From positions 1-33,230 of IMG/VR virus record IMGVR_UViG_3300032271_000509: DNA of 33,230 nt; one strand, given 5' to 3'. This DNA comes from a virus. Below, piece by piece: positions 1-33,230 of the stretch. Within the stretch, counting starts at the first letter, position 1; each line of letters opens with the position of its first letter. Below the pieces are notes generated by a model. That model did no database searches. It was not told the DNA's origin and worked only from the letters and a program-made list of their open reading frames with translations. Position numbers and translations under genes: made by a program.

Positions 1-123
1 ACGAGCTGGCCAACCGCTGCGACGACGCGCACAGCACGGCCCATGACGAATACCCGTGGGAGGCCGCATGAACGACTTTCGTCCCGCTTGGTACGTCCAA
101 GAGCTTGATCGGCTTGAGTCGCT
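1..123. repeat. Terminal direct repeat, identical to 33108-33230 (assembly circularisation overlap or true terminal redundancy)
   Basis: Base-by-base comparison of the first and last 123 nt found them identical. Confidence 0.95.
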
Positions 124-229
124 CAAAGAGCGCCCACAAGACAGGACATGGGGCCACCCAGTCGACGCGCTGCTGGCCGTCGGGCTGGTTGTTGTGGTGG
201 CGTGCTTGGCGTTGGGTGTGTTTGCATGA
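68..229 (+). CDS. Small tail-anchored membrane protein (53 aa), below the ORF-track cutoff
   Basis: The ATG at 68 overlaps the TGA of the preceding acidic-protein ORF (ATGA). The C-terminus LLAVGLVVVVACLALGVFA is a TM helix. Its stop overlaps the next ATG at 226 (ATGA). Confidence 0.6.
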   Translation: MNDFRPAWYVQELDRLESLKERPQDRTWGHPVDALLAVGLVVVVACLALGVFA

Positions 230-429
230 TCCGCCGCACCGAACCCACCAAGAGCTTGCTGCAGGGCTGCAAGTACAACAACAGCGACCACACCGACATT
301 CGCGCCACGTTCAAGAAGGCGCGTGAGACGGCTGAGGATTTCCGCAACGCTTACCGCCTGCTGGCGCAGCACTACCCCACCACCTACGCAGTTCAGCGCG
401 CCGCTGAGATTGCACTGAGGAAAACATGA
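226..429 (+). CDS. Hypothetical early protein (67 aa)
   Basis: In frame with track ORF 148-429. The start at 226 was chosen because of its ATGA overlap with the upstream stop. The stop overlaps the erf start (ATGA at 426). Confidence 0.6.
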   Translation: MIRRTEPTKSLLQGCKYNNSDHTDIRATFKKARETAEDFRNAYRLLAQHYPTTYAVQRAAEIALRKT

Positions 430-965
430 AAGCCATCTACACCGCCTTCGTTGCGGCTCAGGCCAGCTTTGCGCCCGCGCTCAAGACCAACACCAACCCG
501 CATTTCAAGTCGCGCTACGTCGGCCTAGACGGCTGCATTGAGGCCGTGCTTGATGCACTCAACAACAACGGCATTGGCCTGCTGCAGCCTACGCATGAGT
601 GCGCAGACGGCGTGACGGTTGAGACGCTGTTCGTCCACACCAGCGGCGAGTCCATGAGCGGCGGCAAGCTGCATGTGCCGGCCAGTAAAAACGACGCCCA
701 AGGCTATGGCTCGGCGCTTACTTACGCACGCAGATATTCGCTCATGGCGGCTTGTGGGATTGCGCCCGAAGACGACGACGCCAACGCTGCGTGCCGGCCT
801 GCTGCAAAGCCTGTTGCCAAGCCCAACAAACACATCAGCGAGTTGAAGTTGATCAGCTCGCGCGCTGAGCTCATTGAGCTTTACAAGTCGCTGCCCGAGC
901 ACATCCAAGCCGAGCTCAAGCAGGAATTCAGCCTGCGCAGCGCCGAACTGGAGGCCACAGCATGA
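426..965 (+). CDS. erf: ERF-family single-strand annealing recombinase
   Basis: The N-terminal region (FKSRYVGLD...) and the motif GSALTYARRYSLMAACGI are typical of P22 Erf-type proteins. Confidence 0.8.
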   Translation: MKAIYTAFVAAQASFAPALKTNTNPHFKSRYVGLDGCIEAVLDALNNNGIGLLQPTHECADGVTVETLFVHTSGESMSGGKLHVPASKNDAQGYGSALTYARRYSLMAACGIAPEDDDANAACRPAAKPVAKPNKHISELKLISSRAELIELYKSLPEHIQAELKQEFSLRSAELEATA

Positions 966-1666
966 ACAACATCTTCCTCGACATTGAAACCATCCCCTGC
1001 CAGCGAGCCGACATCAAAGCCGACATGCTCGCCGCGGTCAAGGCGCCGGCCACCTACAAAAAGGCCGAGTCCATCGACGCCTGGCTGGCCGAGAACCGCG
1101 AGGCCGAGGCTGAAGCCGCCTTGCTCAAGACGTCATTCGACGGCGGACTAGGCCAGATCGTTTGCCTCAGTTGGGCCATGGACGAAGGCGACACCCGCTG
1201 CCTCATCGTGTCGGATCTGAGCCCTGAGTCAGAACGCGCGCTGCTTGAGGTTTGGATTCAAGACATGGACGAGCTGCGCAAGAAGCGCAACTACAACGCG
1301 CCGCGATTCATCGGCCACAACGTCGCGGGCTTTGACTTGCCATTTGTCTGGAAGCGCTGCGTGGTGTTGGGCCTGCGCCCGCCAGCCTGGCTGCCACACC
1401 ACCCGAAACCGTGGGGCGGTGAGGTGTTCGACACCATGACCGAGTGGGCCGGGCTCAAGGACCGGATCAGTCTCGACAGGCTGTGCAAGGTGCTTGGGCT
1501 GCACGGCAAAGACGACATCACGGGCGCTGACGTGTGGCCCTACGTCCAGGCCGGCCGACTGGACGAGGTGGCCGAGTACTGCCGCCAAGACGTGCGCCGG
1601 GTGCGCGAGATCTACCAGCGCATGACCTTCTCAAACGAATCTACCAACCTGAAAGAAGCAGCATGA
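962..1666 (+). CDS. DnaQ/PolB-exo-like 3'-5' exonuclease (RNase H fold)
   Basis: IFLDIETIP (ExoI), IGHNVAGFDLPFVWKR (ExoII) and YCRQDVRRVREIY (ExoIII-like). ATGA overlap with erf. Confidence 0.75.
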   Translation: MNNIFLDIETIPCQRADIKADMLAAVKAPATYKKAESIDAWLAENREAEAEAALLKTSFDGGLGQIVCLSWAMDEGDTRCLIVSDLSPESERALLEVWIQDMDELRKKRNYNAPRFIGHNVAGFDLPFVWKRCVVLGLRPPAWLPHHPKPWGGEVFDTMTEWAGLKDRISLDRLCKVLGLHGKDDITGADVWPYVQAGRLDEVAEYCRQDVRRVREIYQRMTFSNESTNLKEAA

Positions 1667-1920
1667 CTCAGTACGACAACACCAACCGCGGCATCTTGGG
1701 CCGAAACGACCGCAAGGAACCCGGCAGCAGCATGCCCGACTTCACCGGCAACTTGAACGTGGGCGGCGTCGAGTATTGGCTTGATGCTTGGACGACTCAT
1801 CGCAAAGACGGCTCTGGCTCGTTTTTCAGCGTCAAGGTGAAGCCAAAGGACGCACCTAAAACAGCACCAGCACGCCAGCAGGCCAGCGGCCCTAACGACG
1901 CCGACGACTTTCCGTTCTGA
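1663..1920 (+). CDS. Atypical small SSB-like protein (85 aa) with an SSB-type acidic C-terminal tip
   Basis: ATGA-coupled start at 1663 inside track ORF 1534-1920. It ends ...NDADDFPF, which resembles the DDDIPF tip of bacterial SSB. It sits directly after the recombinase and exonuclease. Confidence 0.5.
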   Translation: MTQYDNTNRGILGRNDRKEPGSSMPDFTGNLNVGGVEYWLDAWTTHRKDGSGSFFSVKVKPKDAPKTAPARQQASGPNDADDFPF

Positions 1921-1922
1921 GC

Positions 1923-2120
1923 ATGAGCACCGAAACCATTCAAGAGGCGATTCACTGGCATGAAGGCCTGCCGCCCAACGACAACATGGTTGTGGTGGCG
2001 CGCAGCCGGGGCGACTGGGCGGCAGCTTGGTATGACTTTAGCGCCGGCCGCTGGCGTGACGTGAAATACCAAATCCTCGGCGACGTTACGCACTGGGCTG
2101 AGATTAGGGGGCCGCAATGA
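1923..2120 (+). CDS. DUF551-like small protein
   Basis: The pattern W..GLPP......VV.....G.W.AAWYD...G.W.......VTHWAEI matches DUF551 as remembered. Confidence 0.55.
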   Translation: MSTETIQEAIHWHEGLPPNDNMVVVARSRGDWAAAWYDFSAGRWRDVKYQILGDVTHWAEIRGPQ

Positions 2121-2329
2121 ACTCAGAAACCATCCGCTGGATCATGGCCGACAGCGTCAAGCCCGACGACGCCGAGACGGTTCTCGTGGCCCTTACCGAG
2201 CCCGACAGCGATCCAGTTTGCGCAGCTTGGTACGACACCGCCAACACTGAGTGGCGCTGCGCCATCAGCAACGTGCTGCTGGGCCAGGCTGTCAGTTACT
2301 GGGCACCGATGCCACGGGGGCCGATGTGA
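2117..2329 (+). CDS. DUF551-like small protein (tandem paralog)
   Basis: ...VLVAL....D.PVCAAWYD....EW........VSYWAPMPRGP. ATGA overlap with the upstream paralog. Confidence 0.55.
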   Translation: MNSETIRWIMADSVKPDDAETVLVALTEPDSDPVCAAWYDTANTEWRCAISNVLLGQAVSYWAPMPRGPM

Positions 2330-2535
2330 TTGTCTGGCACCAGGCCCACCGCGCGGCCCAACTGGTGGCAGCCGTCAAGCCTGGCGCTCGTGAGGACACC
2401 ATTTGCATGGTGCTGCGCGACATGGGCTATCGACTGACGCAGCCGGTGCCGGCCGAGGCGCTGTATGACTTGACGAAGCTGGCCGTGTGGGTGCGGCTGC
2501 ATGCGAGGGCACTGAAACAGGAGGAGCAGACGTGA
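2326..2535 (+). CDS. Hypothetical protein (69 aa, GTG start)
   Basis: GTGA overlap with the upstream stop at 2326-2329. In frame with track ORF 2251-2535. Confidence 0.5.
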   Translation: MIVWHQAHRAAQLVAAVKPGAREDTICMVLRDMGYRLTQPVPAEALYDLTKLAVWVRLHARALKQEEQT

Positions 2536-2819
2536 TCAAGACATGGAACGAACGGTGCCAAGAACATCCGGATCACCAGACGGGCATGGTGAGCAACACC
2601 ATGATTCAAGCAAGGATGGAGGAGGAGATTGACGAACTCCGAGCCGCCCTCGCGCAGCCTGAGCGCAAGCCGCTGACAAAGCGGCAGATTCTTGAAGAGT
2701 TGGGCTTGGGCTCAATTGATGTGGAATTTGTTCGCATGGTTGAGCGCGCCCATGGAATCGGGGATTTATCAAATTTATTTGAGGCGGATAAAGCAGACAG
2801 CGAAGGGGGTGAGGTGTGA
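2532..2819 (+). CDS. Hypothetical protein (95 aa, GTG start)
   Basis: GTGA overlap at 2532-2535. In frame with track ORF 2487-2819. Confidence 0.5.
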   Translation: MIKTWNERCQEHPDHQTGMVSNTMIQARMEEEIDELRAALAQPERKPLTKRQILEELGLGSIDVEFVRMVERAHGIGDLSNLFEADKADSEGGEV

Positions 2820-3025
2820 TTGAAACGATGAACGTCACAGAGATCGCCGCGTTGGTGCGGATGAAGCGCACGACGGTTGCTGAGCAGCTCATCAAGCGCC
2901 CCGATTTTCCTAAACCTTGGTTCGGCCGCTGCGCGAAGCATCGGCTGTGGAGAACGGAAGACGTGCTGGCCTGGGTGACTCAAGGTCAGAGCCGCGACGC
3001 GATGTCCTCTGACGATGTCCGGTAG
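2816..3025 (+). CDS. xis: Excisionase / AlpA-type helix-turn-helix DNA-binding protein
   Basis: The pattern MNVTEIAALVRMKRTTVAEQLIKRPDFPKP...WRTEDVLAWV is typical of AlpA/Xis-type HTH proteins. It is convergent with the integrase and overlaps its 3' end. Confidence 0.7.
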   Translation: MIETMNVTEIAALVRMKRTTVAEQLIKRPDFPKPWFGRCAKHRLWRTEDVLAWVTQGQSRDAMSSDDVR

Positions 3026-3957
3026 TAGTGGTTCAAGAGCACCCGCAGATCCTTGTGGCCGCTGATGCGTGCCAGCTCGAAGGCGTCGACCTTCTTGCTC
3101 ATGCGCGTCAGGGCGTGCGCCCGGGCGTCGTGGAAGTGGGTGTCCTTGATCTGCAGCGAATCTCGAGCCTTGCGGAAGACCGCATCGAGCGTGGCGCTGC
3201 CGATCGTGAAGCCAGGGAAGCGGCGCAGCAGCGCCTGGGTGCGCCGTGAGATGGGAATCTTGCGGGGCTTGCCGGTGCGGTACTCCATCTTGTGGTGCAC
3301 CGTCGCCACCGAGCCCGACACCGTGGCCGGCCCGAGTTGCAGCACCTCGCCAGCGCGCATGCCGGTGCGCAGACTGAGCAGATAGGCAAAGGCCACCTCG
3401 GCCTGCTTGGATGTTGGCAGCCGGCCCGTGAAGTGCCCCAGCCAGCGCAAGATGCGGCGGATTTCAGACGAGGTGGGCAGCTGGTCTCTGGGCGGGTTGT
3501 CGCCTGGCGACTGCATGCCGGCAAACGGCGAGTCGCCCATCCACCGCCACTCATCACGAGCTTTGGTGAACACATGGCTGATCAGGTTCAGCTCACGCTG
3601 CACGGTGCCCTTGCTTACCGTCTTGAGTCTGGCATCGCGCCAGGCCACCATGTCTTGCGTCGTGAGCTTGTGGATCACTTTCCCGCACAGTGCGGGAAAA
3701 TCCCGCACCAGCGCTTCGATGCGCAATTGCTCCCAGCGTTGGCCTGCCTTGGTGCTGCTCACATCGCTGGCGTATTTGGCAAGTGCCTCAGCAAACGTGC
3801 GTTTTGGAAACACACCGCGTTTGGCTGCCAACAGTGCAGCTTCTTCTCGAATGCCCCAGCTCGTCGCGTCTGCTTTGGTGGCAAAGACGGCCGACATGCG
3901 AACGCCGTTGCGCTCAATTTCGACTCTGTACTTGTCTTTGAGCTTCCTGACGTACAC
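2986..3957 (-). CDS. int: Tyrosine recombinase / phage integrase
   Basis: Box I is LSLRTGMRAGEV, box II is HFHDARAHALT...GHKDLRVLLNHYYR (R..H-x-x-R..H..Y catalytic pattern). The N-terminus is an SAM-like domain. Confidence 0.9.
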   Translation of the reverse strand: MYVRKLKDKYRVEIERNGVRMSAVFATKADATSWGIREEAALLAAKRGVFPKRTFAEALAKYASDVSSTKAGQRWEQLRIEALVRDFPALCGKVIHKLTTQDMVAWRDARLKTVSKGTVQRELNLISHVFTKARDEWRWMGDSPFAGMQSPGDNPPRDQLPTSSEIRRILRWLGHFTGRLPTSKQAEVAFAYLLSLRTGMRAGEVLQLGPATVSGSVATVHHKMEYRTGKPRKIPISRRTQALLRRFPGFTIGSATLDAVFRKARDSLQIKDTHFHDARAHALTRMSKKVDAFELARISGHKDLRVLLNHYYRTSSEDIASRL

Positions 3958-4229
3958 GGTGCGGGATTCTGTGCGAGCCCTGTGCGGGCGGAAGCATCAG
4001 GATACGCCGTTTAGAGTCCGGTTTTATCCGGTTTTCTCCGTACTGTTTACCGAGCTACAGCCTATGAAAACGGGCCAGAACCAGAATCGTCGTGGTGCCT
4101 CGGGTCGGAATCCGTAGCACCTATGAAAAGAGCGACAAATGCGGGATTGGTGCGGGCCAGCGTTTCCCGAGGAGCCATTGTGCGGGAAAAACTAGCCGGC
4201 TACCCGTTACGGCTGGCCGGCTTGCCGTA
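3958..4229. other. Non-coding attP-type region with clustered short repeats
   Basis: This is the only sizeable gap next to int. TGCGGG(A/C) occurs 5 times (3959, 3982, 4139, 4150, 4180). CCTATGAAAA occurs at 4061 and 4130. There is a tandem GTTTT(A/C)TCCG at 4021-4040. Confidence 0.55.
4184..4222 (-). terminator. Intrinsic terminator at the end of the late/lysis operon
   Basis: On the minus strand, AGCCGGC-15 nt-GCCGGCT is followed by AGTTTTTCC, immediately after the lipoprotein ORF stop. Confidence 0.6.
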
Positions 4230-4364
4230 TCAAGCCGCAGCCATAGCGTGCTCAGGCACGCAGATCAAATATTGACCGAGCTGGTGACACTCGTACAGCT
4301 CCCCCGGCTCCTCCAGCACCGCCGCTGCACACCCGGCTAGCAGTAGCGGGATGAGCCATTTCAT
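4230..4364 (-). CDS. Small lipoprotein (44 aa), o-spanin-like candidate, below the ORF-track cutoff
   Basis: ATGA overlap with the stop of ORF 4361-4924. The sequence MKWLIPLLLAGC has a lipobox (LAGC). It is the last gene of the lysis cassette. Confidence 0.55.
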   Translation of the reverse strand: MKWLIPLLLAGCAAAVLEEPGELYECHQLGQYLICVPEHAMAAA

Positions 4365-4924
4365 TTGATGGCAGGCGCTTGCGACAGCAACTCAGTTTTC
4401 TGTGCCGAGCCGCTGCTGCTGCCGTAGTGGTAGGCCAAAACCATCAGGCACACCGAATCCAACAGCCCAAGCACGCGGCCAACGATCAACGGCGGCAGGT
4501 GATCCGGCAGGCCGTTGAACAGCACCCACACCTCGCTGCCTAGGCACAGCGCCAGCAGCGTGATGGACAGCGCAAACACGCCCCGCGCCGTGCCGCCGGC
4601 CACGTTGTTTTTGCGCGCTGAGTCCCTATCGTTGGCGTCGGTGGCTGCGAGCGCCACGTTGGCCTCAATTACCTTTTCGGCGTGCGCGTACACCATTGCC
4701 TGCAGCTTGACGGCGTTGTCAGACTCGTACTGCGCCAACTTAAGTGCTAGGGCTGGATCAGCCACGGCAGCGGCCACAGCGGCGGGTGTGGGCTCGCTGC
4801 CCAACGCGCTTGCCACGAGGCCGCCAACAGCGGCGCCAGCCGGGCCAGCCAGCAACGTGCCAACGAGAGGCGCGGCTTTGCCGACGGCGGCTGCAATGTC
4901 AGACCAATTCACTGCCATGGCCAC
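4361..4924 (-). CDS. Holin-like membrane protein (GTA_holin_3TM / DUF3154-like)
   Basis: Gly/Ala-rich N-terminus, a D..SAR motif, C-terminal TM helices, and a YHYGSSSGSAQK tail as in that family. It sits next to the endolysin. Confidence 0.6.
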   Translation of the reverse strand: MAMAVNWSDIAAAVGKAAPLVGTLLAGPAGAAVGGLVASALGSEPTPAAVAAAVADPALALKLAQYESDNAVKLQAMVYAHAEKVIEANVALAATDANDRDSARKNNVAGGTARGVFALSITLLALCLGSEVWVLFNGLPDHLPPLIVGRVLGLLDSVCLMVLAYHYGSSSGSAQKTELLSQAPAIK

Positions 4925-5334
4925 ACCCCCCCTTTGTCGATGACGAGCGCTTGCCTGCGCTGTCGGTTGCTAAAGCTGATGTGAACCCAGCGGCCAAACT
5001 CAAGGATCACCTGGTCAAACATGAGCTGCGATGACACGATCCGGGCGACGATCTGCTCAGGCGTGCCGAACTGCGGCGCGGTGAAGTCGGCCGCCTCGCC
5101 CTTGCAATGCTGGCTGTTGGCTTGGCCTTTGACGGCAGCATTCAGCGCTAGCGAGCGGTAGCCAGACGAAATGTGCAGCGGAGCACCCAGCAGCACCCTG
5201 ACAGCCTCGAGGCCGGTGCAGGTGTGTTTAAGCGTCTCAAGCACGTCGGCCGGTGGGGTGTTGTCGATGCCAAGCCGGGTGGCGGTGTCGGACGCGGTCA
5301 GCTCGTCCAGGCTGAAGTTAGGCGAGAGCATCAT
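4909..5334 (-). CDS. Endolysin, peptidase M15 (D-Ala-D-Ala carboxypeptidase / L-Ala-D-Glu peptidase fold)
   Basis: FSLDELT......LGIDN.P, SGYRS..LN, and S.H..GEAADF, a zinc-ligand pattern typical of M15 endolysins. Confidence 0.8.
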   Translation of the reverse strand: MMLSPNFSLDELTASDTATRLGIDNTPPADVLETLKHTCTGLEAVRVLLGAPLHISSGYRSLALNAAVKGQANSQHCKGEAADFTAPQFGTPEQIVARIVSSQLMFDQVILEFGRWVHISFSNRQRRQALVIDKGGVWPWQ

Positions 5335-5564
5335 TTGTCGGCCTTGTTGTCAATGCGATCAAACAGCCGCGTCAGCATGTCTTTGATCTCTTTGATGTCG
5401 TCGCGGTAGTCGTCGCGCGCAACGTAGGTCTTCGGCAGCTCTTCGCGCAACTTGGCGAGGTCGGCTTTGAGTTCCTTGACCGCAGCCCACAGCTCGCGGG
5501 CAAACCATCCGGTGGCTGATGACACAACCGCAAGCGCAGCGTTGATGAGGTTCTGAGAATCCAT
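5331..5564 (-). CDS. Small membrane-anchored coiled-coil protein (lysis-cassette component; i-spanin-like or holin accessory)
   Basis: N-terminal TM helix (LINAALAVVSSATGWF) followed by a charged heptad-like region. ATGA overlap with the endolysin start. Confidence 0.55.
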   Translation of the reverse strand: MDSQNLINAALAVVSSATGWFARELWAAVKELKADLAKLREELPKTYVARDDYRDDIKEIKDMLTRLFDRIDNKADK

Positions 5565-5567
5565 TCG

Positions 5568-5873
5568 TTACCTCAATTTAAAAAAAATGGCTGCGCCGAT
5601 CACCCAGGCGATAGGCAGCGCAAGGTTCCAAAAAGCGTTGTGGAAATTCCAGACGCTGGGATCAAATGCGTTCCACCAATGTAGGTTTTCGCGTTTTCCA
5701 TTGCCAAACTGATATATCCATCGGTATTCAGCCTGGGCCTGCTCGCGCCCGATCCACAGCGCGGCGCAGACTGCTGCACCGGCCCACCAGTTGCCGGTGA
5801 GCGAGCCAATCACTGCTTGGAGGCAGATGGAGATCAGGAGGTGCTCTAGGTTGTTCATATTGATCACCAGCAC
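5568..5873 (-). CDS. Membrane protein (holin or lysis-regulator candidate)
   Basis: At least two or three hydrophobic helices. First gene of the lysis block. An alternative ATG start at 5858 would avoid overlap with the tailspike. Confidence 0.55.
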   Translation of the reverse strand: MLVINMNNLEHLLISICLQAVIGSLTGNWWAGAAVCAALWIGREQAQAEYRWIYQFGNGKRENLHWWNAFDPSVWNFHNAFWNLALPIAWVIGAAIFFKLR

Positions 5874-7774
5874 GGGATGTAAAACAAGCTGCCCGAGTTA
5901 TCTTTAATCGCAAACCACTTTTGCACGGTGGTTCTAGAACCTGTCGGGCCAACTGAGCCCAAACTTGTAGCCACCGCACCGTTTGCTGCGTACATGGCCG
6001 CGCTACCAAACTGAATGGTTCCGGTGCCTTTGCTCAGCAACGTCAGATCAATGTTGGTGTCAGATCCAACTGCCTGCATGGCGGGACTGACACCAGCAGC
6101 GTGACCAAATGCCTTGAGAAAATTTACGGTTGCCGCGTCGGATGCCGTCGCAGCAAAGCCAGTGCCCTGCGAATTTCCCAACTTGGCCGCATTTGCTGTC
6201 CCCGCACCCAACAACTGCAAATCGCCCGTAGGGTTCTGAATTGGGGAGTTAATAATGTTGGCTTTGCCAGAACTTTGCACATTGCCAAAAATAACAGCAT
6301 CCCCGCTGGCGGCATTGTCAATGTATTCGCCAGTGACGTTTAACAACAGATTATTATTGGTGACGCAGTAGCCGGTTGCCCCAGCAATAATTTCCACACC
6401 GTAGGACTGCAATGAAAGCGCGTAGCCTACCCACTGACCAATCAAATTGTTCGATACAGAAGCACCAATTGTTGTAGCTCCCAACGTCAAACCGGCGTAA
6501 GAAGCAGAACCAGCTTTGCTGTTGTCAGCAATTTGGCAAGATGAAATCTTTACGTATCGCCCGTTGCTGTAAATCCCGCGCTTGTAGTTTCCGCTGATCT
6601 GAGCGCCCTTGATCGTCACATATCGGGCAGAGGTGTTGATGTAAATGCCGTCACCGGCAATGCTGCCCGCTGCATATGCGTCGGTAAAATGATGCGTCTG
6701 CGTTTGGCCTGTTCCCCCGTCGATGTAGATGCCAGAGTCATACGGGAAGTCTGCTTGGAAATCGTAGGCAGATAGAAATGTTGGGCCAAGCGCAAAGTTT
6801 GGCGTGTTGACTATTGAAATCCCGCGATAACCTTTGACTACCGCAACGTGCCGCATATCAATCGTTGCTGCGTCGCCGTCAATAATTATCCCCGTTGGCG
6901 ATGAAGAAATGTTTGTAGCAAAACCAATCTGGACATTGTTAATGTCCAAGACATTGGCCGCTTGAGTGCCATTTCCATAATTCTTGATTGAGTACGCGCC
7001 AACTTGGTTGTTGAAGTACACGTTGGAAAGCGTGGCGACGTTCTGGTCTTGTATATAAACACCGTTGTACCCGCCAAGCAAAATGCAATCCCTGATGGTC
7101 CAGCGAGATTGCCCAATGTTGGAGATCAGGTTTCCGCCAGTCATGCCAGACCCATTGATCGTGACCCCCGACATACCGCCACCCGTGGCACTCCCCGTCC
7201 ATGAAAAAAGATTGCTTGTTCCGCTTGCGCAATTAAGCGTTACTGCGCCCTGCCCCGCGCCTATAAAGGCAACGCCTGTACTAAACGACAACGAGCCCGA
7301 CGTCAGCTTGTAAGTGCCCGCTGGGATGAACACGGACAGGGAAGCCGTAGCTGCGGCAAGAAACGCTGACGTGCTATCCGTCACGCCTGTTGCGTCAGCC
7401 CCAAAGTCCTTTACGCTCACCGACTCGCGCAGCTTGGACTGCACGGTGGTGGCAACAGCGCCTGTGCCGGCTGGGGTGTAGTTAACCGTGTCTGCACCCG
7501 CATACACCACCAAATTGTCTTGCGTCCAAATGGATGCGCCCGTGGAATCTTGCAACGCCACTTTGTAAGCAGCCGCACTGAAGAAAATTGATGCCTCCCC
7601 GCGGCTATCCAGAATGACCGGGTTTGCATTGGGAATGGCCCCCGCAGCGTCTGAATATGTTGCCAAAGGTGTCGTGCTGCCGGCCTGATATGTCCAGACC
7701 TTCCCGCCGACTAACGGTGCGCCAGCAGTGCTGAAATACTGCTGTTTGCCTTGGGGCATCAAATACGCGGCCAT
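5864..7774 (-). CDS. Tailspike / tail fiber with pectate-lyase-type right-handed beta-helix (putative depolymerase)
   Basis: Conserved phage fiber N-terminus (QYFSTAGAPLVGGKVWTYQAGSTTPLATYSDAAG...NPVILDSRGEA). Pectate_lyase_3-like VSVKDFGADATGVTDSTSAF. Repetitive G/N/I-rich beta-helix body. Confidence 0.8.
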   Translation of the reverse strand: MAAYLMPQGKQQYFSTAGAPLVGGKVWTYQAGSTTPLATYSDAAGAIPNANPVILDSRGEASIFFSAAAYKVALQDSTGASIWTQDNLVVYAGADTVNYTPAGTGAVATTVQSKLRESVSVKDFGADATGVTDSTSAFLAAATASLSVFIPAGTYKLTSGSLSFSTGVAFIGAGQGAVTLNCASGTSNLFSWTGSATGGGMSGVTINGSGMTGGNLISNIGQSRWTIRDCILLGGYNGVYIQDQNVATLSNVYFNNQVGAYSIKNYGNGTQAANVLDINNVQIGFATNISSSPTGIIIDGDAATIDMRHVAVVKGYRGISIVNTPNFALGPTFLSAYDFQADFPYDSGIYIDGGTGQTQTHHFTDAYAAGSIAGDGIYINTSARYVTIKGAQISGNYKRGIYSNGRYVKISSCQIADNSKAGSASYAGLTLGATTIGASVSNNLIGQWVGYALSLQSYGVEIIAGATGYCVTNNNLLLNVTGEYIDNAASGDAVIFGNVQSSGKANIINSPIQNPTGDLQLLGAGTANAAKLGNSQGTGFAATASDAATVNFLKAFGHAAGVSPAMQAVGSDTNIDLTLLSKGTGTIQFGSAAMYAANGAVATSLGSVGPTGSRTTVQKWFAIKDNSGSLFYIPCW

Positions 7775-7789
7775 GCTTTGTCCTTAAAC

Positions 7790-7843
7790 GCAAAAAGCGC
7801 CACTAGGGCGCTTAAAAAATGAAAAAAGCACCACAATGGGTGC
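7790..7843 (-). terminator. Two tandem intrinsic terminator hairpins between the ejection-protein gene and the tailspike gene
   Basis: On the minus strand: GCACC-6nt-GGTGC followed by TTTTTT (7822-7843), and AGCGCC-5nt-GGCGCT followed by TTTTT (7790-7812). Confidence 0.55.
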
Positions 7844-7998
7844 CTTGGAGGGTGGATATAAAACTACTGCTGTGGCTGATCTACTGCCTGGTTGCAGTTT
7901 TTGTGACCATTCTGTGCATTGATACAGGCAATCTGTGGTTCACATTGGCCGTGGTGCTGTGTTTTATTTTTGGGCCGAAAGTGTTCAAGTGGCTCTAA
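7819..7998 (+). CDS. Candidate small two-TM membrane protein (59 aa) antisense to the late operon, below the ORF-track cutoff
   Basis: MKKAPQWVPWRVDIKLLLWLIYCLVAVFVTILCIDTGNLWFTLAVVLCFIFGPKVFKWL. This is the only open frame through a low-G+C gap. Its stop overlaps the convergent 845-aa ORF stop by 4 nt. No clear SD. Confidence 0.4.
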   Translation: MKKAPQWVPWRVDIKLLLWLIYCLVAVFVTILCIDTGNLWFTLAVVLCFIFGPKVFKWL

Positions 7999-10532
7999 TC
8001 ACGCGTGTCGATGCCTGATCCTTTGTTGATGGCGCTGGCTTCGTAGTTTTTGCCCTTGCGTGCCGCATAGGCGGCTTTGAGCGCAGAGACAACCGGGATA
8101 GATGTTCCATGCGTAGCGCCGGCCAATGCTGCTTCTGCTGCGCCGCCAACGTATTTGCCACCAATTTGCGCAATGCCGCCTGACAAAGTGTTTGAATGAT
8201 TGAACACGCCAGATCGAGGCATGCCGATCTTGTTGGTGAGCTCGTTAATTTCGCTCAATGCCTGAGCGCCCTGCCCGCCAAAAACGGTGTTGGCTTTTTC
8301 TCGGTTTTGGTACAGGTAATCGTTGAGCGCCTTTGGACGCAAATCCGGGTTTTCAGATGTCAGCCCAGCTTTTTTCTTAAGTGCTTCGATCTCACCGGCC
8401 GCCATGGCTTGTTGAGCTTGTGATCCCTGTCCCAACTCCCTAACCATTCGCTGCACGTCTGCAGCCGAGCCGTTGCTCACGTACTTGCGATGGAACGTGT
8501 CGGCCGTAGCACTTCCGATGCCCTGCATAGCGTCATCGGCACTGACTGCGCCGCCGACAGCTTCCTTGTAGCCCGGCACATTTTTCAGCGTCTCAAAACG
8601 CTCCCGAGCGAGCGCCGTGGCGTTGTCAACAAGCGGCTTTAATTCAGCAGCACCGCCCACCAACGGAAGTTTTTGCAGCTCGTCTTTGACGATGTAGGCC
8701 GCGGCTCGCTCGCTGCCTTTGCCTTCGCGGATCTTGGTCGACAGATTTTTGTTGAGCGACATGAACTTCTCGAACGTCATGTTGCCGCCGTTTTTCTCAA
8801 TGTCCGCCAGCTCGGACGCTATTCCACTTGGCAAGTCATATGTCGCAGAATTTTTTGCCAGAGCCTCTCGAGCACTGGTGACAAACTTTTGACCATCCAC
8901 CGGAAAATCAGCCGTAGGCGGCAACCCTTGTTGCGCGCGAAGCTGTTCGTATTTGCTTTGAATGGCGCCATAGGCTTCGTTGATGTTTTTGTTGCGAATC
9001 TGATCGTTCTTTACAAAACCGTCAATTTCAGCCTGGCCAATAGCGTTCGGGCCGTGATCGTACAAATCAGGCGCCAACGTATTGCGCACGTTGTCAAGCG
9101 CATTGGCCACTTGCTTAGGTTGCTCTTGGAGCACGTTGCCAATGCCTGCAAACGCCCCGCGGTTGTTGTACTGGTCGGCATACAAAGCCGTGTCGCCAGT
9201 GCGCTGTCCGCTGATCAAATCAATGCCGTGTTTGCTTTCAAGCGAAGCCGTGCGCGCCGCTTCTGCGTCGAAGTATTGACCTGGCGTCTTGTTGATTTTG
9301 GCGGCAACTTCTGGTGTTGCGTCGGCAGCCAACGCAGCTTGAGTGCTCGCTTGATCAGCAGCAGCAGCACCGGCCGACTGCAGGCCGCTTTGATTGGCCG
9401 CTTGTCGAGCTGCAAACTGAGCCGCAAGCGCGGTGCGTGCATCAGCTATGGGTGCAGCAGCAGGCGCTGCGCTCGCCAATGGTTTGATGCCGGCGCCCTG
9501 TGCATTTGCGCTTAACTGTTCTGCTGCGGCCTGCTTGGCAGCAACTGCTTGTGCAATCGTTTGCGGAGCACTCAACGCCGCCTCAGACGGTGCAGCCTCG
9601 GCAACTGATCTCAGCGGCACACTGCCTTTTCCGCGCAAGCCCAACGCCATCAGCGCGCCGGTGCCAACAGTTTTGACTGCGGTGCCGAGCGCTGGGCCTG
9701 CGTAATCTGCCGTGATGTCGCCTGCGGCGTTAATTGCTCGGCCCGGCAAATTCAGCGGGTTGTAGTTGGATGCAAACGCGTCAACCGCCTTCGCGCCCAT
9801 GCTGCCGGCTTCTGGCTGATAGGTGTATCGCTGCTGCACTTGATCAACTGCAGCAGCGCCCTTGTCGGCAGCGGCGCGCAAATTGTCAGCCAACGATAGT
9901 TTGGGGTCGTAGTTGGCAAGCGCCTTGCCAGCTTGAACCAGCCCCGCGTAGCCTCCAGCGACTTGCGCCCCAAGGCCGGTGACTTGATTGGCCACAACGT
10001 CGCGCACGGCCGCGCCGTAGGGGTTGCCGGGTTGCTCTGGCTGTGGCGCAGGGCTTGCCGGCATCTTGCCCAAGATCATGGCGCCCAGATCGTCATTGGG
10101 CTGCGCAGCAGGGGCGTCTTGAGTTGGCTGCGCCCTGTTGGCTGATGGCGCGCCGTTAACTGCAGCACGCCCGTTTTCATGCTGGATGATCGCCGCCATG
10201 ATGTTCTGGCGAACGTATGGGTTGTTCGTCAAATCAATTGTCGCCTTGGGGTCAAGGCCGGTGACTTGCGCGGCGTGGGCAATGTAGGCCTGGGTGTCGT
10301 TTTCGGATGGCGGCGCCCATTTGCTGATGACGCCTTCCAGCGTGTTCACTCCCTGCTTGCCGTAGGACTTTAGATTGCTGTCCAGAGCGTTCATGCCCTC
10401 TTCTGGGCTTGCGTATTGCGCCAGCTTGCCGCCCGGCATCAGCGCGCCTGGGTTGTTGTTGCGCATGGGCGCAGGCATTTTTGATGTGCTGGGCTGTTGG
10501 CCACCCAAAATCATTGCGCCGAGATCGTCCAT
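7995..10532 (-). CDS. Large internal virion / DNA-ejection protein (P22 gp16 position) with an N-terminal putative cell-wall-interacting domain
   Basis: Position is last of three Ala/Gln-rich proteins after the tail genes. The N-terminus carries NNPGAL...ISKWAPPSENDT..YI and a duplicated DDLGAMILG motif. Confidence 0.6.
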   Translation of the reverse strand: MDDLGAMILGGQQPSTSKMPAPMRNNNPGALMPGGKLAQYASPEEGMNALDSNLKSYGKQGVNTLEGVISKWAPPSENDTQAYIAHAAQVTGLDPKATIDLTNNPYVRQNIMAAIIQHENGRAAVNGAPSANRAQPTQDAPAAQPNDDLGAMILGKMPASPAPQPEQPGNPYGAAVRDVVANQVTGLGAQVAGGYAGLVQAGKALANYDPKLSLADNLRAAADKGAAAVDQVQQRYTYQPEAGSMGAKAVDAFASNYNPLNLPGRAINAAGDITADYAGPALGTAVKTVGTGALMALGLRGKGSVPLRSVAEAAPSEAALSAPQTIAQAVAAKQAAAEQLSANAQGAGIKPLASAAPAAAPIADARTALAAQFAARQAANQSGLQSAGAAAADQASTQAALAADATPEVAAKINKTPGQYFDAEAARTASLESKHGIDLISGQRTGDTALYADQYNNRGAFAGIGNVLQEQPKQVANALDNVRNTLAPDLYDHGPNAIGQAEIDGFVKNDQIRNKNINEAYGAIQSKYEQLRAQQGLPPTADFPVDGQKFVTSAREALAKNSATYDLPSGIASELADIEKNGGNMTFEKFMSLNKNLSTKIREGKGSERAAAYIVKDELQKLPLVGGAAELKPLVDNATALARERFETLKNVPGYKEAVGGAVSADDAMQGIGSATADTFHRKYVSNGSAADVQRMVRELGQGSQAQQAMAAGEIEALKKKAGLTSENPDLRPKALNDYLYQNREKANTVFGGQGAQALSEINELTNKIGMPRSGVFNHSNTLSGGIAQIGGKYVGGAAEAALAGATHGTSIPVVSALKAAYAARKGKNYEASAINKGSGIDTRD

Positions 10533-12109
10533 TACTGGCCTGCCTCAGCCGGCAGCACGCCAGATTGCGACAGACTTTTGATGTTGTTGTACTTGGTGAA
10601 AAACGTCTGCCTGACTTTGGCGTCGCTTCCCAACAGTTCATTGATGGCACGTTGCTGGTCAGGTTTTGACATTCCAGATTGACCAATCGCAATGGCTTGG
10701 AACACTTTGGAATCTGCGTTCTTGGACCAGTCTTGAACGTATTTCGCATAGTTTGCGTCGCCGTAACGCTGGCTAAACGCCTGCAAGCCGGGAGCTTGCA
10801 TCTGCAATTCAATTTGCTTGGCTTGCGTGCGCTTCATGATGTTCAGAAGCACATCTGGGTTGTACGTTGCCGAACCGCTTGCCATGTCTTGCAGTCGCTT
10901 GCCTGCGTCTGTTTGCATGGAGCCGCCCTGAGCTTGCAGCTGCGACAGCTGCACGTTGGCCAAATCTTTGGACAACTGCTGATAGTCGGATGAGCCCACC
11001 AAATTTTTTAATGTGCGCAGCATTGTCCCGGTAGCGCCCGATGTGTACCAGGCGCCAGGATCCAATTTGGTGATTGCGGAAAAACTTTCGTTTAAGTTGT
11101 TGTTCAGTTCGGCGGTGTTGTTCAAATGGTTGACTAGCCCAGTGCGCAGCACCTGGCCGGCCTGCAAATCCACAGCCTCGCTTGGGTCTGGCATGTAAGG
11201 TTGGCCTGCGGTGCGCGGCTTGTGCGGCAACTGCGATGGTTGGCTGATGTCCATGGACGACGCCGTCACAGCCGGTGGCTTGCTGACATCAAGGCCCGGC
11301 GTGCGCACTACGCCCGTGACGTTGCCAGAGGCGTCTTTGACGGTAACCGTGCCGTCGGCATTGGCTGTTTGTTGTTGTCCCAATGGCACGAATTGGGTTT
11401 GGGTTGTGCCGGGCACTGGAGCGCCCATTTGCAGCGGTTGGCCGTTTGCGCCAACAGCCATTGGGTTGGTGTTAATTTGTGCCGATTGAATCCCGTTGCT
11501 CACACCCGGCCCGTTTGGCGTCAATGCGGCTCGCTGGCTGTCGGGCGACATGACCGACAGGCGCATTTGATTGGTCGCACTCGCCCAAGCGTTTGCGTTT
11601 GGGCTCGATGGATCAGAAGCGGCTTGCACGGCTGGCCCAAGCAAGTGCTCTCGAGCAAACGCCCCCGCTTGGGACAAATTTGGATTTGCTTGGATAAACG
11701 CATCAAAAGTTGCAAGCCCTTTGTCGGGCGGCAATGACCCTAGTGAGCCTACGAATTGCCCTAGCTGGTCGCGCTGACTTGCGCTCAATGAGTTGATCTG
11801 TTGTTTGGCCTGCAGCGACTGGTTTTGCGCGGTGTAAAGGCCGGCCAAGATGCTGCCGCCTTGCGTGGGGGCTGCGGCCATGATCTTTGGCGCTGCCTTG
11901 TTGAAATCAATCGTACCGTCGTCACCGAGCACGGACGTCGGATCTGAAAACAAGCTGCGCACGTTGTTGCGCTCTTGCAAGACTTGCTGGTTGGATTGGT
12001 TGGCAATTTGGCCAGCTTGGTATTGATTGGATGCGTTGGCCACATTCATGATTTGGCCGAGCGACGACATGGTGTCGGGCGTTTTGACGCCGAGTGCTAC
12101 TGGGTCCAT
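10532..12109 (-). CDS. Internal virion / ejection protein (gp20-like position)
   Basis: Gln/Asn/Ala-rich 525-aa protein between the other two ejection-type ORFs. Its stop overlaps the next start by 1 nt. Confidence 0.55.
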   Translation of the reverse strand: MDPVALGVKTPDTMSSLGQIMNVANASNQYQAGQIANQSNQQVLQERNNVRSLFSDPTSVLGDDGTIDFNKAAPKIMAAAPTQGGSILAGLYTAQNQSLQAKQQINSLSASQRDQLGQFVGSLGSLPPDKGLATFDAFIQANPNLSQAGAFAREHLLGPAVQAASDPSSPNANAWASATNQMRLSVMSPDSQRAALTPNGPGVSNGIQSAQINTNPMAVGANGQPLQMGAPVPGTTQTQFVPLGQQQTANADGTVTVKDASGNVTGVVRTPGLDVSKPPAVTASSMDISQPSQLPHKPRTAGQPYMPDPSEAVDLQAGQVLRTGLVNHLNNTAELNNNLNESFSAITKLDPGAWYTSGATGTMLRTLKNLVGSSDYQQLSKDLANVQLSQLQAQGGSMQTDAGKRLQDMASGSATYNPDVLLNIMKRTQAKQIELQMQAPGLQAFSQRYGDANYAKYVQDWSKNADSKVFQAIAIGQSGMSKPDQQRAINELLGSDAKVRQTFFTKYNNIKSLSQSGVLPAEAGQ

Positions 12110-12121
12110 TTGTTTGCTCCG

Positions 12122-12829
12122 TTAGCCTTGCATTGCGGGTGCAGGCATAGATGGATAAGACGCAGCACTGCCTCCAAACAACTTTCCGCCCGTCAAGTTG
12201 TTGGCCAAATACATGTTGCCAATATTGTTCAGCCCGCCGGTGAAGGCGTTTGCTGATCCCACAATCCCTGCGGCTTGGGCTGCGCCGGCAGCATTCATTG
12301 AGTTGGCAATGCCACCGGAATATGCAGCGCCTGCTGAGCCTGTGTTGGCGTTGGCTGTTTGCCCCAGTCCAGCAATGTTGGAAAGCCGGTTAAAGATGTT
12401 GGTTTGGTTCGACGTGTAGTTGTTGTATGCCTGCTGATAGGCTGATGCTGCTGCGTTTTGGTTGTAATCGACCAACCCTTTGAGCGCATTTCCACCAACC
12501 AATCCGCCATTTACCGATGCTGCGTTATTGAATGCTGCATTGCCCTGCTGCTTTTGAAATTCATAATTCGGCGCAAGATTGGCATTAAGATCGCTTGCAT
12601 TAAATTCATGCGTGAACTGCGGCTGCATGGCCGTAATCGTATCCAGCGCATGGTATCCAGACTGACGGTATGGAGCTTGGTCGGCACGCGTCTGGTCGTA
12701 CATGGCTTTTTGCAAAGCCGTACTGTTATTTGCCGCATTGGCTTGAGTCTGTGCCGCGCCTTTTGAGGCATTGCTGGAGATTACGCCACCAACGACGGCG
12801 CTGCCTGCTATTGCTGCTGCAATGCACAT
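12122..12829 (-). CDS. Internal virion / ejection protein (gp7-like position)
   Basis: N-terminal hydrophobic segment, then Asn/Gly/Ala-rich low-complexity sequence typical of podovirus ejection proteins. Confidence 0.5.
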   Translation of the reverse strand: MCIAAAIAGSAVVGGVISSNASKGAAQTQANAANNSTALQKAMYDQTRADQAPYRQSGYHALDTITAMQPQFTHEFNASDLNANLAPNYEFQKQQGNAAFNNAASVNGGLVGGNALKGLVDYNQNAAASAYQQAYNNYTSNQTNIFNRLSNIAGLGQTANANTGSAGAAYSGGIANSMNAAGAAQAAGIVGSANAFTGGLNNIGNMYLANNLTGGKLFGGSAASYPSMPAPAMQG

Positions 12830-13299
12830 ATTCTTTTCTCCATAATTACATCATCTGGTGCGTACCCAAGAGCCTTGAGTACGTCAAACAATCCGCCACT
12901 AGGCGACACAGGCCATCCAACAACTACGACCCCGCGTTGTTCAAAGTGCTTTTCCATTAAGGCAATAAAACTGCGCATCCTCATGCGAACAATTGGGCGC
13001 AAATAAAAGGTGTCCACATTTGCGCAACTTACGGGGGCGTGATGCAAACTTTGGTAAAAAATTGCAAAAGCATAGCCTTGAAGCACGTTTTCGTCGTCTC
13101 GCAATACAAACGCCAGCAGCAAATCATTTTCCGCAAGATATAAGTACCTGGATTCAAAAGGTTGAATTTTGAAACCCCGCTCACCATGAAATGAACAAGT
13201 GTCTTTTTTTAACTCGCTGCATTCATCCCAAGATTCTTGGCCAAGGGGAAGTATTTCAGCAAACAACTCAGGCGTTAATTTTTCAACTGCTATTTGCAT
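12808..13299 (-). CDS. Low-G+C insert gene; weak GNAT-acetyltransferase-like pattern (tentative)
   Basis: 163-aa ORF with visibly AT-rich codons compared with its neighbours. The pattern YLYLAENDLLLAFVLRDD..VLQGYAFAIF....A.VDTFYLRP..R resembles the GNAT core but lacks a clean R/Q-x-x-G-x-G/A motif. Confidence 0.6.
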   Translation of the reverse strand: MQIAVEKLTPELFAEILPLGQESWDECSELKKDTCSFHGERGFKIQPFESRYLYLAENDLLLAFVLRDDENVLQGYAFAIFYQSLHHAPVSCANVDTFYLRPIVRMRMRSFIALMEKHFEQRGVVVVGWPVSPSGGLFDVLKALGYAPDDVIMEKRICALQQQ

Positions 13300-13317
13300 T
13301 TGCTTTTTCGACTTGGC

Positions 13318-13479
13318 TTATTTTTTGTTTTGTGGCTTGGCGGTTTTGGCGCTGGCGCGAAACGCAGCTGCAGTGGGCGCACCAGCAGCACCCGGCTTGC
13401 GCATGTGTTCTTTGCTGCCTTCTTTGATCCGCTCGCGTTTTGCGGCGATGTTTGCGTACAGACCTGGTTGCTTGCTCAT
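13318..13479 (-). CDS. Small basic protein (53 aa), below the ORF-track cutoff
   Basis: ATGA overlap with the stop of ORF 13476-13724. The sequence is MSKQPGLYANIAAKRERIKEGSKEHMRKPGAAGAPTAAAFRASAKTAKPQNKK, a recurring small phage protein pattern as remembered. Confidence 0.6.
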   Translation of the reverse strand: MSKQPGLYANIAAKRERIKEGSKEHMRKPGAAGAPTAAAFRASAKTAKPQNKK

Positions 13480-13724
13480 GGGCATTTCCACCTTTTTAGG
13501 CTTGCCTTGGCCCGCTCGGCTGGGCCTTTGGCGTGTTCAACAACGCCCTCCATTCGGGCACAAAACGAATTTTTGCGGGCGCCGCCGCCAGGCTGCGGGG
13601 GTTTTAGGTGCGAGCCAGTCGCGCGGTTGTAAGCCTCGCGGCCCTTTTCAGTAAGGCCGGCGCCGCGGGAAACTGGCAACTTTTGGCCCTTGCCTACTGA
13701 TAGCGAAGGAGGTTTCTTGCTCAT
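13476..13724 (-). CDS. Small basic conserved phage protein (82 aa)
   Basis: The motif GLTEKGREAYNRATGSHLKPP....ARKNSFCARM......LKRWKC is recognised from small phage proteins of unknown function. Confidence 0.6.
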   Translation of the reverse strand: MSKKPPSLSVGKGQKLPVSRGAGLTEKGREAYNRATGSHLKPPQPGGGARKNSFCARMEGVVEHAKGPAERAKASLKRWKCP

Positions 13725-14098
13725 CAGGCAATTCCTATTTCGCCTTCTGCTTGAAACGTGAGCGCAGTAGCGGTGTTTGCAAAGCCAGTGAGAAAGTCGC
13801 CTGAGTCAAGGCGCAGCTGGCCGTACCAATCAAGGTAGCTGTTGGCTGCAATGCTGTTGCCAAGCCCCATGAATTCCGTGCCTGCTGCAGAGCCTCCAGT
13901 AGCGCCCACAAACATTGAAAACGTGACGGCACCCGCCGTTTTGTTGACAAGTCGAATATGGCGAACGATGGCGTATGGCTGGGTTTGCGTGTAGCCAACT
14001 GGACCGGCCAACGAGGTGATTGCGGTGTTGATGATGTTGGTCGGCGTGGTTAAGATCATTGCCACGGGGCCAAAACGAACTATCTTGTTTGCTGCCAT
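13724..14098 (-). CDS. Hypothetical virion-module protein (124 aa)
   Basis: Track ORF in the late operon. Its stop overlaps the next start by 1 nt. No family recognised. Confidence 0.6.
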   Translation of the reverse strand: MAANKIVRFGPVAMILTTPTNIINTAITSLAGPVGYTQTQPYAIVRHIRLVNKTAGAVTFSMFVGATGGSAAGTEFMGLGNSIAANSYLDWYGQLRLDSGDFLTGFANTATALTFQAEGEIGIA

Positions 14099-14109
14099 GT
14101 GTTTTCTCC

Positions 14110-14724
14110 TTACCAGTTAATAGATTCAACTTCTGCCACCGTTGTGGCTGCGTCAACCTGAGCCACTAGGCCAGACTCTTTTGAATACAGCGGCAGTACT
14201 TGCGAGGCAATTTCCAACGCAATTTGCGCGAGTTGTGATGATGTGTACGAAGTCCAGTTTCCATTCACATCTTTGTAGCCGCACCTATCTTGTGGCGACA
14301 ACTGAGCGATCTGGATGGCAATTGACAACTTGTTGTTGTCCGCCTCTGTGCTTGCGAAAGTGCCCAGACTGGTGGTCTTGTCGGAGTATTGCTCGACGCT
14401 GCGAGCAGCGGCAATCTCGGCACGTTTTTTAGCCTTGGCCTTGTCCAGATCGGTCTGTGTAACGTCAGGCGTTACGGTGCCGCCGAACAACTTGCAGTTG
14501 GTATCAGCGACCAGCAGCGTTTCTGCCGTGGCGACTAGGCCCGTGGTGATGGGCGTATGCAGTTGCTGTGAAAAATTGTCTACGGGCTTTTCGGTTGATC
14601 GGTCTTGGCTAATCCAAGACGCAACCGATGCATACACGTTATCTTGTGCATCAATTCCAATGCCAACAACCTTGTGATAACAATAAACAACGCCGTTTTT
14701 GTTTGTAAGTGTTTTTGTAATCAT
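14110..14724 (-). CDS. Tail fiber assembly / chaperone-like protein (DUF4376-like C-terminal half)
   Basis: Immediately downstream of the fiber gene with an ATGA overlap. The C-terminal [12 protein letters not shown]....Y........F......D...L......L ...VESINW resembles DUF4376. Confidence 0.55.
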
Positions 14725-16157
14725 GCGAGTAGACCGTATGCTTTGAGTGCAGTAACAATTTGACCTATGGTGTACCCACCATATTTATCGTCAGTATGAA
14801 ATATTCCAACCGTTGTTCCGGGCGTTAATCCCGCAGACGTAATAGATGTGGTTTGTTGTTTTACTAGATCGCTGCCATCACCGACAGCAAAAAACCGAAT
14901 TACAGTATCTGAACCGGCGGGAGAATTATCTCCACCTTGGAAACAATACGTTGTTCCTGTTTGCGGTTGAACTCCAAAAAGCCCATTGCGGGCCACTCCA
15001 GCACCGGGGAGAAATATGAAGTCTCCACCAGTGCCACCCGAATTATAAGCAAGGCCACCTTGAATAATGACAGAACCCGCAAAACCACCAATACCAGAGG
15101 CTCCACCTGCTTGAAAAGAAAAATTTCCGCCGTTTGTTACGCCATCTCCCGCAGAAAAATTAACCTCTCCCCCTAGTCCATTACCAAGAACATTTGAACC
15201 ACTTGCAAAAAATAATCCGCCTCCACTTGCTGTTCCACTACCTGCTCCGGCAATTATAGAAATTCCACCGCCATTTGTATTTGCTTTTGTAGCATTTCCG
15301 CCAAGAATAGATAGTGTTCCCGGCGTTTCTAAAACAGTCGGCACTTTAGCCTGAATTCTCATAAACAATTCGGAGCCAATAATGCTTCCAAAACTTACGG
15401 TGTTGGTTCCGCTGGTGTAGAAGAAATTGGCGTTTGCCCCAAACGCCCCAGCGTTGTTGTACTGAATCTGGGTGGTTGCGCCAGCAGCTTGAGGTGTTGG
15501 GATTCCTATAAAAAAAGCCTCAGCATCTGAGCCATCTTCTCCTGCTGGGCCTATTTGCCCACGCGCCCCCGTAGCACCAGCCTGACCCGCTGATCCTGCC
15601 AATCCAGGTGGGCCAGCATCACCGTCAGCACCGTCCTCACCCATCATCCCCATAGGCCCAACTGCGCCTGTAGCACCCGATGTGCCAGGCTGCCCTTGTG
15701 GGCCGGGAAACCCTTGCTGCCCATCTTCGCCATCGTTGCCGTCAAAGCCGGGCGGGCCAATGGGGCCGGCAGGCCCAGCTGAACCGCCTCCTACTGGCGT
15801 GGCCCATGTGCCGTCAGCGCGCAAAAAGTTGGCTGTGCCGCCGCCAGATGCCGGCACGCCGCCGTAACTACTCGGAGAAAACGTGTTTAACGACAGCGCA
15901 ATCGTGCCCGCACCGTTAGTTACCGTTATTCCTGAGGCGCTAAGCGTGTTCAGCGAATAACCAGTACCGTTTCCGATGAGCAGCTGCCCGCTGATAGGCG
16001 TCGACGACAGACCAGTGCCGCCGTTTGCAACCGTTGATGGCGATTGCGTGCTAATCGTCAGGACTTGCGGGTTTTGCAGCCACAAAAGCCACGGGCGCGA
16101 AATATCCCCGTCGGGCGTCAAAAACTTGCTGTGGAACGGAAACAGGATGTCGCTCAT
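14721..16157 (-). CDS. Tail fiber with collagen-like triple-helix segment and a low-G+C C-terminal (receptor-binding) half
   Basis: [19 protein letters not shown] and [11 protein letters not shown] are fiber motifs. There are 27 uninterrupted Gly-X-Y triplets. The C-terminal Gly/Asn/Ser-rich part sits in visibly AT-richer DNA. Confidence 0.8.
15534..15776 (-). repeat. Collagen-like (Gly-X-Y)x27 coding repeat inside the tail fiber gene
   Basis: [81 protein letters not shown]. Confidence 0.9.
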
Positions 16158-17596
16158 GATTTGGCCAGCGACACATTAAGCTCAGCAGAAATCATCACTG
16201 CCTTAACCGGGTCGGTGATTGATACCTCAAACACTCGGTCTCGAGCAAAACCCATTTTTCGCTTGATTGCTCGGTTTTTATATTCGCCTTGAGCGCCAAT
16301 CGAAATCATGTAACTGCTTGACCATGTTGAGCCGCCATCATCAGACCAACGCAGCATCATCTGAGGCGTCTGTCCTTGGCCCGTGGAAAGCCCAACGCCA
16401 GGCTGAAACTGGATTTGCAAAAAGTCGTAGAAGATGCGTTTCAAGTCTTGCGTGACGTGCGGCGTGCGGCGCAACCTAAGGATTGGCTGGCCGTTGTCGG
16501 TGTAGGTGTTCAAATCCAACGAGTAAATGATCCCGTTGGCGTAATCGCCGACCAGGTTGAGCCCTTGAAATACTGCCGCGCAGTTGGCTCGATGCCGGTG
16601 CAGCACGTTGGAGTTGTCACGCCATGCGCGTTGGTGCCACATTTCCGTGGCCAGGTCATACACCCACGTTTTGTCTTGCGTGGGCAGCGTCAGCACCAAA
16701 AATTCGTGGCCTTCTTGCTGGTATGTAAAGGCTATCGCGTCGCTGATGACGCCGCTGCCGATGTCGACTTCAATGGCATGCGTGCTGATTCGTTTGGGCC
16801 TGTAACCATCAAGTTGAATCATGATGGCTTGGCCGCGGACGTCTTGCGACAGCCAAGCAATGGACTCACCCAGTCGGCAAATCGTGTTTTTGGCCACGCA
16901 CCCGTGCTGCAAACTGGTCCCTGGAATGCGGCTAAACGGGAAAGGAAACGCGCCGACGTTGACCCAGACCTCGGTTGTACGCTCACCGATTACAAAAACT
17001 TCTCTGTGATCGGCGATCAACGTAACGATGTTGTCGGAGCTTGAATCCTTGCTGCTAAAACTAAGCGCCGGCGTGACGGTCGACAGCGCCGACGTTGCGG
17101 CCCACTGGTTCGAGCCGGGTGAGTTGTAGACGATAAAATCGTCGATGTAGTCGCATTTGTCGGCGCCTGTAAAAGCACCGTCTGATGCTGCAATGGTGGC
17201 AAACGCGCCTGTAGATAACGTGTATGTGTAGCGATTGGCGCCGTCGACCAAATAGGCTGCGATGCGGTTGTCGCAAATTGAGACCTGGCCTGCGCTTGTG
17301 TTTAGCAAGCCAATGGTCGACGTTGTGAAACTGGAGCTCACGAGGTACAGCGTCTGCCCCACCACCACCAGCATGGATGCGCCACCAGGCAGCACATACA
17401 TGGCCCGCACTTCGGCGGCTGGCAGACTGGTGATCTTGGCAATCAGCCCCGGCGCTGGATACAGCGCCACGACGCCGCGAGCGCCTTCTGGTTTGACAGG
17501 GTCGATTTCTGGATACCAATTGATGCACTGTTGGGCATCTTGATAGATCGACGGCGCTTGATAGGCAGCCCCGATAAATCCATCGAAAATCGCCAT
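16154..17596 (-). CDS. P22 gp10-like tail hub / packaged-DNA stabilisation protein
   Basis: About 480 aa, placed after the gp4-like gene. The C-terminal pattern [11 protein letters not shown].......G..GEY..R......G.AR.RVFE..ITDPV...I parallels the P22 gp10 C-terminus. Confidence 0.65.
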
Positions 17597-18318
17597 CAGT
17601 AAAACCCACCCGACATGATCCAGCCCGCATCTTTCAGCCGGTTGGTGCCGCCCATGCTGGTGTCAAACTGAACCGTCTGCAGCGGCTGCATGTTGGTGCT
17701 CTTGAGCGTGCCCAGCGATTTGGCTGCGTTTTTGGTCACCATGGCATTGATGGCCGGATCTGTGATTCCATAGCCGGGCATCAAAAGCTCTGCCAGGTTC
17801 CATACCAATGCCATTTCGTAGCCCTGAGGCAGCAAAATGTTGGTGTTGATGGCTGCAAATTGAGTGAACAACAAATCGCAGAACAGGTGAATTTCACCTG
17901 TTGACGGCAGCGGCCAAAACTTGATAAGCCCGTTTGGTGTACCCGAGTTGTAGTAGAGCGCCCGCGGCCATGCTCCAGGCAGTTGCTTAAGCCCAATCAG
18001 CTCGTATTGCTCGATGTTCATCACCCGAACCGGGTAATCAAGGCCAGAAACTCGAACAAACGCGCTGTTGATGGTTAGCGGTCGTTGAGTCGAAACAATT
18101 GCACCAGTCGGCCCAATCGTCCAATCTGTTTGCCCACCAATTGACGCCACGATCTCATTGGTGCTGACTATCGTGAACGCGTCGTTGCTCCAGCTGTCGA
18201 GCAGCATGTTGAGCATGTTGAACGCGTCGTTGGCCAGCGTTGCATCGAGCGTCTCACCCGGTGCAAGCGCCCCAATGCTTGACAGCGCCCGGTTGATGAT
18301 GTCGATGGGTTGCGTCAT
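17596..18318 (-). CDS. P22 gp4-like head-to-tail adaptor / tail accessory factor
   Basis: The N-terminus IINRALSSIGALAPGETLDATLANDAFNMLNMLLDSWSN parallels the P22 gp4 N-terminus (LVRAALRKLGV...L......DAVDDLEAMMAEW). Confidence 0.6.
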   Translation of the reverse strand: MTQPIDIINRALSSIGALAPGETLDATLANDAFNMLNMLLDSWSNDAFTIVSTNEIVASIGGQTDWTIGPTGAIVSTQRPLTINSAFVRVSGLDYPVRVMNIEQYELIGLKQLPGAWPRALYYNSGTPNGLIKFWPLPSTGEIHLFCDLLFTQFAAINTNILLPQGYEMALVWNLAELLMPGYGITDPAINAMVTKNAAKSLGTLKSTNMQPLQTVQFDTSMGGTNRLKDAGWIMSGGFY

Positions 18319-18321
18319 GAC

Positions 18322-18684
18322 TTAGGACTGCGCAGCCACTGGCGTGATGTACACCAGCGATGGGCCGGCTGCCGAACCGATGGCCGTCACGCTAAATCCA
18401 GTTCCAGGCGACGAGCTTGGAACCGCATAGATGACAGGCAGGATCATGTTTGCGGGCAGCATGATCACGGTTTGAGCAGTGGCTGGCACGGGCAACACAG
18501 ACGCTGGAGCCGTTGCTACCGACGACACAGTAACGGCCACCACGGTTGCGCCGGTGTTCAAAAACGACGCGAACGTGATGGCTTCGTTGGACGCGCCACT
18601 AACGGTTACTGCAGTCGTTGTGGACGCGGTAACCGAAAGCGCAACCGTGGGGCCGATGTTGCGAATGACATAGCTGATAGCCAT
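18322..18684 (-). CDS. Hypothetical Thr/Ala/Val-rich virion protein (120 aa)
   Basis: Track ORF in the head-tail region with beta-rich composition. Confidence 0.55.
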   Translation of the reverse strand: MAISYVIRNIGPTVALSVTASTTTAVTVSGASNEAITFASFLNTGATVVAVTVSSVATAPASVLPVPATAQTVIMLPANMILPVIYAVPSSSPGTGFSVTAIGSAAGPSLVYITPVAAQS

Positions 18685-18685
18685 A

Positions 18686-19012
18686 TCAGGCCGCCGTCGA
18701 AGGCAATGGCCAATCCAACGGACGGCAAATGCACAGGTAGTAAAGGCCCGCTACCGGCGTCAAAGCACCAGCCGTCGAATTGCTGAAGCCCAATTGCATC
18801 GTGTTATTTGCAGACACTCGGCAATTTGCAATGCCGATTCCAGCGGTTTGGGCGCTCAGCGCGTAGCAATTGATGTTGTCGTTCAACTGCAGACCTGGAA
18901 TGGTGAACGACTGCTCGGCAGTCGTATTTGCCGCCACAGATGCGGGCGTCAAGCTTGGCGTAATCAACCACGCGTAAAGAATGTTGCCGCCGCTTGAAAT
19001 TGTTCCTGGCAT
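18686..19012 (-). CDS. Hypothetical virion protein (108 aa)
   Basis: Track ORF with an AAGGAG Shine-Dalgarno 7 nt upstream of the ATG. Confidence 0.6.
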   Translation of the reverse strand: MPGTISSGGNILYAWLITPSLTPASVAANTTAEQSFTIPGLQLNDNINCYALSAQTAGIGIANCRVSANNTMQLGFSNSTAGALTPVAGLYYLCICRPLDWPLPSTAA

Positions 19013-19024
19013 GTGAATGCTCCT

Positions 19025-19052
19025 TAAATAAAAAGAGGGCCGAAGCCCTCTT
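19025..19052 (-). terminator. Intrinsic terminator after the decoration-candidate gene
   Basis: On the minus strand: AAGAGGGC-TTCG-GCCCTCTT followed by TTTTATTT. Confidence 0.7.
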
Positions 19053-19073
19053 GGTAATCAATCAAGCCAGCGA

Positions 19074-19517
19074 TTACGACAAGTCGTAGCCGTAGACAAA
19101 CAAATCAATCTGCGCATCAGACACAGTCGTGCCGACGTTGGCGTAGAGCACCGAGCCTGCGTTCAAGACGGCCGTGGCGGCGTTGGTGGCCGCTTGAATC
19201 TTGACGTAGGTGTTTGCTGCTTGAGACGTCAGCGCTGCCGTCGTCAAAATGGTGGTGCCGCCCTGTGCTGGCGCGGTGTAAACGCCCACAGTAGCTGTTG
19301 CCACGCTGGTCGTAGCACCCGTGCTGGTCTTCACCGAGTTGCTGGTGATGATGGACACAGGCACCCAGTTTTGGGTCGAGCCCAGCACTGAAAACGCGGT
19401 ATCGCCGGCGGCAGATACCAAAACACCCTTTGCCACGCCGATGAGACGCAATGCTTGCTGGGTTGTGAGAGATTGTGAGTTTGCGGTGACCGTAGTCGCT
19501 GCACCTGGATTTGCCAT
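19074..19517 (-). CDS. Head decoration / cement protein candidate (147 aa)
   Basis: Directly downstream of the coat gene and bracketed by two terminators. It has a strong SD (TAGGAGG) and beta-rich Thr/Ala/Val composition. Confidence 0.5.
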   Translation of the reverse strand: MANPGAATTVTANSQSLTTQQALRLIGVAKGVLVSAAGDTAFSVLGSTQNWVPVSIITSNSVKTSTGATTSVATATVGVYTAPAQGGTTILTTAALTSQAANTYVKIQAATNAATAVLNAGSVLYANVGTTVSDAQIDLFVYGYDLS

Positions 19518-19539
19518 GATGGCCTCCTAAAAATGGAAT

Positions 19540-19563
19540 TAAAAAAGCCCACTTCGGTGGGCT
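19540..19563 (-). terminator. Intrinsic terminator after the major capsid gene
   Basis: On the minus strand: AGCCCAC-CGAA-GTGGGCT followed by TTTTTTAATT. Confidence 0.7.
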
Positions 19564-19567
19564 GTTG

Positions 19568-20824
19568 TTAGGACGAGATGCGGCAGGCAAGCTCTGGGTA
19601 CAGCGGCGCGGTGCCGTAGAGCACGTCAGCTCGAGTCGGCAGAGCGTCGTTGTTGATGGTGTATTGACGTACCAGTCGAATTGACAGGCCAGCGCCCTTG
19701 TCGGATGCGCGTCCGGCAAAATGCACACCTTCTGGCAACACCAAATCTGCACAAGCCAGCGCAAACGCATTCTTGTGGAACAGCAGGTTTTGCGCGCCGG
19801 TGACTGCGGTTGCGGTCGTGCCGGAAATGCTGAACGGCGTAACAGTGGCGGTCGACGATGCGGCCGTGATGGTCACGTTTTGGAACTGGCCGGCAGTGAT
19901 GATGGCCGGTGAAACAGTCACGCTAAATGTGCCAGAAGCAGCACTCACCGAAGACGTCACCACAAAGTTGCGTAGCTTGCCGTAGGACTGACGGTTTTGC
20001 GGGTTGACGCCATAAACGCCGGCAATCGTGAACGTGTCGCCTTGATTGAGAGCGATCGTCTGGCTGTTGGTCAGCGTGATCGTCGAAGTGGAAGCCCAGC
20101 CCGTCGTCACAAAACCAGAGTTCGTCGAAGTGTTGGCGGTCAGGGTGCCGGCGGTGGTTGCCCAGCTTGAGAACGTCTGATTGGCGATGTTCTGATCCAT
20201 CTTCCAATCCATGCCTCCCGAATCGGTGCCCATCAAGCCGCGCTTGAATTGGCTTTCGATGGTTTTCATCGGCAAGAACAAGCCCTTCAATGAATCAACA
20301 ATCGCAGCGCTGGTGAACTGCTCAACCACGCAGGTGCGGTTGCCGTCGCGCGGTGCGCCCTCGGCGTCAAGGTAAGCGCCCGCGTTGAGATAAGTGAGCA
20401 AGCCCGTAGGTGCGGTGCCGGCCACGCCGACGATGTTGGCGGTGTTGTTCTTGGCCATGACGGCCACGTCGCGGTCGATCTTGTTGCTGATTGCCGCCAT
20501 CATTGGCTTGATCACGCGGTCGCTGAACAAATCCATCGACAGCGCCAGATCCTGCGTCGTGAATTGGGTATCAACGTGAAACTGCGTGTTCAACGAGATG
20601 GGCACGCTGGATTCCACGAAATCTTCAACTGCCAACGCGGGGCCGGTGGTGCCGATAAAACGTGCAGGCTTGCGCACGTTGACGACGCTGCCAATCTTGC
20701 CGCCAGCAACGGCAAACTGGTCGTCGTACTGGCGGTTAATTGAGGCTCCCAAAACAAGGGAGTTTTCGAGAACCATCAAGGCCTCGTTTGTGATCTGACT
20801 GATCGTGAGTAGATTGTTTGCCAT
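19568..20824 (-). CDS. Major capsid protein, P22 coat-protein family
   Basis: The N-terminus ITNEALMVLENSLVLGASINRQYDDQFAVAGGKIGSVVNVRKPARF matches the P22_CoatProtein signature as remembered. Size is 418 aa, after the scaffold gene. Confidence 0.85.
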   Translation of the reverse strand: MANNLLTISQITNEALMVLENSLVLGASINRQYDDQFAVAGGKIGSVVNVRKPARFIGTTGPALAVEDFVESSVPISLNTQFHVDTQFTTQDLALSMDLFSDRVIKPMMAAISNKIDRDVAVMAKNNTANIVGVAGTAPTGLLTYLNAGAYLDAEGAPRDGNRTCVVEQFTSAAIVDSLKGLFLPMKTIESQFKRGLMGTDSGGMDWKMDQNIANQTFSSWATTAGTLTANTSTNSGFVTTGWASTSTITLTNSQTIALNQGDTFTIAGVYGVNPQNRQSYGKLRNFVVTSSVSAASGTFSVTVSPAIITAGQFQNVTITAASSTATVTPFSISGTTATAVTGAQNLLFHKNAFALACADLVLPEGVHFAGRASDKGAGLSIRLVRQYTINNDALPTRADVLYGTAPLYPELACRISS

Positions 20825-20851
20825 TTGGCCAACTCCTAAAAAGTGAATGAA

Positions 20852-21751
20852 TTACTTGATGCGCCCGGCTGCCCTGGCTTGTTTCCACTGCTCGTAGGTG
20901 CCGTGAAACTCGCCGTCGCTGCCCAATGGGCTGTCGACAGGTTTTTGACCGCGAATGGGCGTAATGGGCGCGGGTGCGCGGCTTGGTTTGGCCACAGGTT
21001 TGTCAGGCTCTGGCTTGTCGCCAGACGACAGCTTGGCTTCGAGCTTTCCAATTTCTCTCAAGGCGCTCGAAGTGGATTTCGAGGCAAGCGTGGCGGCGAA
21101 GTCGGGGTTTTTTGCTAGGTGATAGAGGATTTGCGGCCCCACATCACTTTCAATGATTGCGTCTCGCACTTGGTCGGATACCGACACAGTGCTGGACTCG
21201 ATCACTTCAGCGTAGTCGTCCAGTTCTTTGCGCGCTAACTGCTGGCGGGATTCCCAATCGCTCAGGATTTTTTGCCGTTCAGCAATCTGCTTTTTTTCGA
21301 CCTCCGCTTTGTCGCGGTTTTTGAGGGCGTTCTCCGCACTCCACTCGGCCAGTGCTTCCGCATACTCAAATGCGTCGGTGAACTGCGCCGGCGTGGGCTT
21401 GGCGTCAGGGTCAGCTTGCTTTTCAGCAGGCTTTACCTGCCCCTCTAGAGCCTTAAGGCGCGCTTCTAGGGCTGCGGCTGCGTCACGAGCTTGCTGCGCT
21501 TCTCGGCGTGCGTCCTCGCGCTGCTTGGTCAGCTCAGAAAAACGCTTCTCGACCTTGGGGTTTGCCTTTTTGGGCTCGTCTTTGGTCTCGGCGTCCTGGT
21601 CTTCCTGTGGCGTTTCGGCGTCATCAACCGCGTCGTCGCTGCTTTCAGGCTCAACCACCGGCTCCGCTGGTGCGGCCTCAGTGGGAGCGTCCAAGCCCAA
21701 ACGTGTTGCGTTGAATTCGGCCAAGTTTTCTGATGTCACTACTGTCGTCAT
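20852..21751 (-). CDS. Scaffolding protein
   Basis: Highly charged, Ala/Glu/Lys-rich coiled-coil-type 299-aa protein between the portal and coat genes. Confidence 0.7.
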   Translation of the reverse strand: MTTVVTSENLAEFNATRLGLDAPTEAAPAEPVVEPESSDDAVDDAETPQEDQDAETKDEPKKANPKVEKRFSELTKQREDARREAQQARDAAAALEARLKALEGQVKPAEKQADPDAKPTPAQFTDAFEYAEALAEWSAENALKNRDKAEVEKKQIAERQKILSDWESRQQLARKELDDYAEVIESSTVSVSDQVRDAIIESDVGPQILYHLAKNPDFAATLASKSTSSALREIGKLEAKLSSGDKPEPDKPVAKPSRAPAPITPIRGQKPVDSPLGSDGEFHGTYEQWKQARAAGRIK

Positions 21752-21796
21752 GCTTTTCCTTGAAAGCGCATGCAGGGTGGCTGCAAGTCCAGGCGT

Positions 21797-21819
21797 AAAA
21801 AAAGCACCTCAAAGGTGCT
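21797..21819 (-). terminator. Intrinsic terminator after the portal gene
   Basis: On the minus strand: AGCACC-TTTGA-GGTGCT followed by TTTTTTT. Confidence 0.65.
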
Positions 21820-21871
21820 TTGCGCGGTTGCTGCGTTGCCAAGCGCAGCGGCGGGGGTTACTCGTGCGCTG

Positions 21872-23986
21872 TCAAATTGCGCGCTCTACGGCTTCGCTGG
21901 CGGCTTGCTCGCCGGCTTCTTCCATGCGAGACAAAAGCAGCGCCAAGTGAGCCTTGATTTCTTCGACGCCCATGGCGCGATGCAAGTCCATGGATTTGCC
22001 TTCAAGGTCGGCTTTTGCTTTGAGCGCGGTCTTTTGCAAGTCAGTGCTTGACCACGTTTCGGTGTCGTGAGCTTTGCCGGTGACGCGCATCAGTTCGCGT
22101 TTGGTTTCGGCGTCTTGCTTCATTTGTTCAATGTCGCTGCGATGTTTGATCACCATGCCTGCTTGTTGCAACTGCTGCTCGCATTGCTGCAGCTGAGACT
22201 GCAACTGCTGGATCATCATTTGAGCTTGAGGCGGCACGTCTGATTTGTCGTCGATTTTGGTTAACGGGTTGACTGCAGCCAGTCGGTCAGCAATGATGTC
22301 TGCGCCTGGGAAGTCCATATTCCGAAAAATCAAGTCGCCAGCGATTTTCATCAGGTCAGGATTCCCGGCCACCATTTGAGTCATGGCATCAGCTGCGTCT
22401 GCGCGCTTGCTGTTGAAGCTCGGACCGACTTCCATGACCACGTCGTAGGTGCCGACGGTGACGTCGTTGAGCACCGCGGCAATCGCCGGCGCGTTCGGGT
22501 CTGGCTGGCCTTGCGTGGGGTTTTGGCCAGCTTGCGGGTTCGGCTGGTTGATGTTCACCAGCTCTGGCTTGCCGTCGTCGCCAATGATCCGCATGATTCG
22601 GTGGCTGTCGTAAATCCGCGGGATCAAGTCGAGCATGATCCGCCCGGTGTGTTTGATTGAACGCACCAGGTTGTCGTAATAGTGAAAATTCGACAGCTCG
22701 CTTTGGCCCTGTTCGGCGCGAATTGCGGTGCCTGATTTTGGCCCGCTGGGTTTGCCCATACTGGGGTCAAACTGGCCAAGCACGGCTTGCAAGTCCTGGC
22801 CAATCACCATGGCGGCTTCCATGGCCCCAGCTGGTGGCGGCTCAGGCTGCAGCCGCTCGGGGCGCCCAGCTTCTCGGCCCTCGACGTCGGTCATCTTGTA
22901 GCGCAGCACCGGAAACGCCGAAATGTTGGCGCGTGCCCATTCGTTTTCGTGGCCTTCGTCTTGGCCTTCAGCCATGAGCCATTTGGCCTTTGGAGCCATG
23001 GCCACGCTTTCGGTCATTGCCGTGCGCCAGAAGTTGTAGGCCATCTGTGGATCGCGCGCGTAACGCACCATGCCAAAGCGGCTTTTCTTGCCGTCGACCA
23101 CCAGGCTGTCGCCGTAGGTTGGAACGATCGGAATGTATCGACCGGCCCATTCCCTTTCTTCGAGCACTTCGTGGGCCGTCAATTTGCGCCACATGACTTT
23201 GCGTCGATAGCTGGGGCGCTCTCCCACGACATAAACGCCGGCTTGCTCCATCAGCTGAGCATCGGGCAGCTGCGATGCAAACACGACCGACTGATCCGAC
23301 AACATCACCAGCTTGTCTTTTTCTTGCTCAACGCAAAAGTACTCAGCAATGCGAATGTCATGACGCGTCACCCAATCGACCATGCCGTCGCCCAGGCTCT
23401 CACCGTGGAACCCGTCGACCATGGCGCCTGGATAGAGTTTTTTGAAGCTCTCGCGGGTGATGAGGTCGGTGATCAGTGCGCGTTCTGCGTCGCTTCCATC
23501 CGGCATTGAAGAATGCGGATCAAAGTAAACAGTGAACGGGTTTTCGATTTGCCGCACAAAGATGTCTTGATCGAAGCTGTCCTCGCGCACATAGTCGGTT
23601 TCGACGCGCCAGTATCCCCAGCCGATGCGACATGCAAAGTTGAACGCCGTGTCGTAGGCTTGATCGGCGTCTGAATTCAGCTCAATGTGCCGGGTCAAAC
23701 CGGTGATGACCTCAGCAATCTTTGGATCTGCTGCGCCGTCCAACGGATGCACCTTGATACGCGGGCGTTGCTGGCGCTGAGCATTTGTGACCTGGCGGAT
23801 GTGTGCGTCGATTTTGTTGACCGTCAAGCACGGGCGCGATTCCACCATGCGCGTGTTTTTGGTGTCGGCCGGCCATTGATCACCGGCGCTAAAGCGCAAA
23901 TCGTCCAATCCTTGCGCGCGATTGGTTGATTCAATGTCACCAACCATGCGCAAAAAGTGCATGGCTTCACGAGGCTCAAACGACAT
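21872..23986 (-). CDS. Portal protein (P22-like portal family)
   Basis: 704 aa, after the terminase. The N-terminus is LRFSAGDQWPADTKNTRMVESRPCLTVNKI, typical of P22-type portals. The C-terminus is a long helical barrel-like tail. Confidence 0.85.
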   Translation of the reverse strand: MSFEPREAMHFLRMVGDIESTNRAQGLDDLRFSAGDQWPADTKNTRMVESRPCLTVNKIDAHIRQVTNAQRQQRPRIKVHPLDGAADPKIAEVITGLTRHIELNSDADQAYDTAFNFACRIGWGYWRVETDYVREDSFDQDIFVRQIENPFTVYFDPHSSMPDGSDAERALITDLITRESFKKLYPGAMVDGFHGESLGDGMVDWVTRHDIRIAEYFCVEQEKDKLVMLSDQSVVFASQLPDAQLMEQAGVYVVGERPSYRRKVMWRKLTAHEVLEEREWAGRYIPIVPTYGDSLVVDGKKSRFGMVRYARDPQMAYNFWRTAMTESVAMAPKAKWLMAEGQDEGHENEWARANISAFPVLRYKMTDVEGREAGRPERLQPEPPPAGAMEAAMVIGQDLQAVLGQFDPSMGKPSGPKSGTAIRAEQGQSELSNFHYYDNLVRSIKHTGRIMLDLIPRIYDSHRIMRIIGDDGKPELVNINQPNPQAGQNPTQGQPDPNAPAIAAVLNDVTVGTYDVVMEVGPSFNSKRADAADAMTQMVAGNPDLMKIAGDLIFRNMDFPGADIIADRLAAVNPLTKIDDKSDVPPQAQMMIQQLQSQLQQCEQQLQQAGMVIKHRSDIEQMKQDAETKRELMRVTGKAHDTETWSSTDLQKTALKAKADLEGKSMDLHRAMGVEEIKAHLALLLSRMEEAGEQAASEAVERAI

Positions 23987-24105
23987 TACGCTGCGACCGG
24001 CTCGGGTTCTGCGGGTGCTGTTGGCACTGCCGCTGCCGCTTCTTCGGCCAAACGCTTTTCGTATGCGCCTGGATGTACTTGTTCAAACGCTGTGGGTTCG
24101 CTCAT
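23986..24105 (-). CDS. Small acidic protein (39 aa) between TerL and portal, below the ORF-track cutoff
   Basis: Strong SD (AAGGAG) 6 nt upstream of the ATG at 24105. Its stop overlaps the portal ATG (TAATG). Confidence 0.55.
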   Translation of the reverse strand: MSEPTAFEQVHPGAYEKRLAEEAAAAVPTAPAEPEPVAA

Positions 24106-24114
24106 GATTTCTCC

Positions 24115-25389
24115 TTAGCCCATCCAACCGGTGGGAATTGAAAAGGTTTTCTGTTGTGGCCTGACTTTGCGCGGCTCTTGCACCATCAAGCCGATCATCC
24201 GAAAAGCATCTGCGCCGTGACTGGCCCAGTTGTGCAGCGGCGACTTGCTGAACATGCCCGTGTCCTTGTCAACTTCGTACTGGTAGTGACGAAGGCACTG
24301 CAGGCCGTCTGCGGTGTTTTCTCGATCAAACCAGCAGTTGCCAAAGATCGTGCGCGCTGCGTTGATCGAGTCAACCACCGCGGTGCGCGGGATCACTCTT
24401 GTTTTGGCACCTGTAGCCCTGACGATTTCCTCGATGGACCGGCCATTTGCGGCCAACGTCTTGTTTTGAGCGTCGTGAGGCAGCCAGTCGGTGTCATACA
24501 CATAGCCCCACTTCTGCCCTTCGGCCAGGTAATGGCTGATCGTTTTCTGGTTGTCTTCTTGGTAGCGAATCAGGCGGGTTTCAGTGCCCACAAACTGCAA
24601 ATACCAAATAGCCACGTTGTCGGCCCAGCCCAAGTCCCAGATTCGATGCACCGGCTTGCTCGGGTCATAAGGCACGTTTGTGATGCGGCCTTCAAGCTCA
24701 GCGACTGCCAGCTCGTTGCCAAACACCGCGCCGTCAATTGACTTGCGGCACAAACCTTCCCAGACCGTCAGGTAGCTCGAGTGATCGCGCGTTTTGAGCG
24801 CTTCCATTTCGGCGCGCAATACTTCTGGAAACCATGGGTTGTCGGACCAATTGATCTTTTCAACCACCGCGCCGGCCGGAGGGTGAAGCACGAAGCGTTG
24901 ATACGTTTCATCTTCTTCCAGCTCAGGGTTGAAGCTGACCCAGATTTCGCTGCCGTCCTTGCGAATGGTTGGGATGAGGACGTTCCAGCTGCCCTTGCTG
25001 ACGGTCTGCGCTTCTTCGACCCAGCAGATGTCGACGCCTTCATAGGACTTGATTTGCGCCACGTTTGAGCGCAGGCCGGCAAAGCTGAATTCGCTGCCGT
25101 TCAATCCTCTGATGGAAGCGTTTTGAATCTCGTAGAACCCTGACAGTTGCAGCGCTGCAATTTGATCGCTGAGCAGCTTGTGGACGCTGTCACGGATGGA
25201 CATTTGCAATTCACGCGCGCAAAGAATGCGCAGCGGCTTGTTGCTGGCCATGATCAGCAACGCACGGGCAATGCCCCAGGATTTCGCTCCGCCTCGCCCC
25301 CCGTACAAAACTTTATACCGGTTCGGCTTGAACAGGCACGCAAGTTTTTCGGGAAATTCGGCGTTAACTGTCAGCTGCTGGCTTGACAC
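24115..25389 (-). CDS. terL: Terminase large subunit (PBSX / Terminase_3-like)
   Basis: Walker A is YGGRGGAKSWGIARAL, Walker B-like is ICWVEEA. The C-terminal part is a nuclease domain. Confidence 0.9.
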   Translation of the reverse strand: MSSQQLTVNAEFPEKLACLFKPNRYKVLYGGRGGAKSWGIARALLIMASNKPLRILCARELQMSIRDSVHKLLSDQIAALQLSGFYEIQNASIRGLNGSEFSFAGLRSNVAQIKSYEGVDICWVEEAQTVSKGSWNVLIPTIRKDGSEIWVSFNPELEEDETYQRFVLHPPAGAVVEKINWSDNPWFPEVLRAEMEALKTRDHSSYLTVWEGLCRKSIDGAVFGNELAVAELEGRITNVPYDPSKPVHRIWDLGWADNVAIWYLQFVGTETRLIRYQEDNQKTISHYLAEGQKWGYVYDTDWLPHDAQNKTLAANGRSIEEIVRATGAKTRVIPRTAVVDSINAARTIFGNCWFDRENTADGLQCLRHYQYEVDKDTGMFSKSPLHNWASHGADAFRMIGLMVQEPRKVRPQQKTFSIPTGWMG

Positions 25390-25771
25390 CGCGGAACGCT
25401 ACGTCAATCGATACCGGCAGCAGCGGCTCACCATCTTTGCCGGTGATTTCCGATTTTGTTGATTCGCGCCAATCAGCCGGGAACCGCGCAGCCATTGAGC
25501 GCGACCACACAGAGCCTTGAAACTGACCCGCGCCTGGCGCCATGATCAAGTTCTTGCGGCCCATGCTTTCCCACCAGGCTTGCGAGTGCGCCCTTGCTTT
25601 TGTAAAGGCTTCCAAAAACTCTGGGTATTCGGCGGGCCAGCTTGTTTCTAACGTGTTGCGCGAGACGTTCAAATCCGACGCCATTTCAACCACGGAACAG
25701 CCTTCTTTGCCCAACTCGATCACGCGCTCGCAATAGGCTGGGTCGTAAATAGTGGGGCGACCGCCAGGCAT
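25364..25771 (-). CDS. terS: Terminase small subunit (HTH type)
   Basis: MPGGRPTIYDPAYCERVIELGKEGCSVVEMASDLNVSRNTL is a typical TerS N-terminal HTH. A GAGGA SD lies upstream of the ATG at 25771. The track ORF extends to 25798. Confidence 0.75.
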   Translation of the reverse strand: MPGGRPTIYDPAYCERVIELGKEGCSVVEMASDLNVSRNTLETSWPAEYPEFLEAFTKARAHSQAWWESMGRKNLIMAPGAGQFQGSVWSRSMAARFPADWRESTKSEITGKDGEPLLPVSIDVAFRGVKPAADS

Positions 25772-25772
25772 A

Positions 25773-26021
25773 TCAGTCCTCGACCACCGCAGCCACATCG
25801 GCTTCTTGAAGTATTTGATACGTCACGCCAGCTTCAACGTAAGTTGGAAACTCGAACAGCCCGTACTTGATTTGATCGCCTGGTTGCAAGTCCAGCGCAA
25901 GCGGACCCACAGACACGACTTCGCCCTGATTGAGCTTTTCGGTGTTGTTGACGATCAACACGTCAGAAAGCGAGCGCACGCGTGGTTTAACCAAAATGCG
26001 ATCTCGGAGCATTTGCAACAT
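25773..26021 (-). CDS. GroES / Cpn10-like co-chaperonin (82 aa), first gene of the late operon
   Basis: LRDRILVKP...IV....K.NQGEVVSVGP...DLQPGDQIKY.......VEAGVTYQILQEADVAAVVE aligns by eye with GroES (L.DRVIVK...GEVLAVG...DVKVGD.V.F....E...LI..E.DILA.VE). This is only the C-terminal part of track ORF 25773-26279. Confidence 0.6.
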   Translation of the reverse strand: MLQMLRDRILVKPRVRSLSDVLIVNNTEKLNQGEVVSVGPLALDLQPGDQIKYGLFEFPTYVEAGVTYQILQEADVAAVVED

Positions 26022-26230
26022 ATGGATTTCCAAAAGTGCCACCGCCCGATCCGCCCAGGGGTGAGAGACGAGTCCAGAGACCCGCAGGCGGCTGCTACGT
26101 CGGTGAGCTGCGGGCCTTAATGCCGGAGTGGCCCGCTTGCCGGCTTCCGCTTCCCAGCGGGAAGACGGGTAAAGGTGCCAGGTCAGACCTTTGGCAACTG
26201 CGAGTTGATCGAGGTGTAGGCCTGCCTGGC

Positions 26231-26270
26231 GAAACGAAAAAACCCGCCTCAAATTGCTTTGGGCGGGTTT
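26231..26270 (-). terminator. Strong intrinsic terminator about 30-65 nt downstream of the putative late promoter (tR'-like)
   Basis: On the minus strand: AAACCCGCC-13 nt (with inner CAAA/TTTG pairing)-GGCGGGTTT followed by TTTCGTTTC. Confidence 0.8.
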
Positions 26271-26299
26271 GAGTGACAACGGGTCACGCTATCTACTTT

Positions 26300-26722
26300 T
26301 CACAGAATAACCGCAAACCGGCGTTTGTCAAGTTTTTCCATCTTTCCGTCCAGATCAGCCAAGCCTGCCTTGAGCAAGCGTAGCCAAGTGTCGGTGCTGT
26401 AGCCCCGCTCTTGGTCAATGTCGCGGGCAAGCCAAGGCTTGACGTAGCGCAGCACGGCCAGCAAATGCTTGGGCGGGATTTGAGACATCGCGGCCTCAAG
26501 GTTTGTGAAGTCTTGGCCACCGTAACCCGTTGGCTCAAATGACGTGGCCTGAATGGGGATGCCTTCTTTGAGCATAGGGCTGATGCTGTACCAACCGATG
26601 CCGCGCGTCTGGTTGTGCAGTTCACGCATGGCCCACTGGTGAAGCAGGCCAACGAGCCACGCGGGGTGCAGTTGTGGTTTGCGTGCCATCAGTGCGCCCT
26701 CATTCGCGGCACTCCAGCTCAA
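26300..26722 (-). CDS. Q-like late-gene antiterminator (Phage_antitermQ-like, tentative)
   Basis: Last gene of the early operon, directly followed by promoter + terminator + late genes. The pattern LLHQWAMRE.....GIGWYSISPML........EPTGYGGQDF..LEAAMSQIP.KHLLAVLRY resembles 21/QuuD-type Q proteins. An alternative ATG at 26689 has a GAGGG SD. Confidence 0.5.
   Translation of the reverse strand: MSWSAANEGALMARKPQLHPAWLVGLLHQWAMRELHNQTRGIGWYSISPMLKEGIPIQATSFEPTGYGGQDFTNLEAAMSQIPPKHLLAVLRYVKPWLARDIDQERGYSTDTWLRLLKAGLADLDGKMEKLDKRRFAVIL
26304..26331 (-). promoter_or_regulatory. Putative late promoter (PR'-like), embedded in the last codons of the Q-like gene
   Basis: On the minus strand: TTGACA (26331-26326), a 16-nt spacer, then TATTCT (26309-26304). 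Confidence 0.6.
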
Positions 26723-26930
26723 TCAGCCTGTCCAAATAGTGGCGCGCTTTCCTTAAATCTTCGACGCCGCCCTTCTTGTCGCAGCGGGCCAAGTATTTGA
26801 TGGCGTTACCTCTCAAGAACCCGGCAAAGGCCTCTGTCGACATCCAGCACTGCATGGCGTCCCATGGCTGCACGCTGCCCATGTCGACGTAGTGTGAGCC
26901 CCCGATTTGCCGCTTACCTGCTGCGCTCAT
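26700..26930 (-). CDS. DUF3310-family protein
   Basis: The motifs GGSHY......QPWD and GNAIKYLARCDKKGGVEDLRKARHYL are the DUF3310 signature. Confidence 0.75.
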   Translation of the reverse strand: MSAAGKRQIGGSHYVDMGSVQPWDAMQCWMSTEAFAGFLRGNAIKYLARCDKKGGVEDLRKARHYLDRLIELECRE

Positions 26931-27960
26931 TCAACAAACTCCATGCTGTTGCTGCCACTGCTGGAACCTGTCCGTTGCCAATGGCTTTAAGTCGGTGTGA
27001 CCGATGGGCCACCCCATAAGCCACTCGACCCACGTCGGGTTCAGTTGCCCACCACTCTCCGGCGATTCCGCCAGAGCTTCGCGCCTCGCTATCGCGCCGA
27101 GGCTGTTTGACTGCTGAGAGTTCCCGTTCAGTCGATAGCTGTCCTCGTTCGCTCCTGGTGTCGGATACACGTTTCTCTTGGTTGCACCGCGCTCCACTGC
27201 ATAGTCCAAACGGTCCCGCAGCGCACCCTGCTTGCCCGCACCTTTGTGGTCGCTGGCTTGTGGCGTCGGCCACAACCTCACCGCACCGCCAAGCGTCGTG
27301 CCCCGACGCGATGCATTTGCCGCAGCACCCACGCCCCGAACTTGCGCGTTGTCCTGCGTTGTCGGCGTCGGCCAGCGGTGAGGCGTGTTCATCTGCTGCA
27401 CCAGTGAGATGCCCGTCATGCTGTCGGTGATCGTCCCGCCCCGCGTCGAATCGCTCGCCGACGGCGTGGCCCACAAGCCAGAACCTGTCGCGCTGGTGCG
27501 GCGCGCCGACATCGGCAGCTCCCAGCACTGTCCAGCGGCAGTCATACCCGAGCGCGGCCAGATCACTAAGGACAACTCCAAGTCCTCGAGTAATGAGTGC
27601 TGGGCTGTTTTCCACAAAGACGTAGCGGGGTCGAACCTCGCCAACGATGCGCGCCATGTGCTTCCACATTCCGCTGCGCTCTCCGGTGATGCCTGCACCC
27701 CCCCCCGCGACTGAGATGTCTTGACAGGGAAACCCGCCAGCCACGACGTCAACAATTCCGCGCCACGGTTTTCCGTCAAAGGTCTGCACGTCATCCCAAA
27801 TCGGGAATGGCGGGAAGCATCCATCGTTTTGTCGTGCCACAAGCATGGCTTGGGCGTAGGGCTCCCATTCGACGGCGCACACGCAGCGGTGTCCGAGCAG
27901 TTGGCCGGCAAGAATGCCGCCACCAGCGCCTGCGAATAGATGAAGCTCATTCAGACTCAT
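26914..27960 (-). CDS. DNA (cytosine-5)-methyltransferase, frame A
   Basis: Motif I LFAGAGGG, IV GGFPCQDIS, VI FVENSPAL, VIII APHQRDRFWLVG, X LKAIGNGQVPAVA. The start at ATG 27960 (MSLNELHLFAG) is preferred over the track start at 28017. About 135 central codons have no recognisable target-recognition domain. Confidence 0.8.
   Translation of the reverse strand: MSLNELHLFAGAGGGILAGQLLGHRCVCAVEWEPYAQAMLVARQNDGCFPPFPIWDDVQTFDGKPWRGIVDVVAGGFPCQDISVAGGGAGITGERSGMWKHMARIVGEVRPRYVFVENSPALITRGLGVVLSDLAALGYDCRWTVLGAADVGAPHQRDRFWLVGHAVGERFDAGRDDHRQHDGHLTGAADEHASPLADADNAGQRASSGRGCCGKCIASGHDAWRCGEVVADATSQRPQRCGQAGCAAGPFGLCSGARCNQEKRVSDTRSERGQLSTERELSAVKQPRRDSEARSSGGIAGEWWATEPDVGRVAYGVAHRSHRLKAIGNGQVPAVAATAWSLLNERSR
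26931..27950 (-). CDS. Nested +1-frame ORF (339 codons) carrying TRD-like WPTP repeats and a motif-IX-like EWLMGWP segment
   Basis: Fully inside frame A. Contains LWATPSASD, RWPTPTTQD, LWPTPQASDHKG, VYPTPGANED and LNPTWVEWLMGWPIGHTD. Its ATG forms an ATGA overlap with the resolvase stop, and its TGA abuts the ATG of the DUF3310 gene. Confidence 0.5.
   Translation of the reverse strand: MSFIYSQALVAAFLPANCSDTAACAPSNGSPTPKPCLWHDKTMDASRHSRFGMTCRPLTENRGAELLTSWLAGFPVKTSQSRGGVQASPESAAECGSTWRASLARFDPATSLWKTAQHSLLEDLELSLVIWPRSGMTAAGQCWELPMSARRTSATGSGLWATPSASDSTRGGTITDSMTGISLVQQMNTPHRWPTPTTQDNAQVRGVGAAANASRRGTTLGGAVRLWPTPQASDHKGAGKQGALRDRLDYAVERGATKRNVYPTPGANEDSYRLNGNSQQSNSLGAIARREALAESPESGGQLNPTWVEWLMGWPIGHTDLKPLATDRFQQWQQQHGVC
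27698..27706. repeat. C9/G9 homopolymer inside the methyltransferase (codons AGGGAG after motif IV)
   Basis: Nine consecutive C on the + strand, counted directly. Confidence 0.95.
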
Positions 27961-28267
27961 GCCACACACACGGCCGCTCGCCTTGCCGCTGAACCAGCCA
28001 GCTCGAGGTGCCGGCAATCTTCGAGATCAGCATCCACCTCAGCCGACGTGACGCCGCCTGGCGCATGGCCTGGGCCTTGTGGTCCGGCAAGATGCCGGCG
28101 CAGTTCTTGACCTCAACGCACCAAGTCACACCGGCCGCGTCGGTGGCGATCAAATCCGCTGACGTGATGCCGCCGGTTAGGTCATCGACGGCGTAGTCCC
28201 TGGCCTGCAGCAGGTGCTTGGCCTGCGTTTCCCCTGCCCTGCCCTTGCGTCGGCTGGCTTCGCTCAT
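27947..28267 (-). CDS. Hjc-like / PD-(D/E)xK Holliday-junction resolvase
   Basis: GRAGETQAKHLLQARDYAV......SADLIATDAAGVTWCVEVKN is the Hjc-type G..GE...D...E.K pattern. The start at ATG 28267 has an ATGA overlap with the upstream stop. Confidence 0.6.
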   Translation of the reverse strand: MSEASRRKGRAGETQAKHLLQARDYAVDDLTGGITSADLIATDAAGVTWCVEVKNCAGILPDHKAQAMRQAASRRLRWMLISKIAGTSSWLVQRQGERPCVWHESE

Positions 28268-28500
28268 TCGCAAACCTCAAACAGCGACAGTTGCGCCGGT
28301 TCGCTTACACACACTTTGTGGCCAAGCTGCGGGTAATCACGCTCATCAGGCATGCGCAGTCGAACCCCGTTTTTGTCGCGTATGCCCATTTCAATTTCAA
28401 GCGTTTCGCATTTGGCCCAGTAAGCGTCCCGAATCGATTGATCCTCGCCCCACGGCATATCGCGCAGCATCTGAACGTAGGCTTCGGCAAGCTGACTCAT
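28264..28500 (-). CDS. Hypothetical protein (78 aa)
   Basis: Track ORF with ATGA coupling at its start. Confidence 0.55.
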   Translation of the reverse strand: MSQLAEAYVQMLRDMPWGEDQSIRDAYWAKCETLEIEMGIRDKNGVRLRMPDERDYPQLGHKVCVSEPAQLSLFEVCE

Positions 28501-28955
28501 GCCGACCTCAGATGCGTGTTCGACCAGCGTGGGTGCTCGCTGAAGCTCGGGCAGATCGTGACCTTGGTGTTGCTGGTGATGCGCGGCTCAACATAGCCAG
28601 GCTCGCCTGGCTGGGCGGCGTTGTCCCACCAAGCCTTGCCGTAGGTGGACTTGATCACCGTCATGGCCGGCCCGCTCACATGCTTGCGGCGCGGCTTAGT
28701 GTCGACTTGGTGCTCGCTGGCCCACTGGGCAAATAGCTCAGGCGTGGTGCGGCAGCGGGCAATCATTGAGCGGCCTTCGCGCGTGATGCTGAACTCAACC
28801 ATCCAACCAGCAAGGTGCATGCGTTTGGCGTTTTTTGTGATGTCGCCGCTTTTGCGAGGCGTGCTCAAAGACTCGGCCACGTCTCGGCACAGCGTGCCGC
28901 TCACCCGTGAAGCCATGTCCATCAATCGGTGCATCTGAAGCGTCGTGCGTTTCAT
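28497..28955 (-). CDS. Hypothetical protein (152 aa)
   Basis: Track ORF. Its ATG overlaps the stop of the Zn-ribbon ORF (ATGA). Confidence 0.6.
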   Translation of the reverse strand: MKRTTLQMHRLMDMASRVSGTLCRDVAESLSTPRKSGDITKNAKRMHLAGWMVEFSITREGRSMIARCRTTPELFAQWASEHQVDTKPRRKHVSGPAMTVIKSTYGKAWWDNAAQPGEPGYVEPRITSNTKVTICPSFSEHPRWSNTHLRSA

Positions 28956-29110
28956 TGTTTTGGCTTGACTGGCTGTTCTTGAGTTGTGAAACGGTGGCCG
29001 TTAGCGCATTCGCGTTGGCGCGTTGACCCAGTCGTTCTAAGCACCCGTGTCCATGCGTTGCACTGCGGGCACAACGTGCCGTTTTGCGGGTTGCGATCAC
29101 CAAACGTCAC
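28952..29110 (-). CDS. Zinc-ribbon miniprotein (52 aa, GTG start), NrdR/Ogr-type ribbon, below the ORF-track cutoff
   Basis: GTGA overlap with the Ref-like stop and ATGA overlap with the next gene. CPQC...x17...C-ANG-H-RFTTQE resembles the NrdR N-terminal ribbon (CP.C....RRR.C..C..RFTT.E). Confidence 0.55.
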   Translation of the reverse strand: MTFGDRNPQNGTLCPQCNAWTRVLRTTGSTRQRECANGHRFTTQEQPVKPKQ

Positions 29111-29361
29111 AGAATTGCCCTCAGCGTTTCGTTGAGCACGTCCAGCTCGTCGAGCTTCTTTGCGTGCCAGATGTAGCGCTCACCGTGCCAGCCGTTGCGC
29201 GGGCCTTTGTGGCAGTTGATGCACAAAGGAATGCACAGGTACTGGTAGTGCTGGCGGACGTGGTGCGCCTCGCTCGGCCCTTCGGCGTTGCACACCCCGC
29301 AGTTCATTTCCTTGATGCGGGCTAGATGACGGCGCTCTGTGGAGTTGGGGCGGTTGTTCAT
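29107..29361 (-). CDS. HNH-type nuclease, Ref (RecA-dependent nuclease)-like
   Basis: RRHLARIKEMNCGVCNAEGPSEAHHVRQ...CIPLCINCHKG..NGWHG. The start at ATG 29361 has an ATGA overlap with the ninB stop. Confidence 0.6.
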   Translation of the reverse strand: MNNRPNSTERRHLARIKEMNCGVCNAEGPSEAHHVRQHYQYLCIPLCINCHKGPRNGWHGERYIWHAKKLDELDVLNETLRAIL

Positions 29362-29789
29362 GCAAACACCTCCTCGGGCACATCTCTGCCCAAGCTGGTG
29401 CGGCTCCACTGCACCCCGCGCTCGTCGCCAAAGGCGTGCAGGAAGTCGATCAGCTCGGACATCTCGCCGATCGTCATGCGTGAGGTGCGCGTGCCCAGCA
29501 CCACAAACCCTCCATCAATCCCCGGCACCACGCGCTGGCGCTTGAGCGCGGCCGTGGCCATGTCCTTCCAGGCTTCGTCGTCCAACATCTGGCCGTGCCA
29601 CTCAACCTGGCGCGAGACATCGGCCAAGCAGCTCCACAGCAAAGAGTTCTGAGCGGTGCTGCGGGTGTCGGTCTTGATGCTGACGCTCAAGCGGTGGCCG
29701 GCGATCAGCCAAGGCTTGATGTCGGCCCACAGCGCAAGCAGCGCTTGGTGCGCCTGTTGAGCGTTGTAAAGGGTGATCGACGCTCTCAT
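29358..29789 (-). CDS. ninB: NinB / Orf-family recombination mediator
   Basis: RSTAQNSLLWSCLADVSRQVEWHGQMLDDEAWKDM....K......G.DGGFVVLGTRTSRMTIGEMSELIDFL matches the NinB signature. ATGA-coupled start at 29789. Confidence 0.75.
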   Translation of the reverse strand: MRASITLYNAQQAHQALLALWADIKPWLIAGHRLSVSIKTDTRSTAQNSLLWSCLADVSRQVEWHGQMLDDEAWKDMATAALKRQRVVPGIDGGFVVLGTRTSRMTIGEMSELIDFLHAFGDERGVQWSRTSLGRDVPEEVFA

Positions 29790-29995
29790 GCCGCCTCCGC
29801 CCACATCGGGCAACGCTGGCCGTCGCGCGTCACGATGGCGCCATCAATCGCCACCGTGCGCGGCCTATCCAATGGATTAGCCGGGGTCCACGGCGCGTGG
29901 CGGATGCAACTCAAACAATCGACAGACAGTTTTGATGGTGCGCACACCGCACGGCTGTCGGCAAACGGGCGGCAATCGCCGTGGCGGCGCGTCAT
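29786..29995 (-). CDS. Small Cys-rich hypothetical protein (69 aa)
   Basis: ATGA overlaps at both ends place it in the translational coupling chain. Confidence 0.5.
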   Translation of the reverse strand: MTRRHGDCRPFADSRAVCAPSKLSVDCLSCIRHAPWTPANPLDRPRTVAIDGAIVTRDGQRCPMWAEAA

Positions 29996-30414
29996 TCGGC
30001 GGCCTCCGGCTGGTGCCCGGTAGCGTCGCGCAGCATCGTGCGCTGGGCGTGCGTGAGGTACGCGCCGGCGTCTTTCTTCGCCTGCAAATCCGCAATCCAG
30101 CCTCGAGCGGGCTTGGCTTTGAACAAGCTGGCGAGGCTTTTAAGGGTGGTGATCTTCTCGGCCTTGCTCATGGGGCGGATCGGTGTCGGCTGCGCTGGCC
30201 GGCTCATGGCGCGCTCAGTTTGCGCGTCGAGCTGCTTAGCGGTGACGCGAGACCAGTCGTGAGGCTGGGCGCCAGCATGCGCGGTGCACAACCGCGTTCC
30301 GGCGTCAAAGCTCCACCGATTTGGGCAGCCGTTGGCTGAGCAGTTGAGCGAGCTGTCGCCGTGGAAATCGTCGGCGATTCGTTGGTCTCGGACCTGGGAT
30401 CGGTAGGTGCTCAT
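29992..30414 (-). CDS. Hypothetical protein (140 aa) with a Cys/His cluster (CSANGCPNRWS....RLCTAH)
   Basis: ATGA-coupled start at 30414 inside track ORF 29992-30465. Confidence 0.55.
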   Translation of the reverse strand: MSTYRSQVRDQRIADDFHGDSSLNCSANGCPNRWSFDAGTRLCTAHAGAQPHDWSRVTAKQLDAQTERAMSRPAQPTPIRPMSKAEKITTLKSLASLFKAKPARGWIADLQAKKDAGAYLTHAQRTMLRDATGHQPEAAE

Positions 30415-31163
30415 CGTTTTTCCCTTGAGGCTTTTTCGAGCCAGTTGCTCCACGACTGCCTCCAACCCTTCACGCTGCGCCGAGTGCCGGCGCCCTTCCC
30501 TGCGACCCAGTACTGCCGAAACTTTTCGCTCTCACGCAGAACCTCGGCCGGCTGCCAGCCCAGTGCCTCGGCATCGCACCCCCACTCGCTGGGCAAGTCC
30601 CAAGCCGCAGCGATGGCCACGACGTGCTTGCCGTTGAGAATTTCGGAATTGCGTCCATCAAAATCGGGCGGCGGGGTTGGTGGGGCAGCGCTTCGGCGCG
30701 GCTCCACCATCTCTTTCTCTTCTATTGGTGTTGGTGTTGGTGTTGGTGTTGGTAGCTCAACGTCCGTTGCCAAAACAGGCAGCGTTCGTTCAACGTCCGT
30801 TGCCTCTTTCACAAGCGTTCGTTCAGCGTTCGCTTGACTACGTTGCGAACGGGCGTTGACCGATGCTTGAGCGGACGCTCGTGCTTTCGTCTGCTTGTCG
30901 CGCATGCGCTCGATCTCGGCGTCGCAGCGCGAGTGCCTCCAGCCGTCTTCGGTAAGCGTGAAGAACTCATTCAAGACGCTCTCAACATCAGCGGCCATGG
31001 AGCGCATGCGAACCAGCTTTGCGGTGGTCTGAATGTCGGCCGGCAGCGGTTGCTCGCGCAGGTAATAGGCGTCGAGAAGTCGGCGATAGGCCAAGTCCTC
31101 CATCGGCTCAAGATGCGCGGTGTGGGCGCTGTAGTCGCCTACATTGAAAGGGTAGTAATTCAC
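30411..31163 (-). CDS. DUF1376 (YdaU-like) replication-initiation-associated protein with a PT-repeat linker
   Basis: The N-terminus VNYYPFNVGDYSAHTAHLEPMEDLAYRRLLDAYY is the DUF1376 signature. The C-terminal pattern EKFRQYW......R.S..GWRQSWSNWL is common in phage replication proteins. The GTG start at 31163 has a GTGA overlap. Confidence 0.7.
   Translation of the reverse strand: MNYYPFNVGDYSAHTAHLEPMEDLAYRRLLDAYYLREQPLPADIQTTAKLVRMRSMAADVESVLNEFFTLTEDGWRHSRCDAEIERMRDKQTKARASAQASVNARSQRSQANAERTLVKEATDVERTLPVLATDVELPTPTPTPTPIEEKEMVEPRRSAAPPTPPPDFDGRNSEILNGKHVVAIAAAWDLPSEWGCDAEALGWQPAEVLRESEKFRQYWVAGKGAGTRRSVKGWRQSWSNWLEKASREKR
30725..30753. repeat. Hexanucleotide microsatellite (TTGGTG)x4.8 encoding (Pro-Thr)n
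   Basis: Read directly: ttggtg ttggtg ttggtg ttggtg ttggt. Confidence 0.95.
30757..30851. repeat. Iteron-like repeat cluster (candidate replication origin) inside the replication gene
   Basis: CGT(C/T)CGTT/CGTTCGCT cores occur at 30761, 30783, 30794, 30816 and 30827 (spacings 22, 11, 22, 11 bp). TCAACGTCCGTTGCC occurs twice, 33 bp apart. AGCGTTCGTTCA occurs twice, 33 bp apart. There is an inverted CGTTCGC/GCGAACG. Confidence 0.5.
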
Positions 31164-31480
31164 GCCAGCTCCCAAAGCCGACCGCCGGCCGTTCCGTGGC
31201 CCTTGCGGCGCTCGCAGTAGCCCGCAAAGGCGATTTGCTTGCGACGGTTAAGCACTTGGTACACCGAGCCAAATGCGCGGTCCTCGCCGGGCACGATCCC
31301 GGCTGCCTTGCAGGCGTCGGTGATGTCTTCGCTGCTGGCGCAACCGTGCTGGCCGAGATAAGCGAGAACAAAGCGCTGAGCACGTTCGGCAAAGCCCGGC
31401 TCGTCGCGCTCGGCCAGGTCAAGTGCGAGCTGCATGCAGCGTGCGCCCTCAGCGCGGGCCGCGACGAGTTGATGACTCAC
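31160..31480 (-). CDS. Hypothetical protein (106 aa, GTG start)
   Basis: GTGA overlap with the upstream stop at 31477-31480. Confidence 0.55.
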   Translation of the reverse strand: MSHQLVAARAEGARCMQLALDLAERDEPGFAERAQRFVLAYLGQHGCASSEDITDACKAAGIVPGEDRAFGSVYQVLNRRKQIAFAGYCERRKGHGTAGGRLWELA

Positions 31481-31749
31481 AGCGCACAGCCTCGGGAATT
31501 GATCACGCTTAACTGCGCTGCTTGCGGACCTTGATCGGACGGCGTCAGAGCAGCAGTCGACCCTTCACGAGTCAGGGCTTTGCGGCGAGACTCAGCGACA
31601 TGCTCACCAAACGTCTGTCCGTACTCCAAACTGAACACCATGTCGCGCAGCAGCTCGGCGGCGGTGCAGCCAGCTGCGCACGCACGGCGCTGGAACCGCA
31701 GGGCGGTGTCCTCGTCGAGCAAGGTCTTGAGCGACTCGGTGAGCTTCAT
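31477..31749 (-). CDS. Hypothetical regulatory-position protein (cII position; possible ribbon-helix-helix)
   Basis: Second gene after cro. The N-terminus LKTLLDEDTALRFQRRACAAGCTAAELLRDMV is compatible with an RHH fold. The assignment is weak. Confidence 0.5.
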   Translation of the reverse strand: MKLTESLKTLLDEDTALRFQRRACAAGCTAAELLRDMVFSLEYGQTFGEHVAESRRKALTREGSTAALTPSDQGPQAAQLSVINSRGCAL

Positions 31750-31977
31750 TCAGCTGGCCTCTCGCAAAACAGACCAGGCCACATCTGGACGGAGCTCTTC
31801 GCAACGCACGGCGCCATTGGTAGCGCGCTCTATGTCTGGACAGCGCTCTGCCGGCGTGCCGCGAATGCGCCAGTTGCACACGCGTGACACCGAGACGCTC
31901 AAGGCCTTGGCAAGGCCAGTCGCGCCACCGCAAGCAGCGGCAGCTTTGTCGATGGGGGTCATTGAAGAGTCGGCCAT
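31750..31977 (-). CDS. cro: Cro-like repressor (YdaS/Cro HTH family)
   Basis: GGATGLAKALSVSVSRVCNWRIRGT.PAERCPDIERATNGAVRCEELRPD is the YdaS/Cro-type signature. It is divergent from the CI-like gene. Confidence 0.75.
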   Translation of the reverse strand: MADSSMTPIDKAAAACGGATGLAKALSVSVSRVCNWRIRGTPAERCPDIERATNGAVRCEELRPDVAWSVLREAS

Positions 31978-31980
31978 GAA

Positions 31981-32022
31981 ATCACGTTGCGTGATTATTT
32001 ACCAAACACCAATGTGATGCAA
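31981..32022 (-). promoter_or_regulatory. OR region: operator palindrome ATCACGTTGCGTGAT plus candidate PR promoter
   Basis: A perfect 6-3-6 palindrome lies at 31981-31995. On the minus strand, TTGCAT (32022-32017), a 17-nt spacer, then AATAAT (31999-31994). A degenerate second site AACAC-N4-GTGAT lies at 32005-32018. Confidence 0.6.
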
Positions 32023-32043
32023 CCCTCTGGCCCAATCCCTGGC

Positions 32044-32676
32044 ATGGAAACAATCGCCGAACGGCTCAAACACGCCAGAGACGCCAAGGGCTGGAGTCAA
32101 GAACAATTGGCCAAGGCCGCCGGCGTCAGTCAGGGCACCATTGGCAACATTGAATCGGGGCTACGCAAGTCGCCTCGCGAATTGCTGGCTTTGGCCGGTT
32201 GCCTAGAAGTGCCGCCTGAGTGGCTCAAGTGGGGCACAGGCAAACCAACGGCTGGCAACACCAGCTCAGGGCCGGACATCCGAGGGATGGTGCCGCTGGT
32301 CTCGTATGTACAAGCCGGCGCTTGGGATGGAGCTGTTGACAGCATGCAGCCAGGCGACGCCGATCACTGGCTTCAATGCCCACGAGCACACAGCGCGAGC
32401 ACCTACGCGCTGCGTGTGCGCGGCGAGAGCATGACCGCACCTCACGGGCGCAGCTACCCAGAGGGCTGCGTCATCTTCGTCGATCCGGCTCAAAAGGCGC
32501 CGCCGAATGGGGCCCGCATCATCGCGAAATGCGAAGGCTCCGACGAGGTCACGTTCAAGGTGTTCAAGTCAGAGGACAGTCGAGTTTGGCTTCAGCCACT
32601 CAACCCGATGTACCCCGCCATTCATGATCGGTTTAGGGTGCTGGGCACCGTGATCGGAAAGTGGGAAGACGAATAG
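32044..32676 (+). CDS. cI: CI-type repressor (XRE HTH + S24/LexA-like autopeptidase domain)
   Basis: ERLKHARDAKGWSQEQLAKAAGVSQGTIGNIESG is the HTH. LRVRGESM...FVDP....NGARIIAK......TFKV......VWLQPLNPMY is the S24 domain. Alternative in-frame starts are at 32017 (ATG) and 31987 (TTG, inside the operator). Confidence 0.85.
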   Translation: METIAERLKHARDAKGWSQEQLAKAAGVSQGTIGNIESGLRKSPRELLALAGCLEVPPEWLKWGTGKPTAGNTSSGPDIRGMVPLVSYVQAGAWDGAVDSMQPGDADHWLQCPRAHSASTYALRVRGESMTAPHGRSYPEGCVIFVDPAQKAPPNGARIIAKCEGSDEVTFKVFKSEDSRVWLQPLNPMYPAIHDRFRVLGTVIGKWEDE

Positions 32677-32712
32677 ACATGAGCGCAAGTTCACCCACGT
32701 ATTTGAGAAAAA

Positions 32713-32755
32713 AACACAAAACGTGTTGACACAATGAATCACAGTTCGTGATAAT
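32713..32755 (+). promoter_or_regulatory. PL-like early-left promoter with two operator palindromes
   Basis: TTGACA at 32726-32731, an 18-nt spacer, then GATAAT at 32750-32755. ATCACAGTTCGTGAT at 32738-32752 lies between the -35 and -10 elements. AACACAAAACGTGTT at 32713-32727 overlaps the -35. Confidence 0.7.
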
Positions 32756-32797
32756 TCCTCTCCATGCGCTGCACGTCGCGGCGCTCAGGAGAGACGA

Positions 32798-33178
32798 ATG
32801 GACATGGACTACGGCCGGTTCAACGGCCACCCACTTGACCCGCGTACAGCGCCACCAAGCGATCTCGCGCTTGACCTTGCAGCCGACGACATCAGCTCAA
32901 TGCCTAGCCACTGGGCCAGCTTCATTGCTGACTTTGCGACCGACGACCTCAGCCTCGTCAAAACGCACGCCATCAAGCCAGAAGACGTAGTCGATCACGA
33001 CTCGGCCACGCAGCTTGTGCTGGCGTTGATTGGCACCAATGAGCAAGCCGCGGCCGCGCGCATGTACTTGCAGCAGGCTTTCTTTGAACACCACGAAGAG
33101 GCAATCTACGAGCTGGCCAACCGCTGCGACGACGCGCACAGCACGGCCCATGACGAATACCCGTGGGAGGCCGCATGA
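32798..33178 (+). CDS. Acidic early protein (126 aa), first gene of the PL-like operon
   Basis: AGGAGA SD 5 nt upstream. Asp/Glu-rich. Its stop overlaps the ATG of the small membrane ORF (ATGA) across the contig junction. Confidence 0.65.
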   Translation: MDMDYGRFNGHPLDPRTAPPSDLALDLAADDISSMPSHWASFIADFATDDLSLVKTHAIKPEDVVDHDSATQLVLALIGTNEQAAAARMYLQQAFFEHHEEAIYELANRCDDAHSTAHDEYPWEAA

Positions 33179-33230
33179 ACGACTTTCGTCCCGCTTGGTA
33201 CGTCCAAGAGCTTGATCGGCTTGAGTCGCT
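33108..33230. repeat. Terminal direct repeat, identical to 1-123
   Basis: Direct comparison of the two ends. Confidence 0.95.

Follow-up and report, generated by a model that had tools for sequence, protein, structure and literature searches.

Background

C5-methyltransferases (C5-MTases) are recognised by a Rossmann-like fold with motifs I (FxGxG), IV (PCQ), VI (ENV/ENS) and VIII (QxRxR) and by a motif X helix with the signature GN..P, and in the textbook order of their motifs a block from I to VIII is followed by a target-recognition domain (TRD) with motif IX and then by motif X. In M.EcoHK31I of Escherichia coli HK31 (Lee, Kam & Shaw 1995; description in PMC2836561 and PMC3404938), the whole coding region of the beta subunit falls within the alpha gene but uses a different reading frame; alpha carries motifs I-VIII and X, beta carries motif IX, activity needs both chains and the N-terminal part of beta is needed for association with alpha. 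The same accounts describe the TRD of this enzyme as lying within alpha (PMC2836561; PMC3404938). M.AquI of Agmenellum quadruplicatum (Karreman & de Waard 1990) is, according to the description in PMC3404938, split in the variable region, with motifs I-VIII in alpha and motifs IX and X in beta. Overlapping frames are also described for small viruses, whose long same-strand overlapping genes (overprinting) show asymmetric selection along the overlap (PMC8227390), and for phage methylase genes with out-of-frame HNH endonuclease insertions, the 'ShiLan domain' (PMC11855218).

Here we analysed a methylase locus in a window of 33,230 nucleotides, positions 1 to 33,230 of IMG/VR virus record IMGVR_UViG_3300032271_000509. 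Its sequence and that of its relatives indicate that it probably encodes a heterodimeric (split) C5-MTase from two fully overlapping ORFs on the same strand, frame A for alpha and frame B for beta. A sequence-only reading of this DNA had left the choice between an overprinted pair or two-subunit enzyme, recoding, and compensating assembly indels; it is the first that is borne out, by divergent high-quality genomes, complementary selection and a conserved start of B.

Compared by published description, the locus resembles M.EcoHK31I in that B lies inside A in the +1 frame, with motifs I-VIII and X in alpha and motif IX in beta. It differs in that the beta ORF of M.EcoHK31I has 176 aa and sits within the variable region, whereas the beta of the window measures 339 aa against 348 aa for alpha and spans the alpha gene; in that a conserved recognition region of WPTP-type units lies in beta and the variable region of alpha is neutral, whereas the TRD of M.EcoHK31I has been placed in alpha; and in that the enzyme is phage-borne and apparently an orphan without an adjoining restriction gene. 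The locus is a more extreme and very widespread form of the M.EcoHK31I architecture. M.AquI, which had been put forward as a precedent, holds as a natural two-subunit C5-MTase, but M.EcoHK31I, with motif X in alpha, is closer; from the M.AquI split the window differs both by keeping motif X with alpha and by its complete overlap. In small-virus overprinting an old gene is joined by a de novo accessory, whereas the two frames of the window would be two parts of one enzyme. Likewise, the ShiLan domain is a mobile selfish endonuclease insertion, whereas frame B would be the enzyme's own second subunit; a ShiLan-type HNH ORF in another frame lies between motifs IX and X in the relatives L008, L108, L121 and L131 and is absent from the window.

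Results and discussion

Two complete reading frames on one strand

On rechecking ORFs and motif coordinates, both full-length open frames were found, with their motifs placed as the sequence-only reading had them. Frame B lies in the +1 frame of A and is wholly nested inside it:

26914..27960, minus strand: frame A ORF, proposed alpha subunit, 348 aa plus TAA, ATG at 27960
26914..28017, minus strand: frame A in its longest open form, counted from the first TTG
26931..27950, minus strand: frame B ORF, proposed beta subunit, 339 aa plus TGA, ATG at 27950
27947..27960, minus strand: start region, with the A ATG at 27960-27958, a B-frame TGA at 27953-27951, the B ATG at 27950-27948 and the upstream TGA at 27949-27947

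The start of the relatives matches the frame A ATG at 27960 (MSL-NELHLFAGAGGG). As had been read, the ATG of B and the TGA of the upstream gene form an ATGA, the TGA of B (26933-26931) adjoins the ATG of the DUF3310 gene (assigned by PF11753, E = 2.3e-16) and frame A overlaps its neighbour genes by 14 and 17 nt. The upstream gene had been called a resolvase, an identity that is not established: it is weakly YraN-like (E = 2.8e-4, far under the family cut-off) and found no match in Pfam. Operon geometry had moreover been counted in favour of B; in most relatives the upstream stop overlaps the start of A, so that this argument gives B no advantage.

The motifs and segments of both frames are located as follows:

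27916-27939, minus strand: frame A motif I, LFAGAGGG
27712-27738, minus strand: frame A motif IV, GGFPCQDIS
27595-27612, minus strand: frame A motif VI, ENSPAL
27469-27495, minus strand: frame A motif VIII, QRDRFWLVG
27469..27960, minus strand: frame A catalytic half, motifs I-VIII, overlapping B residues 1-160
27058..27468, minus strand: frame A tether, residues 165-301, overlapping the WPTP-repeat region of B
26992-27057, minus strand: frame A pre-X segment EWWATEPDVGRVAYGVAHRSHR, same nucleotides as B motif IX
26953-26991, minus strand: frame A motif X, LKAIGNGQVPAVA, overlapping the B tail LKPLATDRFQQW...
27606..27650, minus strand: start of the conserved N-domain of B (ASLARFDPATSLWKT...), which extends to the first WPTP unit, over A motifs VI-VIII
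27141..27476, minus strand: frame B predicted target-recognition region, four WPTP-type units
27450-27476, minus strand: frame B WPTP-type unit LWATPSASD
27351-27377, minus strand: frame B WPTP-type unit RWPTPTTQD
27240-27275, minus strand: frame B WPTP-type unit LWPTPQASDHKG
27141-27170, minus strand: frame B WPTP-type unit VYPTPGANED
26991..27044, minus strand: frame B predicted motif IX, LNPTWVEWLMGWPIGHTD, B residues 303-320
27698..27706, minus strand: G9 homopolymer within both ORFs (read as SVAGGGAG in A), possibly hypermutable
26985..26991, minus strand: CTTAAAG, found where the earlier reading had proposed a return slip site; it encodes L-K in both constrained frames

Conservation of the double frame

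Homologous loci, to which the sequence-only reading had pointed as a check, mostly keep both frames open: of the related viral contigs, more than 130 in number, about 85-90% have the double ORF, and the third frame (C) always has 8-28 stops. When loci were chosen by B, 58 of 62 distinct loci had both frames open, a shared start and stops at most 40 nt apart, and when they were chosen by the first 175 residues of A alone, the double ORF was present in about 58 of 70, with 8-27 stops in frame C. At identities of 35-97%, the full-length pair recurs in more than 100 independent loci. Among these are complete genomes of phages that infect seven host genera (Acinetobacter, Microcystis, Salmonella, Escherichia, Klebsiella, Vibrio and Burkholderia, the last with phi1026b), as well as the closed chromosome of E. 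coli PT62. Frame B has more than 5,700 full-length homologues and forms 16,048 clusters at 50% identity (E <= 1e-3).

Chance opening was assessed by shuffling the synonymous codons of the gene, so that neither the protein nor its codon usage changes. In the window, frame B would be expected to contain 4.6 stops if the A protein is fixed, and frame A 8.5 if the B protein is fixed; none of the 200 shuffles was open in either case. Taken by segment, B over the catalytic half of A has 1.2 expected stops (16% of shuffles open), and A over the middle segment has 3.4 (0.7% open). Across loci, the mean open fraction of synonymous shuffles per locus was 0.009 for B given A and 0.001 for A given B. The window by itself is suggestive of a non-random double opening; the comparative data are decisive, and a chance origin is excluded.

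Complementary selection along the gene

In a simplified home-made OLGenie-like count, in which pairs are non-independent and the doubly synonymous class is small, omega_A and omega_B were respectively 0.02-0.15 and about 0.2-0.55 over A motifs I-VIII, 1.1-1.3 and about 0.2 over the A tether and the WPTP region of B, and 0.23-0.33 and 0.04-0.05 where B motif IX coincides with the pre-X segment of A, while over motif X omega_A was 0.01-0.14 and the B tail was weakly constrained. The low omega in both frames at motif IX/pre-X means that both are constrained there, and among 96 loci these nucleotides show a conservation of 0.89 in B and 0.74-0.90 in A. In the same 96 loci, residues of the catalytic half of A are 67-96% conserved; the tether of A differs in length among relatives and aligns poorly in frame A. 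Selection is thus complementary, each frame being constrained where the other is not except at the shared junction nucleotides, and the dominant frame along the gene runs A, B, A and B together, then A. This gives an overlap of about 1 kb on the same strand under dual selection.

The N-terminal half of B, which had been treated as an off-frame that might stay open by chance, is indeed open but is under weak to moderate constraint; the evidence for amino-acid constraint on residues 1-100 is moderate, and residues of about 100-165 form a domain common to actinophage beta subunits. At the other end, motif X of A is present as described, but the conserved C-terminal part of A begins about 22 residues before it, at EWWATEPDVGRVAYGVAHRSHR, over motif IX of B.

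The proteins of frames A and B

PF00145 matches A over residues 6-170 (E = 5.6e-33) and leaves motif X unaligned, phrog_363 (327 positions) matches it end to end (E = 2.7e-68), and TIGR00675 gives E = 1.6e-25, under its cut-off. AlphaFold2 models A with confidence at residues 1-175 and 328-348, the latter including a helix at 331-345 (pLDDT 85-88), and the best Foldseek match is M.HhaI (E = 1e-13, about 168 columns). In motif X, G328, N329, G330 and Q331 are invariant in 87 homologues. A thus has what marks the large domain of a C5-MTase, namely motifs I, IV, VI and VIII together with the motif X helix. Its centre had been said to hold no recognisable TRD, and this stands: pLDDT is below 50 for most of residues 182-327, omega_A is above one and the segment is unalignable in frame A. 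Neither AlphaFold2, omega nor alignment revealed a folded TRD with motif IX between motifs VIII and X of the A chain; being neutral and modelled without confidence between VIII and pre-X, A has no candidate TRD.

Frame B matches phrog_1008 over residues 60-321 (E = 8.4e-38) and found no match among Pfam, NCBIfam models and PDB sequences; its AlphaFold2 model by itself is poor (pLDDT 54). TRD and motif IX are therefore assigned to B on the basis of its homology to phage methylases and the resemblance of its motifs. B residues 194-317 align with residues 199-351 of gp71 of mycobacteriophage WillSterrel (E = 4e-9), a single-chain C5-MTase in which this stretch lies between motifs VIII and X, and B 303-320 (LNPTWVEWLMGWPIGHTD) aligns with the gp71 segment LNPAFPEWMMGWPTG directly before motif X; L303, P305, E309, W310, L311 and P315 of B are invariant. 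The N-domain of B is still encoded in the +1 frame of gp71. These alignments show B to be homologous to the TRD-IX region of this single-chain relative. A block of the form WPTPTTQDN..GAAAN..RGTTLGGA.RL.WPTP.ASDHKG is common to B of the window and coliphage ESSI2_ev129, whose catalytic domains are 33% identical. Profile searches on A, B and an A-B-A chimera, proposed earlier as a way to find a full-length match, succeeded in part: PF00145 recovered the catalytic part of A, but in none of the tested constructs, natural single-chain relatives included, did it reach IX or X.

A homologous beta-type protein, with the N-domain, repeats of the (L/W)PTP type and a LNPxFxEWMMGxPxGW motif, is found in pairs of actinophages (Streptomyces phage Vash gp32/33, Mycobacterium phage Scottish gp68/69 and Gordonia phage Geodirt gp4). 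There beta lies in the +1 frame over motifs VI-VIII of the catalytic gene, and the overlap is partial, unlike that of the window; alpha ends soon after motif VIII in Vash and Scottish and about 110 codons after it in Geodirt. These beta-type ORFs carry TRD, IX and X in one frame, and the three actinophages, like the relatives L008 and L121, have an M.AquI-like motif distribution.

Alternative explanations

B could be a real protein without being a methylase subunit, i.e. an overprinted accessory such as a DNA-binding regulator or anti-restriction factor, with A a self-sufficient short methylase. This would fit the end-to-end match of phrog_363 to A, the loose motif-IX-like segment (EPxVGRVAxGVxxRxxRL) just before motif X of A and the failure of B to match known methylase domains by profile or structure. 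We nevertheless consider it unlikely, as the C-terminal two thirds of B are homologous to the VIII-X stretch of a single-chain C5-MTase and to beta ORFs with an in-frame motif X, A is neutral and unconfidently modelled between VIII and pre-X, every locus inspected that has B also has a catalytic ORF of the A type overlapping it, and M.EcoHK31I needs both chains.

It is quite improbable that the locus yields a single polypeptide by ribosomes that move +1 into frame B directly behind motif VIII and then -1 back into frame A at CUU-AAA-G, giving I-VIII / TRD-IX / X. The motif order A, B, A and natural single-frame relatives such as WillSterrel gp71 agree with recoding, and its proposed return site holds up as a widespread feature, CTTAAAG with its shift-prone A-AAG being present in about 75% of 96 loci; a minor frameshift product may be made. 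Recoding is nonetheless disfavoured by the conserved ATG of B and by the absence of stops, in about 85-90% of loci, from the roughly 160 codons of frame B that precede the supposed entry. Frame A, for its part, stays free of stops across about 130 neutral codons that a recoded product would skip. Motif VIII (RDRxWxVG) and the first WPTP unit (SGLWxTP) share nucleotides at the first junction, where fusion would cost one of the two, and no conserved slip motif was seen there among the 96 loci. At the second, the pre-X segment upstream of CTTAAAG is under purifying selection in frame A, fusion would leave about 7 residues between IX and X, where actinophage relatives have about 15, and the heptamer is replaced in several relatives (CTTAAGG, ATTGAAG, CTTGCGG), Microcystis phage Mel-JY01 included. 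Both frames are constrained on common nucleotides at both supposed junctions, and the conservation of CTTAAAG is explained by double coding and is not evidence of slippage.

That two compensating indels split an ordinary single-frame methylase gene has practically no chance of being true: although the gene contains the G9 homopolymer and some metagenomic relatives switch frame at poly-G runs, this reading is refuted by the conservation of the arrangement in independent genomes, from the more than 100 loci to the complete phage genomes and the closed E. coli chromosome, by an independent IMG/VR contig that matches both ORFs at 100% amino-acid identity and by two frames open over the whole gene, beyond the parts that an indel model needs.

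Of 96 related genes, 12 contain G8-G10 tracts, which lie at no fewer than six different positions, and in L072, L083, L098 and L100 the frame switches inside the recognition region, the affected frames reading runs of Gly codons. Speculatively, such scattered tracts might serve as frame-swapping switches that turn the enzyme off or rewire it.

Start codons and proposed expression

The starts of the relatives follow the consensus NTG-A-ATG-AG, with a start of A (ATG, GTG or TTG) immediately before the ATG of B in 82 of 96 loci and a Shine-Dalgarno-like motif upstream in 75 of 96. The two starts are 10 nt apart in the window and 4 nt apart in most relatives. The A codon that carries the ATG of B is AAT or CAT and never AAC; the ATG of B is conserved via this fixed codon.

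For the split enzyme that we favour, ribosomes would come from the upstream gene by termination-reinitiation or, in relatives, from one shared Shine-Dalgarno site, and would divide between the two adjacent start codons, so that both subunits are made together. Alpha would contribute the AdoMet-binding, catalytic large domain with motifs I-VIII, followed by a probably disordered, sequence-neutral tether of about 135 residues and by a short conserved segment and the helix of motif X, with which the large domain is complete. Beta would supply the N-domain, the WPTP-repeat target-recognition region and motif IX, i.e. the small domain lacking in alpha, and together the two would form the active enzyme. 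This is probably an orphan methylase by which the phage would guard its DNA from host restriction. We infer separate translation, physical assembly, the need of both subunits for activity and this biological role.

Counted by frame B, the clade of this locus would comprise at least 16,000 clusters at 50% identity, with phages of Proteobacteria, Cyanobacteria, Leptospira and Actinobacteria and probably also of Firmicutes. We see an even chance that the M.EcoHK31I-like layout is the standard architecture of this large clade of phage and prophage orphan C5-methyltransferases, in which the whole small domain would lie in the +1 frame, the start pair, 4 nt apart downstream of a single site of ribosome binding or reinitiation, would set the subunit ratio, the variable region of alpha would be a meaningless tether and the N-terminal half of B, overprinted on motifs I-VIII, would be a functional alpha-binding segment.

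Conclusions

A layout known from one E. coli enzyme, M.EcoHK31I, is now seen conserved in thousands of phages. To our knowledge, cellular organisms and dsDNA phages seldom have long overlaps on the same strand in which selection acts on both frames, and a deeply conserved overlap of about 1 kb offers a clean natural system for the co-evolution of two proteins on one sequence. Gene callers and PGAP retain one frame, which leaves thousands of frame B 'hypothetical proteins' and thousands of 'DNA cytosine methyltransferases' without their recognition subunit; the catalytic ORF is missing from the record of Gordonia phage Geodirt, and in Acidovorax phage Alfacinha3 it is frame B that is labelled methyltransferase. 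Cloning frame A alone for specificity or epigenetic tools would risk an inactive enzyme. In enzymes of the M.EcoHK31I type, it may be beta and not alpha that contains the recognition domain, and the arrangement offers a route to swapping recognition modules between unrelated catalytic domains, as between the window and coliphage ESSI2_ev129.

Results

Organization of the locus

The window contains two fully overlapping same-strand ORFs where the sequence-only reading had placed them, and every motif listed in that reading was found at its position. The relevant features are:

26914..28017, minus strand: ORF containing frame A, the proposed alpha subunit (348 aa from the first ATG at 27960), with C5-methyltransferase motifs I-VIII and X
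26931..27950, minus strand: ORF of frame B, the proposed beta subunit (339 aa), in a phase one base downstream of A and wholly inside A
27947-28273, minus strand: upstream gene
27945-27953 and 26925-26933, minus strand: two identical copies of the 9-mer TGAATGAGC
27698-27706, minus strand: G9 homopolymer inside the double-coding gene

The junctions also have the geometry described before, the TGA of the upstream gene being overlapped by the ATG of B and the TGA of B abutting the ATG of the DUF3310 gene. The upstream gene had been called a resolvase, an identification that profile searches did not bear out: it has no match in Pfam, and in NCBIfam it weakly matches the YraN family (PD-(D/E)xK-like) at E = 2.8e-4, far below the cut-off. 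The TGAATGAGC copy at the start of B reads stop-ATG-AGC and the copy at its end comprises the TGA of B and the ATG-AGC of the DUF3310 gene; the repetition probably arose by coincidence, both sites being coupled-junction sequences, but could mark cassette boundaries.

Conservation of both reading frames

When both translations were run by tblastn against GenBank phages, the same genomic places were matched in two frames, both of full gene length, in the complete genomes of Acinetobacter phage ABMM1 (A 304 aa, B 298 aa), Microcystis phage Mel-JY01 (A 305 aa, B 281 aa) and Salmonella phage S9-5 (A 244 aa, B 247 aa). The G+C content of the ABMM1 and Mel-JY01 genes is about 45-50%. Full-length double ORFs are also present in distantly related catalytic families, namely in coliphage ESSI2_ev129 (gp29), Klebsiella phage RCIP0114, Burkholderia phage phi1026b (gp68, which begins GTGAATG), Acidovorax phage Alfacinha3 (gp46) and Vibrio phage 1.003.O. 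The closed chromosome of E. coli strain PT62 carries an intact A/B pair, for which PGAP annotates frame A only.

Among IMG/VR contigs picked with B, 58 of the 62 distinct loci were open in both frames, with a common start and stops at most 40 nt apart. A second sample, picked by A residues 1-175 alone and as such unbiased as to B, gave the same configuration in about 58 of 70 contigs, while the third frame of the full-length genes contained 8-27 stops. Shuffling of synonymous codons in the window gave an expected 4.6 stops in B when the A protein was kept and 8.5 in A when the B protein was kept, and none of 200 shuffles was open in either direction; over the 62 loci, the mean open fraction was 0.009 (B given A) and 0.001 (A given B).

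A HMMER scan of 1.84 billion cluster representatives retrieved 16,048 B-type proteins at E <= 1e-3, and most of those among the matches listed begin at the same Met. A peptide-pattern scan of genome contigs with B, the patterns of which were too specific, returned only four MAG loci and gave no host assignment. Searching plasmids with B yielded six records; in no case did an obvious restriction gene lie next to the match, and none of the records could be recognized as EcoHK31I. B-type matches also underlie genes annotated as 'DNA cytosine methyltransferase' on a plasmid of the spirochaete Leptospira interrogans (NZ_CP043879.1, 51888-52670; H85) and on one of the Firmicute Paenibacillus polymyxa (H86). 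Judged from these matches, the arrangement may extend far outside phages of Proteobacteria, Cyanobacteria and Actinobacteria. A prophage copy in E. coli 23CRST032 (L176, 901-1662; L numbers denote the related loci compared with the window) is annotated as a pseudogene ('internal stop') and has a stop in frame A (ENSPLLV*) and one in frame B (CLFE*), a few bases apart, so that both subunits appear to have been lost together.

Start codons

The start consensus in most relatives is NTG-A-ATG-AG, in which A starts from ATG, GTG or TTG and the ATG of B follows immediately. The A start codon lies directly before this ATG in 82 of the 96 intact loci, and a Shine-Dalgarno-like motif is found at most 19 nt upstream in 75 of them. 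The base after the start codon of A completes a TGA; in L001 and L003 the annotated upstream gene terminates at this codon. The ATG of B sits within the Asn-Glu codons of A, its carrier codon being AAT, or CAT where the residue is His; AAC was never seen at this codon in the relatives, even in genes with 60-66% G+C. The geometry in the window differs slightly, with the ATG of A 10 nt upstream of that of B and the upstream stop overlapping the ATG of B. Eight loci (L015, L030, L060, L074, L107, L109, L119 and L122) have about 12 extra codons in frame A between the start and ELALFAGAGG; in the three that were checked (L015, L060 and L074), the ATG and 'M(S/T/A)WL(I/F)S' N-terminus of B are shifted upstream with the insertion, which hints that the first residues of B matter.

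Selection in each frame

The 96 intact pairs were aligned by their B protein and the DNA was threaded onto this alignment. Single-nucleotide differences in otherwise identical 5-nt contexts were counted, classed by their effect in A and B and scaled to the number of possible changes per class, which amounts to a simplified OLGenie-type count. A was constrained at motifs I-VIII, the pre-X segment and motif X, and B in the middle and at motif IX; counting transitions and transversions apart left the picture unchanged.

Table. Selection ratios for frame A (omega_A) and frame B (omega_B) by segment; the pairs are non-independent, the doubly synonymous class is small and the count is tree-free.
A motifs I-VIII: omega_A 0.02-0.15; omega_B 0.16-0.57
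A 165-301 / B 166-298: omega_A 1.1-1.3; omega_B 0.19-0.22
B motif IX / A pre-X segment: omega_A 0.23-0.33; omega_B 0.04-0.05
A motif X / B tail: omega_A 0.01-0.14; omega_B weak

In the catalytic half, the rate of A-synonymous changes is about half that seen for B-synonymous changes in the middle or for doubly synonymous changes. The N-terminal half of B is therefore more than merely kept open, and this slowing suggests a weak to moderate amino-acid constraint on it.

Profile matches, models and the identity of frame B

Frame A matches Pfam PF00145 over residues 6-170 only (E = 5.6e-33) and PHROG 363 ('DNA methyltransferase') end to end. Frame B matches PHROG 1008, also labeled 'DNA methyltransferase', over residues 60-321 (E = 8.4e-38), and has no match in Pfam or NCBIfam; a profile of the 96 B homologues found no significant match among PDB sequences. 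An A-B-A chimera, put forward earlier as a way to tell the readings of the locus apart, gained nothing over A alone with PF00145, and neither did the other artificial chimeras (B-A and A without the tether). Natural single-chain and beta-type relatives likewise aligned over motifs I-VIII only and, since PF00145 covers no more than these motifs, this test does not discriminate.

In the AlphaFold2 model of A (87 homologues), the large domain (residues 1-175, pLDDT mostly 82-95) and the C-terminal helix (331-345, pLDDT 85-88) are confident, and pLDDT is below 50 for most of residues 182-327; Foldseek matched this model to M.HhaI, M.HaeIII and DNMT1 over about 168-195 columns. B modeled alone (pLDDT 54, pTM 0.29) was too poor for a fold search; such a result would be compatible with a subunit whose folding takes place on its partner and on DNA, without being evidence for it.

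Residues 194-317 of B align with residues 199-351 of mycobacteriophage WillSterrel gp71 (E = 4e-9), a stretch flanked by motif VIII and the 'LRIIGNGVVPQQ' motif X of that protein. This protein (L168, 966-2141) is a single-frame C5-methyltransferase with motifs I-VIII, two LLPTP units, IX and X in frame. In Streptomyces phage Vash and Mycobacterium phage Scottish the catalytic ORF stops soon after motif VIII, and in Gordonia phage Geodirt about 110 codons after it; the overlapping +1 ORF of all three reads as a B-type N-domain, (L/W)PTP repeats, 'EWMMGxPxGW' and motif X in one frame. The WillSterrel alignment and these +1 ORFs together identify B, at the level of sequence, as a homologue of the TRD-IX part of such enzymes. 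The WillSterrel gene still has a B-type N-domain and first LLPTP unit open in its +1 frame over motifs VI-VIII, with a stop about 40 codons after that unit, and may have arisen as a natural fusion, through a frameshift with respect to its split relatives.

The conserved N-domain of B (about residues 100-165, 'FDPxTSxWKT...WPxSGMxxxG...SGLWxTP') is overprinted on motifs VI-VIII of A, alike in Proteobacterial, cyanobacterial and actinobacterial phages. Between the window and ESSI2_ev129 the recognition block is about 75% identical and the catalytic domains 33%; such a similar block on a divergent catalytic domain points to the exchange of recognition modules.

Natural variants

Either frame can carry motif X, as natural variants show. 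L008 and L121 have it in B, following an insertion, and their A frame ends early. Four other loci (L072, L083, L098 and L100) change frame within the recognition region, at a place where the affected frames read Gly-codon runs, so that motif X is read in the frame of B and motif IX in the third frame. A switch after GGILGGG near motif I in L108 makes the start of A run into B-type sequence. The displaced pieces of these five frame-switched relatives still look intact, and they may represent phase-OFF variants, homopolymer sequencing errors or real rearrangements.

A homopolymer is present at the position of the G9 tract of the window in L005, L063 and L135, and at other positions in L013, L046, L087, L089, L093, L123 and L128. 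Altogether 12 of the 96 relatives have G8-G10 tracts within the double-coding gene, at at least six different positions, well above a rough chance estimate. If a tract gained or lost one base, both frames would be exchanged or disrupted together, and phase variation through these tracts is therefore possible.

Four loci (L008, L108, L121 and L131) carry, between motifs IX and X, an insertion with an HNH endonuclease ORF (CxxC ... HHxDxDxxNNxxxNLQxLCxxCHDxWH) in a different frame, through which the host frame has no stops; in L008 the HNH ORF is fused to a duplicated 'EWLMGWPIGHTDL'. These insertions closely resemble the 'ShiLan domain', a hidden-HNH homing element of actinophage methylases (PMC11855218), but occur here in phages of Gram-negative hosts.

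Discussion

The conserved openness of both frames, their complementary selection and the conserved start of B support the proposal of an overprinted two-subunit pair, with the locus as a real, ancient and doubly selected overlapping pair encoding a split C5-methyltransferase. In the simplest account, two polypeptides rather than one would be made: alpha would provide the large domain and, carried on a neutral tether, motif X, and beta the small domain. From the layout of the starts, ribosomes would choose between two adjacent start codons.

Recoding by a +1 and then a -1 frameshift, yielding a single A-B-A polypeptide, is disfavored. It does not account for the conserved start of B, for a B frame already open before the supposed entry point, for an A frame that is neutral in its middle yet stays open there, for motif VIII and the first WPTP unit occupying the same bases, or for the selection on the pre-X segment of A upstream of CTTAAAG. 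This heptamer is present in about 75% of the loci and replaced in several relatives; its conservation was rejected as evidence of slippage, because a conserved Leu-Lys is encoded there in both constrained frames. A minor frameshift product is possible. Two compensating assembly indels, the remaining proposal, are refuted because the double ORF is kept across many relatives, complete phage genomes and the closed PT62 chromosome and codon shuffles rarely leave both frames open.

The overprinted pair shares its layout with M.EcoHK31I, a likeness drawn from published descriptions of that enzyme. In these descriptions, its alpha chain has motifs I-VIII, X and the TRD and its beta chain motif IX, both chains are needed for activity, the N-terminal 42 residues of beta are required for association and initiation of beta is possible from internal Met codons (PMC2836561, PMC3404938). 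The other natural heterodimer described there is M.AquI, with motifs I-VIII in alpha and IX-X in beta (PMC3404938). Three features set the window apart from M.EcoHK31I: beta begins at an adjacent start codon and extends over the whole gene, the conserved recognition region belongs to beta, with the variable region of alpha being filler, and the system is phage-borne, apparently orphan and very widespread. The literature searched on overlapping or dual-coding phage methyltransferase genes, most subscription journals lying outside the search, contained only the EcoHK31I and AquI descriptions and the ShiLan HNH paper, and the phage-wide arrangement was undescribed in it. The pair in the window is a new, extreme form of a kind so far known from a single characterized enzyme.

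Annotation of these loci is inconsistent across records. A-type proteins are named DNA cytosine methyltransferase, and B-type proteins in a set of 5.8 billion sequences are unnamed or 'hypothetical protein', without a Pfam domain. For Alfacinha3 gp46 (L179) the B-frame ORF is labeled 'cytosine-specific methyltransferase' and the catalytic frame is omitted, the 297-aa catalytic ORF of Geodirt (L167, 1299-2192) is unannotated, and the annotated starts of the beta genes Vash gp33 (L084) and Scottish gp69 (L085) lie 340-390 nt downstream of the onset of B homology. The interest of the pair lies in its scale, in its clean alternating pattern of selection and in these consequences for annotation.
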